Shown: piece by piece, positions 1 to 64,000 of the stretch | Layout: each line of letters begins with the position of its first letter | Numbering within the stretch: the stretch's first letter is position 1 | Assembly: GCA_022711315.1 (NCBI GenBank) | Contig: JAKLFG010000005.1 | Span: forward strand, 7,037-71,036 | DNA from: a bacterium | GTDB lineage: Bacteria > UBP6 > UBA1177 > JAKLFG01 | Direction: 5' to 3' | Length of the DNA: 64,000 bases | Translations under genes and position numbers: made by a program | The notes under the pieces: generated by a model | What the model was told of the DNA's origin: nothing | The model's input: only the letters and a program-made list of their open reading frames with translations | Database searches by the model: none

Positions 1-1
1 G

Positions 2-175
2 ACGCTCAACATCACGCTCGCCGACCAGACCGGCAAGACGATCCTGACCCGGAGCGAGAACCAGCGCGCGACCGCCGTCAGCGCGGCCGACGCGATACAC
101 CGCTCGTTCAAGGATGCCGAGAAGGCGATCTATCCCATCCTCAACAAGGCCATCGAGGCGCTCACCGCAAAGTGA
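2..175 (+). CDS. C-terminal fragment of an ORF entering from the left edge (hypothetical)
   Basis: Frame 2 is open from the window edge (TLNITLADQTGKT...ILNKAIEALTAK) to TGA at 173-175. No diagnostic motif. Confidence 0.35.
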   Translation, partial: TLNITLADQTGKTILTRSENQRATAVSAADAIHRSFKDAEKAIYPILNKAIEALTAK

Positions 176-237
176 CGCCGCGCGGGGCAGGCGCCCCGTA
201 AAGTTGCGCTCCGCGGGACTTTGCGCTATCGTGTCTC

Positions 238-1185
238 ATGCTGTTCCTCCTCTGTGCGATACTGTCAAGCAGCGCCGTGGCGCTCATCCTCAAATACGCC
301 GAGTCCCGCGCATACCGCCGGCTTCCCGTGGTCGCCGCGAACTACCTCGCCGCCGCTATCCTGTCGGTCCTCCTCGCGGGCGGCGCGCTCATTCCGGACG
401 GTGTTCAGGTCGATCTTGTCGCCGCCTTTCTCGCCGAGGCGGGCGGCGTACTTTCCGGGAGCGGCCGCTTCTCGGCGGGCGGATCGACCGGGTGGGCAAT
501 GCTCTGGGGCGTCCCGGCGGGTCTGCTCTACTTCCTCGGGCTTATCAGCATCCAGCGGAGCATCCGCGAGAGCGGCGTCGGGCTCACCGGCGCCTTCTCG
601 AAGTCGGCGATACTCATCCCGATACTCGTGTCGGTCCTGCTGTGGCGCGAGCGGCCGACCAGCCTGCAGTGGACCGGCATCGCGCTCACCTTCGCGGCCA
701 TCGCGCTGTCGCAAAGCGGGAAAAGGGGCGAAGGGTCGGCGCGGGTCGGCGCGGGGCTCATCCTCATGTTCCTCGCGGTCGGGTGCGCCGAACTGTCGAA
801 CAAGGTGTTCCAGCAGTACGCCCTGCCGCAGTACAAGGAACTCTTCCTCTTCGCCGTGTTCTTCACCGCGTTCCTCATCGCGACGGCGGCGTTATTCAAA
901 TCCCGTCAAGGTCCCGTTAACAAGGGACCGGAAGGAAGAAATGTCCTTTTCGCACAAGAGTTCTTCGTGGGGCTTGCCGTCGGCGTGCCGAACCTGTTCT
1001 CGAGTTATTTCCTGATACAGGCCTTCGCGACGCTGAACGCGTCGGTCGTCTTCCCGCTTTACAGCGCCGGGAGCATCGCCCTCATCGCCATCGGCGGCGT
1101 GGCGCTTTTCGGCGAGCGGCCGACACGGCGCGAACTGGCCGCCATCGCGATCGTCCTTGCCGCCATCGTGCTGATGGGCGGCTGA
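238..1185 (+). CDS. DMT/EamA-like integral membrane permease
   Basis: 315 aa with multiple hydrophobic segments in two similar halves; ATG at 238. Family call rests on architecture only. Confidence 0.55.
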   Translation: MLFLLCAILSSSAVALILKYAESRAYRRLPVVAANYLAAAILSVLLAGGALIPDGVQVDLVAAFLAEAGGVLSGSGRFSAGGSTGWAMLWGVPAGLLYFLGLISIQRSIRESGVGLTGAFSKSAILIPILVSVLLWRERPTSLQWTGIALTFAAIALSQSGKRGEGSARVGAGLILMFLAVGCAELSNKVFQQYALPQYKELFLFAVFFTAFLIATAALFKSRQGPVNKGPEGRNVLFAQEFFVGLAVGVPNLFSSYFLIQAFATLNASVVFPLYSAGSIALIAIGGVALFGERPTRRELAAIAIVLAAIVLMGG

Positions 1186-1188
1186 GTT

Positions 1189-2814
1189 TCACCCCGTGAC
1201 GACCACCGTCACGACCGGTTTCTTGTCGGTGAGTTCGGTGAGATATCTGCGGACGATGACGCGGAGGTCGTCCTCTATCTCCTCCGGCTCGCGCGCGGCG
1301 GTCTTCTTGTCGGCGAAATAGTCGTATATGAGATCGCGGAGCGCCCGTTCTATCGACTTCATGGCGCTCGCCGAGGCGATGCCCAGAGAGAAGAAGCGCG
1401 GCGGGGTGACCAGTTTACCCGCGATGAGGTTGGCCGACAGCACCACCGTCATGCCGCCGGAGCGGGCGAGCCGTTTCCGCTCGCGTACCGTCTCGATATC
1501 AACGAGTTCGGTGCTGTAGTTGCTCACGATGCGTTTCTGCAGGTCTATCCGCTGGCGCAGTTCGGAATCCTTCTTGGTGTAAACGAGCACATCGCCGTCC
1601 GATATGAGCCGCGCCGAAAAGCCCTCCTTCTCGAGCACGCGGCAGTGGTGGTCGATGAAACGCAGGTGACCGTGGACCGGGACGATGAGCGACGGGTTCA
1701 CCTCGCGCGCCGCGAGCAGAAGGTCGTCGCGCCGCCCGTGACCCGAGGCGTGGATATTGGCGGTCGCCTCGTAAAAGAGGTTCACCCCCTTCTCGACGAG
1801 CGAGTCCATCATGCGGCCGATGGCGGTCTCGTTGCCCGGGATGATCTTCGACGAGAACAGTATCGTGTCACCGTACTTGAGCGGCACCGCCTTGAGCATG
1901 TCGAGCGACAGCCGCTTCATGATGGAGCGCGGTTCGGCCTGCGAGCCGGTGACTATCATGAGCAGTTTCTTGTCCGGTATCAGGGAGAACTGCGTCTCGT
2001 CGGTGACGATCGACCCGGGCAGTTCGAGATAGCCGAGTTGCTGGGCGAGGCGGGTGTAGTTGCGGACGCTGCGACCCATGAACCCGACAGTGCGGCCCGA
2101 TTCCTGCGCGACGGCGATGATGTTCTTTATCCGATCGATGTTCGAAGAAAAGGCGGTGACTATGATGCGCCCCTTCGCCCCGGCGATGATCCTGCGGAGG
2201 TTCGGGATGAGTTCCGGCTCCTGCTTCGAGACCCCTTCCCGCTCGATGTTGGTCGAATCGACGAACATCATGTCGATATCCTCGGGCACCTTCTTGTAGA
2301 ACGGCGAGTGGCCCGAGCCGTCGCACTTGAAGTCGCCGGTATGGAGCAGTTTGAACGGTCCCGCCTCGATGAGCAGCCCCTTCGCCTCCGGTATGCTGTG
2401 CGGCACCGGGAGCATCCGGACCGTGAACGGGCCGATCTCGATGGGCGCCTTGCGCTTGGCCGGGAGCACCACGAGATTCTGATATCGCGCCACCTTACCC
2501 ATCCGCTCCTTGAGCAGGCCCGCCGGGAACTCGGTGAGATAGACCGGCACATCGTGGTCGCGCAGGAGATAGGGTATCGCCCCGATGTGGTCCTCGTGAC
2601 CGTGCGTGACGACCACCCCTTCGAGCGTGACGCCGAGCGTCGCCAGCGCGTCGAAGTCGGGGATGAAGAAATCGTCGTCCATCAGGTAATCGTTGCCCGG
2701 GAAGCCCATACCACAGTCCACCATGAGCGCCTTTTTGTGGTAGATGAGGAGCAGGCAGTTCTTGCCGACCTCGCGCAACCCGCCGAGCGGCACCGCCATG
2801 ATCTGTTCAGCCAT
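1189..2814 (-). CDS. rnj: Ribonuclease J (metallo-beta-lactamase / beta-CASP RNase)
   Basis: VVVTHGHEDHIGAIPYLL (HxHxDH motif) and LGGLREVGKNC N-terminus; about 540 aa, typical of RNase J. ATG at 2814 (MAEQIMAVPLGG) preferred because GAGG lies upstream; the track start at 2832 is TTG. Confidence 0.9.
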   Translation of the reverse strand: MAEQIMAVPLGGLREVGKNCLLLIYHKKALMVDCGMGFPGNDYLMDDDFFIPDFDALATLGVTLEGVVVTHGHEDHIGAIPYLLRDHDVPVYLTEFPAGLLKERMGKVARYQNLVVLPAKRKAPIEIGPFTVRMLPVPHSIPEAKGLLIEAGPFKLLHTGDFKCDGSGHSPFYKKVPEDIDMMFVDSTNIEREGVSKQEPELIPNLRRIIAGAKGRIIVTAFSSNIDRIKNIIAVAQESGRTVGFMGRSVRNYTRLAQQLGYLELPGSIVTDETQFSLIPDKKLLMIVTGSQAEPRSIMKRLSLDMLKAVPLKYGDTILFSSKIIPGNETAIGRMMDSLVEKGVNLFYEATANIHASGHGRRDDLLLAAREVNPSLIVPVHGHLRFIDHHCRVLEKEGFSARLISDGDVLVYTKKDSELRQRIDLQKRIVSNYSTELVDIETVRERKRLARSGGMTVVLSANLIAGKLVTPPRFFSLGIASASAMKSIERALRDLIYDYFADKKTAAREPEEIEDDLRVIVRRYLTELTDKKPVVTVVVTG

Positions 2815-2998
2815 CGCATACCTCGCGCACAAGCAAAAGAACGGCGCATCCTAGCACAGGTCCCGTCCGGGAGCAATATAAACCCGCTTCCCCTACTCCG
2901 CCGATATCACTAGGACATTAACCCCGGAATGTTCTTTGCTCTTTTAAGAGTCATGAGGTGTCTTTACACGAACCACTGACACATAACGGAGTATCGTC

Positions 2999-5329
2999 AT
3001 GAAAAAGACCCTGTTCCTGTCGCTTCTTTCCTTCGCGTTCCTGCTCGGCGCCGCCGATGTCGCCGCGCCGAAGATCGCCTTCAAGGGGACCGTCCCCTCC
3101 TTCGTCACCGACCTCACGGTGACCCTGCCGGCCGACGAGGCGGCGGTCACCCGCTGGCTCTCCCGCGAATTCCTGCCGACCTACCTGCCCCGCACCGCCG
3201 CGAAACCGACGCTCGCGCGGCATATCGGCCACGACGGTCACCGCCTGTTCCGGTACGGCTACACGGTCGGCGGCGTGACGGTCGAGGGGGCGTTCACCAC
3301 CGTCGCCCTGCGCGACGGCACGGTGTACCGCGTGACCAACTCGCTCGGCGCGATACCCGCCATCGACACGACGCCGGTCCTCTCGGCCGCCGACGCCGCC
3401 CGCGTCGCCTTCACCGCGCAGACCGGCCGGTCCATCCTCTCCGCGCCGCGTCACTGGGCCGAGAAGCGGATCGTGCGGCACCACGGCTCGTGGCGTCTCG
3501 TATGGAAAGTACGGCTGACCCCGGTGTCGCTCGCCGACGGCCGGTTCTACTACATCGACGCCCGCGACGGCGCCCTGCTCGGCGGCGGTGATGACACGCG
3601 GTTCGCCGAGCCGACCGACATGGCCAAGGTCTTTGAGACCAATCCCAAGCGGAACAAGACCCCCATCGAGGTCGAACTGCCGTGGATCGATCCGACCGAC
3701 GGCAAACTGACCTCGGCCCCCGACGAGGAGGGGGTGCGCGCCGTCGTTGCCGCCAACTGCCCCGACGAGGGGAAGACCATCGAGGTGACCGGGTACGGCA
3801 CGCTCGCCATCTGCACCGCGAAGCAGATCGCCGACAAGAACGAGAACGGCAGTTTCATCTACGAGGACTGGGACGACGGAGTGGCGATGAAATTCGACGC
3901 CGCCGACATCTATCCCGAGGTCTCGATGTACTACCACGCCTCGAAGATATACAAGTTCCTGCGTGACCTCGAACTCGACGGGTTCCACTACTTGAGCGGC
4001 CACAATGTCGGGTCGGCCAATCCGAGCCCGCTCATCGTCGTCGCCAACTTCCAGATGCCCACGCAGGGAGGCGGCCTCTCGCCGATGGACAACGCCTTCT
4101 TCTCGGCGGTCCAGCCCGGCTTCACCGACATCTTCTTCGCCGATTTCCCCTATCAGGGCGACATGCTCGTCTTCGGGCAGGGGACCAAGACCGATTTCGC
4201 CTATGACGGCGATGTGATATACCACGAGTTCGGCCACGCCGTCGAGGCGGCGACCTCAGGGCTCTCCCCGATGCCCTATGCCGACAAGTACGGCTTTTCG
4301 AACATCCCCGTCAGCATCAACGAGGGGATCGCCGACAGTTTCTCCTTCATCATGTCGCAGGACGCCTGCCTCGGTGAATACGCCTCCGAAGGGCTCGCCT
4401 CGCTGGCGGGCTACGAGAAGGGCGAGGAGGGGTTCTACTGCATGCGCCGCGCCGACAACGGCAATCTCGTCAACGAGGACTTCACCGGTGAGTCGCACGA
4501 GGATGGACTTCCCTTCGTCGGGATGAACTGGGCGCTGTATCAGGAGGGGCTCAAGAACGACCTGACCCGCGAGGACTTCGCGCGACTCTTCCTCCGGATG
4601 CTCCTCTCGTTCGCCGACCCCGAGGCAACTCCTCAGGATTACGCCGACATCATGCTTTCCGAGATCGAGAACGACCCGAAGTTCAAGCCGCTCAAGGATA
4701 CCGTCGCGACGCTTCTCGAAGAGCGTGGATTCAACGAACCGGCCCGCGCCCGCGACATCACCCGCCCGGTGACCTACATCATGTCGGGCGGCACCTCGTC
4801 GTCCTACGGCGCGCCGACCAGTTCCTTCACCGCCGATGTGGCGGGTGACGAGATGAAGATCGCCCCCGCCTATGTCCAGTTCTACTTCGATATGCCGGCC
4901 TGCATGGACACGCTTACGGTGACCGGTCGCGGCGTATCGACCTCGCAGTCGGGCGGCACCGCGCCCCGCTACTGGCTGTTCGTCCGCAAGGATGCGCCGG
5001 TGACCTACACCATCGACGATTACCCGGTACCGGTCGCGCTCGACACGGTCGTCGAGCCGGTGGACAACATCTACGAGATAAAGAACCTTGAGGCGGGCGC
5101 CCGCTACTACCTCCATTTCGTGAATGTCGCCTCTTCCGAAGGGGTCGTCGCCTACATCTCGGCGAACGCGACCCGTTCCAGTGCCGACCAGTGCGTCGAG
5201 AACCCCGATGATGTCGTGCCCGACGACGAGACGACCGACGAACTCGCCGACGCCGACACGGTCGTCGTCCCCGATGAGGCCGACACGAAGAAGGGGTCGT
5301 CGGGCGGCTGTTCGCTGACCTTGTTCTAA
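2999..5329 (+). CDS. Secreted zinc metalloprotease, gluzincin type (thermolysin/fungalysin-like), with acidic C-terminal linker
   Basis: Signal peptide MKKTLFLSLLSFAFLLGAADVAA. HEFGH at 4223-4237 followed by INEGIADSFSF (third-ligand Glu motif). C-terminal DDVVPDDETTDELADADTVVVPDEAD linker. Confidence 0.75.
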   Translation: MKKTLFLSLLSFAFLLGAADVAAPKIAFKGTVPSFVTDLTVTLPADEAAVTRWLSREFLPTYLPRTAAKPTLARHIGHDGHRLFRYGYTVGGVTVEGAFTTVALRDGTVYRVTNSLGAIPAIDTTPVLSAADAARVAFTAQTGRSILSAPRHWAEKRIVRHHGSWRLVWKVRLTPVSLADGRFYYIDARDGALLGGGDDTRFAEPTDMAKVFETNPKRNKTPIEVELPWIDPTDGKLTSAPDEEGVRAVVAANCPDEGKTIEVTGYGTLAICTAKQIADKNENGSFIYEDWDDGVAMKFDAADIYPEVSMYYHASKIYKFLRDLELDGFHYLSGHNVGSANPSPLIVVANFQMPTQGGGLSPMDNAFFSAVQPGFTDIFFADFPYQGDMLVFGQGTKTDFAYDGDVIYHEFGHAVEAATSGLSPMPYADKYGFSNIPVSINEGIADSFSFIMSQDACLGEYASEGLASLAGYEKGEEGFYCMRRADNGNLVNEDFTGESHEDGLPFVGMNWALYQEGLKNDLTREDFARLFLRMLLSFADPEATPQDYADIMLSEIENDPKFKPLKDTVATLLEERGFNEPARARDITRPVTYIMSGGTSSSYGAPTSSFTADVAGDEMKIAPAYVQFYFDMPACMDTLTVTGRGVSTSQSGGTAPRYWLFVRKDAPVTYTIDDYPVPVALDTVVEPVDNIYEIKNLEAGARYYLHFVNVASSEGVVAYISANATRSSADQCVENPDDVVPDDETTDELADADTVVVPDEADTKKGSSGGCSLTLF

Positions 5330-5377
5330 ACGACTTTTTCCTCTCTCTTCTCGATACCCCCCTAAAAAGCCTCTTTC

Positions 5378-5405
5378 GGCGTTCTGACCGATAAGGAAGA
5401 ACGCC
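5378..5405 (+). terminator. Possible stem-loop downstream of the protease gene
   Basis: GGCGTTCT (5378-5385) pairs with AGAACGCC (5398-5405) across a 12-nt loop, about 50 nt after the stop. No U-tract. Confidence 0.2.
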
Positions 5406-5517
5406 TCTCCCGTTCTCCCTCACGCACCGGGACGATTCCTTAAAAAAAACATGGCACTGTGGGCTTGAAGGGCATCGATGGCGATGCGTGTGAACAACCG
5501 AGATGATGGAGGCGACC

Positions 5518-7413
5518 ATGAAAAGGATCGTAGGGTTGGCGGCGGTCGTTACGGCGGCGGCCGTGGTCTTCTTCGCCTGCAAGGTGGGCGAGATGGCGAA
5601 AGAGGCGCACGAGAACCCCGACGAGGGGCTCGTCAGGCTCGATGACAGCGGTATCGTTAAGAAGATCGAGGAGTTGGAAAAGTCAAAAGCGAAAGAGGAA
5701 CCAGCAGAGACCGCAAAGAGCGACGGCGACAAGAAGGAACGCAAGGCGGCGGCGCAGGGTACGACGCGGAAGGCGCTGGACAGCGTCGCCGCCGCTCAGG
5801 GCGTCCACGGTACCGGCATGGGGGGCGGCAACTCGGCGTTTTCTAGCGGTGGACTCGGCACGCGCGGTGTCGGTGCATCGGGGCAGGGCTATGGCTACGG
5901 CTCGATGACCTTCCATGCCTACGGCCGCGCCGCCGGTGTGGCGGTGGCGCAGTCGTACACCTACGACACCGAACAGTATGAAGGAAAAGAGGAGGAAGGC
6001 TTCAAGTCGGCGCTCCACGATCCGCTCTCGACCTTCTCGATAGATGTCGATACCGCGAGTTACGCCAATGTGCGGCGGTTCCTCACTACCGATCAGTTGC
6101 CGCCCGTCGACGCGGTGCGCATCGAGGAACTGGTCAACTACTTCTCCTACCGGTATCCCGAACCGGCGGGCGATGCGCCCTTCTCGGTGACCACCGCGCT
6201 CGCCGACTGTCCGTGGGCGCCGGGACATCTTCTGCTGCAGGTGGGGCTCAAGGGGAAGGAGGTGTCGGTCGCGCAGATGCCGCCCGCGAACCTCACCTTC
6301 CTCATCGATGTGTCGGGTTCCATGAACGCGCCGAACAAACTGCCGCTTCTCCAGAAGGCCTTCGCCCTGCTGGTGAAGGAACTGCGGCCGCAGGACCGCG
6401 TCGCGATAGCGGTCTATGCCGGCGCCGCGGGGCTCGTCCTGCCGCCGACCGGCGGCGGCGACAAGCGGAAGATACAGGACGCCATCGCCAACCTCCGGGC
6501 GGGCGGCTCGACGGCGGGCGCCGAAGGGATAGAACTCGCCTACAAGACCGCCGGTGAGATGTTCGCCGCGAACGCCAACAACCGCGTCATCCTCGCGACC
6601 GACGGCGACTTCAATGTCGGCATCTCCGACGATGCGACGCTGGTGAAAATGATCGAGGAGAAGCGCAACAAGGGCATCTACCTCTCGGTCCTCGGGTTCG
6701 GCATGGGGAACTACAAGGACGCCAAGATGGAGAAGCTGGCCGACAAGGGGAACGGCAACTACGCCTACATCGACGGCCTGCTCGAAGCGAAGAAGATCTT
6801 CGTGAAGCAACTCGGCGGAACGCTGCTGACCATCGCGAAGGATGTCAAGATACAGATAGAGTTCAATCCCAAGGCGGTCGCCTCCTACCGGCTCATCGGC
6901 TACGAGAACCGGCGGCTCGCCAAGGAGGATTTCAACGACGACAAAAAGGATGCGGGCGAGATCGGCGCGGGCCACACCGTCACCGCGTTCTATGAGATCG
7001 TGCCGGTCGGCGCCGAAGAGAACCCGGCGGTCGATCCGCTCCGATATCAGGCGCAGGCCGACACCACGGCGGCCGACAGCGGAGAGTTGGCGCTCGTGAA
7101 ACTGCGCTACAAGGCGCCGAAGGAGGATGTGAGCAGACTCATCACCCGTACCGTGGCGGTCTCTTCACGCCGGGCTTTCGCCGAGGCGCCGGAGGATATC
7201 CGGTTCGCGGCGGCGGTGGTCGGGTTCGGGATGTTGCTCAAAAGGTCGCCCTACGCCGGGAAGTTCGACTGGAAGGCGGTCACGGCGGCGGCGAAGGGGG
7301 CCAAAGGGGTCGACGACGAAGGGTACCGGGCCGAGTTCCTGCGGCTTGTCGAGAAGGCGGAACTGCTTTTCGACGCGGCGGGACGATCGGCCGATGCCGG
7401 ACAGGAACACTAA
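5518..7413 (+). CDS. von Willebrand factor type A domain protein (YfbK-like), lipoprotein/secreted
   Basis: LSTFSIDVDTASYANVRRFL N-terminal module and MIDAS motif FLIDVSGSMN, with the C-terminal extension typical of YfbK-type proteins. GGAGG lies 6 nt upstream of ATG 5518. Signal with FFAC lipobox-like site. Confidence 0.8.
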   Translation: MKRIVGLAAVVTAAAVVFFACKVGEMAKEAHENPDEGLVRLDDSGIVKKIEELEKSKAKEEPAETAKSDGDKKERKAAAQGTTRKALDSVAAAQGVHGTGMGGGNSAFSSGGLGTRGVGASGQGYGYGSMTFHAYGRAAGVAVAQSYTYDTEQYEGKEEEGFKSALHDPLSTFSIDVDTASYANVRRFLTTDQLPPVDAVRIEELVNYFSYRYPEPAGDAPFSVTTALADCPWAPGHLLLQVGLKGKEVSVAQMPPANLTFLIDVSGSMNAPNKLPLLQKAFALLVKELRPQDRVAIAVYAGAAGLVLPPTGGGDKRKIQDAIANLRAGGSTAGAEGIELAYKTAGEMFAANANNRVILATDGDFNVGISDDATLVKMIEEKRNKGIYLSVLGFGMGNYKDAKMEKLADKGNGNYAYIDGLLEAKKIFVKQLGGTLLTIAKDVKIQIEFNPKAVASYRLIGYENRRLAKEDFNDDKKDAGEIGAGHTVTAFYEIVPVGAEENPAVDPLRYQAQADTTAADSGELALVKLRYKAPKEDVSRLITRTVAVSSRRAFAEAPEDIRFAAAVVGFGMLLKRSPYAGKFDWKAVTAAAKGAKGVDDEGYRAEFLRLVEKAELLFDAAGRSADAGQEH

Positions 7414-7428
7414 CCGAAGGAGGGTGCT

Positions 7429-8826
7429 ATGAACGCTGAAAGGAAACGGCTGCTCTACGATCTTCCCCTCATACCGGTCCCGCAGCGGGGGGAGTTGTCG
7501 GCGGCGCGGAGTTACCCGGAGATCCGGGTCATCTGGAACGGGACGCTGATGGAGGTCATCGCGGCACGCGGCGCAGTGAGCGTCGGCCACGCCGAAGCGG
7601 CCGACATCGTGGTGGACGAATCGGTGTGGGACGAGCCGCTCCACGAACTCATCACGGTGCGCGACGGTACGGCGACGCTCCGGCTGACCCGCGCCATGAA
7701 CGGACGGATCTACACGCCGAGAAGTTCGCGCGAGGTAGCGGCGTACCTCGATGAGCGGGAAGAGACGCTCGAACTGGGACCGGGGTGCGGCGCGGTGCTT
7801 GAGTTCGGGCCGGTCACCGTCGTCATCCGGATGACGGGGCGGGAGAAGGTGCGGCCGGCGCCGTTCCTCGAACAGGTGGACACCGCCGCGCTCTCGCTCT
7901 TCGCGCTCCTGTTCATCGTCGGACTGCTTCTCATCAACGCCATCATCGAGACGCCGCCCATCGAGACCGATTTCGTCGTGGTGCCGATCGAAGGCGGGTT
8001 CAAGCCGATACCGTTCGACGAGGTGCCGGTCGAGGAGCCGGAACCGGTGAAGAAGGTCATCCTCAAGCGCGACAACGACGGGCTCCATGACGCGGCGCAG
8101 GCCCGCAAGGCGCTCGGCGAAGAGGGGCGCGTCGGGTCGAAGACGAGCAGGGTCGCCAACGCGCAGGGTTCGTCGCGCAAGGCGCTCGAGGACAAGGTCA
8201 CCCGCAGTTCGGGCATCGTCGGGGCGCTCACGAGCGGCGCGCAGGCCTTCGACCGCATCTTCGGCGGCGGCGGGCTCGGCGCGGGGCTTGAACGGACGCT
8301 CGGGTCGGTGACCGGGCTCGCGGGGGTCGATCAGTTCGGCACCGGCGGGCTCGGGACGCGCGGTTTCGGCACCGGCGGCGGCGGCAACGCGCTCACCATC
8401 GGCGGACTCCACACCCGCGGCAAAGGGGGCGACGGCTCGACCGTCGGCTACGGCATGGACAAAGGGCGGATAGGCGGCAAAACGCTCGCCGCCATCGACG
8501 CGGGCGGCGGGCAGGCGGTCATCATGGGGGCGCTCGACCGCGCCGTCATCGATTCCTACATCAAGCGGAACATCGCCAAGATACGCTGGTGCTACGAGAA
8601 GGAACTCAACAAGAACGCGAACCTGTTCGGCAAGGTGGTCGTCAACTTCATCATCTCGAAGAGCGGTCAGGTCTCATCCTCGAAGGTCCAGCGCGCCTCC
8701 ATCCAGAGCGAGCCGGTCGAGACCTGCGTCGCCGATCAGATACGCAAGATACGCTTCCCCGCGCCCAAGGGGGGCGGCATCGTCGTGGTCACCTATCCCT
8801 TCGTCTTCAAGAATGCGGCGAACTGA
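7429..8826 (+). CDS. AgmX/PglI C-terminal (TonB-C-like) domain protein with Gly-rich linker
   Basis: C-terminus IDSYIKRNIAKIRWCYEKELNKNANLFGKVVVNFIISKSGQVSSSKV...ETCVADQIRKIRFPAPKGGGIVVVTYPFVF matches the AgmX/PglI-type domain. Central TM segment and GGLG repeats. AAGGAGG RBS. Confidence 0.6.
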   Translation: MNAERKRLLYDLPLIPVPQRGELSAARSYPEIRVIWNGTLMEVIAARGAVSVGHAEAADIVVDESVWDEPLHELITVRDGTATLRLTRAMNGRIYTPRSSREVAAYLDEREETLELGPGCGAVLEFGPVTVVIRMTGREKVRPAPFLEQVDTAALSLFALLFIVGLLLINAIIETPPIETDFVVVPIEGGFKPIPFDEVPVEEPEPVKKVILKRDNDGLHDAAQARKALGEEGRVGSKTSRVANAQGSSRKALEDKVTRSSGIVGALTSGAQAFDRIFGGGGLGAGLERTLGSVTGLAGVDQFGTGGLGTRGFGTGGGGNALTIGGLHTRGKGGDGSTVGYGMDKGRIGGKTLAAIDAGGGQAVIMGALDRAVIDSYIKRNIAKIRWCYEKELNKNANLFGKVVVNFIISKSGQVSSSKVQRASIQSEPVETCVADQIRKIRFPAPKGGGIVVVTYPFVFKNAAN

Positions 8827-8895
8827 CCGCCCGGCGGCGAACCCGACTCGTTTTCTGTCAGAAATAACACCCTGTTTTCCTGATAAAAGATTCTC

Positions 8896-8931
8896 TTGAC
8901 TTGTCACATATTCTATGTATTATTCGTGACA
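8896..8931 (+). promoter_or_regulatory. abiE promoter with flanking inverted repeat (candidate AbiEi operator)
   Basis: TTGACT (8896-8901), 16-nt spacer, TATTAT (8918-8923). TGTCAC (8902-8907) and GTGACA (8926-8931) bracket the -10. AGGAGG at 8935-8940 precedes ATG 8949. Confidence 0.45.
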
Positions 8932-8948
8932 GACAGGAGGGCTGAGAG

Positions 8949-9566
8949 ATGGAAAACAATCTTTCAGGAAAGATACTTGCGCGGATATACGGCAAGGGTA
9001 GGGGTTATGTGTTTACGCCCAAGGACTTCCTCGATCTTGCCAATCATGCTACGGTGCGTCAGTCTCTTGCGCGGTTCGTCGAGGCGGGGACTATCCGCCG
9101 TCTCCTGCGCGGCGTCTACGACTATCCTGCGTTCAGCGATTTTCTCAAGGCGCCGGCGCGTCCCGATCCCGATGCCATCGCCCGGACGATAGCGCGGGCT
9201 CATGGATGGACCCTGCTGCCGGCGGGAGAGACGGCGCTGAATCTTCTTGGTCTGTCCACGCAGGTCCCGGCACAGTGGCACTATTTCAGTGACGGTCCTT
9301 CCAAGCGATACGAATGGAGCGGCGGTACGATCATCTTCACGCGCCGGGCGAACAGAGAGATAGCCGGTCTATCGCCGAAAACGGTGCTGGTGGTGCAGGC
9401 ACTCAAGTCGCTGGGAAAGGACCGCGTCGATATTGAAGTAATGGAGCGCCTTCGGCGCAAGCTCGACCGGAAGGAACGCTCTCGAGCGGTCGAAGAAGCC
9501 CGTTATGTGACGGCGTGGGTGTACGAGGTCATCAAACGATTGGAGGAGGAGGAGGGGCATGCGTGA
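8949..9566 (+). CDS. Type IV TA / abortive-infection antitoxin AbiEi-like (DUF6088-type transcriptional regulator)
   Basis: 205 aa with N-terminal wHTH-like KDFLDLANHATVRQSLARFVEAGTIRRLLRGVYDYP. Overlaps the downstream AbiEii-like gene by 8 nt. Confidence 0.7.
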   Translation: MENNLSGKILARIYGKGRGYVFTPKDFLDLANHATVRQSLARFVEAGTIRRLLRGVYDYPAFSDFLKAPARPDPDAIARTIARAHGWTLLPAGETALNLLGLSTQVPAQWHYFSDGPSKRYEWSGGTIIFTRRANREIAGLSPKTVLVVQALKSLGKDRVDIEVMERLRRKLDRKERSRAVEEARYVTAWVYEVIKRLEEEEGHA

Positions 9567-10575
9567 TATCGCCCGACAGAACGAGAAGAATCGGGCCGAC
9601 CTGTTCCGGGCCGTCTCTCAAACGATGCGCATTCATGAGGCGATCATCGAGAAGGATTTCTGGGTCTGTTGGATACTGGACTATCTCTTCCATGACAGTC
9701 CGTGGAAAGAATCTCTTGCCTTCAAGGGAGGCACCAGTCTCTCCAAGGCGTTCGGTCTCATCCAGCGCTTTTCGGAAGACATCGATCTGATACTGGATTG
9801 GCGGCTTCTCGGGTATTCGGAAGAGGCGGCATGGGCGGAGCGGAGTGCGACACAGCAGGATATCTTCGGTAAAGAGGCGAACCTGCGGACGACCGCCTTC
9901 CTTTCAAATACGATGGCAAGCGTACTGCAAGCCGCTCTGACGGAGCGGGCCGCAGCGCCGATCGCCGTTGAGGTGCGCGGTCAGGAAGTGCTCGTCCATT
10001 ACCCCAAGAGTTTTGTTCTTGCGGCGGTCCAGCCGCAGGTGATCCTCGAGATCGGTCCTCTGGCCGCATGGATCCCCAATGAGCCGCGTGCCATCAGCCC
10101 CTATGCGGCACAGCAACGCCCCGATCTTTTCACGCAGACCGAAACGACGGTCAGGACCATCGCGGCCGCGCGGACCTTCTGGGAGAAAGCGACGATCCTT
10201 CATCAAGAGGCGCACCGCGGGAAAGACAAGCCGCTGCCGCCGCGCTATTCCCGGCATTACTATGACCTGTACCGGATGAGCCGGTCTTCCGTCGCGGAGG
10301 AAGTGCTCGCCCAATTGGAACTCCTTGACGATGTCGTTCAGTTCAAGATGCGTTTCTATCGGTGTCCGTGGGCGGGATACGAGCAGGCGAAGCCGGGGTG
10401 TCTCCGGTTGGCGCCGCCGGAACATCACCTCGCCGCGCTCCGGCAGGATTACCGTGCCATGCAGACGCTACTTTTCGGGAAGATCCCTGACTTCGACGAA
10501 GTGTTGGCGGGCATCGCGGCACTGGAGCGGAGGATCAACGAGAGCGAGACATCTGCACAACAATCAGCACTATAG
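9559..10575 (+). CDS. Nucleotidyltransferase toxin AbiEii/AbiGii family
   Basis: LAFKGGTSLSKAFGLIQRFSEDIDL (NTase GS...DID motif) and about 340 aa; paired with the upstream AbiEi-like gene. Confidence 0.8.
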   Translation: MRDIARQNEKNRADLFRAVSQTMRIHEAIIEKDFWVCWILDYLFHDSPWKESLAFKGGTSLSKAFGLIQRFSEDIDLILDWRLLGYSEEAAWAERSATQQDIFGKEANLRTTAFLSNTMASVLQAALTERAAAPIAVEVRGQEVLVHYPKSFVLAAVQPQVILEIGPLAAWIPNEPRAISPYAAQQRPDLFTQTETTVRTIAAARTFWEKATILHQEAHRGKDKPLPPRYSRHYYDLYRMSRSSVAEEVLAQLELLDDVVQFKMRFYRCPWAGYEQAKPGCLRLAPPEHHLAALRQDYRAMQTLLFGKIPDFDEVLAGIAALERRINESETSAQQSAL

Positions 10576-10594
10576 TTCTTGCGCCCTGACCCCT
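10569..10594. repeat. Left arm of a 26-bp inverted repeat (25/26, inner 19 perfect)
   Basis: ACTATAGTTCTTGCGCCCTGACCCCT. The reverse complement of 11344-11369 is ACTATACTTCTTGCGCCCTGACCCCT. Overlaps the abiEii stop TAG 10573-10575. Confidence 0.9.
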
Positions 10595-10652
10595 ACTCCC
10601 GGTACTCCCGGAACTCGGTCGGGGTCATGCCTTCAGCAGAAAAAGACGGGCG
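10593..10652 (-). pseudogene. 3' fragment of an AraC-family regulator gene
   Basis: The minus strand reads RPSFSAEGMTPTEFREYRE-stop, preceded by an in-frame TGA. 24 nt (10608-10631) are identical to 11394-11417 in the intact araC-like gene. Confidence 0.55.
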
Positions 10653-10741
10653 TCAACGAAACCGTAAAATGAAGGACTGACCACGCTTGACCACCTTTTC
10701 ACGATATCAAAACCGCCGTCGGCCGATGGACGGTTCATGGA

Positions 10742-11290
10742 TTATTTCTCGTCCGTGCCACTCCTAACGCAAAAGAGCTTATATTTATTAGAATAATGCG
10801 ATGTTCCCAAACCGGATGTGCTGAAATCTATCACAAAATAGCAAGCACCTTGACACGCATCGGCGGTTCCGATAGCAACCACGGGCTCACAAAATTTCCC
10901 GAAATATTTTTCGTTCCAAAAACATTTTTTATATGTTTCACCTTTTTCCTCCCAACATGAACATTGGCCTCTTGAAAGCATCTCAGATGTGAAGGGAACT
11001 ATTTGGCATGCCCCATTGGGCTCAATTTTCTGACATCCTTCCACTATGGTTCTTAATTCGTTAAGCTTGGGTATTCTCCAGTCGGTGAATCCGCCATAGG
11101 TAAGGGTGCTACATTTATCAATTGCCCCCAACAGGTCCACTTTTCCTTCAATATCTGTTGTCCACATTAATTTTGTCGTCTTATCTACAATGATCTTGTC
11201 TCCTCCTTTTTTTAAGATCTTGAATTTTTCTTCACCGACAGCCACCAAGGACAGCAACAATATTGCCACCACCGCGATCTTATTCATCAT
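10742..11290 (-). CDS. Secreted DUF1566 (Lcl C-terminal domain) protein
   Basis: MWTTDIEGKVDLLGAIDKCSTLTYGGFTDWRIPKLNELRTIV is the DUF1566 signature. Signal peptide present. GGAGGAGG precedes the ATGATG start. Hand-counted G+C is 37-43%, well below neighbours. Confidence 0.7.
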   Translation of the reverse strand: MMNKIAVVAILLLSLVAVGEEKFKILKKGGDKIIVDKTTKLMWTTDIEGKVDLLGAIDKCSTLTYGGFTDWRIPKLNELRTIVEGCQKIEPNGACQIVPFTSEMLSRGQCSCWEEKGETYKKCFWNEKYFGKFCEPVVAIGTADACQGACYFVIDFSTSGLGTSHYSNKYKLFCVRSGTDEK

Positions 11291-11343
11291 TACCTCCTCC
11301 GTCTGTTTACCATTCACGCCTTGCCGTTACATCATAGAGGCAG

Positions 11344-11369
11344 AGGGGTCAGGGCGCAAGAAGTATAGT
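11344..11369. repeat. Right arm of the 26-bp inverted repeat
   Basis: AGGGGTCAGGGCGCAAGAAGTATAGT. Ends 3 nt before the araC-like stop codon (11373-11375). Confidence 0.9.
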
Positions 11370-11372
11370 TCT

Positions 11373-12533
11373 TCATCGGCTGACCGCCCTTCGCCGGAAC
11401 TCGGTCGGGGTCATGCCGGTCTCTTTGCGGAAATAGGTGTTGAACGCCGATTTCGAGTTGAACCCCGCCGCGAACGCGACCTCAAGCACATTGGCCGGGC
11501 CGTCGGCCTTGCCCAGCAGTTCCTTGGCGAACCCGATGCGATAGCCGTTCACGAAGGCGTAGAAATTCATCCCCATGAGGCCGTTCACGACCTGCGAGAG
11601 GTGGTGGGCCGGTATGCCGACCTGCTTGGCCAGTTGCGGGAGCGTGAGCAGAGGATCGGTGTAGGGCCGCGCGGTTTCCATGTGGGCCGCGAGCCGCGCG
11701 CGGTATTCCTCGGCGAGCGCCGGATCGAGGCGGGTCTTCTGATATTTCTCCTTCGTCTCCGTTCCCTCGACCGGTTCCGGTTCGAGCAGGCGTTCGATAT
11801 CGACGGCGGAGCCCCAGCGTCCGGGCATGCGGAACAGTTGTATGCCGGCGAGCGCGGCGAACATGGGGTGCAGGAGATAGTAGCCGGCGGGAACATTGAT
11901 GCGGACGAACCACGGCAGGTAGAGCATATGGAACAGCAGACTTCCGCAGAGGATGAGGCACTGGGCGACCGGCACGAGGAACAGCAGGCGGAGCCACGAG
12001 AGCGCGTGGCGCTCAAGGTCGGAATAGAATTCGCGGAGCAACCGCTCGTAGCGCGCCATCACGGCGAAGGCGGCGATGAGATAGCAGAGGAGCACGAGCG
12101 CCTTCAACCCGAACAGGAAGACCGGCGACGGCTCGAGCATCGCGACGCCGGGGATGTACCGTTCCTGCAGGAATATCCGCGTCGCCTGATTTTTCAGGTA
12201 GAACGGGGCCATGAGGAGAAGGTGGAAGACGAACGGTATCAGGTGGAACAGGTGGATCGGCGCAAGGCGGCGCACCTGTCCGGCCGCCGACGCGGCGAGC
12301 AGGTAGAGGAGCGGCCCGTACAGAAGCGGGATCGAGCGGTCGAGCCCGATGAGGAACGGGAAGGATCGGTACCCGCGACCTTCGATGTAGCCGCGCAGGA
12401 ACAGGTCGAACGCCTGCAACAAGAGCGTGGCCGACAAAAGGTTCTCGGCGAGATGCCGCTCCTTCTTGGCGAGCAGGGCGACCGCGAGGAACAGCGCCAC
12501 CGCGCCGCCGCCGATGGAAAGCAGGAACATCAT
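11373..12533 (-). CDS. AraC-family transcriptional regulator with multi-pass membrane N-terminal domain
   Basis: C-terminal HTH LTLPQLAKQVGIPAHHLSQVVNG...EVAFAAGFNSKSAFNTYFRKETGMTPTEFRR, with several hydrophobic helices N-terminally. ATG at 12533 has an upstream GAGAGG. Confidence 0.8.
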   Translation of the reverse strand: MMFLLSIGGGAVALFLAVALLAKKERHLAENLLSATLLLQAFDLFLRGYIEGRGYRSFPFLIGLDRSIPLLYGPLLYLLAASAAGQVRRLAPIHLFHLIPFVFHLLLMAPFYLKNQATRIFLQERYIPGVAMLEPSPVFLFGLKALVLLCYLIAAFAVMARYERLLREFYSDLERHALSWLRLLFLVPVAQCLILCGSLLFHMLYLPWFVRINVPAGYYLLHPMFAALAGIQLFRMPGRWGSAVDIERLLEPEPVEGTETKEKYQKTRLDPALAEEYRARLAAHMETARPYTDPLLTLPQLAKQVGIPAHHLSQVVNGLMGMNFYAFVNGYRIGFAKELLGKADGPANVLEVAFAAGFNSKSAFNTYFRKETGMTPTEFRRRAVSR

Positions 12534-12699
12534 GCCGCCTCTCGTCAAGTCTGTTCTGATAGCCGATGTAGTATAGCCCCCGGGTGCCGCGATTTGCAAG
12601 TTTTCGCCCCCCGCGCGGCCGGGCGGAAAATTGACTTCGCCGCCGTTATTCCTATAGTGCCTCCCGTATCTTATCCGTCATTAAAAAAGGAGTCTCCCC

Positions 12700-14325
12700 A
12701 TGTTCAGACCGTTCGTCGGTTCCCTCCTGCTCGCCGCGCTGACCTTCCTGTTCGGCGGCTGCGGGCTCATCAACGCCATCACCACCACAGCCCACGAGAG
12801 CGAGACCATCAGCGTCGCGACCGTGTGGGAGCATGACCATGTCATCAGCGGCACGCTCACCGTCAACGCCCCGCTCACCATCCGGGCCTGCGCGAACATC
12901 AAGATGGAGAACGGCGGGTCCATCGTCGTGCGCGACAACGGCTCGATCATCGCCATCGGCTCGGCCGACTGCGACACCCGCTTCACCTCCTCCAAGACCA
13001 TCCCCTCGGCGGGCGACTGGGACGCCATCTACATCTACAACACCGCGTCGGCCGGCAACGCCTTCGAGAAGGTCACTTTCGAATACGGCGGCGGGAACTA
13101 CGGCGTGCTGTGGATCGAGGACAACGCGTCGGTCCGCGTCGACGCCTCGACCTTCGCCCACATCAAGGGGACGGCGGTCATGATCGAGGACGGCGCGACG
13201 ATAGGCAGTTTCGTCGGCAACTCCTTCAAGAGCATCGGCGGCAACCCGGTCTGGACCTCGGGCAACATCGTCCCGTCGCTCTCTCCCGTCATCACCACCG
13301 ACCTTACCGCCGCGGTCAACCGCGTCCACATCGACGGCACGACCGTCACCGAAAGCGGCACCTGGAAGGATCTCGGCATACCCTATGAGATCGACGGCAT
13401 CAATTTCCACGCCACCGTCACCGTCGAGGCGGGGACCACGATAGCGGTCATGCCCAACGAGATCGTCAATGTCAGCGAGAACGGCGCGCTCATCATGGTC
13501 GGGACCGTGGCCCAGCGTATCACCGTGACGAGCGCCAAGACCACCCCGAAGGCGGGCGACTGGGATTATATCGGCATCTACAACACCGCCTCCGAGGACA
13601 ACCGGTTCGAATATGTCGATTTCAAGTACGGCGGCAGCATGTACGGCATCTTCTGGGTCGAACAGGGCGCCACGGTCTCCTTCGACAACTGCCTGTTCAG
13701 CGACATCACCGGCCCCGGCATGGAGATGAAGGATGTCACGCTCGGCAGTTTCACCGGCAACTCGTTCAAGAAGATATCGGAATATCCTCTCGTCGTGACC
13801 GCGAGCGTGGTCCCCTCCCTGTCGCCCATCACCACCGCCGAACTCACCGCGGGCAAGGACCGCGTCCACGTCGTCGGCGGCTACACCGAGATCGGCGGTC
13901 TCTGGAAGGAACTCGGCCTCCCGTACGAACTCGAGGGACTCAGTTTCCGGTCGCCGGTCACCGTCGAGGCGGGAACGACCATCCTGATAGAGCCCAACGA
14001 GATCATCAACATCGCCGACAACGGCTCGCTGATACTCGACGGCACCGCCGACAAGCGGATCACCGTGAAGAGCAACAAGACCACGCCGGCCGCGGGCGAT
14101 TGGAACTATTTCGGGTTCTACAACACGAGCAGCAACGAGAACCGGTTCTCCTACGCCGACATCATGCACGGCGGCTCGGGCAACTACGGCCAGATCTGGG
14201 TCGAGCAGGACGCGACGCTCACGCTCGAACATGTCGTCTTCTCCGAGGGCGACACCTGTGACATAGACGCCGACGAGGACGCGATACTCAATGTGACCGA
14301 CACCACCTTCGTCGCCTGCCCCTGA
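12700..14325 (+). CDS. Lipoprotein with three tandem ~180-aa right-handed beta-helix-like repeat units
   Basis: Lipobox FLFGGCG. The unit ...(S/K/A)AGDW(D/N)...Y(I/G)(Y/F)YNT(A/S)S...F(E/S)Y...GG recurs at about nt 13009, 13549 and 14086 (period 540 nt). Confidence 0.6.
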   Translation: MFRPFVGSLLLAALTFLFGGCGLINAITTTAHESETISVATVWEHDHVISGTLTVNAPLTIRACANIKMENGGSIVVRDNGSIIAIGSADCDTRFTSSKTIPSAGDWDAIYIYNTASAGNAFEKVTFEYGGGNYGVLWIEDNASVRVDASTFAHIKGTAVMIEDGATIGSFVGNSFKSIGGNPVWTSGNIVPSLSPVITTDLTAAVNRVHIDGTTVTESGTWKDLGIPYEIDGINFHATVTVEAGTTIAVMPNEIVNVSENGALIMVGTVAQRITVTSAKTTPKAGDWDYIGIYNTASEDNRFEYVDFKYGGSMYGIFWVEQGATVSFDNCLFSDITGPGMEMKDVTLGSFTGNSFKKISEYPLVVTASVVPSLSPITTAELTAGKDRVHVVGGYTEIGGLWKELGLPYELEGLSFRSPVTVEAGTTILIEPNEIINIADNGSLILDGTADKRITVKSNKTTPAAGDWNYFGFYNTSSNENRFSYADIMHGGSGNYGQIWVEQDATLTLEHVVFSEGDTCDIDADEDAILNVTDTTFVACP

Positions 14326-14365
14326 ACAAGTCCCGTCACCGACCGCTCCCCTTCCCCCCGTTTCA

Positions 14366-14394
14366 TTGACGAATCGTCCTTCCTCTGATAGTAT
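14366..14394 (+). promoter_or_regulatory. Sigma70-like promoter of the mla-like operon
   Basis: TTGACG (14366-14371), 17-nt spacer, TAGTAT (14389-14394), about 38 nt upstream of ATG 14432. Confidence 0.4.
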
Positions 14395-14431
14395 GCCCTC
14401 TCGTTCGGAAGGTGTGTCGCCCCGGAGGGCT

Positions 14432-15223
14432 ATGAACTCGGTATCGTGGGTGGAAAAGATCGGCGGCTCCGCCTTGAGCGGCTGGCGCGAACTGCACCAA
14501 CTGCTCGGCTTCGCCTCTGCGGTGTTCCGGCGGCTCCTCTCGCCGTCGAGTTACCGGCCGCTCACCGTCGAGATCGCCGTGACGCAGATATACTTCACCG
14601 CCGTGCAACTGCTCGGGTTCTTCATCGTCGTTTCGGTCGTTTTCGGGTCGCTCTTCATCGGCATGACGCTGTTCGTCATCAAGGAGATCGGGCTGACCGG
14701 CTACATCGGCGACTTCATCGCGGGCGTCGTCGTGCTCGAGATGGCGCCGATCATGACGACGCTTCTCATCGCCCTGCGCAGCGGATCGGCCATCAACGCC
14801 GAGATGGCGGTGATGAAGGCCAACCGGGAACTCGACGCGCTCGAGGCGTTCGGCGTCGACATCGCCAACTACCTGTTCCTGCCGCGCATCGTCGCGGTGA
14901 TGGTGAGCGTCGTATTACTGTCGGCGCTGTTCGCCATCATCGTGACCGCGAGCGGGCTCGTGTTCTCGGCGATCATCTTCGATATGGGGTTCAACACCTA
15001 CACCGAGATCATCGCCAAGGCGATAGAATACCGTTACTTCGCCATCATGGTCATCAAGAGCGCCGCGTTCGGGTTCTTCATCACCTTCATCCCGCTCTAC
15101 TACGGCTCGCGCGCCGGATACCAGTTGACGGCGGTGCCGGTGGCGGTCCTGCGCGGCATGGTGAATGTGTTCATAGCCATCATCATCATCGAGGTGCTGT
15201 CATTAGTTGCCCGTTTTCTCTGA
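14432..15223 (+). CDS. mlaE: MlaE-family ABC transporter permease
   Basis: About 260 aa of polytopic membrane protein (...LTVEIAVTQIYFTAVQLLGFFIVVS...) followed by NBD-like and MCE genes. GGAGGG RBS before ATG 14432. Confidence 0.75.
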   Translation: MNSVSWVEKIGGSALSGWRELHQLLGFASAVFRRLLSPSSYRPLTVEIAVTQIYFTAVQLLGFFIVVSVVFGSLFIGMTLFVIKEIGLTGYIGDFIAGVVVLEMAPIMTTLLIALRSGSAINAEMAVMKANRELDALEAFGVDIANYLFLPRIVAVMVSVVLLSALFAIIVTASGLVFSAIIFDMGFNTYTEIIAKAIEYRYFAIMVIKSAAFGFFITFIPLYYGSRAGYQLTAVPVAVLRGMVNVFIAIIIIEVLSLVARFL

Positions 15224-15258
15224 AATTCTTCGCCGACGACGCGGCGCTCGACGCGGCG

Positions 15259-15681
15259 ATGATGGAGATAGCGACCGCCGAGAAGGGACGCTACGCCCCG
15301 GTATCGGGCGATATCCCGCTCCTTTCCAACCTGTCGGTCTTCCGTAACATCGCGCTCATCCGCCAGTACCACGAGCGGCTCGGCGCCGAGGAATCACGCC
15401 GGCTCACCACCGAGGCGCTCGAACGGTTCGGCCTGTGCGGCATCGCCGAAAAACGGCCGTTCGACCTGAGCGAGCGGGACCTGTTCCTCGTGAAACTCCT
15501 GCGGGCCGCCCAGCGGAAGGAAGCGCTCATCGTGATAGAGCGTCCCTTCGTGCAGATCGCGGGGCTCCGCTCCTTCGAATGGATACGGAAACATTTGGAA
15601 CTCCTTGACTTTCCCGGCATCGACGCTATCATCCTCGACTACGAATGGAACGGCGAGCGGTACGGTAGCGATGGCGCGTGA
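15259..15681 (+). CDS. Truncated, motif-degenerate ABC nucleotide-binding-domain-like protein (MlaF position)
   Basis: Only about 140 aa and no Walker A. LSNLSVFRNIAL resembles the Q-loop region. DLSERDLFLVKLLRAAQRKEALIVIERPF aligns to signature plus Walker B (LSGG..., DEP) with the catalytic residues replaced. The stop overlaps the mlaD start. Confidence 0.5.
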   Translation: MMEIATAEKGRYAPVSGDIPLLSNLSVFRNIALIRQYHERLGAEESRRLTTEALERFGLCGIAEKRPFDLSERDLFLVKLLRAAQRKEALIVIERPFVQIAGLRSFEWIRKHLELLDFPGIDAIILDYEWNGERYGSDGA

Positions 15682-16615
15682 CACACTCCAGTACAAGGTC
15701 GGGCTCTTCATCGTGAGCACCGTCGCGCTCATACTCGCCACCGCCGTACTGGTCGCCTACAAGAAGGACCTGTTCGCCGACCTCGCGACCTACCGGCTCC
15801 TGTCGGGATCGGGCGAAGGGCTGTCGCAGGGGATGCCGGTCCTTTTCTCCGGCTTCGAGATCGGCAAGGTATCGGCGCTCGAACTGTCGGAAAAAGGCGA
15901 GGTGCTCATCACGATATCGGTGGCGAAGAAACACGCCCGCTGGGTCCGCGAGACGAGCGCGTTCACGCTCGAAAAGCCGCTCGTCGGCTCCCCGCGCATC
16001 GTCGTGAAGACCGAGGACCCGGCCGCCCCCGAACTGTCCGCCGACAAGATCGTCCCGATAAAGACGATAGACGACATCAACGAGGTCATCAAGAAGGCCC
16101 AGCCGCTCGTCGAACGGATACAGTCGGTCGCCGACAATGTCGATAAGATGACCAACGAGGGAAGCGAACTGAACAAGATCATCGCCGACACCCGCAAGAT
16201 AACGAAGATGCTCTCCGATAAGAAGTCGCTCCTCGAGATGGCGACGGGCGACAAGAAGGGGCAGGAAACGCTCATGCGGACGCTCGAACAGGTCGCCGCG
16301 ATCACCGCGACGGTCGATACGACCGTCAAACGGATCGATTCCATGACCGCGAAGGCCGACGAAGGGGTGTTCGGCGACAAGGGGTCGCTCGCGACCGTCA
16401 ACAACATCCTGCTCGACATCGAGGCGAAGTTCAAGCGGCTCGACGCGCTCATCGACAACGCGGTGACCATGAGCGCCGACCTGCAGGGGACGACGCAGGA
16501 CATCAATCTCCTGCGCAAGGATGTGGACGAGACCGTCTCCTCGCTCCGGCAACTCCTGCAGGATGTCCGCAACAGTCTGCCGTTCGACCAGAAAAAGGAG
16601 ATAAAACTCCCATGA
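15671..16615 (+). CDS. mlaD: MlaD/MCE-domain protein
   Basis: Single N-terminal TM (VGLFIVSTVALILATAVLVAY), then an MCE-like domain (GMPVLFSGFEIGKVSALEL) and a long coiled C-terminus. ATG overlaps the upstream stop. Confidence 0.7.
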   Translation: MARDTLQYKVGLFIVSTVALILATAVLVAYKKDLFADLATYRLLSGSGEGLSQGMPVLFSGFEIGKVSALELSEKGEVLITISVAKKHARWVRETSAFTLEKPLVGSPRIVVKTEDPAAPELSADKIVPIKTIDDINEVIKKAQPLVERIQSVADNVDKMTNEGSELNKIIADTRKITKMLSDKKSLLEMATGDKKGQETLMRTLEQVAAITATVDTTVKRIDSMTAKADEGVFGDKGSLATVNNILLDIEAKFKRLDALIDNAVTMSADLQGTTQDINLLRKDVDETVSSLRQLLQDVRNSLPFDQKKEIKLP

Positions 16616-17280
16616 TACGCCTGCTCGCCCTCGTCGCGCTGTTTCTCTCCTGCGCCGCCTGCTCGTCACAGCCGGCCCCGGCATGGCAGAACGAGGGGGT
16701 CGCGCAACTCGCCAACTTCATGCAGCGGTATCTCGAAGGGGACGACCGGCTCGCCGGTATCCATTTCGAAAAGGCGCTCGAACATATCTCCAGGACCGGC
16801 GACCCGGCGCTTGTGGGGCGACTGTACCTGATGCGGTGCGCGCTCGGCGTCGCGTCGCTCATTGACTCCCCGTGCGAGGAGGCGACCCGCTACGCCGGCG
16901 ACCCCGCCAACGACGCCTATCGCGCCCAGATGGCGGGCGGCGCGGCGGACCGGAAGGCCCTGCCGCCGCAGTACCGCGACCTCGACGCGGCCTTCGCCGA
17001 ACGGTCGGTCGCCAAGGTCAACGCGGCGCTGGACGGCATCGACGAACCGCTATCGCGCTGCATCGGCGCGGGGCTTGCGGTGTCGCGCGGCCTGTTCGAC
17101 GCCGCGACGCTCGAAACGGCGGCGCGCGCCGCCTCCGAGCAGGGCTGGAAACGGCCGCTTACCGCGTACCTCACGAAACTTCGCGAACTCTACGCGGCGC
17201 AGGGTGACCGGCAGAGGGAACAGGAGACGCAGCGGCGGCTCGACATCGTATCGGGGACCGGAGGAGAGAAAAGCGAATGA
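16612..17280 (+). CDS. Lipoprotein, helical, unknown function (last gene of the mla-like operon)
   Basis: MIRLLALVALFLSCAACSS lipobox. ATGA overlap with the mlaD stop. Confidence 0.5.
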   Translation: MIRLLALVALFLSCAACSSQPAPAWQNEGVAQLANFMQRYLEGDDRLAGIHFEKALEHISRTGDPALVGRLYLMRCALGVASLIDSPCEEATRYAGDPANDAYRAQMAGGAADRKALPPQYRDLDAAFAERSVAKVNAALDGIDEPLSRCIGAGLAVSRGLFDAATLETAARAASEQGWKRPLTAYLTKLRELYAAQGDRQREQETQRRLDIVSGTGGEKSE

Positions 17281-18068
17281 AGAAGATGACGCTTCCCGCC
17301 CTGCGGGATAAGAAAGGGAAGGACCCCATCGCGATGGTCACCTGCTACGACGCCGCGTTCGCGCGGCTCGCCGAGGCGGCGGGCATCGAGACCCTGCTCG
17401 TCGGCGACAGTCTCGGCATGGTGATAAAGGGTGAGGGGAGCACGCTCGGCGTATCGGTGGACGAGGTCGCCTACCATGTCCGCGCGGTGCGGCGCGGCGC
17501 CCCGGCGCCGTTCCTTATCGCCGATATGCCGTTCGGCTCCTATCAGGCGTCGGTCGCGCAGGGGGTCGATAACGCCGTCACGCTCATGAAGGCGGGCGCC
17601 GAGGCGGTGAAGGTCGAAGGGGGCGTCGCGGTCGCGCCGCTCGTCGAGCGGCTCACCGCGGTCGGCATCCCGGTCGTCGGCCATGTGGGGCTCACGCCGC
17701 AGTCGGTCAACCTCTTCGGCGGCTACCGCAAACGGGGCGTCACGAAGCGCGAACACGACGAGATACTGCGCGGGGCGATCGCGCTCGACAAGGCGGGCGC
17801 CGCGCTCATCGTGCTCGAGATGGTCCCCGCCGAACTCGCCGCGCGGATAACGACCGAAGTATCCGCCCCCACCATCGGCATCGGGGCGGGCCCCGACACC
17901 GACGGACAGGTGCTCGTCCTGTACGACCTTCTCGGCATGGACGGGGCGTTCAACCCCTCGTTCCTCAAGAAATACCTCGACCTCGACACGCAGGTCACCG
18001 CGGCGCTCGCGCGGTACCGCGACGAGGTGCGGACCGGCCGGTTCCCGGCGCGGCGGAATAAATCCTGA
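17277..18068 (+). CDS. panB: 3-methyl-2-oxobutanoate hydroxymethyltransferase
   Basis: IAMVTCYDAAFARLAEAAGIETLLVGDSLGMV...; full-length match to the PanB pattern, 263 aa. Confidence 0.9.
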   Translation: MKKMTLPALRDKKGKDPIAMVTCYDAAFARLAEAAGIETLLVGDSLGMVIKGEGSTLGVSVDEVAYHVRAVRRGAPAPFLIADMPFGSYQASVAQGVDNAVTLMKAGAEAVKVEGGVAVAPLVERLTAVGIPVVGHVGLTPQSVNLFGGYRKRGVTKREHDEILRGAIALDKAGAALIVLEMVPAELAARITTEVSAPTIGIGAGPDTDGQVLVLYDLLGMDGAFNPSFLKKYLDLDTQVTAALARYRDEVRTGRFPARRNKS

Positions 18069-18127
18069 CGCGTCGTTGTTTAAGTGGCGTACCATGCTGT
18101 ATGTATTCATAAAAAGGAGGTTTTCGC

Positions 18128-19063
18128 ATGACTGAGATGATCACGGTGCGCGGGGTGACCAAGCGCTACGATCGCATCACGGCGGTCGCCGACGCCACCT
18201 TCACGCTCCGCAAGGGGGACATTCTCGGCTTCCTCGGCCCGAACGGCGCCGGGAAGACCACGGCGATGAAGATGATCATCGGCTATCTGCCCGCCGACGC
18301 CGGATCCATCGCGGTCGCCGGACGCGACATCACCGAGGACCCGCTGAAGGCCCGCAACGCCATCGGCTACCTGCCGGAGAACAACCCGCTCTATCAGGAT
18401 ATGACCGTGGACGAGTACCTGTCGTTCATCGCCGCGATGCGCGGTCTCAAAGACCCGGCCGCCGCAAAGAAGCGGGCGATGGAGCGGTGCGCGGTCGACG
18501 CGGTGGGGCACCGCATCATCGGGCATCTCTCGAAAGGCTACAAACAGCGCGTCGGACTGGCGCAGGCCATTCTGCACGATCCGGAGATACTGATACTCGA
18601 CGAGCCGGCCAACGGGCTCGACCCGATACAGATAACCGAGATCCGCGGGCTCATCCGCGATCTGGGCCGCGAGAAGAGCGTCATCCTCTGCTCGCACATC
18701 CTTTCGGAGGTCGAGGCGGTCGCGAGCCGCGTCGTCATCATCAATCAGGGGAAGATCGTCGCCGACGACACGCTCGAGAATCTGAAGGAACGCAGCAGCG
18801 GCCACAACATCTTCCGCATCGAATTCCTGACGGCGAAGGACGAGCGGACGGTCGCCGACGCGCTGACGAAGATACCGGGCGTCGCGGCGGTCAGCCGCGT
18901 GGCCGGCGACACCTTCCGCGTCAAGACCAAAGGCGAACGCGAGACGGGCAACCAGATATTCCGGACCGCCGTGGCGCAGAACTGGGATCTCGCCCAGATC
19001 CACCTTGAATCGCGGTCGCTCGAGAACACCTTCCTGTCCCTCATCGAAGGAGGCAACGCATGA
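18128..19063 (+). CDS. ABC transporter ATP-binding protein (GldA-like)
   Basis: Walker A GPNGAGKTT, signature LSKGYKQRV, Walker B ILILDEP. AGGAGG RBS. Confidence 0.85.
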   Translation: MTEMITVRGVTKRYDRITAVADATFTLRKGDILGFLGPNGAGKTTAMKMIIGYLPADAGSIAVAGRDITEDPLKARNAIGYLPENNPLYQDMTVDEYLSFIAAMRGLKDPAAAKKRAMERCAVDAVGHRIIGHLSKGYKQRVGLAQAILHDPEILILDEPANGLDPIQITEIRGLIRDLGREKSVILCSHILSEVEAVASRVVIINQGKIVADDTLENLKERSSGHNIFRIEFLTAKDERTVADALTKIPGVAAVSRVAGDTFRVKTKGERETGNQIFRTAVAQNWDLAQIHLESRSLENTFLSLIEGGNA

Positions 19064-19773
19064 ACAACATACTGACCGTCACCCGCAAGGAACTGCTCGG
19101 GTATTTCAACTCGGCCATCGCCTACATCTTCTTCACGCTGTTCCTCGTCATACTCTCGTTCCTGTTCTTCCGCCTGTTCTTCCTGCAGGGCATCGTCTCG
19201 GTGAACGACTTCTTCGGTGTGATGCCGTGGGTATTCCTCATCTTCGTCCCGGCGGTCACGATGAAGTCGTGGGCCGAGGAGCGCAAGAGCGGCACCATGG
19301 AGGTGCTCCTGTCGCTCCCGGCGTCGGATCTTGAACTGGTCGTCGGCAAGTTCCTCGCCGGCGTCGCGTTCGTCGGCGTGGCTCTTCTGCTCACGCTCAT
19401 CGTCCCGGCGCTCGTGTCGCTCACCGGGCCGCTCGACTGGGGCCCGGTCATCGCGTCGTATCTCGGCGCGATCCTGCTCGCCGCCGCCTATGTCGCGATC
19501 GGGAACTTCGTGAGTTCGCTCACCGCCAACCAGATAACGGCCTTCCTCTTCACGGCGGTCCTCCTGTTCCTCCTGCTCATCATCGGGACCGAACCGGTAT
19601 TCTCGGTGTTCCCGACGCTCATCGGCGAGGTGGTGCGCAACTTCTCGCTGAACTACCATTTCCAGAGCATCGGCCGCGGCGTGCTGGATTCGCGCGACAT
19701 CCTGTTCTACCTCACGGTGATCGGGCTGTTCGTGTACTACAACATCAAGTCGCTCGAAGCGCGCAGCTGGTAG
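19060..19773 (+). CDS. ABC-2 type permease (GldF-like)
   Basis: 237 aa with six hydrophobic segments; start overlaps the ATPase gene stop. Confidence 0.7.
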   Translation: MNNILTVTRKELLGYFNSAIAYIFFTLFLVILSFLFFRLFFLQGIVSVNDFFGVMPWVFLIFVPAVTMKSWAEERKSGTMEVLLSLPASDLELVVGKFLAGVAFVGVALLLTLIVPALVSLTGPLDWGPVIASYLGAILLAAAYVAIGNFVSSLTANQITAFLFTAVLLFLLLIIGTEPVFSVFPTLIGEVVRNFSLNYHFQSIGRGVLDSRDILFYLTVIGLFVYYNIKSLEARSW

Positions 19774-19785
19774 GGAGGTGATACC

Positions 19786-21396
19786 ATGAGTAAAAGGAAA
19801 CTGGACGCCCTCATCGCCATCGCGCTTGTCACCGGCATCGCGCTCTTCTTGAACATCCTCGCCTCCTACGCCTTTTTGCGGCTCGATCTCACGCGGGGCG
19901 GCATCTACACCGTGAGCGACTCGACCAAAAAGATACTGGCCGACCTGCCGGGGACGGTGCAGATAAAATTCTATCTTTCCGACGAATTGCCGCCGCGCGT
20001 CCTGCCGGTCAAGCGCGACATACTCGACATCCTCAAGGAATATGAGACCTCCGGCAAAGGCAAGATCGAACTGTCGGTGCTCGTTCCCGAAAAGGATCCG
20101 AACATCGAAGAGGACGCCAAGAAGGCGGGCATCGAAAAGGTCAACATCAATGTCATCGGCAAGAACAAGGAGGAGGTGCAGGCGGTCTATCTCGGCATCG
20201 CGCTGTACTATCAGGAAAAAAGCGAGGTCCTGCCGGTCGTCATGGGGATCAAGGACATCGAGTACGAATTGACGAGCGCCATACTCAAGTTGACCCGCGA
20301 GAAAAAGGATACCATCGTCTTTCTCAATAAGGAGGTCCGGCTCCCCGACGACCTCGACCCGCAGATGCGGATGCAACTGCAGAGCCAGTTGCCGCCGAGC
20401 CACTCCATCACGAAGGACACGATGGCGGTCGCCGAGGCGCTCCGCGAGCAGTACGAGGTGCGCGAGGTCCAGATAAGGGAGGGCGAGCCCCTGCCCGACG
20501 GGACCACGGTGCTCGTGATACACGAGGCCGACAACCTCACCGAGTGGGAGAAATACCTCGTCGACCAGTTCGTGCTGAAGGGCGGGTCGCTCATCATCCT
20601 GCAGTCAGGCATCAAGTTCCAGCAGGGGATGATGGGGCAGGAGCGGCGCATCAACTACGGCAACCTGCTCGAGGCATGGGGGCTCAAACTGCAGGGCAAC
20701 ATGGTGCTCGACCTCTACAACTTCCCGGCGCTCATCCCGTCGGGCAACATGCGGTACCTGCAGGCCTACCCCTTCTGGATAAAGGTCGGCGCGAAGCAGA
20801 TGGACGCCGCGCTCCCGGGCTACCTGCGGGAACTCGGCACGCTTGCCTTCCCGTTCTCCTCCTCGATAGAGATAGAGAAAAAAGAGGGGCTCTCCTACCT
20901 GACGGTCGCCCGTTCGTCCGGCAAAAGTTGGGAACAGCGCGGCGCGGTGATGGCGATGCCCGACCAGATCACGCAACCGCAGGAAAGCGAGTTCAAGACC
21001 TTCGATCTCGCAGTGCTCGCCTCGGGGACATTCCCGAGCGCCTTCACGAGCGGCAATCTGCCGCCGAAGGCCGATCCGGCGTCGTTCCTCGCGAAGGGCG
21101 AGAAGCCGGGGCGGGTCTTCCTCGCCGGCACCCCCGAACTGATACTCGACCGCAACATGCGGATGTTCCAGTCGAACGGGGTATTCTTCATCAACCTCTT
21201 GGATTATCTCACCAATTCGAGCGACCTTGCCGGCATCCGTTCGCGAGATCAGGGGTATGTCTTCATCGACGCGGAGGTGTCCGATGCGATGAAGGAGATC
21301 ATCCGTTGGGCCGGCATCCTGCTGATGCCGCTCCTTGTGGTGATATTCGGCGTCATCCGGATGATGATGAGGAACAGACTTTCAGGGAGAGCGTGA
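19786..21396 (+). CDS. GldG-like ABC-transporter auxiliary protein
   Basis: N- and C-terminal TM anchors around a large periplasmic domain, in the position after the GldA/F-like genes. Confidence 0.7.
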   Translation: MSKRKLDALIAIALVTGIALFLNILASYAFLRLDLTRGGIYTVSDSTKKILADLPGTVQIKFYLSDELPPRVLPVKRDILDILKEYETSGKGKIELSVLVPEKDPNIEEDAKKAGIEKVNINVIGKNKEEVQAVYLGIALYYQEKSEVLPVVMGIKDIEYELTSAILKLTREKKDTIVFLNKEVRLPDDLDPQMRMQLQSQLPPSHSITKDTMAVAEALREQYEVREVQIREGEPLPDGTTVLVIHEADNLTEWEKYLVDQFVLKGGSLIILQSGIKFQQGMMGQERRINYGNLLEAWGLKLQGNMVLDLYNFPALIPSGNMRYLQAYPFWIKVGAKQMDAALPGYLRELGTLAFPFSSSIEIEKKEGLSYLTVARSSGKSWEQRGAVMAMPDQITQPQESEFKTFDLAVLASGTFPSAFTSGNLPPKADPASFLAKGEKPGRVFLAGTPELILDRNMRMFQSNGVFFINLLDYLTNSSDLAGIRSRDQGYVFIDAEVSDAMKEIIRWAGILLMPLLVVIFGVIRMMMRNRLSGRA

Positions 21397-21397
21397 C

Positions 21398-22366
21398 ATG
21401 AACAGAAAAAATCTCGTTCTGCTGGCGATACTGGCGCTGCTCATCGGCGGCTTCGTGTTGAAACAGCATCTCGACGAGCAGGCGATACAGAAGGACATCG
21501 CGCAGGAGAACCGCGCCGTCTTCGAGGGAATCGTGAAGGAACAGATAACGGAGTTCGCGATAACCGACACCGAGAAGAAGATCACCTCAACGCTCGTCAA
21601 GCAGGGCGACCGGTGGGTGGTCAAAGAGAAGAACAACTTCCCGGCCGACAAGGCGCTGGTCGACAAGGTTCTGGAGACGCTTCCTAAATTCCGCTACGGG
21701 ACCCAGATCGGCGACGAGGAGGAGATGCAGAAGAACTCCTTCGGGTTCGACAAGGCGGTCGAGGTGAAGGTGGCGGGTAAGACGCTCGTTCTGGGCAACC
21801 CCGCCGGGGCGCGGCTCCCCATCAAGGTGGACGGAGCGCTCTACCTCTCGCCGAGCAACGAGCGGCATGTCTTCGCCCGGTATGACGGCGAGTGGCGCGA
21901 ACGGAAACTGTTCCCGGGCAGGGAACCGGCCGACGCGATCGGGCTCAAGATAGCGATCGAAGGGCGCCCCCCCGTCGAGGTGAAACTGGGGGAGAACGAC
22001 GAGGCGACGGTCACCGGCATTGACGGGGCCGACCCGCAGAAGGCGAAGGCGCTCCTCTCGGCGGTCGGCGGGCTCCGCATCGGATCGTTCTTCGACGCGC
22101 CGCCGCCGATGACCGACGAGGTGGAAAAGGACAAGAAAAAAGAAAAGATAGCCAAAGGGGTCGTCACCGTCTCCTTCAAGAACGGCGAGGCAGCCACCTT
22201 TGAACTGGTCGGACAGAAGGTGAAGGACAAGAGCGACTATCTCATCAGCAAGGATGGGGTCCTGTTCGGCTTATCGGAGTATTATTTCAACAAACTCGGC
22301 TCATTAGACCTGCTTCCGAATGCGCCTGCCCCCATTAAGCCGGCGCCCAAGCCGGTCAAGAAGTAG
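21398..22366 (+). CDS. DUF4340-like protein (commonly follows gldG-type genes)
   Basis: N-terminal TM, beta-rich body, Pro/Lys-rich tail. Call is from context and architecture only. Confidence 0.45.
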   Translation: MNRKNLVLLAILALLIGGFVLKQHLDEQAIQKDIAQENRAVFEGIVKEQITEFAITDTEKKITSTLVKQGDRWVVKEKNNFPADKALVDKVLETLPKFRYGTQIGDEEEMQKNSFGFDKAVEVKVAGKTLVLGNPAGARLPIKVDGALYLSPSNERHVFARYDGEWRERKLFPGREPADAIGLKIAIEGRPPVEVKLGENDEATVTGIDGADPQKAKALLSAVGGLRIGSFFDAPPPMTDEVEKDKKKEKIAKGVVTVSFKNGEAATFELVGQKVKDKSDYLISKDGVLFGLSEYYFNKLGSLDLLPNAPAPIKPAPKPVKK

Positions 22367-22369
22367 CCG

Positions 22370-23269
22370 TCACTGATCCACCCACGAAAAGGTCAACGCG
22401 TCGCCCGACAGCACGAGCGTGACGGGCGCTCCGGGGACGCCCCCCTCATCGAACGCCGTTATCGTCACCGCGCCGGTCAGGTGCCCCACGAGCAGGGTAT
22501 CGTAGTACCGTTCGGCGCGCGAAAGGCCGGTGTTGTCGGGCGGCCCCTGCAGGGTGACGGTCGCCGGGAGCGTACCGCCCATCTCGGTGCGCGACAGGGT
22601 GACGAGCAGGTGTTCGGGCGAATTGTTCTGCTTGTAGATGACGAAGGTGACGAAACTCTTGTTCGTCTCGAACGGCGCGGGGACCGTGAAGACCTCCGCC
22701 GGATCGACCGGCGAAGAGACGAACGAGGCGCTCCCTTCGAGGATGTTCGCCCCGCCCGGCCACGGCTCGACGGTGTTGTCGTAGGTCAGCGACGAGGTCG
22801 CGGGCGTGGGGCATTTGCCCGCATGGTCCATCGCCATGCCGTGGGTGGCGGCGTCGCAGTCGCTGGGGTAGGTCTTGCCGTTGCAGCCGCAGACGGGATC
22901 GATGAGAAGTTCACAGCCGTCGGTCCAGAGCGGCGTGCAGATACCGGCACCCGAGCAGTCTCCGAGCGCGGTCAGGCAGTAGAAGCCCTCGCCGCAGTCG
23001 GCCGCGTAGCCGACGCAGGGCTGTCCGTCGCCGTCGGGTAGCAGGTCGTCCTCGTCCGGCAGTATCCCGTCGGAGAAGATCAGGTCTTCGTCCCCTATCC
23101 CGTCGTTCGCTTCGTTATTCACCTCGTCGCTCTGCGCCGTATCGTCGTCGGTCACCGCCGCGGAGTCGTTCTGCGCGGCATCGGCATCGACCAGTTTCAT
23201 CGTGCTGTTCTCGCAGGCGCCGCAGAGGCCGAGCGCGGCGATGAAAAGAAACAGGGCGAGGCGTTCCAT
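22370..23269 (-). CDS. Lipoprotein with acidic linker and a Kazal-type inhibitor-like Cys-rich module
   Basis: Lipobox GLCGAC and a D/E-rich linker. CELLIDPVCGCNGKTYPSDCDAATHGMAMDHAGKC (nt 22811-22915) fits the Kazal pattern C-x-PVCG-x-(D/N)G-x-TY-x-(N/S/D)-x-C. Confidence 0.6.
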   Translation of the reverse strand: MERLALFLFIAALGLCGACENSTMKLVDADAAQNDSAAVTDDDTAQSDEVNNEANDGIGDEDLIFSDGILPDEDDLLPDGDGQPCVGYAADCGEGFYCLTALGDCSGAGICTPLWTDGCELLIDPVCGCNGKTYPSDCDAATHGMAMDHAGKCPTPATSSLTYDNTVEPWPGGANILEGSASFVSSPVDPAEVFTVPAPFETNKSFVTFVIYKQNNSPEHLLVTLSRTEMGGTLPATVTLQGPPDNTGLSRAERYYDTLLVGHLTGAVTITAFDEGGVPGAPVTLVLSGDALTFSWVDQ

Positions 23270-23345
23270 GACGATATCTCCTTAAAAAAACCGGGGAAGA
23301 CCTTCCGATGATAGCCGAACGGACGGGGAAAGTAAAGAGATGACT

Positions 23346-25991
23346 TTAGGGTATCAGCGGCGGGCAGGTATCGCAGTTGTAGCCGACATCGACCTGTTCC
23401 GGCGGAAGCCCGAGGTCCTGTACGAAATGGTCGACGACCCGCTGGACATCGGTCGAAGAGAGGGCGGGGTTGACCTTGATGAGGAAAGAGAGGGGCGCCG
23501 GGACCTCTTCGACCGACATAAGCGGCGCGATATCGGCAAGCGCGTCGTTGCCGAGAAAGTAGACCTCGTCGGTCACCCGCCGCAGGTCGGCAAGCGGTGC
23601 GATACTGGGAAAAAAGTCACTGTTTCTGATGTAGAGGTAACTCATCTCCTCCTGTGCGGCGATGCCTGTCAGGGCAGGGACCTTGCAGTAGTCAAGGGTG
23701 AGGGCACCCAGACGGGCACCCGCGAGGAACGAAAGGTCGGGCGGACCGGAGAGATGGTCTATCCTGAGCGTTTTGATGCTCGCCTGCGGGGCAAGACTCT
23801 CTTCGATATCGGCGGGGAATTCGCCGGAAAGGTATAGTTGATATCCTATCTCGGCAAGAAGAGGGAATCGGGGCGGCGCCACGCTCACATAATCGCCGAT
23901 GATGGTGAGTTCGCTCACCGAGGTCAACTGCTCGGCAAGGTCGAACTCGGTGATGGCCGGACTTTCCGATATCCACAGTGCACCGATGGAAACGACCTCG
24001 GGAAAACCCCTTACCGAAACAAGCGCGGGGCTCTGGGATAGCCCGAGGTGCCCGATCGACCTGAGCGAGGGGAGTTCGATGGTCTCGAGGAGCGGGTTGT
24101 TGTTGAAAGAAAGGTTGGTGATCTCCTCGAGGAGCGGCCATGACACCGTCCGCAGCGCCTCGTTCGACTGAATGGTGATGCTGGTCGCCGCCGTCTGATG
24201 CACCTCTACCGTATTGAGCACGGAACTTTTCTCAACGATCACTTTGGGGGTGGCGACCGTCACGGTATCGATGATGAAGGTCTCCGCGGTACTGTAGGAA
24301 ATGAACGCCTCCTTGCCGACGGTCCGGAGCGCGGGGAAATCGTTCAGGGAGGAGATCGGCGAATAGCTCACATACAGGTACGAGGTGATGGTCTCCAACC
24401 CCGTGAGTCCGAGCAGAGCCGTCATGGCGGGGGTGTCCGTGGGGCCTACCGCGTTCCCCCAGTGCAGTTCATCGACCTCCTTGAGGCAGTGAAGCGCCGA
24501 CAGATCGGTGACCGCCTCTCCAACGACAAACAGTTTTTTCAGAGAGGTATAGCCGCGCAGAAGTTCTGCGTCGGCGTTGCTGCCGATACCGTAACTACCC
24601 TCGCCCGGGTAGGCGCCGAGGATGCATTCGGCCTCCGGGTCGCCCCCCGGCAGAGTGACATATGCTCCGCGCCATATCGCGTTGCCGCCGTTACCGCCGA
24701 TCAGCCAGACGGCGTCGTTGAAACTCGCCACGCCGAACCCGTACATCTGCGACAACGGCAGTTTGCGCGGCGCCTGCTCCCAATGGATGCCGTCGGCGGT
24801 GACCGCGATGCCGGGAAGCGGCGTCAGGCCGCCCAGCCAGACCTGCGGCGGTCCCGCCCCGGGGCCGATATCCTGCTGGACCGTGTCGCTGTTCTGCCAC
24901 TGTCCGGCGAAGACCCATAGTTTCCCGTCGAACGGCACGGCGGATCCGTACGAACCGAACACACGATACCAGGCATTGTTGATGTCGATGTCGGGTATCT
25001 CATGCGAACTGAAGGAACCGGCGCGGAAGGTCGCATAGGTCGCGTAGGTGTCGGCGTAATAGTACTGGGACCACCCGACCGAGTACCCGGGCAGAGAGGC
25101 CTGAAAATAACAGGAATCATGGAAATGACCGCCGAGCAGGATCAACCGGTCGCCGACCGGCGCCGCGAGCGGTCCATACAGCCCGTCGCCGAGCGGTTCG
25201 CAGTACCCGCCCGGGGGGGCCGAGACGACCGACTGCCAGTTACCGGCCTTCGTCCACGAAACGCCGTCGGTCGAACGCCACGCATCGCCGGCGCCGACCC
25301 CTGACGCACTGCCGCCGACGAGCCATAACGCCCCCTCGAACACCGTCAGCGCGTGTAGCCCGCGCCGACCGAACGGCGGCGCGCTTTGCGCGAGCGACCA
25401 CTCGATGCCGTCCTCCGAATTCCATACTCCCGCCGTATCGATCGTCCAGAGGAGACCGTCCTTGACCACGACCGAACGGTTGCCGGTAAAGGAGGGCGCC
25501 ACCTCGGTCGCCATGAGCGTCCATGACACCCCGTCGGCCGAACGCCACGCATCGCGCTTCTTCTCGCCGCCGAAAAGCCACAAGTTTCCCTTGAATGGGG
25601 TGACGGCGGGATAGTTGCGACCGTCGAACATCCCCTCTTCCGGCTCTTCATTTGCGGCATGCATCAGCGTCCACACGAAAATGCGGTGGCCCTCCGGCGC
25701 ATCGGCGTCCGACAGGAGATCGTCGCCCGCTTCGTCGGAAAGAAGAGCGGTATCGTTCAGGTCATCGGACCTTTCATCGTCGGGGAACAGATCCTCCTCG
25801 GCGACCGACCCCTCTTCGTCGGAGAGTGGCGTTACGGTGTCGGAGCCGGAAAGGTCGGTATCGGATGATGTCATCGCATCGGCATCGGCGGCGGAGCGCG
25901 CCGCCTTCCCGCAACCGAAGACAAAAAAGAGAGACAGGAGTACGAGCATCATCCGGATCGTCTTTGAGCCGAAAGACCTCTCCGCGCACAT
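23346..25991 (-). CDS. Large lipoprotein: acidic linker, beta-propeller-like W-x-S-x-DG-x-x-W repeats, C-terminal leucine-rich/receptor-L-like repeats
   Basis: The real start is taken at ATG 25991 (MCAERSFGSKTIRMMLVLLSLFFVFGCG lipobox). Repeats include WRSADGVSWT, WNSEDGIEWS, WRSTDGVSWT and TADGIHWE. The C-terminal ~380 aa carry repetitive L/I-x-x-L units. Confidence 0.6.
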   Translation of the reverse strand: MCAERSFGSKTIRMMLVLLSLFFVFGCGKAARSAADADAMTSSDTDLSGSDTVTPLSDEEGSVAEEDLFPDDERSDDLNDTALLSDEAGDDLLSDADAPEGHRIFVWTLMHAANEEPEEGMFDGRNYPAVTPFKGNLWLFGGEKKRDAWRSADGVSWTLMATEVAPSFTGNRSVVVKDGLLWTIDTAGVWNSEDGIEWSLAQSAPPFGRRGLHALTVFEGALWLVGGSASGVGAGDAWRSTDGVSWTKAGNWQSVVSAPPGGYCEPLGDGLYGPLAAPVGDRLILLGGHFHDSCYFQASLPGYSVGWSQYYYADTYATYATFRAGSFSSHEIPDIDINNAWYRVFGSYGSAVPFDGKLWVFAGQWQNSDTVQQDIGPGAGPPQVWLGGLTPLPGIAVTADGIHWEQAPRKLPLSQMYGFGVASFNDAVWLIGGNGGNAIWRGAYVTLPGGDPEAECILGAYPGEGSYGIGSNADAELLRGYTSLKKLFVVGEAVTDLSALHCLKEVDELHWGNAVGPTDTPAMTALLGLTGLETITSYLYVSYSPISSLNDFPALRTVGKEAFISYSTAETFIIDTVTVATPKVIVEKSSVLNTVEVHQTAATSITIQSNEALRTVSWPLLEEITNLSFNNNPLLETIELPSLRSIGHLGLSQSPALVSVRGFPEVVSIGALWISESPAITEFDLAEQLTSVSELTIIGDYVSVAPPRFPLLAEIGYQLYLSGEFPADIEESLAPQASIKTLRIDHLSGPPDLSFLAGARLGALTLDYCKVPALTGIAAQEEMSYLYIRNSDFFPSIAPLADLRRVTDEVYFLGNDALADIAPLMSVEEVPAPLSFLIKVNPALSSTDVQRVVDHFVQDLGLPPEQVDVGYNCDTCPPLIP

Positions 25992-26126
25992 CCCGTATCC
26001 CCGTTCGTTCCGTTCGATGTCTTCTTGTATCATACTCTCCGGTAAAAGTCCAGACCGCTCTCCGCGCCGAAAAGTTGCCATCATTCGCCCGGATGCTATG
26101 CTTGCGGCGGCGTTCAGAGAGAGGTC

Positions 26127-27332
26127 ATGCGGATGAAGGACCGGTTCAGGCCGATCGTCGAATTTCTCGGGCTCAGGCGGAGCATCGTCGGGCTCCTTAC
26201 GATGGTGGTGCTCGTCGGGCTCGGCGAGAAGATGGCCGAACGGTTCCTGCCGCTCTACCTCATCGCGCTCGGCGCTTCGCCGCTCATCCCGGGGATACTC
26301 AACGGCCTCGACAACCTCCTCTCGGCGCTCTATTCCTATCCCGGCGGCTGGCTGACCGAGCGGCTCGGCTACAAGCGGGCGCTCGCGGTCTTCAATCTCG
26401 TCGCGATGGGCGGCTATCTCATCGTCATCGCCTTCCCGCACTGGATCGCGGTCATCGTCGGATCGGTCTTCTTCCTGTCGTGGACGGCGCTGTCGCTCCC
26501 CGCGACGATGGAACTGGTGTCGACGGTCCTGCCCAAGAACAAGCGGACGATGGGGGTGTCGGTCCATTCGCTCGTCCGCCGCGTCCCGATGGCGCTCGGG
26601 CCGGTGCTCGGCGGGGTGCTCATCGACCTCTACGGCGTGACGGCGGGTGTCCGCCTGTCATTCACCGTCGCGTTCCTCTTCGGCGCGGTGTCGCTCGTCA
26701 TCCAGCAGGGGATGATAGAGGAACGGCGCGAGGAAAAGGAGCCGTCGGTGGGCGGCCTGCAGGCGCTTCTCGCGGCGATGCCCAAGGAACTCAGAGCGCT
26801 CCTCGCCTCCGATATCCTCATCCGGTTCTGTGAGCAGATACCCTACGCCTACCTCGCGATATGGGCGATGTCGAGCCCGCAGGGAGCCCGCGTGAGCGGC
26901 ACCGAGTTCGGCATCCTTACGGCGATCGAAATGGTGGTGGCGCTCCTCATCTATGTGCCGGTCGCCTATCTCGCCGACAAGGGATCGAAGAAGCCCTTCG
27001 TCCTCATCACCTTCTTCAACTTCACGATCTTCCCGGTCATCCTCCTGTTCTCGACCGGCTTTACGATGCTGGTGGTCGCTTTCATCGTGCGCGGTCTCAA
27101 GGAGTTCGGCGAACCGACGCGTAAGGCGCTCATCATGGACCTCGCCCCCGAAGGACGCAAGGCGGCGACCTTCGGTTCCTACTATCTTGTCCGCGATACC
27201 GTCGTGTCTCTGGCCGCCTTCGCCGGTGCGTGGCTGTGGCAGATGTCGCCGGCGGTCAATCTCCTGACGGCGGCCGCCTGCGGCGCGCTAGGGACCCTGC
27301 TGTTCGCCATGACGGGAAAAGATCGCGCCTGA
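26127..27332 (+). CDS. MFS transporter
   Basis: 401 aa and about 12 TM segments in two halves. Confidence 0.7.
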   Translation: MRMKDRFRPIVEFLGLRRSIVGLLTMVVLVGLGEKMAERFLPLYLIALGASPLIPGILNGLDNLLSALYSYPGGWLTERLGYKRALAVFNLVAMGGYLIVIAFPHWIAVIVGSVFFLSWTALSLPATMELVSTVLPKNKRTMGVSVHSLVRRVPMALGPVLGGVLIDLYGVTAGVRLSFTVAFLFGAVSLVIQQGMIEERREEKEPSVGGLQALLAAMPKELRALLASDILIRFCEQIPYAYLAIWAMSSPQGARVSGTEFGILTAIEMVVALLIYVPVAYLADKGSKKPFVLITFFNFTIFPVILLFSTGFTMLVVAFIVRGLKEFGEPTRKALIMDLAPEGRKAATFGSYYLVRDTVVSLAAFAGAWLWQMSPAVNLLTAAACGALGTLLFAMTGKDRA

Positions 27333-27401
27333 TCATCGAAAAATTGCTTTTCATGTCGAGAAAGCACTAACTATACTGGTCACTTATCTTGGGAGGGATC
27401 T

Positions 27402-28220
27402 ATGAGGAGCGTTATTGTTTTGGTGCTGTGCCTCTTGTCCGTGCTTTTCGTTGCCTGTGGCGGGGATGATCCCGGTGATCCGGTCGACAACACACCGGTA
27501 ACGGATGATGCGGTGAATCCCGACAGCGATACCGCCGGCTCCGGCACCGGTACGCTGGTCTTCGCCGGCGTGGCGAATGGCGAAACACCGGTCATCGCGG
27601 GAGGTTCCCTGAAAGATGTCGTTGCCGAAGCAACGACCCATCTTATGCATGGGACCGGCATGGATCTGTGGGTGACCGAGGTTTCGGTTTCGCAGGGACT
27701 CGTCGCCGACGGCGTTGCCGACACCTTCACCTGGGAGAAGATCGGCGAGAGCGACGCGATCAAACCGATACCGGACTACCTGTTCACCGATACCGGCCTG
27801 CCGGTGGGGGAATACCAGAGCATCAAGATGGTCTTCAAGAACACCATCGTCATGCATGCGGTCTATCACGACGATCAGGCCACGGAGATAGAGATGCCCA
27901 GTTCGCTCGATCAGGGCTCCTGCGGCGACGAGACTCTCATCACACAGTATTTCTCGCCGAACGGCAACCATTCGCTTGAAGAGGGGGTTTTCCATGTGCA
28001 GGCGGCGGGCGAGAAATCGAGCGCCTTCACCATCAAAGAGGGAAAGACCACCACGATCAAATGGCAATTGGGCAAACCGGGCGTGCAACTGACCGACTGC
28101 TCCTTCGAGTGGGTCGATGCGAACGGGAACGGCGCGTGGGATTGCGGGGTCGACAGCGCGCAGAACGCCCAATGTTCCGTGCCGAATGTCATGTTCTATT
28201 TCTCGGTCGAAGAGGAATAA
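27402..28220 (+). CDS. Lipoprotein with acidic linker, unknown function
   Basis: LSVLFVACGGDDPGDPVDNTPVTDDAVNPDSD lipobox plus linker. GGGAGGG RBS. Confidence 0.5.
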   Translation: MRSVIVLVLCLLSVLFVACGGDDPGDPVDNTPVTDDAVNPDSDTAGSGTGTLVFAGVANGETPVIAGGSLKDVVAEATTHLMHGTGMDLWVTEVSVSQGLVADGVADTFTWEKIGESDAIKPIPDYLFTDTGLPVGEYQSIKMVFKNTIVMHAVYHDDQATEIEMPSSLDQGSCGDETLITQYFSPNGNHSLEEGVFHVQAAGEKSSAFTIKEGKTTTIKWQLGKPGVQLTDCSFEWVDANGNGAWDCGVDSAQNAQCSVPNVMFYFSVEEE

Positions 28221-28234
28221 CGAGGAGGAGAAAC

Positions 28235-28444
28235 ATGCCTATCTATGAGTATGTCTGCGCCGGTTGCGGCCGCGAGTTCGAAGTGTCGCAGAAGATGTCC
28301 GATGCGCCGCTCACCGTCTGCGAGGCGTGCGGCGGGAAACTGACCAAGAAGGTCTCGCTCGGCGCCATCGTCACCAAAAGCGCCGCCCCCTCATGCCCCG
28401 CCGGCACGAAGTCCTGCTGTCCCGGCTGTACCCACAACCACTGA
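28235..28444 (+). CDS. FmdB-family zinc-ribbon protein
   Basis: MPIYEYVCAGCGREFEVSQKMSDAPLTVCEACGG is the CxxC...CxxC FmdB signature. GGAGGAG RBS at 28224-28230. Confidence 0.8.
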   Translation: MPIYEYVCAGCGREFEVSQKMSDAPLTVCEACGGKLTKKVSLGAIVTKSAAPSCPAGTKSCCPGCTHNH

Positions 28445-28457
28445 ACGATAACCGCGT

Positions 28458-29462
28458 CTAGCGGATGAACGGCTCCTGAATAAGCCATCTGCCGTCTTTG
28501 TTCCCGGTCGCCTCTCTCTGTGCCTCGATCGTTTTTCCTTTATCGATGAAGAGCCGCAGGCCGGTGGTGTCGCGCAGGAAACTGATGTCGCCATCGGAAT
28601 CGCCCGCGCCGAAGCGGGGCCGTTTCGCTGGGTCCGCCTGCGGGCCAAAGCCTTCGGCGGAGGACCCGGGGTTGGGCCGAAAGGGATCGCCTGCGGTCAT
28701 GCCGAAGATGACGGTGTTGATCCAGCACCGTTTGCCGTCGCGGTAGGTGATCATCCGGTTCTCGCCGTCTTTCACCGGGCCGCAGCCGATGAGATCGTAG
28801 GTGAGTTTTCCGTCGGGTCCGACCACATTCTCGATGCCGATGACCCGTTCACGCGGGATGCCGACCAGCGCGGCGCAGGGATCGATGATGTACTTCGGGG
28901 TTGCCGAGACTACCCATACCTCGAAGCCGCTTTTTTTGAGGCCGTCAATAAGGTCGGCGATCTGCGGATAGATGCGGATATAGTCGGCGATGGTGTCGTT
29001 GCCGATGCGGCGGGTCGCGCCGATCGGGTTGGCGAGTTGCCGTTCAAATATCTCGCGGGATACCCGCCGTATCTGGTCGGGGGTGTTCCCGGCGAGGAGA
29101 TGACCCAACCACGCGTAGGCCGCTTCGGTGATATTCGGATCGTGTCCCGCGAAGGCGGCCTGTCCGTCGGGGGTCTTTTGAGAGTTATAGATCGTGAAGA
29201 TAGATTCGGGGGTCGCCCCTTTTTTGAGCGCCTGCACCGCCGCGTCGGTGAGATAAGGACTCGTCCGGCGCCAGTCGTCGGGGGTCGCGACCATGCCGCG
29301 GTCAAGCAGGCCGATGAAGGCGGCGTCGCCGATGTCGTTCTTGATGACGGTGTTGTCCCAGTCGAACACCGCCACCTTGCGGCCCGGTCGCCGCGATTCC
29401 TCGGCAAGAAAGGCGACGATCGCCGCGTGGTTCTTCGGGTCCCAGCCGTCGGTCTTGAGCAT
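28458..29462 (-). CDS. HAD-superfamily hydrolase (phosphatase-like)
   Basis: Motif I VAVFDWDNTVI (DxDxT) and a late GDSDGD motif. GGAGGG RBS before ATG 29462. Confidence 0.65.
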   Translation of the reverse strand: MLKTDGWDPKNHAAIVAFLAEESRRPGRKVAVFDWDNTVIKNDIGDAAFIGLLDRGMVATPDDWRRTSPYLTDAAVQALKKGATPESIFTIYNSQKTPDGQAAFAGHDPNITEAAYAWLGHLLAGNTPDQIRRVSREIFERQLANPIGATRRIGNDTIADYIRIYPQIADLIDGLKKSGFEVWVVSATPKYIIDPCAALVGIPRERVIGIENVVGPDGKLTYDLIGCGPVKDGENRMITYRDGKRCWINTVIFGMTAGDPFRPNPGSSAEGFGPQADPAKRPRFGAGDSDGDISFLRDTTGLRLFIDKGKTIEAQREATGNKDGRWLIQEPFIR

Positions 29463-29546
29463 CTCTTGTTCCCTCCAAGCGCCGCTAGACCATACCAGAA
29501 TGTCCCGATAAGCGCAAAAAACAATTGACGGAATGGAGACCAACCA

Positions 29547-29578
29547 TTAACGATACCTTAACATGTGCCGGGTATCCA
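29547..29578 (+). promoter_or_regulatory. Pho-box-like direct repeats plus -10 element upstream of the porin gene
   Basis: TTAACGATACCTTAACATG (29547-29565; TAAC repeated with 11-bp phasing), 7 nt, TATCCA (29573-29578). Near-identical architecture at 40496-40527. Confidence 0.45.
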
Positions 29579-29615
29579 TCGGACCGTACATGATGGACCT
29601 GTAATGGAGGACCGT

Positions 29616-30884
29616 ATGAAACGGATCGCGACGATGATGATCATGGCCGCCGTGCTGGCGTGGGGTTCCGCGCTGATGGGGGCCGAGGAACCGAAAAAGG
29701 ATGAGACGATCAAAGAAGAAGTAAAGAAGGAAGAACCCAAGAAAGAGGAGTCGGCGGTGCCCGACTGGGTGAAGAACATCAAATTCAAGGGCGACTTCCG
29801 GTTCCGGTATCAGTATCAGAACTACGAGGACGCGGTGAAGGATGACACGCTGGAGCGCAACCGGCTCCGCTATCGGGCGCGCATCGGGCTGGAGGCGAAG
29901 GTGAATGACTGGGCGAAGATCCACTTCGGCGTAGCGTCGGGCTCCTACGAGAGCAAGATAACAGCCGACCAGTTGGCCGGCGACTCCGATGTGAAGGCGT
30001 CGCTCGGGCAGGATCTCCGCTCGACCAACCAGACCTTCGACGATTTCTTCAGCCACAAGCCGCTCTGGATAGACTACGCCTACGCCGAATTCACGCCGTG
30101 GAGTTGGCTCACGCTCACGGGCGGCAAGATGAAGAACCCGTTCCACACCACCTCCGAACTCATCTGGGATGGCGACATCACCCCCGAGGGGGCGGCGCTC
30201 CAGTTCAAGTATGCGGTGATGGACGAACTGTCGCTCCTCGCCAACGCCGGCATCTTCATCCTCGACGAGGTGAAGGCGCTCGACGACCCGATGATGGCGG
30301 TGCTCCAGATCGGCGCGGCGCTCAAGGTATCCGACTTCGACGCGACGGCGACCCTCTCCTACTACGATCCGATGAACCTGATGAACGCCGAAGCGAACAC
30401 CGGTGAAGGCTCCAAGATGCGCGATTATGTGTCGCAGGGCTATTACTGGAAGAACATCGCCGCAGCGCTCGACGCATCATACACCATCGAGAAGAAGTAC
30501 CAGATAGGGCTCCTGGGCGAGGTGACGGCGAATCTGTACGGCCTGAACAAGGAGGCGCTCGGCGCGAAGGCCGACGACAATCTCGCCTTCTTCGTCGGGC
30601 TCAAGGGAGGCACCAAGGCGCTGGCGAACCTCGGCGATTTCCAGAGTTCGATATCCTACCGGCAACTCGGCATTTCGTCGTGGATACCGTTTCTCATCGA
30701 CGCCGACCCGCTCGACGGCAATGTGAACGCCGAAGGGATCAAGTTCGACATCAAGGCGGGGCTCTACAAGAACTTCTCGGTGGCGGCGACGCTCAACTAC
30801 TTCTGGACGCTCGACAAAGCATTCAACAAAGACAAGACCAACAAGGATCTCATCCTGCAACTCGACCTCAATTATAAGTTCTAA
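29616..30884 (+). CDS. Outer-membrane porin-like beta-barrel protein (Pho-cluster associated)
   Basis: Signal peptide, K/E-rich linker, alternating amphipathic strands, and a C-terminal ...LDLNYKF ending in Phe. GGAGG before ATG 29616. Confidence 0.6.
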   Translation: MKRIATMMIMAAVLAWGSALMGAEEPKKDETIKEEVKKEEPKKEESAVPDWVKNIKFKGDFRFRYQYQNYEDAVKDDTLERNRLRYRARIGLEAKVNDWAKIHFGVASGSYESKITADQLAGDSDVKASLGQDLRSTNQTFDDFFSHKPLWIDYAYAEFTPWSWLTLTGGKMKNPFHTTSELIWDGDITPEGAALQFKYAVMDELSLLANAGIFILDEVKALDDPMMAVLQIGAALKVSDFDATATLSYYDPMNLMNAEANTGEGSKMRDYVSQGYYWKNIAAALDASYTIEKKYQIGLLGEVTANLYGLNKEALGAKADDNLAFFVGLKGGTKALANLGDFQSSISYRQLGISSWIPFLIDADPLDGNVNAEGIKFDIKAGLYKNFSVAATLNYFWTLDKAFNKDKTNKDLILQLDLNYKF

Positions 30885-30891
30885 GTTCTCC

Positions 30892-30910
30892 TAACCGAAA
30901 ATTAACCGAA
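30892..30910 (+). promoter_or_regulatory. Tandem TAACCGAA direct repeats upstream of the response-regulator gene
   Basis: TAACCGAA at 30892-30899 and 30903-30910 (11-bp phasing). TAACA again at 30926, and TATACT at 30938-30943. Confidence 0.3.
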
Positions 30911-30977
30911 GTACTGGAAAAATCCTAACACTTTCCCTATACTTTGCCTGCGAAGCGTCAACCTTTGGGAGGTGACC

Positions 30978-31673
30978 ATGGCACGCGAACGGATACTGGT
31001 GGTCGACGACGAGCAGGACATCCTTGAACTGATCCGCTACAACCTGTCGCGCGAAGGGTATCAGCTCGACACGGTGCTGAGCGGCGAAGAGGCGATCAAG
31101 ATCGCCCGCGACCGTCACCCCGACCTCATCATCCTCGACCTCATGCTCCCCGGCATCGACGGTCTGGATGTCTGCCGCCTGCTCAAAGGCGAAACGCGCA
31201 CGGCCCACATCCCCATCATCATGCTGACGGCCAAAGGGGAGGACAGCGATGTGGTGACCGGGCTCGAACTCGGCGCCGAGGACTACATGACCAAGCCCTT
31301 CAGCCCCAAGGTGCTCATCGCGCGGGTCCGCAACATCCTGCGACGCAAGACGCGGATCGCCGAGGAGAAAGAGGTCAAGATGGTGATCATCGAGAATATG
31401 AAGATAGACCCGTCGAAGCATAAGGTGACGGTGGGGAAGGAGGAGGTCGATCTCACGGCGACCGAGTTCGCGCTCCTGATGTTCCTCGCCAAGCGGCCCG
31501 GCTGGGTCTTCACCCGCAGCCAGATCATCAACGGCGTTAAGGGCGACGACTACCCGGTGACCGACCGTTCGGTCGATGTGCAGATACTCAACCTGCGCAA
31601 GAAACTGGGCGATATGGGCGAATACATCGAAACGGTGCGCGGCGTCGGCTACCGGTTCAAGGAACTCAACTGA
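30978..31673 (+). CDS. OmpR/PhoB-family response regulator (likely the Pho regulator)
   Basis: ILVVDDEQDILELI...DLIILDLMLPGIDG...YMTKPFSPKVLIARV receiver domain plus a winged-helix C-terminus (ETVRGVGYRF). GGGAGG lies 6 nt before ATG 30978. Confidence 0.85.
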   Translation: MARERILVVDDEQDILELIRYNLSREGYQLDTVLSGEEAIKIARDRHPDLIILDLMLPGIDGLDVCRLLKGETRTAHIPIIMLTAKGEDSDVVTGLELGAEDYMTKPFSPKVLIARVRNILRRKTRIAEEKEVKMVIIENMKIDPSKHKVTVGKEEVDLTATEFALLMFLAKRPGWVFTRSQIINGVKGDDYPVTDRSVDVQILNLRKKLGDMGEYIETVRGVGYRFKELN

Positions 31674-31683
31674 GAGGCCATCC

Positions 31684-32367
31684 ATGCAACGATTCGACGG
31701 CTTTTCCAAAGAGACGCTCGCCTTTTTCGCGGGACTGAAAAAGAATAACTCCAGCGCATGGTTCGATGCGCACCGGAAGGAGTACGAGCAGTTCGTGAAA
31801 AAACCGACGCAACTGTTCGTGCAGGCGATGGAGGAGCCGCTGATGCTTCTCGACAGCGGCATCAACGCGGTGCCGAAGGTCAACCACAGCATTTTCCGGC
31901 TCAACCGCGACACCCGTTTCTCGAACGACAAGACCCCGTATAAAACGAATCTCGGCGTCTGGTTCTGGAGCGGCGTCCGGCCGCGGATGGAATGCAGCGG
32001 CTTCTACCTGCAGGTCGAGAACGGCGAAGTGATGCTCGGCACCGGGATGTATATGTTCCCCCGCGATCTTATGTCGGCCTACCGCGACGCCGTCGCCGAT
32101 CCGAAAAAGGGGACACTGCTCCTGAAGCTGGCCGGGAAGATGGAGAAAGAGGGCTACGGTATCGGCGGCGAGCACTACAAGAAGGTGCCGGCCGGTTATG
32201 ATAAGGAACTGCCGCAGGCGCGGTTCCTGCGCTACAACGGTATCTACGCCGGGTTCGAGACAAAGGTCCCCAAGGATTTCTACAGCGCGAAGTTCGTCGA
32301 CTGGTGCTTCCTCCATTTCCGGAAGACGCTGCCGCTCCACCAGTGGCTCAAGGATACGCTGGGATAG
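31684..32367 (+). CDS. DUF2461 (TIGR02453) family protein
   Basis: FSKETLAFFAGLKKNNSSAWFDAHRKEYEQFVKKP...FRLNRDTRFSNDKTPYKT is the DUF2461 signature. Confidence 0.8.
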   Translation: MQRFDGFSKETLAFFAGLKKNNSSAWFDAHRKEYEQFVKKPTQLFVQAMEEPLMLLDSGINAVPKVNHSIFRLNRDTRFSNDKTPYKTNLGVWFWSGVRPRMECSGFYLQVENGEVMLGTGMYMFPRDLMSAYRDAVADPKKGTLLLKLAGKMEKEGYGIGGEHYKKVPAGYDKELPQARFLRYNGIYAGFETKVPKDFYSAKFVDWCFLHFRKTLPLHQWLKDTLG

Positions 32368-32378
32368 ACCCTCAACAA

Positions 32379-32393
32379 TCCGGAAATTCCGGA
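32379..32393 (+). terminator. Palindrome after the DUF2461 stop (weak terminator candidate)
   Basis: TCCGGAAATTCCGGA, 12 nt after TAG 32365-32367. No clear U-tract. Confidence 0.2.
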
Positions 32394-32760
32394 TAGTTCA
32401 AAGAATGGATTCAGTTGTAAAGGGATTCTTTACATCTTGAGTTTGTCGAAACACCTTTTACTAGGTCTATACAGCGGGGCGCTTGCGACAAAAACGGGGT
32501 AAAGCTCTTCCTATCCATCTTTACAGAACGGGGAAAAGGTCTGTTTGCAGGGCGATTTTCGACAACCGCTACTATGCGGCGGAAAGGTAGGTCGCCAACA
32601 CATTGATATCATTGTTATTTTCTGACTGTCGCAAGCGGGGCGCTGCAAACAGTCGAAAATAGCCTTTCGACACACCGAGAAGATTGCTTAATATATTGTT
32701 ATTGTTGGAGATTAGCGTTCTATCGAGTTCGCGAAAAGCGGAATGCCCAATGATTACAAG

Positions 32761-32798
32761 AGTTTCCGTTTCGCATATCAGGCCTTTATGTCTCCTGC
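32761..32798. repeat. Left copy of a perfect 38-bp direct repeat (CRISPR-repeat-like)
   Basis: AGTTTCCGTTTCGCATATCAGGCCTTTATGTCTCCTGC, identical to 33448-33485. Contains the stop and last 6 codons of the lipoprotein ORF. Confidence 0.95.
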
Positions 32799-33416
32799 AG
32801 GATTGGGCTTGGTAGCCCGATAGAGAATCCTGATGTCTGCAAGGGAACCGTCATCACGACGAAACATTTCGGATTTTAGTGTGTCTGTTTCGGTTTGATA
32901 AGTGAAAACGAAACACATCACACTAGTGCATCCCCCATTTTCTACTGTGCCGATCAGGGGGTTGGCGTCCGCGGGGATAATAATGAGTTGGAAGAACTTG
33001 TCTTCAGAAAAGTAACAGCTTTTGGATTCAGGATCATATCCAGTATAGATGGTGGTATGTTCCTGATAACCACCGGGATTATTATAAACCCAGTAGCCGT
33101 CCATCATCTGGATTTCGGGCAGACAGTCGACCACATCTTGGTCAGGTTCTTCATCTGCCAGGATCTGATCGTCATCTACCGGCTCGTTATCCATCGGTTC
33201 GGTGTCGGTCTGGATGTTGTCCGTCTGGACATCATCCGGGATTTCGTTGTCCACCGGCTCGACATTGTCTGTCGGCTCGGTGTCATCCACCACGACGCTG
33301 TCGTCGGTCGGCTGGTTGTTGTCAACCGGGGGGTTGTTTTCCTCACCGCCACAGGCGATGAAGAAGATTGAGACGAAGGCAAAGAAGGCAACGAAAAAGG
33401 CGTTCTTGGCGTTCAT
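32778..33416 (-). CDS. Lipoprotein with acidic linker, unknown function
   Basis: FVSIFFIACGGEENNPPVDNNQPTDDSVVVDDTEPTD lipobox plus linker. AAGGAG RBS. The 3' end (AGDIKA-stop) lies inside the repeat. Confidence 0.6.
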   Translation of the reverse strand: MNAKNAFFVAFFAFVSIFFIACGGEENNPPVDNNQPTDDSVVVDDTEPTDNVEPVDNEIPDDVQTDNIQTDTEPMDNEPVDDDQILADEEPDQDVVDCLPEIQMMDGYWVYNNPGGYQEHTTIYTGYDPESKSCYFSEDKFFQLIIIPADANPLIGTVENGGCTSVMCFVFTYQTETDTLKSEMFRRDDGSLADIRILYRATKPNPAGDIKA

Positions 33417-33447
33417 GATAGTTCTCCTTATAGGATGTTGATAGTAA

Positions 33448-33485
33448 AGTTTCCGTTTCGCATATCAGGCCTTTATGTCTCCTGC
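33448..33485. repeat. Right copy of the perfect 38-bp direct repeat
   Basis: Base-by-base identical to 32761-32798; identity ends abruptly on both sides. Confidence 0.95.
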
Positions 33486-33491
33486 TCTTGG

Positions 33492-33519
33492 ACTTTAACC
33501 GTTAAACTTAATTGTGCAA
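33492..33519 (-). promoter_or_regulatory. Sigma70-like promoter reading into the right repeat copy
   Basis: Minus strand: TTGCAC (33519-33514), 16-nt spacer, TAAAGT (33497-33492). The predicted start is about 33484-33486, at the repeat edge. Confidence 0.35.
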
Positions 33520-33528
33520 CCATCTGAA

Positions 33529-34203
33529 TTAACTCGCCTTGCCCATCTTCGATTTCAAGAAGCCTATATGCTCCTCAAGTTTGAGTATCGCATTTTCGAC
33601 CTCCTCGACATTATTTAAGTCTTTGATTTTAATGGATATATTTCCGTTCTTCTCTTTCTCTCCCGCGCGCGTGCCTTCCTTATCCTTATTAAGTACATAG
33701 GTCTCGTACGCCCATCGGATGCCCTTCTTTTTCATCTTCTCGATCCTTACCTTGCTTCCCTCAACTGCCTTATATGTCTTGAGATATTGGCTGACTAGAC
33801 TTTCCGAATAACCGGCGAGTTCCGCTATCGCTCGCTGTATCATCCCCAGTTCCGCAAGTTTGAAGAAACTTTCCGCGATCTCCCATGCGTTCAGATCGTC
33901 CCGCTGGAGGTTTTCGATAAGCGAAAGTTCTCGGGTCTTACTTTCCGACTCTACATCGGAAATAATGGCCGGTATGGTTTCACGGCACAGTTGCACGAAT
34001 GCGCGATACCGACGATGACCGGCGATAATGAAATAGCCACTGCCATACGGCGACTTCCGCACCATGATCGGTTGCATGAGTCCGTGGGTGGTAATGCTCT
34101 TGGCAAGAGCGGCCACCCGTTCAGGGTCGATTTCCTGCCGCGGTTGACCGGGATCTTCGGTTATTTCAGAAAGAGGAAGGTCTTTCACTTCAAAGTTTTG
34201 CAT
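33529..34203 (-). CDS. ParB/Srx-fold N-terminal domain protein with HTH (ParB-like)
   Basis: GLMQPIMVR...IIAGHRRYRA...SLIENLQRDDLN (ParB boxes), then HTH-like MIQRAIAELAGYSESLVSQYL. AGGAGG RBS. Confidence 0.8.
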   Translation of the reverse strand: MQNFEVKDLPLSEITEDPGQPRQEIDPERVAALAKSITTHGLMQPIMVRKSPYGSGYFIIAGHRRYRAFVQLCRETIPAIISDVESESKTRELSLIENLQRDDLNAWEIAESFFKLAELGMIQRAIAELAGYSESLVSQYLKTYKAVEGSKVRIEKMKKKGIRWAYETYVLNKDKEGTRAGEKEKNGNISIKIKDLNNVEEVENAILKLEEHIGFLKSKMGKAS

Positions 34204-34286
34204 AGTTTTCGATGCCTCCTAAAAAATGGGAAAGTAAAAATATCCGAAGAACACCGCGTATTTCCGGCCTCCCTCGAAAATAACGG

Positions 34287-34315
34287 TTGACATTTCCCCG
34301 TTGATACCTCAATCT
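34287..34315 (+). promoter_or_regulatory. Candidate promoter of the small-ORF/RT-Cas1 operon
   Basis: TTGACA (34287-34292), 17-nt spacer, weak CAATCT (34310-34315). Followed by a ~170-nt leader containing GTTTC-N7-GAAAC (34353-34369) and GTGCGG-ACC-CCGCAC (34383-34397). Confidence 0.25.
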
Positions 34316-34487
34316 GGAGAAAGAACCCGATGCTCATTTTATCTTTTCTGATGTTTCAGTCAAGGAAACCGTCGGGCTTCTTGTGCGGACCCCGCACCGG
34401 GGTGTCGCGAGGCGGGTCCAGCCGGCGAAATATGGACCCGAACGGTGCAACACGAAAAAACAGTAACTACTTTTGTGAGGTGGTGTT

Positions 34488-34874
34488 ATGCCGTTGTGTA
34501 CCGTTACCGGTATCGAGATGATGCTCAATGAGGCCTATGTACTTGATCTGTATGAGATTAAGCGGGCCGTCCGTGAGTGCAAGAACCGGCTCGCCGCCTT
34601 GGAGCGTCTTGAGCGCGACTACGGCACCCGCGATGTTTTGGAGCGGAAACAGCCCGGCACCGGCCGGATCGAGAAGGCGGTGTTCTATCGGCTGGTTTGT
34701 GAAAGCGCCGCCGCCGAACTTTCCCGCGTCTATCCCAGCCGTCGATTGTTCCTGAGATTCGATGAGTTCCTGTACCTGCGCCGCCGCCGCATCGAAGACT
34801 CGGCATGTCGCGGACAGAATGATCAGCGCCGCGAAAGTCCGCACGATGAGGGAGGCGGCCATGAACAAACATGA
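34488..34874 (+). CDS. 128-aa unknown protein, translationally coupled to the RT-Cas1 gene
   Basis: GAGGTGG RBS at 34477-34483. Predicted helical/coiled (LDLYEIKRAVRECKNRLAALERLERDYG). The stop TGA 34872-34874 overlaps ATG 34861 of the next gene (ATGAACAAACATGA). Confidence 0.5.
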   Translation: MPLCTVTGIEMMLNEAYVLDLYEIKRAVRECKNRLAALERLERDYGTRDVLERKQPGTGRIEKAVFYRLVCESAAAELSRVYPSRRLFLRFDEFLYLRRRRIEDSACRGQNDQRRESPHDEGGGHEQT

Positions 34875-43162: not shown

Positions 43163-43837
43163 ATGCCGATGCGGATACAACGCGACATCGCGAAACTGAA
43201 GCAGAAACTCTTGGAGATGAGCGTGCGGGTCGAGGAGGTCTTTTCTCGGACCATCCGATGCGTCAAAGAACGAGACGCGGCGGCGGCCCGGCTCCTCATT
43301 GACGGCGACCGCGATATAGACCTCGCCGAGGTCGATCTCGAAGAGGAGTGCCTGAAGACGCTCGCACTCAACCAGCCGGTGGCGAGCGACCTGCGCCTGC
43401 TCGTCACGGTGCTCAAGATAAACAACGATCTCGAGAGGATAGGCGATCTCGCGGTCAATATCGCTGAACGGGTCCTGACGCTCGCCGATCATACCGAGGT
43501 GCCGTTGCCGTTCGATTTCAACCGGATGTCGGGGGTAGCGCAGGTGATGCTCCATCGCTCCATCGAGGCGCTCGTGAACCTCGACAAGGGGATCGCGTAC
43601 GAAGTTCTTGCGCAGGACCAAGAAATAGATACCATACACCGCGAGATGTACCGGGCGGCGTCGAAGGAGATGTGCGCGAAACCGGAGCAGATAGAATTTC
43701 TGCTGCACGGTATCGCGGTGTCGCGCTATCTCGAGCGGATCGCCGACCATGTGACCAACATCGCGGAGGATGTCATCTACCTCGTGGATGGAGAGATCGT
43801 GAGACACCACACCGGAGAAGGACCGAGACCGACATGA
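43163..43837 (+). CDS. phoU: Phosphate signalling complex protein PhoU
   Basis: Two PhoU repeats (E.D..ID, DLERIGDLAVNIAE / YLERIADHVTNIAED). Confidence 0.9.
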   Translation: MPMRIQRDIAKLKQKLLEMSVRVEEVFSRTIRCVKERDAAAARLLIDGDRDIDLAEVDLEEECLKTLALNQPVASDLRLLVTVLKINNDLERIGDLAVNIAERVLTLADHTEVPLPFDFNRMSGVAQVMLHRSIEALVNLDKGIAYEVLAQDQEIDTIHREMYRAASKEMCAKPEQIEFLLHGIAVSRYLERIADHVTNIAEDVIYLVDGEIVRHHTGEGPRPT

Positions 43838-45576
43838 GGCGACGGCTTATCTGGCGATTGTTCCCCGCCTTCGCGGGGGTCGTTGTGGCGGCGATATTCC
43901 TGTTCTCTTTCTCCGCTTTTCGCATCTTCAACAACTTCCACCTCGCCCGGATCACCGAGGAACTGAAGGCGCAGGCGGCGCTCGCCGAGCCGATACTGCG
44001 CACGGCGCCCGACCGCCAACAGGCGGCGCGGGAACTGGGCGAGCGGACCGGTACCCGGTTCACCGTCATCCTGCCCGACGGCGTTGTGGCCGCCGATTCG
44101 GACGATGACCCGGCGCAGATGGAGAACCACGGCGACCGACCCGAGGTGAAGAACGCCTTCGCGGGGCTGGTCGGCGTATCATCCCGCTACAGCCCGACCC
44201 TCCGGAAGGACCTGCTCTATGTCGCCCTGCGGGTGCGCGAGGAGGGCCAGACCGTGTTCGTCCTGCGCGCCGCCAAGCCGTTCGCTCGGGTCAGAGAGGC
44301 GGTCCTGCCGGTACTCGGAGGGATACTGCTCGCGGCGCTCTTCATCGCGGCCGCGGCGGTGGCGGCCAGTTATCTCGTGGCGCGACGGATGAGCGTGCCG
44401 CTCCGTCACCTGCGGGAGGGGGCCGAGCGGTTCGCGGCGGGCGAACTCGACCGGCGACTCCCGCTCCCCGAGACCGAGGAGTTCGCGCAACTGGCGCGGT
44501 CGCTCAACGCGATGGCGGAGGAGATCGGCGACCGGATACGGACGATAACGGGACAGCGCAACGAACTGGAGACCCTCCTTACCAGCATGGAGGAGGCGCT
44601 CGTCGTCGTGGACGGCGACGGGCTGGTGACCCGGCTCAACCGCGCCGCCGGAGCGCTGTTCCATGTCACTCCCGACGAGGCGGCGGGCAAACCGGCTATC
44701 GCCATCGTCCGCAACCGCGCGCTGAACGACCTCATCGGCGAAGTGCTGGCGACCGGCCGGCCGGGTCAACGCGAGGTCGAACTGTACGACAGCGACGGGC
44801 GGGTCCTCATGGCCCACGGCACCATCGTACCGGGAGCCGAGAGAACGGCGCTCTTTGTGTTCAACGATGTGACGCGGCTCAAAAAACTCGAGAACATCCG
44901 CAAAGAATTCGTCGCCAATGTTTCGCACGAACTGCGCACCCCGATAACCTCGATAAAGGGGTATGTCGAGACGCTCCGGGACGGCGCGATGAATGACCCT
45001 GCGAATGCCCGACCTTTCCTCGACACCATCACGCGACAGAGCGAACGACTCGGCGCCATCATCGAGGACCTTCTCTCCCTTTCGAAGATAGAGCGGGATA
45101 CCGAACAGGGCGGCATCGTGTGCGAGCCGACGAAACTGCGGTCGGTGATCGAGTCGGCGATACAGCCGTTCCGCGAACGGGCCGCCGGGCGCGGCATACG
45201 GATCGTCACGACGGGCGACGAGTCGCTGACCGTTCCCGTGAACGGGGCGCTCCTTGAGCAGGCGATAATAAATCTCATCGACAACGCCGTAAAATATTCC
45301 AACGATAACGGACAGATAACCATCGAAGCGCGAAAAACCGGCGCGGAGGCGACCATCAGCGTCGCCGACACCGGCGTCGGCATCCCGTCGGAACACCTAC
45401 CGCGGCTCTTCGAACGGTTCTATCGCGTCGACAAGGCCCGCAGTCGTACCGTCGGCGGTACCGGACTGGGGCTCGCCATCGTCAAGCACATCGCGCTCGC
45501 ACATGGCGGGTCGGTATCGGTCGAAAGCGAGCAGGGAAAAGGCTCGACCTTCTCGCTACATCTGCCACTTTCCTGA
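43834..45576 (+). CDS. phoR: Sensor histidine kinase, PhoR-like (TM-HAMP-PAS-HisKA-HATPase)
   Basis: ATGA overlap with the phoU stop. H-box FVANVSHELRTPITSIKGY, N-box IDNAVKYS, G-boxes DTGVGIP and GTGLGLAIVKH. Confidence 0.75.
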   Translation: MRRRLIWRLFPAFAGVVVAAIFLFSFSAFRIFNNFHLARITEELKAQAALAEPILRTAPDRQQAARELGERTGTRFTVILPDGVVAADSDDDPAQMENHGDRPEVKNAFAGLVGVSSRYSPTLRKDLLYVALRVREEGQTVFVLRAAKPFARVREAVLPVLGGILLAALFIAAAAVAASYLVARRMSVPLRHLREGAERFAAGELDRRLPLPETEEFAQLARSLNAMAEEIGDRIRTITGQRNELETLLTSMEEALVVVDGDGLVTRLNRAAGALFHVTPDEAAGKPAIAIVRNRALNDLIGEVLATGRPGQREVELYDSDGRVLMAHGTIVPGAERTALFVFNDVTRLKKLENIRKEFVANVSHELRTPITSIKGYVETLRDGAMNDPANARPFLDTITRQSERLGAIIEDLLSLSKIERDTEQGGIVCEPTKLRSVIESAIQPFRERAAGRGIRIVTTGDESLTVPVNGALLEQAIINLIDNAVKYSNDNGQITIEARKTGAEATISVADTGVGIPSEHLPRLFERFYRVDKARSRTVGGTGLGLAIVKHIALAHGGSVSVESEQGKGSTFSLHLPLS

Positions 45577-45601
45577 ATTCTTACGGAGAGATACGCGGCC
45601 G

Positions 45602-47038
45602 TTACGGAACGGTCGGATAGACCCCCGAGGTTATCGCGCCTGCGCCCACGCCGGTCACCATCACATACTGTGACCCGCCCTGTGACACTTCTATCGTCAC
45701 GGCGGCATTCGCAATGATGAGTTGCGGGCTCGTGCCGTGGGTGTAGGCATTGGCGGTCGCGAAGAGGAATCCGGTGCCGAGCCGCGGAACGATACGATCT
45801 ATGACCGGCTGAGCCGGCGAGGTGACATAGATGCCGGTCGTCCCGACCACCGCGTTGCGGTTCTGCCCGCTTACGGGGAACAGCCAGTCGACCCACTCCT
45901 GCGCCGTCGAGGAAGCGAGCCCATGATGCGACAGGTGTATCACATCGGCGGCGCCCGACGGCAGGAGTTCGGCGCCTCCCGGCGTTATCGTGAGCCCGGC
46001 GCCGTGCGACGCGATGAAGCCCTCGACCTTGATGTCGCGCCCCTGCGTGTCGCCGGCGAACAGATAGTTGAAGTCGCCCCACTTGATGACGCCGCCGAGA
46101 CTCCGCGCGTTCTCCTGATCGGTCTCGCCGTAGCCGATGGTGATGCCGTTCGCCTCGGCTGAGATCGCGCCGCCCGACTGCGCCACCCAGCCGCTGGCGT
46201 GGGTGAAGTAAAGTTTCGCGCCGCTACCGAGCGGGATGAACGAGAGGGCGCCCGCCGTATCGTCATCGCTCGTATCGAGGTCGCCGAGAAGGAGACCGGG
46301 GCAACCGGAGGTGGGATAGCGACTGCTCGCGTCACCGCACGGCATCTCGGCCGCACCGGCGCAGAGCGTCACGACCTGTGCCACGAGTTCCCCCTGCGCC
46401 AAGGTGCAGAATTCATTAAAATCCTCGACTCCCGGCATATCGGCGCCGATATCGTAGAACCCCCGGAGAATTATCCCTTTTCGCACCACAAGGTGCTGGT
46501 TAGCCCCGGCGCCGAAGAGATTGTCGAACCCGCCGATATGGTCGTTGTGGTAATGAGTGATGATCGCCCAGTCTATAGCCGCCTCTCCCTTCCGCCGCGT
46601 CACCGCTTCGAGTATCTGCGGCCCGTGACCGTCGTTGGCGGCGTCAATGAGGACCGTCGTCCCGTCGGGACCGACGATAAGGGCCGCCTCCCCCATGTTC
46701 ATCCCCGGCAGGTATATCTGCTCGATGATGAGTTCGCCCACCGGGATCACATCGTCGGGCTGGACGATATCTTCGTCGACCACCGTGTCCGACGATTCGT
46801 CGGATCCCTCAATATCGACACTCTCGTCGAGCAGGTCGGGCGCCTCTTCGCCCTCGGCCATTTCGTCCTTTTCACCACTCATGTCGCTTTCGTCCTGTAT
46901 CCCCTCGTCCGCCGCATCGTGGTCGGCGACCTCCGTGTCGGTGACCGCCATCTCGTCGGCGGTCGTCTCCTCCGGCGTACTGCATGAAACGACAAGGAAC
47001 CATACCCCACAGAAGATGGCTATAGTCCGGTACGACAT
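45602..47038 (-). CDS. Lipoprotein with acidic linker and metallo-beta-lactamase fold domain
   Basis: FLVVSCSTPEE lipobox, a long D/E-rich linker, and WAIITHYHNDHIGG (HxHxDH). Confidence 0.7.
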   Translation of the reverse strand: MSYRTIAIFCGVWFLVVSCSTPEETTADEMAVTDTEVADHDAADEGIQDESDMSGEKDEMAEGEEAPDLLDESVDIEGSDESSDTVVDEDIVQPDDVIPVGELIIEQIYLPGMNMGEAALIVGPDGTTVLIDAANDGHGPQILEAVTRRKGEAAIDWAIITHYHNDHIGGFDNLFGAGANQHLVVRKGIILRGFYDIGADMPGVEDFNEFCTLAQGELVAQVVTLCAGAAEMPCGDASSRYPTSGCPGLLLGDLDTSDDDTAGALSFIPLGSGAKLYFTHASGWVAQSGGAISAEANGITIGYGETDQENARSLGGVIKWGDFNYLFAGDTQGRDIKVEGFIASHGAGLTITPGGAELLPSGAADVIHLSHHGLASSTAQEWVDWLFPVSGQNRNAVVGTTGIYVTSPAQPVIDRIVPRLGTGFLFATANAYTHGTSPQLIIANAAVTIEVSQGGSQYVMVTGVGAGAITSGVYPTVP

Positions 47039-47059
47039 CGCGACCTCCATGTTTGTCCG

Positions 47060-48268
47060 TTAATATAAAAACCCGAAAAGATGGAGCGGTATCTTGTCGC
47101 CCGCGCCGATGTCGATGCCGTCGAGAGCGCGGAACGAGTCGGCGATGCCTTTGATCTGATCCTCCTTTTTCGACGGCCCGCCGACCTCGACCGTGAAGCG
47201 GCCGTTCACCAGAAAATCGGCCGCCGGGTGCAGGGAGACCTTGATGCCGGCGTTCTTCAACTGGTTCGCGAAGAAGGCCTCTCGTACGCCGCCGATCAGC
47301 GTCTCCTTTTGCAGGGAACCGTTCAGGGCATACAGCAGGTTCGGGTTCTCGAGATAGACCTTGCCCGGTTTGCGCACGAGCGCCGCGCCGGAGCCGTCCA
47401 GCCGGAGGGTGGCGATAAGCCCCGCCCGTTCCAGATACTCGAGATAGGTGTAGACATACTCTTTTGATATCCCCAGATCGCGGCTCATCCCCGCGATGTT
47501 CGGCACGAAGGGATCGCTCGTGGCGATGAGCCAGAGCATTTTTTTGAGAATGGGCAGTTTCGGCTGGGTCAGGTTGGCGGTGACCGCGATGTCCTCGAAC
47601 AGCGTCTTTTCGACGGTGCTCATCACCTTCTGCGCGTACTCTTCCGCGCCCTCCAATATATAGGGATAGTAGCCGACCCGCAGATATTCGTCGAAGTGCT
47701 TGAGTAGCGGCAGTTTTCCGGCGATATCGGCGGCGATCGCGGTATGACCGTTCACGATATCGTCGAACGCACGGACCGGGAACTGGTATCCGTGGCGAAA
47801 ATAGAGGTATTCGCGGAACGACAGGCCGGGCAGGTCGTAATAGACCACGCGGCGCGAAAGATCGTAGGCCGCCTTGGTGAGGTCGAGCGACGATGAGCCC
47901 GACACGAGGATGTGTTTGTCCTTGTAGGTGTCAATGCTGTTCTTGAGTTCCTGCGCCCAGTTCGGATATTTGTGTATCTCGTCGATGATGATCGCTTCGC
48001 CGCCGTAGGTAAAGTAGTCGCGCACCGTCTGGTAGAGGCCGTTGGAAACGACATGGATGTTGTCGCCCGAGATGTAGAGGCAGCGGTCGGGTGATCCGTA
48101 GGTCTCTTTGTAATGTTGGAGCAGAAGGGTGGTTTTGCCGGTGCCGCGCGGTCCGCGTAGGCAGATGCAGTGGTTCTGCCAGTTTATCTTCGGTGCAAGA
48201 TACCGTTTTTTATCCGATCTCATTGCGCCGACGATCTGCTGGTGAATGGAAAATAACTCTTGCAACAT
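47060..48268 (-). CDS. AAA-family ATPase with DUF4143-type C-terminal domain
   Basis: Walker A LRGPRGTGKTTLL, Walker B AIIIDEIH, about 400 aa. Confidence 0.7.
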   Translation of the reverse strand: MLQELFSIHQQIVGAMRSDKKRYLAPKINWQNHCICLRGPRGTGKTTLLLQHYKETYGSPDRCLYISGDNIHVVSNGLYQTVRDYFTYGGEAIIIDEIHKYPNWAQELKNSIDTYKDKHILVSGSSSLDLTKAAYDLSRRVVYYDLPGLSFREYLYFRHGYQFPVRAFDDIVNGHTAIAADIAGKLPLLKHFDEYLRVGYYPYILEGAEEYAQKVMSTVEKTLFEDIAVTANLTQPKLPILKKMLWLIATSDPFVPNIAGMSRDLGISKEYVYTYLEYLERAGLIATLRLDGSGAALVRKPGKVYLENPNLLYALNGSLQKETLIGGVREAFFANQLKNAGIKVSLHPAADFLVNGRFTVEVGGPSKKEDQIKGIADSFRALDGIDIGAGDKIPLHLFGFLY

Positions 48269-48290
48269 GGGCGCCTCCGGTCAAACAGAC

Positions 48291-48333
48291 AAGTGCACTT
48301 TACTATATATTGGCGAAAGAGTCAAGTGCACTT
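48291..48333. promoter_or_regulatory. Two copies of the 10-bp palindrome AAGTGCACTT overlapping the promoter of the AAA-ATPase gene
   Basis: AAGTGCACTT at 48291-48300 and 48324-48333 (33 bp centre to centre). On the minus strand, TTGACT, 17 nt, TAAAGT overlap the two palindromes. Confidence 0.4.
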
Positions 48334-48483
48334 TGCTTTTTTTAGCAAGAACAGACAACCTCACTTTACTCTTTGATGATTCCCGCCTGACTCAATGGCC
48401 CGAACAGACCACGCTGTTCTGATTTCTTGATTTTACCTCGCAGGGCACTAGACTCGCGGCGGATACTGTGAACGGAGGCCTCC

Positions 48484-50016
48484 ATGCCTATGAAACGACT
48501 CCTCATCGACGGCGAAACGCTGACCATCCGCGATGTGTACGAGGTCGCCTGTTGCGACCGCCCCGTCGGCATCGCCCCCGCGGCGGTGAAAAAGGTCGAG
48601 AAATGCCGCCGTTTCGTCGACAAACTCCTCACGCAGGATAAGCCGATCTACGGTATCAACACCGGCTTCGGGATACTCAGCGAAGTGGCGATACCCAAAG
48701 ACCACCTCGACGAACTCCAGATCAACCTCATCCGCTCTCACGCCATCGGCATCGGCGACCCGTTCGACCGCGCGACGGTCCGCGCCATCATGTTGCTGCG
48801 CGCCAATGTGCTCGCCAAAGGCTTCTCCGGCGTGCGCCTTTCTACCCTCGAACATCTGGTCGAGTTCCTGAACAAGGATATCGTCCCCTACATCCCGCAG
48901 AAAGGGTCGGTCGGCGCGTCGGGCGACCTTGCTCCCCTCTCTCACCTCGCCCTTGCCCTGTGCGGCGAAGGATACTGTCTCGGCGACGACATGAAGCCGG
49001 TCGATACCGCCGAGGTGCTGAAGAAGAAAAAAGTGGCGCCCATCGCGCTCAAGGCGAAGGAGGGGCTCGCCCTCATCAACGGGACGCAGGTGATGACCGC
49101 CGTGGGGGCGCTCACCGTCGAGCGGCTCTCCGGCCTGACGAAACTCGCCGACATCGCGCTTGCTCTCACCGTCGATGCGATGCTCGGGACCGACCGCGCC
49201 TTTGACGACAAGGTGAACCGCGTCCGCGCCCATCCCGGCCAGTTCGAGGTATCGCGCAATGTCCGGGCCCTGCTCGCCGGCTCGACCATCCGTGAATCGC
49301 ACCGGTGTTGTACCAAAGTGCAGGACTCCTACAGTCTCCGGTGCGCCCCGCAGGTCCACGGCGCGGTGCGTGACGCGCTCCAGCACGCCGCCGAGGTGCT
49401 CACGACCGAGATAAACTCCTCGACCGACAATCCGCTCATCTTCCCCGACGAGAAAGAGACGATATCGGCGGGCAACTTCCACGGCGAGCCGGTGGCGCTC
49501 GTGATGGATTATCTCACCGCCGCCGCGAGCGAACTCGGCAACATCTCCGAGCGGCGCATCGAACAACTCGTCAACCCGGCCTTTTCGCCGGCCCCCGCTT
49601 TTCTTGTGAAAGATAAGGGGCTTAACTCCGGTTTCATGATCGCGCAGGTCGCGGCGGCAAGTCTTGTGTCGGAGTCGAAATCGCTCTCGTTCCCCGCATC
49701 GGTCGATTCGATACCGACCTCGGCGGGTAAGGAAGACCATGTCAGCATGGGCACCATTTCGGCGCGAAAGTGCGCGCTGGTGACCGAGAACACCGCCTGT
49801 GTGATCGCTCTTGAGGTGCTCGCGGCGTGTCAGGCGCTCGACTTCCGCAAACCGTTGAAGACCGGTAGCGCACTGCAGGCGGTCTATAAAAAGGTGCGGA
49901 GCGCGGTCCCTTTCCTAGAGCACGATTCGTTCCTGCACCCGCTCTTCGCCAAGGTCCGTGGTATGGAGAAGGATCTGGTCGCCGCGGCCGAGAAGGTCGC
50001 CGGACCACTCGCCTGA
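48484..50016 (+). CDS. hutH: Histidine ammonia-lyase
   Basis: GSVGASGDLAPLSHLAL (MIO-forming ASG) and 510 aa. GGAGG RBS. Confidence 0.9.
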   Translation: MPMKRLLIDGETLTIRDVYEVACCDRPVGIAPAAVKKVEKCRRFVDKLLTQDKPIYGINTGFGILSEVAIPKDHLDELQINLIRSHAIGIGDPFDRATVRAIMLLRANVLAKGFSGVRLSTLEHLVEFLNKDIVPYIPQKGSVGASGDLAPLSHLALALCGEGYCLGDDMKPVDTAEVLKKKKVAPIALKAKEGLALINGTQVMTAVGALTVERLSGLTKLADIALALTVDAMLGTDRAFDDKVNRVRAHPGQFEVSRNVRALLAGSTIRESHRCCTKVQDSYSLRCAPQVHGAVRDALQHAAEVLTTEINSSTDNPLIFPDEKETISAGNFHGEPVALVMDYLTAAASELGNISERRIEQLVNPAFSPAPAFLVKDKGLNSGFMIAQVAAASLVSESKSLSFPASVDSIPTSAGKEDHVSMGTISARKCALVTENTACVIALEVLAACQALDFRKPLKTGSALQAVYKKVRSAVPFLEHDSFLHPLFAKVRGMEKDLVAAAEKVAGPLA

Positions 50017-50023
50017 CGGGAGG

Positions 50024-52057
50024 TCATTCCTCCGGCCGGTCCTGTTCTATCTTTTCGCGTATCCGTTGCAGATAGTTCTCGGCCATCTCGCGCCGTTCGG
50101 CGGCGCTCATCGTCGAAAGTCCCGCCTCGGACAGGAACACCGACACGGTCGTCGGCATGGTCCGGCCGCGCACCTTTATCATGCGGGGAATGGTGATGAA
50201 GAGCCGGCGGCGGGCACGCGTGAAGGCGACATAACAGAGCCGGCGTTCCTCCTCGATGTTCCCCTCCTCCAACGCGAGCCGGTTGGGCATGCCGCCCTGA
50301 TAAAAGCCGGGAACGAAGACCACCTCGAACTCGAGCCCCTTGGCGCTGTGGGCCGTGATGATGTTGACGCCCTTCTTCTTGTCGTTCTCGTCGCCCGACT
50401 GGATAAGCGCCACCGCATTGATGAGGTCGAGCCAGAACTCGCGGGGCACCTCGGCGGGCCGTTCGGCGTGATGATAGGAAACGGCGCTCACGAACTCACG
50501 GATGTTCTCGAGCCGTATGGCGACCGACTCGTCGCTCTCGCCGCTCCGGTGTATCGCCTCTTCGATGCCGATCGTCCGGATAAGGTGCTCAGCGAAGGGG
50601 ACCGGTTCACGGCAGGCCATCTCGTCGACCAACCCGCGATACAGGGTGCTGAACTTCGCTATCGCGTCGCGTTGGGCCGGTGAGAGCAGGGCGTACTCCC
50701 CTATCCGTTCGGCCACTGAAAGGGCCGGCGACCTCTCGACCGCCGCGATCTCGAACAGTTTCTCGACCGCGACAGTGCCGATGCCGCGGGTCGGATAGTT
50801 GATAATGCGACGCAAACTGATCTCGTCGTCGGGCCGCACAAGGATGCGCAGGTAGGCGACGAGGTCCTTTATCTCTTTGTTCTCGAAGAATTTCTGCCCG
50901 CCGATGACCCGATACGGTATGCGTTGCCGCGCGAACGCCTTCTCGAACGGCAGGGTCTGCGCATTGGTGCGCACCATCACCGCAAGGTCGGTGTAGCGCA
51001 GGCCGCCCGCCGAAAGCGAAACTATCTCGCGGGCGACGCGGTCGGCCTCTTCCGCCTCGTCCATGACCGTGTGGATGGTTATCGGCTTCTCCTCCTCGGC
51101 GCGTCGGCGCGCAAACACCTTCTTTTCGGCGCGGGTCCGGTTGAACCCGATGAGTCGCCCCGCCGTCTCGACGATCTCGGCGACCGACCGGTAGTTCTCC
51201 TCCAGTTTCACGACGCGGGTGCCGGGGAAATCCTGTTCGAACTCGAGGATATTCTCGACCCGCGCGCCGCGCCAACTGTAGATGCTCTGGTCGTCATCAC
51301 CCACCACACACACATTACCGTGGACCGATGAAAGTTCACGGATGAGCCGGTACTGCGCCCGGTTGGTGTCCTGATATTCGTCCACCATGAGGTATCGCCA
51401 TTTGGCGGCGTATCTTTTCCGTATCTCCTCGTTCTGCTCGAACAGTTCAAGCGGCTTCATGATGAGATCGTCGAAATCCATCGCCGCCGCCGCCTTGAGC
51501 GCCCGCTGGTAGGGTTCGCAGAGTCGACGCGCGACGCCGTGCCGTATGTTGCCGAGATAGAACCGCTGGTCGTTGAAGAGGTCCGGATCGTTCTTGAGCC
51601 GCGAAACGACAGCCATCACCGAGTAGGGCGAATACTGTTCGCGCGATATCCGCTCTTCCTCCATAACCTTCTTCATCAATTCGACCTGTTCGTAGGGCGA
51701 AAAAACGACGAAGTGGGCCGGATACCCTATCACCGTGTGTTCCCGCTTGAGTATCTGGAGTCCCAACGAATGAAAGGTGCAGACGGTGAGCCGCCGCGTG
51801 ACCGACGGATCATTCACTATCGAGGCCACCCGTTCCTTCATCTCGCGTGCCGCCTTATTGGTGAATGTGACGGCGAGTATCTCCTCGGGGGCGATCCTCT
51901 TTTCCCCGAGCAGGTAGGCGATGCGGCAGGTTATGACGCGGGTCTTGCCCGATCCGGCGCCCGCGAAGACGAGGAGTGGCCCGTCGGTGGCGGTGACCGC
52001 CTCGCGTTGGGTGTCGCTCAGGCGCAGACCGGAAAGGAAGGAACGGCCGGAGGTCAT
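50024..52057 (-). CDS. UvrD/PcrA/Rep-family ATP-dependent DNA helicase
   Basis: VFAGAGSGKTRVIT, VTFTNKAAREM, MVDEYQDTN, VGDDDQSIYSWRGA, TAHSAKGLEF, CYVAFTRAR. Confidence 0.9.
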   Translation of the reverse strand: MTSGRSFLSGLRLSDTQREAVTATDGPLLVFAGAGSGKTRVITCRIAYLLGEKRIAPEEILAVTFTNKAAREMKERVASIVNDPSVTRRLTVCTFHSLGLQILKREHTVIGYPAHFVVFSPYEQVELMKKVMEEERISREQYSPYSVMAVVSRLKNDPDLFNDQRFYLGNIRHGVARRLCEPYQRALKAAAAMDFDDLIMKPLELFEQNEEIRKRYAAKWRYLMVDEYQDTNRAQYRLIRELSSVHGNVCVVGDDDQSIYSWRGARVENILEFEQDFPGTRVVKLEENYRSVAEIVETAGRLIGFNRTRAEKKVFARRRAEEEKPITIHTVMDEAEEADRVAREIVSLSAGGLRYTDLAVMVRTNAQTLPFEKAFARQRIPYRVIGGQKFFENKEIKDLVAYLRILVRPDDEISLRRIINYPTRGIGTVAVEKLFEIAAVERSPALSVAERIGEYALLSPAQRDAIAKFSTLYRGLVDEMACREPVPFAEHLIRTIGIEEAIHRSGESDESVAIRLENIREFVSAVSYHHAERPAEVPREFWLDLINAVALIQSGDENDKKKGVNIITAHSAKGLEFEVVFVPGFYQGGMPNRLALEEGNIEEERRLCYVAFTRARRRLFITIPRMIKVRGRTMPTTVSVFLSEAGLSTMSAAERREMAENYLQRIREKIEQDRPEE

Positions 52058-52085
52058 GACGCGCGCCGCGTGAACCGGGCGGCGG

Positions 52086-52535
52086 CTACTTGAGGCCTTG
52101 CAAAAGGACTATGCCGCCGACCATCGCGAAGATCGCGAACGACTCGACGATGCCGGGGGCGGCGAAGGACATGCCGGCGATCGAGGGCTTCTTGGCGACC
52201 GCAAGGATGGCCGAGGAACAGGCCTTTCCCTGATAGATGGCCGAAAGCATAAGCGCGACGCCGCAGGCGACGCCGATGGCGAACAGTGCCGCGGTCGGCC
52301 TGCCCGCATCCTGCAGTTGCGTAAGTTTACCGCTCATAAGGATCATCAGGACGAAGCCGTAAATGGTCTGCGACGACGGCATCGCCGACAGCGCGACGAA
52401 CAGGCCGTGACCCTCGTCGGTCTTCGACATGACACCGTGCGAGGTCATACCGGCAAGGCCACACCCGATGGCGCTCCCGCAGGCGGCCAACCCGAGACAG
52501 ATGATGGGACCGAACGAACCGAGATCCGAGAACAT
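52086..52535 (-). CDS. V/A-type ATPase proteolipid subunit K (duplicated hairpin)
   Basis: Four TM helices. The first hairpin has SSQTIYGFVLMIL (Gln at the carboxylate position). The second has GIVESFAIFAMVGG with the conserved Glu. No other V-ATPase genes are nearby. Confidence 0.6.
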   Translation of the reverse strand: MFSDLGSFGPIICLGLAACGSAIGCGLAGMTSHGVMSKTDEGHGLFVALSAMPSSQTIYGFVLMILMSGKLTQLQDAGRPTAALFAIGVACGVALMLSAIYQGKACSSAILAVAKKPSIAGMSFAAPGIVESFAIFAMVGGIVLLQGLK

Positions 52536-52697
52536 GCCTTCCTCCTTGGTATCTTCGTTTGTGCCAAAAGACCCGTTGACGGGGTGAGCATACTCGGAAA
52601 CACGACAAAAGCAAAAAAGGGCGCGCGACCGTTCTTCTTGCTTTTCCTCAAGACTCTTCTATCATCGGACCGTCACGATGACCGAAGAGGTGCACTC

Positions 52698-53276
52698 ATG
52701 AGGACCCTGTTCTCTCTTTTCGCTCTGCCGCTCTGTCTTTTCCTGTTCCCCTCCTGCAAAAAGACGCCGCCCGACCCGGCGCTCGGACAGGAACTCCTCT
52801 CGGCCCTCGAACGGGGCGACGAGGCGGCGGCGCGGGAACTCATCGGTCGCGGCGCCGACATCAACGCACGACAGGCCGGGACCGGCTATACTCCCTATGT
52901 GGTCGCGGCGAAAAAATGCCTCACCGACCCGGTGCGCCTGCTTGACAAAAAGGGGGCCGACATGACCGTCGAGGTCTCGTCGGGAAGCCCGGCGGAGCGC
53001 TCGGCGTTCATGAATGCCGCCATGGCAGGGTGTCTCGATACGGTCCGCTATTTCGTCGAGGAAAAAAAGATGGACATCAATACGCGGCACCAGGTCTGGA
53101 ACGAAACGCTTCTCCACAAAGCGGTGCAGGGCCGCGACCTGACGCTCGCCCGCTACGCCATCGACCGCGGCGTGGACCTCACCATCACCGACAATAACCA
53201 GAGGACGGCGCTCGATCTCGCAAAGGAACTCGGCGCTGTCGACATCGCAACGCTTATCGAGAACGCGGGGAAGTAG
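52698..53276 (+). CDS. Ankyrin-repeat lipoprotein
   Basis: LFLFPSCKK lipobox and ANK repeats (GADINAR...TPYVVAA, G.D....TLLHKAV, GVDLTITDNNQRTALDLA). Confidence 0.75.
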   Translation: MRTLFSLFALPLCLFLFPSCKKTPPDPALGQELLSALERGDEAAARELIGRGADINARQAGTGYTPYVVAAKKCLTDPVRLLDKKGADMTVEVSSGSPAERSAFMNAAMAGCLDTVRYFVEEKKMDINTRHQVWNETLLHKAVQGRDLTLARYAIDRGVDLTITDNNQRTALDLAKELGAVDIATLIENAGK

Positions 53277-53282
53277 GCGGGC

Positions 53283-53687
53283 TCAGCCGGGGATGTATTC
53301 GTTCTTATCCGATTTCCAGATGAGATAGTCGCGGTACTCCTTGTCGATGAGATCGGAGTTGCCGCTGTTGTAGACCATGATGTTGCGCAGGAAGATGAAG
53401 GCGTCGAGGTCAAGGTGCGGGAAGGAGAACGCCTGTCCTTCACCGTCCTTGCGGGCCACCTTGCCCTTCACCGCGACGCTGACCGCCGAATGTTCCGAAC
53501 TGAGTCCCAGTTTGACATCGACCTCCGCATCCATCGGAAGATCGGGGCCGCCGACGCAGTACATGCCGGAAAGACTGAGGTTCTGCACCGCACAGGGGTG
53601 GTCGACGCCGTTGTGGCGAATATGCGCCGCTATCTCAAAATTGACCCGGGAAAGCATCCGTTTGATCATATCGCTTGCCTGTAGCAC
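53283..53687 (-). CDS. PilZ domain protein
   Basis: RMLSR (RxxxR) followed by QNLSLSGM ((D/N)xSxxG). Confidence 0.65.
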   Translation of the reverse strand: MLQASDMIKRMLSRVNFEIAAHIRHNGVDHPCAVQNLSLSGMYCVGGPDLPMDAEVDVKLGLSSEHSAVSVAVKGKVARKDGEGQAFSFPHLDLDAFIFLRNIMVYNSGNSDLIDKEYRDYLIWKSDKNEYIPG

Positions 53688-53794
53688 ACCATAACGCGAA
53701 GCACTATACGAACCGGTCCGGCTTTGTCAACAGAAAGTGTTTGACAAGCGGCGAAACGGCTGATACGGTCGCCCGGACCAGCACGGGGACCGCG

Positions 53795-54433
53795 ATGAAG
53801 ATTGTAGAATCGGCGACGATACCGGCGTTGTTCGTCGAACAGCCCGACGCGAAAGAGCATCTGGAGGATATCACCGGCGCTCTGGCGGCCGGCCTCGGGC
53901 TCACGACGATACACCACGTTCGTCAGGTACATGGCGACCGTATCGTCGAAGATGCCTCGGGAGAGGGCGACGGACTTATCATCACGAAACGCGGCACCGG
54001 CGCGCTCATCCGGACCGCCGACTGTTTTCCGGTCGTTCTCGCCGACAAGGACCGGGCGCTCGCCGGCATCTTCCACTGCGGCTGGCGCGGCGTCGAACTT
54101 CATTTCGCCGCGAAGGGAGCGCGTCGACTGAAGGAACTCGGGGCTCGATCGCTTCGCGCGGTCCTGTTCCCCGGTATCGAGAAATGCTGTTTTCGCATCG
54201 GTCCCGAACTCACGGATCGTTTCGCCGCCGCCGGTATCCCGGTTGAGACGCGGGCAGGAGAACTGTTCGCCGATCTCGGCGCGGCTATCGTCGATCAACT
54301 GGCGGGGGAAGGTATCGGCGAGATAGAGGAACTGACCCGCTGCACCGCGTGCACCCCGGGGCTGTTCTCCTACCGGCGCGACCGCGACGATCGGCGCCAC
54401 GCGACCATCGTCTGGCTCCCTGCCGGTTCATAG
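53795..54433 (+). CDS. pgeF: Peptidoglycan editing factor PgeF (YfiH/laccase-domain protein)
   Basis: QVHGDRIV...TADCFPVVL...HCGWRG... motifs; ATG 53795. Confidence 0.8.
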   Translation: MKIVESATIPALFVEQPDAKEHLEDITGALAAGLGLTTIHHVRQVHGDRIVEDASGEGDGLIITKRGTGALIRTADCFPVVLADKDRALAGIFHCGWRGVELHFAAKGARRLKELGARSLRAVLFPGIEKCCFRIGPELTDRFAAAGIPVETRAGELFADLGAAIVDQLAGEGIGEIEELTRCTACTPGLFSYRRDRDDRRHATIVWLPAGS

Positions 54434-54544
54434 CGCTTTTTTTGTCGGCCCGGATATCTCTGCAGGGAAAAGAGGTCTCTTCCTTGCATTTTCTGCCGCA
54501 CGAACATATAAGGGTGATCGGGAACTTTCTTTTGAGGAGCGGGC

Positions 54545-55285
54545 ATGCTGAAAGATAATCCGCGGGTCATCATCCCGAATTTCTTCACGAGTCTCAACCT
54601 GCTGATCGGGTTCATCGTCGTCTGGCTCGCCATCGGCGGCCAATACGACCGCGCGGCGTGGTATATCCTGCTGTGCGTCATCATGGACAAGATGGATGGC
54701 ACCGCGGCGCGCGCCTTCGACGCCTGCTCGAGTTTCGGCATCGAGTTCGACTCGTTCAGCGACTTCTTCTCGTTCGGTGTCGCTCCGGCGATACTCGTCC
54801 TTTCCTTTTTCCAAGGGCAGTTCAACGGCAACATGGAGGCGGTGCCCCTCTCGATAAAAGGCGCCTGCGCCGTCTACATCCTTCTCACGGCGATACGGCT
54901 CGCCAAATTCAACTGCGCCGACAAGGAGGACAAGGACTTCTTCTACGGCCTCACCTCGACCCAGTCGGGGGCGACGGTCGCGGCGCTATTCCTCGTTGGT
55001 CGCAAATACGGTCTCGCCTTCCTCGCCGACGAGACCATCATGAGCGGCGTGATGATAATCCTCGGCGTACTCATGGTCTCGACCTTCAAGTACCGCAAGT
55101 TCAAAAAACGCTCCTCGCGCTGGCTTACCGTCCTGCAGGGGATCGTCTTCGGCGCACTCGGCATCTTCGCGATCTTTCACCTCTATCCCGAAGCGATACT
55201 CGTGATACCGATACTCTACTTCGTCGGCGGGGTCTTCCTGACCCACCTCGAGCGGCACCGCGAACAACCCGACGGCGGCGAGTGA
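54545..55285 (+). CDS. pssA: CDP-diacylglycerol--serine O-phosphatidyltransferase
   Basis: CDP-alcohol phosphatidyltransferase motif DKMDGTAARAFDACSSFGIEFDSFSDFFSFG. Confidence 0.8.
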   Translation: MLKDNPRVIIPNFFTSLNLLIGFIVVWLAIGGQYDRAAWYILLCVIMDKMDGTAARAFDACSSFGIEFDSFSDFFSFGVAPAILVLSFFQGQFNGNMEAVPLSIKGACAVYILLTAIRLAKFNCADKEDKDFFYGLTSTQSGATVAALFLVGRKYGLAFLADETIMSGVMIILGVLMVSTFKYRKFKKRSSRWLTVLQGIVFGALGIFAIFHLYPEAILVIPILYFVGGVFLTHLERHREQPDGGE

Positions 55286-55289
55286 CCGC

Positions 55290-56459
55290 ATGGCCTCGCT
55301 TCCGTTACGGCAGGGCATCGACCGGTTCGATCCCGCGACGATCGGTCGCGGCAAGGTCGCGCTGATAGCCAACCATACCGCGGTGGACCGCGCGGGCCGA
55401 TCGACCGTCGAGGTGCTCCGCGACCGCGGCGTCAAATTGTCATGCATCTTCTCGCTCGAACACGGGTTCTTCCCCGTCGCGCAGGACATGGAAGCGGTAC
55501 GGAAGGAGCAGAAGATCCGCAACATCCCGGTCGTGCCGCTCTACGGCGATTCGGCCGCGAGTCTTGTCCCCTCCTCCGATCTGCTCGACCGGTTCGACAC
55601 CGTCCTCTACGATGTGCAGGACATTGGAAGCCGCTACTATACCTATCTGCAGAGTCTTTCTCTCTTCATGGACGAACTCTCGATACGTCCCAAACGACTC
55701 ATCGTACTCGACCGATTGAACCCCATCGGCGGCGACATGGTCGAAGGGATACCCGTTCAGGAGCGGTATTACAGTTTTGTCGGCCGTTTTCCCCTTCCCC
55801 ACCGGCACGGACTGACGACCGGCGAGGCGGCGCGCTGTTATTATGCGCTCAAGGGATACTCGTTCCCTTTCGAGGTGGTCCCGATCGAAGGCTGGCGCCG
55901 TGACAGTTTCGCCGACGAGTACGATCTTCCGTGGATACCGACCTCCCCCAACATGCCGACGCTCGATACCGCGATACTCTACCCGGGCGGTTGTCTGGTC
56001 GAGGGGACCAATCTTTCGGAAGGCCGCGGCACCGCGTTCCCGTTCCGGGTCGTCGGTGCGCCGGGTATCGATCCGTTCAAGGTGACCGACGAACTCTCTG
56101 CGCTCGGTCTGCCCGGCCTCCGGTTCCTGCCGCTGGAGTTCCGTCCGATGTTCCAGAAAGAGGCGATGAAACGGTGCGGCGGTGTCTACATCGACATCAC
56201 CGACCGGCGTGCGGTACGCCCTCTCCGTGCCTATATCGCCCTCCTTTCGGTCTTCCGTGGCCTGCTCGGCGACGAGGGCTTTTTCCGCGTAAAACCTTAC
56301 GAATTCGTCACCGATATCCCGGCGATAGAACTCCTGCTCGGAGACACCTGTCTCATAGACCTGTTCTACAAAAGGGCGCCTCTCGACGAGATCGACGGCT
56401 ATCTGGCGGCCTCCGAACAGAACTGGCTGATCGCCCGACGCCCCTTTCTCCTGTACTGA
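55290..56459 (+). CDS. DUF1343 family protein (exo-beta-N-acetylmuramidase NamZ-like)
   Basis: KVALIANHTAVDRAGRSTVEVL...DVQDIGSRYYTY...LSEGRGT. Confidence 0.8.
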   Translation: MASLPLRQGIDRFDPATIGRGKVALIANHTAVDRAGRSTVEVLRDRGVKLSCIFSLEHGFFPVAQDMEAVRKEQKIRNIPVVPLYGDSAASLVPSSDLLDRFDTVLYDVQDIGSRYYTYLQSLSLFMDELSIRPKRLIVLDRLNPIGGDMVEGIPVQERYYSFVGRFPLPHRHGLTTGEAARCYYALKGYSFPFEVVPIEGWRRDSFADEYDLPWIPTSPNMPTLDTAILYPGGCLVEGTNLSEGRGTAFPFRVVGAPGIDPFKVTDELSALGLPGLRFLPLEFRPMFQKEAMKRCGGVYIDITDRRAVRPLRAYIALLSVFRGLLGDEGFFRVKPYEFVTDIPAIELLLGDTCLIDLFYKRAPLDEIDGYLAASEQNWLIARRPFLLY

Positions 56460-56579
56460 ACGGACCCCGGAAGATGAAAAACCTCGGACATTCTTGAAAA
56501 ATCGAAAGAAATAGGTGAAATGGTCCCGTCCGTTACCTGAGGAGACGATGCGTACCGACCCTGTAACGAGAGGCTTTTG

Positions 56580-57725
56580 ATGTCGCTTCTGGCCGGCTTT
56601 TTTCTTAACCCCCTTTTCCTGCTGGCGGTCGTCGTCTTTCTCGGTTCGCGTTTCATCCGGCATCGATCGGCGGCGCTGAAATTGGTACTCTTCAACGCGC
56701 TGACCATCCTCTGCCTTTTCGCGTTGTTCGATCTGCTCGCCGCGGTGCTTCTACTCCCGGAACAAGCCCGGTTCCGCACCATGGACCGTTTCACGCATCA
56801 CGGGCTTCAGCCGCTGGTCGACAGGGAAACTAAATGGGGTGACATCTCGACGCCCTATCGAGTGCGGACCAACGACCTCGGGATGGTCGATGCGGCGATG
56901 CGCACTGTTCCCCCGAAAAGCGAAAAAAGAAGGGTCCTGCTCCTCGGCGACTCTTTTGTAGAGGGCGTGGGGCTCCCTTGGGAAGACACCCTTGCCGGCA
57001 TGCTCTCGGCTGACCTTGCCCCGCGAGGCGTTGAGGTGCTGAACGCCGGTGTCGCCTCCTATTCACCGAAACTTTACTATCTTCGCATGCAACAGGTGCT
57101 CGCCGCCGGCCTTCAGATCGACGAGGTGTTCCTCTTTCTTGATATCGGGGACATTCAGGATGAGGTCGTGTACGACTACTTCGTTCCCGATAAGGAACCC
57201 ATCGATCCACTCATGAACCGGGCAATGATCTTCTTTTCTCATTATTCATGGATCTACCGCTCGTGGCATGAGCGATTCTTCACCCGTCAGGAGAACCCGA
57301 AATACGAATATGGCCCTTATTGGGAAGGGATCAAGGGGTATCATCGGGTACGCGCTCGATGGATGTACGACACGACGGAATTCGAACGCTGGGGCAAAGA
57401 GGGACTTGAAAAGGCGACGCTTCATACCGAGAAACTCTTGGCCCTGCTGAAGGAACATGGTATCAAGGCGACCCTTTCGATACACCCGTGGCCCGAGCAT
57501 GTGCGGCAACAGATATCGCATTCGATGCACGAAACACACTGGAAGATCTTCGCACTGGAGCATGGGGTTGAACTCATCGATCTTTTTCCTCTTTTTATCA
57601 ATGAGCGGCCGGCCGAAGAGGTGATAGCCGAATATTTCATAGCGGGCGACATCCATTGGGGCCGCGCCGGGCACCGTCTGGTCGCCGATGAGGTGCTGAA
57701 ACGGATAGAGAAAAACGAGCCGTGA
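56580..57725 (+). CDS. Membrane-anchored SGNH/GDSL-like hydrolase
   Basis: N-terminal TM segments, RVLLLGDSFVEGVG (GDS block) and a late DIHW (DxxH-like). ATG 56580 follows a TTG. Confidence 0.55.
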   Translation: MSLLAGFFLNPLFLLAVVVFLGSRFIRHRSAALKLVLFNALTILCLFALFDLLAAVLLLPEQARFRTMDRFTHHGLQPLVDRETKWGDISTPYRVRTNDLGMVDAAMRTVPPKSEKRRVLLLGDSFVEGVGLPWEDTLAGMLSADLAPRGVEVLNAGVASYSPKLYYLRMQQVLAAGLQIDEVFLFLDIGDIQDEVVYDYFVPDKEPIDPLMNRAMIFFSHYSWIYRSWHERFFTRQENPKYEYGPYWEGIKGYHRVRARWMYDTTEFERWGKEGLEKATLHTEKLLALLKEHGIKATLSIHPWPEHVRQQISHSMHETHWKIFALEHGVELIDLFPLFINERPAEEVIAEYFIAGDIHWGRAGHRLVADEVLKRIEKNEP

Positions 57726-57740
57726 ACAGAGAGGTGGTCC

Positions 57741-59204
57741 ATGTTGCCGGTCGGTAGAGCCGAAGATGCGCGCCGGATGGACCGTGCCGCGATCGCGAAA
57801 GGTACCCCGTCGCTCCTTCTGATGGAGAACGCCGCCTTCTCCCTGTTCCTTGCGGTGAACGAACTTCTTTCTTCCTTTGGCCCCGACCGGATCGTCGTGT
57901 TCGCCGGTAAGGGAGGCAACGGCGGCGACGGCATGGCCCTCCTGCGGATACTCGCCGACCGTGGTTGTCCTCTCCCTTTGATGTTAGTACCTTTTTTTGA
58001 TCCCGGTGAGCTGTCGGGAGATACTCTCACCAACTATCGGATGCTTCCTCGTTCCGTGACCCGAGTGAAGAACTACCGGCGACTGAACGGCAGCATCCTC
58101 TTCGTTGATGCTCTGCTCGGCACCGGGCTTTCCTCCCCTCTTGCTCCCCGTCTTCTTCGCGCAGTTGATTTTATCAATGAATACAAAGACAAAAGGGTCG
58201 TCTCGGTCGATGTCCCGACCGGCCTTTCAAGCGATACCGGCTCAACGCTCCCCCGGGCGGCACACGCCGACATGACGGTCAGTTTCGGCATACTTAAAGC
58301 GGGGCTCTTCCTCGATCAGGGACCAGCCCATGTCGGAGAGATCATGCTCGGCCCCATATCGGCGGAAACGCCACCCGACATACCGTTGTCTCTGCTTGAA
58401 GAAACCGATTATCTCGCCTGCGATCCGGCTATCGATGCACATAAGGGAACGAACGGACGGCTACTTGTCATCGGAGGAGATGTTTCAAAGATAGGCGCCT
58501 CTTTCATTGCTGCAGAGGCGTTCCTGGCATCAGGCGGAGGGTTGGCGACCGTCGCGGTCCCCGACAGGTGCCTTCTGAAACTGGCGGGCCGATACCCCGG
58601 CATCATGCTCACGACGACCGGGGAGGCTTGCGCACACCCAGACCGATGGGACGCGATCATTTGTGGTCCGGGGCTTCATAACTTCCCTCCGGAACTGGAG
58701 ACTTTCTTATTCAAAACCCGCGCTCGTCTTGTACTGGACGCAGGCATCTTCGACCATGCGGACGCTTCTTTTTTCAAGCGTTTTCGTCAGAGAGAGATCT
58801 TCTTTACACCACACCCCGGCGAACTGGCCCGTGTTATGGGACGCATAGGGAAAAAGGGACGATGGGACGCACTGGTCGAACAATTCCCGCTCGGCCCACG
58901 CCAGGTGCTCTATGCCAAAAACGCGGCTTCCATGATACGCTATAAAAAACAAACGGTTATCGTTCCTCACGGGGCGCGCGCGCTTTCGTTCGGCGGGTCT
59001 GGTGATGCCCTTGCGGGAATACTGGCCTCTTTTGCCTTGCGCTTTCCCGACCTTCTGCAGGCGGCCGTGAACGGCGCTCTTTTGCATCGACGCGCCGGCA
59101 TACTGCTTGAAACCGAATTCTCACCGAGCTTTCACCGCATTTCGAACCTTATCGAACAGATCGGGTCCGCCCTTTCCTGTTTTTCCGAGGAGGCCCGGTG
59201 GTGA
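57741..59204 (+). CDS. nnr: Bifunctional NAD(P)H-hydrate repair enzyme (epimerase/dehydratase)
   Basis: YjeF-N FAGKGGNGGDGMA. C-terminal carbohydrate-kinase HKGTNGRLLVIGG...GSGDALAG. Confidence 0.85.
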   Translation: MLPVGRAEDARRMDRAAIAKGTPSLLLMENAAFSLFLAVNELLSSFGPDRIVVFAGKGGNGGDGMALLRILADRGCPLPLMLVPFFDPGELSGDTLTNYRMLPRSVTRVKNYRRLNGSILFVDALLGTGLSSPLAPRLLRAVDFINEYKDKRVVSVDVPTGLSSDTGSTLPRAAHADMTVSFGILKAGLFLDQGPAHVGEIMLGPISAETPPDIPLSLLEETDYLACDPAIDAHKGTNGRLLVIGGDVSKIGASFIAAEAFLASGGGLATVAVPDRCLLKLAGRYPGIMLTTTGEACAHPDRWDAIICGPGLHNFPPELETFLFKTRARLVLDAGIFDHADASFFKRFRQREIFFTPHPGELARVMGRIGKKGRWDALVEQFPLGPRQVLYAKNAASMIRYKKQTVIVPHGARALSFGGSGDALAGILASFALRFPDLLQAAVNGALLHRRAGILLETEFSPSFHRISNLIEQIGSALSCFSEEARW

Positions 59205-59650
59205 AGGAGCAACGACAGGAAATTCTTTCCCGTTCCGAGGAAGAGACCGAACGGATCGGTCGGAACCTTGCCGGCTCGCTTTCTCCGGGCACTCTCATCA
59301 CGCTCGATGGCGCGCTCGGTTCGGGTAAGACGGTACTCGCCGGCGCCATCGCCGAAGGTCGAGGGGTTCCCCGGACACAGGTCCAGAGCCCGACCTATGT
59401 TATCCTTCGTCAGTATACGACGGGCAACATCTTGATATATCATTGGGATCTCTATCGCATAGCGACGATAGACGAGTTGGAAACAGCCGACCTTCCCGAA
59501 CTGTTGCGGGATCGCTCGGCGCTGACCATTATCGAGTGGGCCGGGCTGTTCCCCTCCCTCTGGGGGCACCACGCTCCCCGCGTCGAAATAACTCTTTCGG
59601 AAGGAGCGAACCATGCCGAACGACGGATCGATCTCGTCTTTGTCGACTGA
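59198..59650 (+). CDS. tsaE: tRNA t6A biosynthesis protein TsaE
   Basis: LDGALGSGKTVLAGAIA...SPTYVI...HWDLYR. GTG start overlapping the nnr end. Confidence 0.85.
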   Translation: MVKEQRQEILSRSEEETERIGRNLAGSLSPGTLITLDGALGSGKTVLAGAIAEGRGVPRTQVQSPTYVILRQYTTGNILIYHWDLYRIATIDELETADLPELLRDRSALTIIEWAGLFPSLWGHHAPRVEITLSEGANHAERRIDLVFVD

Positions 59651-60428
59651 ACGGTCCTTTGTGCCGTTACTGGATCTTCTGCTCTTCTACCGTTCCCGGC
59701 GCATTCTTTTGATATGGAGTCTTTTCATCTTCTTGATATTCTTCATGATCATGCTTCTCGTTCTCTCTTTTTTCACCAACATCGTCTCTTCGCAGATACA
59801 GTTCGTGATACCCGCTCCCGCCGAGGAGGACTCGCCGCTTTGGCACTTGTTATTCTGGTTCCTGAACGGCATGTTCGTTGTCTCTCTTCGGGCCGCCTCT
59901 TTTTTTCTCTCGTTCCTTCCGGCCTATGTTCTCGCCGCCCCCTTTCTGCAGTTCCTTTCCATATCGGCCGAGGCCCTGTATCATGGTAAAAAGTTGAAGG
60001 AGGACGCCTTCCCGGACATCGACGAGGTATTGGGGGATCTTAAGGCGGCGGCCATCGTTGCGCTTTTCTGTTTCGGGCTGACGGTCATTGCGATCATCGC
60101 CGATTTCATACCCTTTATCGGTGCGTTGATCTGCGCCGCCATACTTCTTTCGGTATCGGCCTTCCTTGTCGTTCACTTCCCCTCTTCACGGCGGGGATGG
60201 GAAGTGCGCCAGACCGTGGAATGGATCATCGGTCACCCGTGGGACTCTGCCCGCCTTGGCATGTTCCTTCCCCTTATTGCGGCCGTACCGATCTTGAGTC
60301 CTTTTCTCGTCGCGACGATGTTCCCGTTCCTTGTCATCTATGGAGCATCGAATCTCGAACTCATCGAGGAGAACCGACGCAAAAAGACCGCGGTCGCACA
60401 GACGAGGATCGTGGACGAAGGATCATAA
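59613..60428 (+). CDS. Integral membrane protein (EI24/CysZ-like, tentative)
   Basis: Multiple TM segments. Start is uncertain because it overlaps the tsaE end. Confidence 0.4.
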   Translation: MPNDGSISSLSTERSFVPLLDLLLFYRSRRILLIWSLFIFLIFFMIMLLVLSFFTNIVSSQIQFVIPAPAEEDSPLWHLLFWFLNGMFVVSLRAASFFLSFLPAYVLAAPFLQFLSISAEALYHGKKLKEDAFPDIDEVLGDLKAAAIVALFCFGLTVIAIIADFIPFIGALICAAILLSVSAFLVVHFPSSRRGWEVRQTVEWIIGHPWDSARLGMFLPLIAAVPILSPFLVATMFPFLVIYGASNLELIEENRRKKTAVAQTRIVDEGS

Positions 60429-61154
60429 CTTCCCGGGAAATATCCCCTGCGCGGTACGCCACACGATACTTTCAAGTTCAGGTTGAGGTATCTTCAATAA
60501 TTCTGACCCCTTTTCATAGATCGCACGGATATCGACGGGCAGGGTGCGCTCCCGGCCACGCGGTGGTTGGAACGGCGCATCGGTCTCGAAGAGGATGCGG
60601 TCCGGCGGCAGGCCCTTCAGAGCCGCGATGGCCCCCGGATAGGTCTTTATGACCGGCGTCCCGAAACTGAAAAAGCCGTTCACCCCCCGTTTCAGGAAGG
60701 CCTGCCCCTCATCGGCGGTACCGGGATAACAATGGAAGATCACAGATGGAAGTTTTTTCAAAAGCATCGTTTCAGCGAACAACTCGGCCATTCCGCGCCG
60801 GACATGGAGTACCACCGGAAGATGGTACTGTTCGGCGATGGCGCACTGCGCGCGAAAAATATCCCGTTGCTTTTTTTCTTTTTCCTCATCACGGCCATTA
60901 TAAAAATCGAACCCGAACTCCCCCACGGCGGATATCTGCCCGGAATTGGACAATTTTTCCAGTGTTTCCAACGATCGGCCTGTAGCATCAAGCCAGAGGG
61001 GATGAAGACCGTAGGAACAAAGCACTGCGGGGTCACCCAGCGAAAGTGACGGGTCTTCCGGATCGTGTACCGAGGTAAGTACCGATGCCGGCAACGGACG
61101 GGCCTGTTCACCCATCGGGATCTCGCTTAAGTGTATGTGCGCGTCGAACAACAT
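60423..61154 (-). CDS. TatD-family hydrolase
   Basis: MLFDAHIHL N-terminus...VLHVR...ETDAP. ATG 61154. Confidence 0.8.
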   Translation of the reverse strand: MLFDAHIHLSEIPMGEQARPLPASVLTSVHDPEDPSLSLGDPAVLCSYGLHPLWLDATGRSLETLEKLSNSGQISAVGEFGFDFYNGRDEEKEKKQRDIFRAQCAIAEQYHLPVVLHVRRGMAELFAETMLLKKLPSVIFHCYPGTADEGQAFLKRGVNGFFSFGTPVIKTYPGAIAALKGLPPDRILFETDAPFQPPRGRERTLPVDIRAIYEKGSELLKIPQPELESIVWRTAQGIFPGKL

Positions 61155-61265
61155 CGGTTCTTCCTTTTTTCTTCTTGTATCGTCACCGAGATCGACCCGT
61201 GAGTCAAGAAATCGTTGCAAGCAGGCCCGTTATCGGTATCATGAGGTCGGTCAAAGGAGGCTCCC

Positions 61266-62621
61266 GTGCGACTTGCCGAACGAATCGGGCTTACCATCGC
61301 GGCGCCCGCTACTGCCACCGGTGGGGCGATCGCCATTATCCGGATAAGCGGTCCCGCGACATCCGCTGTCCTGAAAAAACTGACCGGTCACGATCATTTT
61401 GTCCCTCGTCGAGCAACTCTTTGTTCTCTTGATCTCGGCCCCCGCGCCGCCGCTGAACAGGCGATAGTCCTTTATTTCGCCGCTCCGGCGAGTTACACCG
61501 GTGAAGAGATGGCCGAACTGCACCTTCATGGTGGCGCCGGCACGGTGGAGGAAACGCTCTCCCGTCTCACGGAACTCGATGCGACACCGGCCGCGCCCGG
61601 GGAATTTTCGTTCCGCGCCGTCGTCAACGGCAAAATGACCCTTGCGCAGGCTGCCGCGATCCCCGATCTGGTCGCGACCCAAGACCGCCTGCAGGCCGAT
61701 ATCGCGCGTCGTGCCGCCTATGGCGGACTTTTTGAACAAGTGGCGGTCCCGCTCCTGACGCAATGGGACGAACTGGACACTATCGCGAACGCTACGGTCG
61801 ATTTTCCCGAACAGGTCACCGAACATCTCCCTCTCGCAAAGATATCGACCCTTATCGAAGAGACTGAGCGCCTGCTTGTTCCTGCACTCGAGAACACACA
61901 ACGGTTCGACCGTGCCGCGACACCACGCATCCTCATCGCGGGGCGACCCAATGTCGGCAAATCGCTTCTTTTCAATCGCCTCCTGTGTCTTGATCGCGCG
62001 ATCGTATCTCCCGAACCGGGGACCACGCGTGATTATCTGACCGCCTTGTGGCAGCTCCCTCTCCCCGCCGTCACGGTCGAATTGTGCGACACCGCCGGCC
62101 TGCGCGATACCGCGTCGGGGATCGAAAAGGAAGGAATTACGCGAACCCTAACTCTAAGCGAGGTTTCAGAGCATATTGTCCTTCTTTTTGACGGCTCCGA
62201 CGCCCCGACCGCCGCTGATATCGCCGCCCGCGCCCTTTTTGCGCCGAAAAAACCTCTTGTCATTGCCAACAAAGCGGATCTCGCCCGTCATCCGGAGGCT
62301 GAGAGCATGGCGCCCGACCTCTTCATCTCTGCTCTTACCGGCGAAGGGGTCCCGGAAATGATAACCCTTCTTGCCGGGCGGATCATGGCTCTTCTCCCCG
62401 ATGCCGCTTTGCCGATCCTGCTTCATGCCGAACGACGGAGGGTCGCCGAACGACTTTACGCGGCTCTCGAAGAGTTGCGCTCCCTCCTTTTCGCCGGGGA
62501 TCTTGCGCTCCTTGTTATCGCGATCTCTCGCTGTCGGACCCTTTTGGGCGAACTCACCGGACGAAGCGATGACCCCGACCTTTACGAACGGATCTTTTCG
62601 TCATTCTGTCTCGGTAAATGA
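61266..62621 (+). CDS. mnmE: tRNA modification GTPase MnmE
   Basis: GAIAIIRISG, G1 GRPNVGKSLLFNRL, DTAG, C-terminal FCLGK. GTG start. Confidence 0.9.
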   Translation: MRLAERIGLTIAAPATATGGAIAIIRISGPATSAVLKKLTGHDHFVPRRATLCSLDLGPRAAAEQAIVLYFAAPASYTGEEMAELHLHGGAGTVEETLSRLTELDATPAAPGEFSFRAVVNGKMTLAQAAAIPDLVATQDRLQADIARRAAYGGLFEQVAVPLLTQWDELDTIANATVDFPEQVTEHLPLAKISTLIEETERLLVPALENTQRFDRAATPRILIAGRPNVGKSLLFNRLLCLDRAIVSPEPGTTRDYLTALWQLPLPAVTVELCDTAGLRDTASGIEKEGITRTLTLSEVSEHIVLLFDGSDAPTAADIAARALFAPKKPLVIANKADLARHPEAESMAPDLFISALTGEGVPEMITLLAGRIMALLPDAALPILLHAERRRVAERLYAALEELRSLLFAGDLALLVIAISRCRTLLGELTGRSDDPDLYERIFSSFCLGK

Positions 62622-62732
62622 CCTTCCCTCCATTTTACTTTTCGCTCTTTTTACTTATGATGCATACCGAGGCCTAGGCCTCCCCGTTTTCGCGCGTTAT
62701 AGGGCAAATGCGGCGGTCGGCACCGGAGGTAT

Positions 62733-64000
62733 ATGAATTTATTCGATATTATCGTCATCGGAGCCGGTCATGCCGGGGTAGAGGCGGCGGCGGCGGCGAC
62801 ACGGCTCGGAGCGCGCACTCTGCTGGTCACCCTTCGAATCGATTCGATCGGCGAGATGTCATGCAACCCGTCGATCGGGGGGCAGGCGAAAGGTCAGATC
62901 GTCCGCGAGATCGATCTGCTCGGCGGTCTGATGGGAGAGGCGGCCGATTTTTCGGCGATCCAGTACCGCGTGCTCAACCGGAGCAAGGGGCCGGCTGTCC
63001 GCTCGACCCGATCACAGAACGACCGGCTCCTGTACAAAAAATTCCTGTACGACCGGCTTCTTTCCCTCCCCCTGCTCACGATATGGCAGGACGAGGCGAT
63101 CGGCCTGCTGACGGAAAAAGGGGACATAACGGGCGCGCTTCTGCGGACCGCCGGAGAGGTGACGGCAGAGGCTGTGGTGGTGACCGCCGGGACCTTTCTA
63201 CGCGGTCGTATCGTCATCGGCGAGGATACTCACCCCGCAGGACGGCTCGGCGAACCGGCGGCAACCTTTCTTACCGACGCACTTGTCGCGGCGGGGCATG
63301 CCTCTCTACGACTCAAGACCGGTACGCCGGTACGCCTGCGTGGCGACTCCATCGATTTTTCATCTCTTGAAAAGCAGCCGGGCGACGATGATTTCGTCCC
63401 CTTTTCTACCGCGACACGCGACCGGCTGAGCCGACAGGTCCCTTGCTGGATCACCTACACCAACGAACGGACCCATGCGATCATCCGCGACAATCTCCAC
63501 CGCTCTCCTCTTTACGGCACCCATAAAAGCATAGAGGGGGTCGGCCCGCGCTACTGTCCTTCGCTGGAGGACAAGGTCGTGAAGTTCCCTCTCCGGGAGC
63601 GACATCAGATATTCCTTGAGCCGGAGGGATGGGACCGGCGCGAATACTATCCGAACGGCATCTCGACCAGTCTCCCCTACTCCGTGCAGGAACAGTTCCT
63701 GCGGACCATACCGGGACTGGAACGGGCGGTCATCACCCGCCCTGCCTACGCCATAGAATACGACGCGTTCGACTCACGCGATCTCGGCCGCACCCTGGAG
63801 AGTAAACTTCTGCCGGGGCTGTTCCTCGCGGGGCAGGTGAACGGCACCTCGGGCTACGAAGAGGCGGCGATACAGGGCTTGGTCGCCGGGATCAACGCGG
63901 CGCAACGCTCCCTCGGCAAAGAGGCGCACCCCTTCGTCCTCGAGAGACATGAAGCATACGGCGGGATACTGATCGACGATATCGTCACCAAAGGGATCGA
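62733..64000 (+). CDS. mnmG: tRNA uridine 5-carboxymethylaminomethyl modification enzyme MnmG (5' part; runs off the window)
   Basis: Translated by hand from ATG 62733: [33 protein letters not shown]...[24 protein letters not shown]. Open to the window end; absent from the ORF track because no stop lies in the window. Confidence 0.9.

Follow-up and report, generated by a model that had tools for sequence, protein, structure and literature searches.

The window analysed here, 64,000 nucleotides of bacterial DNA, contains an AT-rich stretch (32400-32760) that lies between a DUF2461 gene (31576-32367, plus strand) and the first of two perfect copies of a 38-nt repeat (32761-32798 and 33448-33485, both on the plus strand). 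The gene order continues with a lipoprotein-like insert on the minus strand between the two repeats, a gene for a ParB_N/HTH protein (33529-34203, minus strand) between the second repeat and an ORF of 128 aa (34488-34874, plus strand), a gene for a reverse transcriptase–Cas1 fusion (RT-Cas1, plus strand), which the 128-aa ORF directly precedes, and PRiA4_ORF3 on the minus strand. Guanine and cytosine account for 160 of the 361 nt of the stretch (44.3%) and for 44.5% of the whole intergenic region (32368-32760), compared with a window average of 60.4%, and the longest ORF inside 32400-32760 is one of 54 aa on the minus strand (32511-32675). An earlier note on this DNA, made from the letters alone, had counted the same 160 G+C by hand (about 44%), had seen no ORF of 60 aa or more wholly within the stretch and had placed the stretch directly against the left 38-nt repeat; all three statements hold.

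DUF2461 is common to relatives in the host's family (84-92% identity), and the homology ends at its stop codon, at 32367, so everything from 32368 on is taken to be an inserted island. The conserved element described below begins about 70 nt past this left edge, leaving 32368-32440 outside it. Directly after the stop codon stands a perfect palindrome, ATCCGGAAATTCCGGAT (32378-32394), with 93-97% copies in two other genomes of the same order (G033 and G017); it might act as a terminator or represent a REP-like element. The idea that the AT-rich stretch is a degraded RhuM-like gene was rejected, as the match to the RhuM-like gene inserted after DUF2461 in genome G004 is a remnant of 29 nt (10 aa) at 32409-32437, outside the conserved leader. 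In that family relative (locus L027, G004:C98), a 335-aa RhuM-like gene comes right after DUF2461 and is flanked by 42-nt copies of the DUF2461 3′ end (340-381 and 1659-1700), a duplication that makes this 3′ end look like an integration hot spot.

A conserved region on one side of the repeat

About 320 nt of the window (32441-32760, plus strand) align, over roughly 330 columns, with DNA found 5′ of a 36-38-nt repeat that starts with GTTT in 13 other loci; the RT-Cas1 proteins of these 13 loci are only 35-45% identical to that of the window. Mean column identity in the alignment of all 14 leader sequences (alignment A2) is 51%, and views of the window, L042, L044 and L046 anchored on the repeat have their common motifs in register. 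An nhmmer profile of the leader scores 180 bits in the window and 127-224 bits for 12 other full-length leader matches, and detects the element in 20 of 56 family loci; in 24 family loci the sequence extends 3 kb or more upstream, and 8 to 10 of these have no profile match or a weak one. The leader is found on the strand of RT-Cas1 and upstream of the gene, except in L042, where it is inverted, and in L089, where it is downstream.

In 14 loci, eight of them with a single repeat copy found, the conserved sequence occupies only one side of the repeat, directly 5′ of its GTTT end; conservation is lacking beyond the repeat or array, and the neighbours at the distal end of the leader vary from locus to locus. 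The G+C content of 13 leaders is 43-55%. Strict TTKCGAC half-sites occur 43 times in 13 leaders of 340 nt, as against 0.12 times per 340 nt in the rest of the same loci, and they recur at -326/-317, -289/-279, -207, -134, -112/-110 and -99/-97 from the repeat. The region has three properties of a CRISPR leader: it lies directly 5′ of the first repeat and on one side only, it is AT-rich and non-coding, and it is conserved with motifs at fixed distances. Among the readings in the earlier note were a leader-like element and arrays of protein-binding sites, and these are supported by the one-sided conservation in the 14 loci and by the boxes, which keep fixed offsets.

Boxes, a putative bend site and a predicted promoter

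The leader carries five boxes made of one half-site. Box A, the most distant, is TGTCGAAAC (32444-32452), with the half-site TTTCGACA on the minus strand at about -318 from the repeat; a reverse half-site occupies the box A position (-317 to -327) in 8 of 13 leaders. Box B, CGCTTGCGACAA (32480-32491, plus strand, about -280), contains the half-site TTGCGACA, and the CG.CA of its ..CGACA is invariant in the 14 sequences. Box C, GCGATTTTCGACAA (32552-32565, plus strand, about -207), is a forward half-site in which GATTTTCG is nearly invariant, and box D, TGTCGCAAGCGG (32627-32638, about -134), has TTGCGACA on the minus strand. Box E is the palindrome GTCGAAAAT-AGCC-TTTCGACA, which involves both strands at 32652-32672 and has the family consensus TGTCGAAAATCGATTTTCGACAA. 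It starts 110-113 nt before the repeat in 11 of the 11 loci where both could be located, and its GTCG..TCGA is invariant in A2 despite the mean column identity of 51%.

Every motif listed in the earlier note is one of these conserved boxes, and its positions are exact: TTTCGACA at 32557 and 32665 on the plus strand and at 32444 on the minus strand, with no further copies in the 64 kb; TTTCGAC at 32652 (minus) and 33594 (plus); and ATTGTTATT repeated at 32611 and 32695. The clustering is marked, with TTKCGACA present in 8 copies in the 64 kb (4.2 expected), 5 of which fall within the 229 nt from 32444 to 32672.

Closer to the repeat is a site that resembles the IHF consensus, TAATATATTGTTA (a TAAnnnnTTGA motif; 32689-32701, plus strand), which matches 8 of 9 specified positions and lies at -73. 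Nine of the 14 leaders carry a match of at least 8/9 to YAANNNNTTGATW at -73 to -75, always oriented alike, and one more (L089) has its match at -83; the TA and TG of the site are invariant columns in A2. A second match in the window, CAACACATTGATA (32596-32608, plus strand, -166), agrees with YAANNNNTTGATW at 9 of 9 specified positions; this perfect match is unconserved at that position in most relatives. The host has four HU/IHF-family genes, and all the homologues score below the IHF-alpha cut-off. The IHF-like match at -73 could also be a coincidence that arises from a conserved AT-rich -10 region; the chance that a conserved 13-mer would fit is estimated at ~5%. That -10 region belongs to a predicted sigma-70-like promoter, TCGACA-16-TAATAT (32667-32694, plus strand; score 9/12), which would read towards the repeat; eight of the ten leaders scored retain its pattern, TCGAC(A/G)-16/17-TAnnnT. 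Conservation is higher for the TTG of the IHF-like motif than for the T6 of the -10 element, and we therefore retain both readings of these nucleotides.

Directly before the repeat stands the junction motif CAATGATTACAA (32748-32759, plus strand), a version of the CAATGA(A/T)T.CA(A/G) that several leaders in A2 have in common. The leader-proximal repeat then has its GTTT from 32762, and the repeats of relatives begin GTTTAC, CTTTAC or GTTTCC at the same offset. Some leaders have hairpins in this area: AAAGCCCTGTCAATCAGGGCTTT spans the leader-repeat junction in L046 (5094-5116) and L061 (7653-7675) and is terminator-like on the minus strand, and L087-type leaders have a different hairpin at about -60 to -30. 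An inverted copy (17/18) of the window's junction (32758-32775) occurs inside the RT-Cas1 gene, as AAGAGTTTCCGTTTCGCA at 36028-36045 (codons ~422-428), where the N-terminal domain gives way to the RT domain; shuffles reach at most 13/18, and the copy is unconserved in 10 relatives.

Taken together, we think it probable that 32441-32760 is the leader of a CRISPR-derived, non-canonical RT-Cas1 module, that is, a DNA element that steers integration and also holds a promoter, and that it is not an RNA gene.

Other possible roles of the stretch

Might the boxes be no more than operators, through which a regulator encoded in the module (e.g. the product of the small ORF) autoregulates the operon, with no integration-site role at all? 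Operators are typically palindromic boxes, the -35-like hexamer sits inside box E and the -10-like TAnnnT is kept. Additionally, the order in L061 is leader, repeat, 23 nt with an AAGGAG ribosome-binding site, small ORF and RT-Cas1, which leaves the leader as the sole stretch that could hold a promoter for the small-ORF/RT-Cas1 operon there. However, 1-2.4 kb of oppositely oriented genes lie between leader and operon in five loci (the window, L044, L039, L088 and L114), and yet these separated leaders keep all boxes and an unchanged spacing to the repeat; it is the repeat, and not the operon, that the element accompanies. A simple operator would also need less than an IHF-like site and five boxes spread over 230 bp. 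We consider a role as promoter and operator alone unlikely.

The possibility that the stretch encodes a structured non-coding RNA, such as a guide or template for the reverse transcriptase with alternative or pseudoknotted helices, deserves a fuller discussion; the earlier note had suggested such structures, or an ncRNA gene, from three perfectly complementary pairs (32480/32627, 32541/32643 and 32555/32652, all with exact coordinates). Some defence reverse transcriptases use an adjacent ncRNA, which lends this reading a precedent, and the complementarity in the stretch is well above chance: it contains four inverted pairs that are perfect, maximal and at least 9 nt long, compared with a mean of 0.23 in dinucleotide shuffles, and 0 of 2000 shuffles reach four. 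One half-site present in both orientations is enough to produce this non-nested complementarity, however, because each copy in one orientation can pair with each copy in the other. When the three long-range helices are placed on A2, 66% of cells are paired, as against 63% with shuffled partners and 33-41% with partners slid by 1-3 columns, and double-sided changes and pair types in the helices are at or below shuffle level, so that there is no excess covariation. The second of these helices, B-B′, is unconserved (53% of A2 cells paired), and boxes C and C′ vary independently, C having become ATTTTCGTA in five loci in which C′ is still GTCGAAAAT. The RNAalifold consensus fold retains the 7-bp hairpin of box E alone, with invariant pairs and 0 compensatory changes.

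Folding energies may be read in the same light. The minimum free energies of the 14 leaders are on average better than those of shuffles, with mean z values of -2.3 and -2.7 on the two strands (the window leader alone has -0.6 for plus and -2.3 for minus), but stability that is alike on both strands and comes without covariation is the pattern that inverted half-sites at the DNA level would give. Rfam had no match to the whole window at gathering thresholds; in E-value mode, 32300-33600 gave one chance match (E = 0.09), inside the lipoprotein ORF. Contigs assembled from four metatranscriptome runs (activated sludge or biofilm) cover the insert in all four and parts of the ParB gene in three. 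Three of these RNA contigs, from three of the runs, cross the leader-repeat junction and end at 32676, 32682 and 32706, and none in the four runs lies over 31400-32675. Such a gap does not count as evidence in itself, and for contigs without strand or true ends the left ends hint only faintly at a boundary, with the distal 300 nt of the leader outside any abundant RNA. Two of the contigs begin upstream of the predicted -10, and the contigs leave the predicted start site unconfirmed. With no excess covariation and a consensus fold of seven invariant pairs, a structured RNA seems to us very unlikely, and the earlier note's RNA reading is not sustained.

The stretch might instead be the subterminal end of a mobile element, with sites that bind a transposase or recombinase, as at the ends of Tn7 or Mu, and that mark the left border of the island. 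The conserved part does begin about 70 nt after homology with relatives stops, and in L088 a tyrosine integrase gene (Phage_integrase family; 2193-3350, minus strand) lies right beside the leader, at its distal end; integrative islands seem to be what carries the RT-Cas1 module from place to place. Against this role, the other end of the island has no matching boxes (the TTKCGACA nearby amounts to two copies inside the RT-Cas1 gene), the boxes are phased to the repeat and not to the island edge, and the neighbours on the distal side of the leader vary between loci. We judge it highly improbable. Least credible of all is the earlier note's proposal of a centromere or iteron region, in which the boxes would be parS-like sites for the ParB_N/HTH protein: the protein is encoded ~770 nt away and inverted-repeat arrays are typical of centromeres, but tblastn finds no homologue of the window ParB in any of 55 related loci, where the boxes are nevertheless kept, the genes at the ParB position in the four relatives examined have no ParB or other significant Pfam domain, and no ParA is present.

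The RT-Cas1 module

The protein that the leader would serve is a fusion listed as an ORF of 1196 aa (34762-38352, plus strand), with RVT_1 at residues 484-690 and Cas1 at 866-1139, preceded by a conserved N-terminal domain of ~420 aa without a Pfam match. The YADD motif (637-640) and the Cas1 residues E1030, H1095 and D1107 are invariant in 10 aligned relatives and, judging by these catalytic residues, RT-Cas1 is presumably an active enzyme. Full-length relatives (35-47% identity) come from MAGs labelled delta-, beta- or gammaproteobacterial or Myxococcales and from many metagenome contigs; plasmid collections contained no full-length RT-Cas1 relative, and the exact box E pattern was not found in viral contigs.

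The second conserved component is the small ORF. An ORF of 95-128 aa precedes RT-Cas1 in about 40 related loci (tblastn; alignment A3), and PRiA4 was found in none of the related loci. The 128-aa protein of the window has no Pfam match, no significant Foldseek match in the PDB (model pLDDT 83) and no Atlas name, and its predicted structure has no recognizable DNA-binding fold; we regard it as a candidate partner of RT-Cas1 or leader-binding protein. There is no match to a Cas2 family in the genome (a MAG that is 83% complete) and there are no effector genes near RT-Cas1. The locus also departs from canonical CRISPR-Cas systems in that its two repeats are 649 nt apart and its relatives have one repeat or inserts of 525-1181 nt. 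Given the lack of a Cas2 match and of nearby effectors, and the size of these inserts, the rules of canonical CRISPR adaptation may not apply.

How, then, might the leader act? In the scheme that we favour, a protein encoded by the module would bind the boxes, with RT-Cas1 itself and/or the conserved 95-128-aa partner as candidates. A bend of the IHF/HU type at about -73 would fold the bound complex back onto the leader-repeat junction, and this folding would fix the site and the polarity at which the Cas1 integrase opens the repeat, with the repeat duplicated around the insert as a result. A weak promoter of the sigma-70 type, its -35 in the right half of box E, may read through the repeat and, in the arrangement without an insert, would drive the small-ORF/RT-Cas1 operon.

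Gene-sized inserts and possible transcript capture

The two identical repeats of the window are the sole copies in the MAG (83% complete), and the 649 nt between them (32799-33447) hold a 212-aa lipoprotein-like ORF on the minus strand (32778-33416), antisense to the direction of the leader. This ORF has been cut short, its last 6 codons and stop being supplied by the repeat. The N-terminus of the lipoprotein (signal peptide, lipobox and an acidic D/E/T/P-rich linker) resembles those of dozens of lipoproteins in the bacterial family, and the closest full-length paralogue in the genome reaches only 40% protein identity. One RNA run, X10, yielded a contig (558 nt, depth 4.1) that joins 33447 to 32761 through a single 38-nt repeat; it could stem from an excised circle, from a tandem duplication, or from a k-mer assembly artefact over a repeat longer than k.

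Elsewhere in the family, eight leader-bearing loci have a single repeat copy (L039, L087/L102, L088, L106, L110, L114 and L116), and a search for degenerate extra repeats beyond ParB or in five single-repeat loci gave none above shuffle level. Four loci (the window, L044, L046 and L042) have two or three identical repeats that are 525-1181 nt apart. The inserts of L044 encode a 352-aa porin (Porin_4) and a 217-aa multihaem cytochrome c, and those of L046 and L042 have small ORFs without a Pfam match. Genome G061, which holds L044, has further repeat copies at C38:1-35, a contig start, and at C45:4893-4920, ~4.9 kb beyond the leader; its arrays may be larger than assembled, or there may be a second module (L048).

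All five insert ORFs are antisense to the leader-to-repeat direction, and in three of the five inserts the T-run of an intrinsic terminator ends exactly at the leader-proximal repeat (L046 5154-5177, L042 2643-2675 and L044 4207-4285). Insert 2 of L044, for example, has a terminator hairpin with a folding energy of -41.8 kcal/mol (z = -4.6) and a U9 tract behind it. A terminator that ends at the repeat is the signature expected if the 3′ end of a transcript had been joined to the repeat. The inserts have no near-identical parent gene in their own genomes (G061 has paralogues of 67-73%, and G062 and G063 have none). The antisense ORFs and the positions of the terminators fit the insertion of transcript copies by RT-Cas1, short of proof, and we tentatively suggest, as one possibility among others, that the leader serves as docking platform for a Cas1-based system of retro-capture in which RT-Cas1 copies whole transcripts and inserts them at the repeat in fixed polarity.

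Comparison with known systems

Leaders of CRISPR types I-E and I-F use IHF plus upstream motifs (PMC5224486; bioRxiv 10.1101/2023.05.26.542337). The E. coli type I-E leader in particular has an IHF site and an upstream site that anchors the integrase (PMC5224486), and it resembles the leader in the window in several ways: AT-rich DNA directly 5′ of the first repeat, a promoter inside it (predicted here), and an upstream motif whose distance is fixed, with an IHF-consensus site (binding is predicted here) between that motif and the repeat. Unlike type I-E, the window has ~320 bp conserved, with its one half-site in five boxes and its palindrome ~110 bp before the repeat; its integrase is RT-Cas1 with an extra N-terminal domain and no Cas2 found, and its inserts are gene-sized. 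In type I-F, a ~150-bp leader is folded by Cas1-2/3 and IHF, and bends bring upstream motifs to the integrase (bioRxiv 10.1101/2023.05.26.542337). The window is similar in its long leader and its two IHF-like sequence matches, at -73 and -166, but the second IHF-like site is not family-wide and the contacts here would span up to ~320 bp.

RT-Cas1/Cas2 modules of types III and VI, such as those of Marinomonas mediterranea and Vibrio vulnificus, have been shown to acquire spacers from RNA (PMC6821258; bioRxiv 10.1101/2023.09.01.555893). The window shares with them a reverse transcriptase like that of group II introns fused to Cas1, and repeat duplication next to a leader. Whereas those systems come with Cas2, effector genes and arrays whose spacers are 30-40 nt long, the branch in the window has an N-terminal domain without a Pfam match, a small ORF instead of a recognizable Cas2, and single repeats or inserts of 525-1181 bp. 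There is also a resemblance to the integron attI site with its Pc promoter, in that a fixed site beside an integrase operon collects whole genes in one orientation. Integrons, however, use a tyrosine recombinase and an attC borne by the cassette, whereas the repeats that flank the insert in the window are identical copies of the local site, a Cas1-type duplication, and genes of the window type point towards the leader and not away from it. In the literature searched, which did not cover most subscription journals, we found no description of this RT-Cas1 branch or of its leader.

Significance

How a Cas1 integrase finds its target is understood for only a few CRISPR types. The leader described here is long, has several boxes and is strictly phased, and it comes from an RT-Cas1 branch with gene-sized inserts and without detected Cas2 or effectors. 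Box E, the site at -73 and the leader-repeat junction are handles on the choice of site and polarity in such a system. If the module does write whole transcripts into DNA, then the leader plus repeat would be its minimal target, which would be of interest for RNA recording and for gene capture. For the bacteria that carry the module, retro-capture, if it is true, would mean that small arrays of complete genes are built next to the leader, and that the leader promoter would make antisense RNA of each captured gene.

Follow-up and report, generated by a model that had tools for sequence, protein, structure and literature searches.

The locus considered here raises the question of how a gene came to lie between two identical copies of a CRISPR-like repeat, close to the gene of a reverse transcriptase-Cas1 (RT-Cas1) fusion. 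It was studied within the window, i.e. the whole stretch of bacterial DNA that was analysed, with a length of 64,000 nucleotides. A preliminary description had suggested that RT-Cas1 made this repeat-insert-repeat unit from an mRNA-sized substrate, the mundane alternative being that the 3′ ends of paralogous lipoprotein genes had recombined. The locus is a one-unit example of a recurrent and apparently undescribed system of RT-Cas1 and CRISPR-like repeats. The components of this system are a leader-like element, a repeat (R) of 36-37 nt, a variable divergent gene, a small ORF and the RT-Cas1 fusion.

Organization of the locus

The features of the window locus are as follows.

32621-32760, + strand: conserved non-coding element of leader-like character, next to the outermost repeat
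32761-32798, + strand: repeat copy adjoining the leader; the cassette ORF takes its final six codons and its stop from it
32799-33447, − strand: cassette of 649 bp; 31-nt 5′UTR with AAGGAG, then the truncated lipoprotein coding sequence
32778-33416, − strand: lipoprotein ORF, 212 aa, with ATG at 33416; signal peptide and lipobox (FFIAC/GG)
33448-33485, + strand: second repeat copy, towards RT-Cas1; 43 nt downstream of the stop of the ParB-like gene
33529-34203, − strand: ParB_N-domain protein, divergent from RT-Cas1 and directed towards the array
34488-34874, + strand: small conserved ORF, 128 aa, overlapping the RT-Cas1 start; N-terminal MxxCxxTGxE and RRLVC motifs
34861-38352, + strand: RT-Cas1 fusion, 1163 aa, with FtsK/HerA-like, RT and Cas1 domains

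The identical 38-mer that had been reported at 32761-32798 and 33448-33485 was confirmed by an exact search, in which AGTTTCCGTTTCGCATATCAGGCCTTTATGTCTCCTGC occurred exactly twice within the 64-kb window; no further copy with three or fewer mismatches was found there, and 100 shuffled sequences gave 0 matches. On the gene strand, the leader-side copy reads GCAGGAGACATAAAGGCCTGATATGCGAAACGGAAAC(T). The repeat had been given as 37-38 nt long; the 38-bp identity is real, but the functional unit probably measures 37 nt (+ strand: GTTTCC...CTGC). The 38th base, common to both window copies, is not conserved at the sister locus L004 and its sharing may be due to chance. Scans of the window for arrays, tandem repeats and Rfam families gave no CRISPR array, comparable tandem repeat or Rfam match. 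No promoter was detected in R when the window was scanned; -10-like hexamers are present inside some repeats of the family, but without a consistent -35/-10 pair. A degenerate 27-mer that takes in both the window and the L004 form of the repeat had 0 matches in the metagenome and GTDB-representative collections (the window genome is not among the representatives), and therefore the window repeat does not derive from a known array. The repeat-gene-repeat structure was recovered in independent metagenome assemblies and hence is not an assembly artefact; in the window's own species, 19 of 19 contigs either have this cassette or end in a break within R. R was also considered as the chromosomal dif site, which is unlikely on two counts: the GC-skew peak of the window lies near 44 kb and not at R, and the L006 island apparently lies between duplicated 3′-end fragments of a LysR gene.

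The conserved element beside the outermost repeat would function as a leader. It contains a GTCGCAAGCGG block (32628-32638), the palindrome TCGAAAATAGCCTTTCGA (32653-32670), which lies 108 nt from the window repeat, and TAATGATT-like bases immediately before the repeat. A promoter-like site, TCGACA-16-TAATAT, is located at 32667-32694 on the + strand and is directed into the array. In 21 of 34 loci across phyla, the palindrome keeps a distance of 108-112 nt from the outermost R, with the other conserved blocks aligned, and it had 0 matches in viral contigs. The window and L004 are 75 % identical over 32443-32795.

The insert had been described as a 31-nt 5′UTR with AAGGAG and an ORF completed by the left repeat, which the 649-bp sequence and the ORF bear out: the cassette's coding sequence stops a few codons short of its natural end, its own stop and terminator are absent, and the final codons (AGDIKA and TGA) sit within the left repeat copy. 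With this 3′ truncation and no terminator or T-run at its end, the window cassette is atypical for the family. Its GC content is 49 %, compared with about 60 % in the surrounding genome. In the encoded lipoprotein, the signal peptide with its lipobox is followed by an acidic linker and then by about 110 aa that form a C-terminal domain. The protein had no family in Pfam, NCBIfam or PADLOC and no match in phage and plasmid collections. The search for its source gave distant homologues only, the closest being from a Candidatus Magasanikbacteria MAG (40 % identity in the local and 35 % in the full alignment).

The start of RT-Cas1 is most likely at 34861, within the 128-aa ORF, according to the gene call. 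Residues 1-385 (34861-36015) form an FtsK/HerA/TrwB-like domain without the Walker A GK[ST] motif, for which no match was found in plasmids; this is followed by a group-II-intron-type RT with YADD (residues about 386-725; about 36016-37035) and by Cas1 (residues about 830-1163; about 37348-38349). Profile searches gave RVT_1 (E = 1.9e-36), Cas_Cas1 (E = 1.8e-52) and TIGR04416 (306 bits), and the PADLOC model Cas1_IIIb covers residues 392-1152. The protein thus has both hallmarks of RT-Cas1 fusions, a group-II-type RT with YADD and a Cas1 with the E/H/D residues; Y604-A-D-D607, E997, H1062, D1074 and E1077 were invariant in the 14 family members compared. The small ORF had no match in Pfam, PADLOC or NCBIfam and no PDB sequence above noise; it was considered as a Cas2 and rejected, family and PDB sequence searches detecting no similarity to Cas2. 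A promoter-like TTGACT-16-TAAAAT (34363-34336) lies by the ParB_N-domain gene. This divergent position is variable across the family and is elsewhere occupied by an uncharacterized protein of 285, 355 or 711 aa. No Cas2, Cas6 or effector families were found among the neighbour genes of the window locus and of loci L004-L010.

Recurrence, cassettes and empty sites

The RT-Cas1 family (about 1165 aa; FtsK/HerA-like N-domain, group-II RT and Cas1) was found at about 80 loci in Acidobacteriota, Nitrospirota, Burkholderiales, Bacteroidota and others, in a sample gathered through RT-Cas1, so that arrays without RT-Cas1 lie outside it. The small ORF always precedes the fusion and was present at nearly all family loci whose sequence extends just upstream of RT-Cas1. 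R is present at every family locus for which enough upstream DNA could be read, always on the same strand. Its length is 36-38 nt and its copies are perfect within an array; 13 distinct arrays upstream of RT-Cas1 hold 2-6 such copies, about 450-2160 bp apart, and about 25 further loci have a single R. On the gene strand, R begins with GU, except in the window copy (GC), and ends in GAAAC, GAAAU or GAAAG. Related arrays that were compared for the polarity of acquisition had no cassette in common, and a degenerate repeat at the leader-distal end of L019 is the sole hint in this respect.

Each cassette holds one ORF, nearly always for an exported protein (a signal peptide was found in 23 of 24), and all 24 have the same orientation. 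The 5′UTR measures 1-79 nt in 20 of the 24, too short for a promoter, and a terminator-like hairpin with a T-run lies against R in 19, compared with 9 % of random positions. Elsewhere in the family, the genes bracketed by the equivalent repeat are unrelated ones. Among the stored sequences are also pieces of outer-membrane-protein genes (L043 cassette 1, L064), a finding that points to promiscuous capture and not to the movement of evolved cassettes; three or four fragment cassettes, including that of the window, have no terminator.

Comparison of related loci revealed filled and empty alleles. At the sister locus L004, with an RT-Cas1 89 % identical to that of the window and the same gene order, there is one repeat copy and no lipoprotein gene; hence, it was concluded that L004 is a precise empty site, and the sequences on either side of the window insert both align to its single repeat copy. 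The preliminary description had asked for alleles with different insert numbers, and L004 supplies the zero-insert allele. R differs between the window and this sister lineage at 7 of 38 positions, the two window copies being mutually identical, and such identity around a cassette of foreign GC content fits duplication in place. The flanks of L065 (filled) and L068 (empty) are 99.4-99.6 % identical, both overlapping on the one R, and L064 set against L067 and L058 is a further case; in all, three filled/empty allele pairs show precise insertion with duplication of R. L047 and L051 are 99.7 % identical over 11.4 kb, with R as the exact starting point, and wholly different on its other side, and L043 and L047 have both flanks in common but not the cassettes.

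The gene in the L065 cassette was also found in a non-R context (L091, L101, L102); there, the homology goes no further than the terminator T-run. Its alleles at one R locus have their 5′ ends at -28 (L099), 0 (L065) and +8 (L100) and share the same 3′ end, and an empty allele of this locus exists as well. The 5′ end of the longest capture is only a putative transcription start, with no more than 9 nt of native upstream sequence to judge it by, and the variation in T-run length may be noise from assembly. More distant homologues of the L065 cassette protein (47-67 % identical) adjoin relaxase, coupling-protein and VirB9-like genes.

Proposed mechanism and alternative explanations

It is considered fairly probable that the window locus is a one-cassette, CRISPR-like gene-capture system, in which reverse-transcribed whole transcripts are integrated in the manner of Cas1 and R is duplicated. 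Cas1-mediated integration is known to duplicate the repeat. A terminated transcript, typically a short, monocistronic message encoding an exported protein, would be taken up and copied by the RT domain starting from the 3′ end; the Cas1 domain would integrate the copy at R through staggered attack on its two ends, and gap repair would then duplicate R, like in CRISPR adaptation. There would be no spacer-length ruler, and therefore the insert would be the whole transcript or whatever portion of it was copied. The observations that support this proposal are the duplication of R, the recurrence across phyla, the perfect identity of R copies, the uniform orientation, the transcript-like limits of the cassettes, the ragged 5′ ends and fixed 3′ end of one source gene, and the intact catalytic residues of RT and Cas1. 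We infer RT-Cas1 as the responsible enzyme, an RNA intermediate and the order of the chemical steps, the involvement of RT-Cas1 from its association with the loci and its mechanistic fit. The repeat-insert-repeat reading of the preliminary description has thus gained support from the empty site L004 and from recurrence elsewhere, with the role of the enzyme argued by association; its mRNA-sized substrate agrees with the terminators in 19 of 24 cassettes, the short 5′UTRs and the three 5′ ends with one 3′ end. Several points are counted against the proposed mechanism. It does not account for the bias towards exported proteins (23 of 24). No Cas2 was found, and Cas1 would have to make cuts staggered by 36 nt by itself. 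R has dyad arms like those of a tyrosine-recombinase core, a Xer-like integrase gene lies beyond the leader in many non-Burkholderiales loci, and the window cassette has no terminator or T-run at its end.

The main rival explanation is that a Xer-like tyrosine recombinase, whether the leader-side integrase or the host XerCD, uses R as its core site and that RT-Cas1 is otherwise employed; the cassettes would then be small circles that integrate and excise at R, like those of integrons or IMEX dif-integrating elements. This is judged unlikely. R does hold imperfect inverted arms flanking a spacer of about 6 bp, presumably similar to the XerC/XerD arms of dif sites, and in many non-Burkholderiales loci a Xer-like integrase gene (Phage_int_SAM_1 and Phage_integrase domains) lies beyond the leader, near the array; at L006 this gene is itself flanked by two R-like copies. 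A circle bearing R, once integrated, would also leave R on both sides. However, perfect arrays exist where no Xer-like integrase was found, both in the window, within about 9 kb on either side of the locus, and in the Burkholderiales flanks examined. Precise recombination predicts identical junctions, whereas one locus has three 5′ junctions and one 3′ junction; likewise, R would be expected on every mobile copy, but the native copy of the source gene has no R and is homologous as far as the terminator. The occurrence of gene fragments as cassettes and the identity of all R copies within an array, unlike integron attC sites, argue in the same direction, as does the identity of R around a foreign cassette even though 7 of 38 positions differ in the sister lineage. 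The recombinase would also leave the first acquisition of R by a new gene unexplained.

That double-stranded DNA fragments were integrated in the manner of Cas1, without an RNA intermediate and with an RT domain irrelevant to the inserts, is regarded as very improbable. Duplication of the repeat and a leader are compatible with any Cas1 integration, and the three or four cassettes that are terminator-less fragments, including that of the window, would suit such a source; most cassettes, however, begin in a short 5′UTR without a promoter and finish at a terminator T-run, all 24 have one orientation and the catalytic motif of RT is invariant. Ordinary duplication or homologous recombination between the ends of paralogous lipoprotein genes, with a deletion in the sister lineage as the only event, is scarcely credible, for although the 3′ end of the ORF overlaps the left repeat copy and the empty allele of L004 could in principle come from recombination between two copies, L004 has the repeat without any lipoprotein gene, the architecture recurs across phyla with unrelated cassettes and different repeat sequences, and the repeat was found neither elsewhere in the window nor in the genome and metagenome collections scanned; the mundane alternative of the preliminary description hence fails.

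As regards the fate of genes stored by such a gene-capture system, expression as envelope proteins and antisense transcription from the leader are conceivable, singly or together. A more far-reaching reading, offered tentatively and held to be a possibility rather than an expectation, is that of a heritable adaptive device that stores whole messages for use as proteins or long antisense RNAs. RT-Cas1 would then record full transcripts at the leader-proximal repeat, coming either from invading mobile elements or from envelope genes of the cell itself, and the stored genes would act as proteins, e.g. exclusion-type lipoproteins, or alternatively as long antisense RNAs from the leader promoter.

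Implications and comparison with known systems

The literature that was searched gave no account of inserts of gene size at RT-Cas1 loci. If RT-Cas1 writes whole transcripts, bacteria would own a site-specific route from mRNA to new gene that is undescribed in that literature, a CRISPR adaptation enzyme would serve a purpose beyond guide RNAs, and the behaviour of Cas1 without a spacer-length ruler would be revealed. For integrons, it would offer a testable model for the origin of promoterless gene cassettes, and if the adaptive-device reading were true, this would be the first natural case of bacterial cassette genesis by reverse transcription, the missing step of integrons. Placing kilobase RNA-derived DNA into a defined 36-nt site could also be of use for RNA recording and large-cargo insertion. 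Peat and freshwater metagenomes hold empty, filled and multiply filled alleles, and the process is therefore already open to study at the population level.

A close likeness is to the RT-Cas1(-Cas2) adaptation modules of type III/VI CRISPR systems (Marinomonas mediterranea, Vibrio vulnificus), which share the group-II-intron-type RT-Cas1 fusion, a 36-37-nt repeat, its duplication per insertion, a flanking leader-like element and apparently RNA-derived inserts. Those modules insert about 35 bp, whereas the present arrays take up whole genes of about 450-2160 bp; genes for Cas2, Cas6 and effectors were not seen here, and there are an extra FtsK/HerA-like N-terminal domain, an obligatory small ORF, a single insert orientation and mostly single-repeat loci. 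Measured against CRISPR in general, the near-identical direct repeats (about 23-47 nt) are matched by 2-6 perfect copies of 36-38 nt, and the conserved leader beside the first repeat by the palindrome at 108-112 nt, the element having a putative leader role. Instead of uniform short spacers (about 21-72 nt), there are gene-holding inserts of 449-2158 bp, and instead of cas1 with cas2 and the usual effectors, there is the Cas1 domain with no Cas2, Cas6 or effector family among the neighbours of the window locus and L004-L010.

Integrons resemble the present loci in their arrays of promoterless single-gene cassettes that vary between close strains, and many loci have a Xer-related recombinase nearby. 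Integron attC sites, however, are variable hairpins of 57-141 nt, whereas the present repeats are identical 36-nt units, an integrase is absent at many loci, the 5′ junctions are ragged and most cassettes have a terminator. Integrons are characterized by an IntI-type integrase with adjacent attI and by cassettes that each end in a variable attC hairpin; at the window locus, no integrase was found within about 9 kb on either side. The origin of promoterless integron cassettes is still unsolved, and reverse transcription through group IIC-attC introns was put forward for it (PMC3001079). Xer-dependent integrating elements (IMEX) and dif-flanked modules are alike in having short dyad-symmetric direct repeats around small inserts. 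Their 28-bp dif-like site is recombined precisely by XerCD and is carried by the mobile form. Here, dyad arms are present and may resemble those of dif; R is element-borne beside RT-Cas1 and 36-37 nt long, and its imprecise, variable junctions and the lack of a site on the native gene copy argue against membership.

Casposons, the Cas1-solo transposons, also use Cas1-family integration without Cas2 or a CRISPR effector, carry large inserts and duplicate their target. They are self-synthesising and have terminal inverted repeats, PolB and 14-15-bp duplications, whereas here each insert is a passive single gene that lacks inverted ends, with a 36-38-bp duplication at a fixed site; by eye, no inverted repeat is seen at either end of the window cassette, and each cassette holds one small gene. 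Diversity-generating retroelements are characterized by template and variable repeats and adenine-specific substitutions; mutagenesis of this kind was rejected, the substitutions between paralogous cassettes being ordinary, strand-symmetric and transition-rich. As an analogy of mechanism, the processed retrocopies made by LINEs in eukaryotes are likewise mRNA copies defined by the RNA 3′ end, with variable 5′ truncation, target duplication and no promoter. The present system differs in that it is bacterial, has no poly(A), and pairs a Cas1 domain with one repeat where LINEs employ an endonuclease at dispersed sites.

The repeat pair and its genomic setting

The window contains precisely two exact copies of the 38-mer AGTTTCCGTTTCGCATATCAGGCCTTTATGTCTCCTGC (32761-32798 and 33448-33485); allowing up to three mismatches gave no third, and shuffled sequence contained none. 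The exact duplication noted in the preliminary description was thus confirmed by exact search, as was the insert of 649 bp between the copies, which carries an AAGGAG ribosome-binding site and a lipoprotein ORF whose final six codons and stop lie within the left repeat copy. The insert region has a GC content of 47-51 %, against ~60 % in its surroundings. Scans of the whole window gave no CRISPR array, similar tandem repeat or Rfam match. The repeat-gene-repeat structure was also found in independent metagenome assemblies.

Features of the RT-Cas1 locus in the window
31576-32367, plus strand: DUF2461 gene
393 nt from the DUF2461 gene to the first repeat: non-coding DNA
32761-33485: repeat, cassette and repeat
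32778-33416, minus strand: cassette ORF, 212 aa, with N-terminal signal peptide and lipobox
33529-34203, minus strand: ParB_N-domain gene
34488-34874, plus strand: 128-aa ORF
34861-38352, plus strand: RT-Cas1 (reverse transcriptase-Cas1 fusion), 1163 aa, overlapping the 128-aa ORF
38366-38968, minus strand: PRiA4_ORF3 gene
Past 38968: Ppnp gene and pst operon

The DUF2461 gene, together with a PhoB-like regulator, borders the low-GC island at one end, and the pst operon borders it at the other. The PRiA4_ORF3-family gene (38366-38968), immediately after RT-Cas1 on the opposite strand, is common to the window and the sister-lineage locus L004, and tblastn found none in the remaining family loci. 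Elsewhere in the window, at 13355-14175, a 281-nt segment recurs 540 bp downstream with 72 % identity and more matches at this spacing lie close by; these look like repeated domains of a large gene, unrelated to the array.

The RT part of the enzyme is of the group-II-intron type (TIGR04416 model, 306 bits), and is followed by a Cas1 domain; the PADLOC Cas1_IIIb model spans residues 392-1152. The YADD motif and the Cas1 residues E997, H1062, D1074 and E1077 are invariant in all 14 members compared. Residues 1-385 (34861-36015) matched no sequence family; a structure model using ten homologues (pLDDT 78, pTM 0.81) predicts an FtsK/HerA/TrwB/VirB4 ATPase fold (Foldseek probability 1.0, TM ~0.5). 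The GK[ST] Walker A motif is missing throughout the N-terminal domains of the family, in which D38, W62, D64, R68, E172, E192, E199, E202, H203 and H264 are invariant, and the modelled domain may be an inactivated ATPase or hold a new active site.

Filled and empty alleles

About 25 full-length homologues of RT-Cas1 were found in the protein collection. The closest (89 % identity) lies on L004, where the genes from DUF2461 through to the pst operon are arranged as in the window but the lipoprotein gene is missing, and where the repeat is present in one copy, 7 of whose 38 positions differ from the window repeat. Window 32443-32795 aligns with L004 746-1099 and window 33449-34400 with L004 1066-2017, so that both flanks overlap on the single L004 copy. 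Judged from the alignment, this is the signature of a repeat-duplicating insertion, or of the exact reversal of one; the empty allele that the preliminary description had proposed to look for is found in L004. In the window, about 76 nt (32367-32442) separate the DUF2461 stop from the conserved non-coding region; they are missing from L004, where that region begins directly after the stop. Several contigs of the window's species or its sister lineage stop or begin within or just past the repeat (L001 6870-6883, L005 1-27 and the end of L095); such assembly breaks are expected at a repeat and could conceal alleles with other cassettes.

The same pattern recurs among more distant loci. In L065 a pair of repeats encloses a 1200-bp cassette and in L068 there is one repeat; the flanks of the two loci match at 99.4-99.6 % identity and overlap on the lone L068 copy; L064 stands in this relation to L067 and L058. 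L047 and L051 are 99.7 % identical across 11.4 kb beginning exactly at the repeat, beyond which they are unrelated, and L043 and L047 have both flanks and no cassette in common.

The L065 cassette is a recent insertion, and close copies of its protein (99 % or partial) are encoded on several short contigs. In L091, L101 and L102 the gene stands in a non-repeat context; upstream sequence differs in L101 and L091, downstream of the terminator T-run L091 and L102 enter unrelated DNA that contains a GIY-YIG gene, and homology between cassette and native copy stops at the T-run. Three other contigs represent the same repeat locus as L065. Relative to the 5' end of the L065 cassette (position 0), that of L099 lies 28 nt farther upstream, the added bases matching the native upstream sequence, and that of L100 lies 8 nt farther downstream. 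The 3' end at this locus is always the T-run, with 8 or 9 T's versus 7 in the native copy and one extra base in L103. Together with the empty L068, these alleles represent one gene captured repeatedly at one site, with ragged 5' and fixed 3' ends. More distant homologues of the cassette protein adjoin relaxase, coupling-protein and VirB9-like genes.

Arrays, leader-like element and cassettes in the family

With an alignment of the N-terminal domain as query, GTDB representative genomes gave 23 family loci and metagenomes 57; the hosts, all uncultured, belong to Nitrospirota, Acidobacteriota, Desulfobacterota, Bacteroidota and Burkholderiales. The small ORF, 128 aa long in the window, lies ahead of RT-Cas1 in almost all loci whose DNA reaches that far, and the identity of the divergent gene varies. 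Exact and near-exact repeat searches gave 13 distinct arrays of perfect 36-38-nt direct repeats at gene-sized spacing upstream of RT-Cas1. Alleles with several inserts, for which a search had been suggested, thus exist: L054 has six copies ~500 bp apart, and L019, L024, L030, L041, L043 and L047 have three or four. Examples with two copies are L028, L032, L063, L064 and L065. About 25 more loci hold a single copy of the corresponding repeat at the same place. The repeat is oriented on the RT-Cas1 strand without exception; read on the opposite strand, it begins with GU everywhere except in the window (GC), ends in GGAAAC, GUAAAC or a near variant and often contains a stem-loop.

In 21 of 34 loci, with all phyla represented, the array end away from RT-Cas1 is accompanied by a palindrome, TCGAAAAT-N4-TTTTCGA, spaced 108-112 nt from the outermost repeat, and multi-locus alignment showed more conserved blocks near it. 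In the window it occupies 32653-32670 and is overlapped by a promoter-like site directed into the array. Additional TCGACA/GTCGAAA motifs occur at 32441-32680 (e.g. 32446-32456, 32483-32492 and 32558-32567), as does a partial inverted repeat, cagcggggcgcttgcgac / gtcgcaagcggggcgctg, at ~32473-32490 / ~32629-32646; such elements might bind proteins or form a structured RNA. The L019 copy nearest RT-Cas1 (6543-6570) lacks six bases, CATAAT, found in its three perfect copies. This sole degenerate copy is at the array end distal to the palindrome, just as the degenerate repeat of CRISPR arrays lies far from the leader.

Each of the 24 cassettes surveyed consists of one ORF on the strand opposite to RT-Cas1. 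The 5'UTR is 1-79 nt in 20 of them, too short for a promoter to fit, and a ribosome-binding site is usual. A signal peptide begins 23 ORFs, at least 14 with a lipobox, and a porin and a multihaem cytochrome are among the products that could be identified; the remaining ORF encodes just the C-terminal part of an outer-membrane beta-barrel protein (positions 434-803 of the 838 in the Pfam profile), and one other cassette is an N-terminal fragment of such a protein (positions 1-129). This near-exclusive export could reflect selection, a membrane-located enzyme, or how abundant and stable monocistronic mRNAs of this kind are. A simple test for a terminal hairpin and T-run was passed by 19/24 cassettes versus 9 % of random positions, and visual inspection places the end of the terminator stem 3-12 nt short of the repeat in most. 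The window cassette is an exception, ending a few codons before its homologues do and without a terminator. Paralogous cassettes differ by ordinary substitutions; two in L054 are 93.6 % identical with 5'UTRs of 1 and 33 nt, the former (3006-3475) hence without a ribosome-binding site.

Origin of the cassettes

Cas1 chemistry yields repeat duplication. Given the filled and empty alleles and the transcript-like cassette limits, the best explanation, and probably the correct one, is that RT-Cas1 built the repeat-insert-repeat units from transcripts, as the preliminary description had proposed for an mRNA-sized substrate. It is preferred because enzyme, leader and repeat occur together in every inspected locus, all loci having been sampled via RT-Cas1 itself. 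No Cas2 is present.

The chief rival explanation is that a Xer-like integrase acts on the repeat, whose arms resemble a recombinase core, and such a gene does lie beyond the leader in many loci. However, none was found around the window locus (~9 kb on each side) or in the flanking DNA retrieved for the Burkholderiales loci, and the ragged junctions, the native gene copy without a repeat and the gene fragments among the cassettes all weaken this reading; the integrase may still mobilise the island or remove cassettes. In L006 (Bryobacteraceae), an integrase gene lies between two copies resembling the repeat (6526-6561 and 8113-8148, 81 % identical) and, farther out, three 58-nt repeats (5278-6658) resembling LysR-gene 3'-end fragments surround small genes including a HicB-like one; this suggests tandem accretion at an island attachment site. 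In L008, a HicA/HicB toxin-antitoxin pair adjoining an integrase lies between 47-nt direct repeats (6428-6474 and 7081-7127, 81 % identical, 653 bp apart) that differ in sequence from the repeat site at 8426. That the 38-mer is simply where the genes of a lipoprotein family end is excluded, L004 having the repeat without the gene.

An RNA intermediate, with copying starting at its 3' end, is indicated by the match of cassette to transcript limits, the fixed 3' and ragged 5' ends, the lack of promoters and the gene fragments. As far as the literature was searched, with most subscription journals outside coverage, such arrays are nowhere described. The published properties of the Marinomonas RT-Cas1/Cas2 enzyme agree with RNA being copied from its 3' end (PMC11014452).
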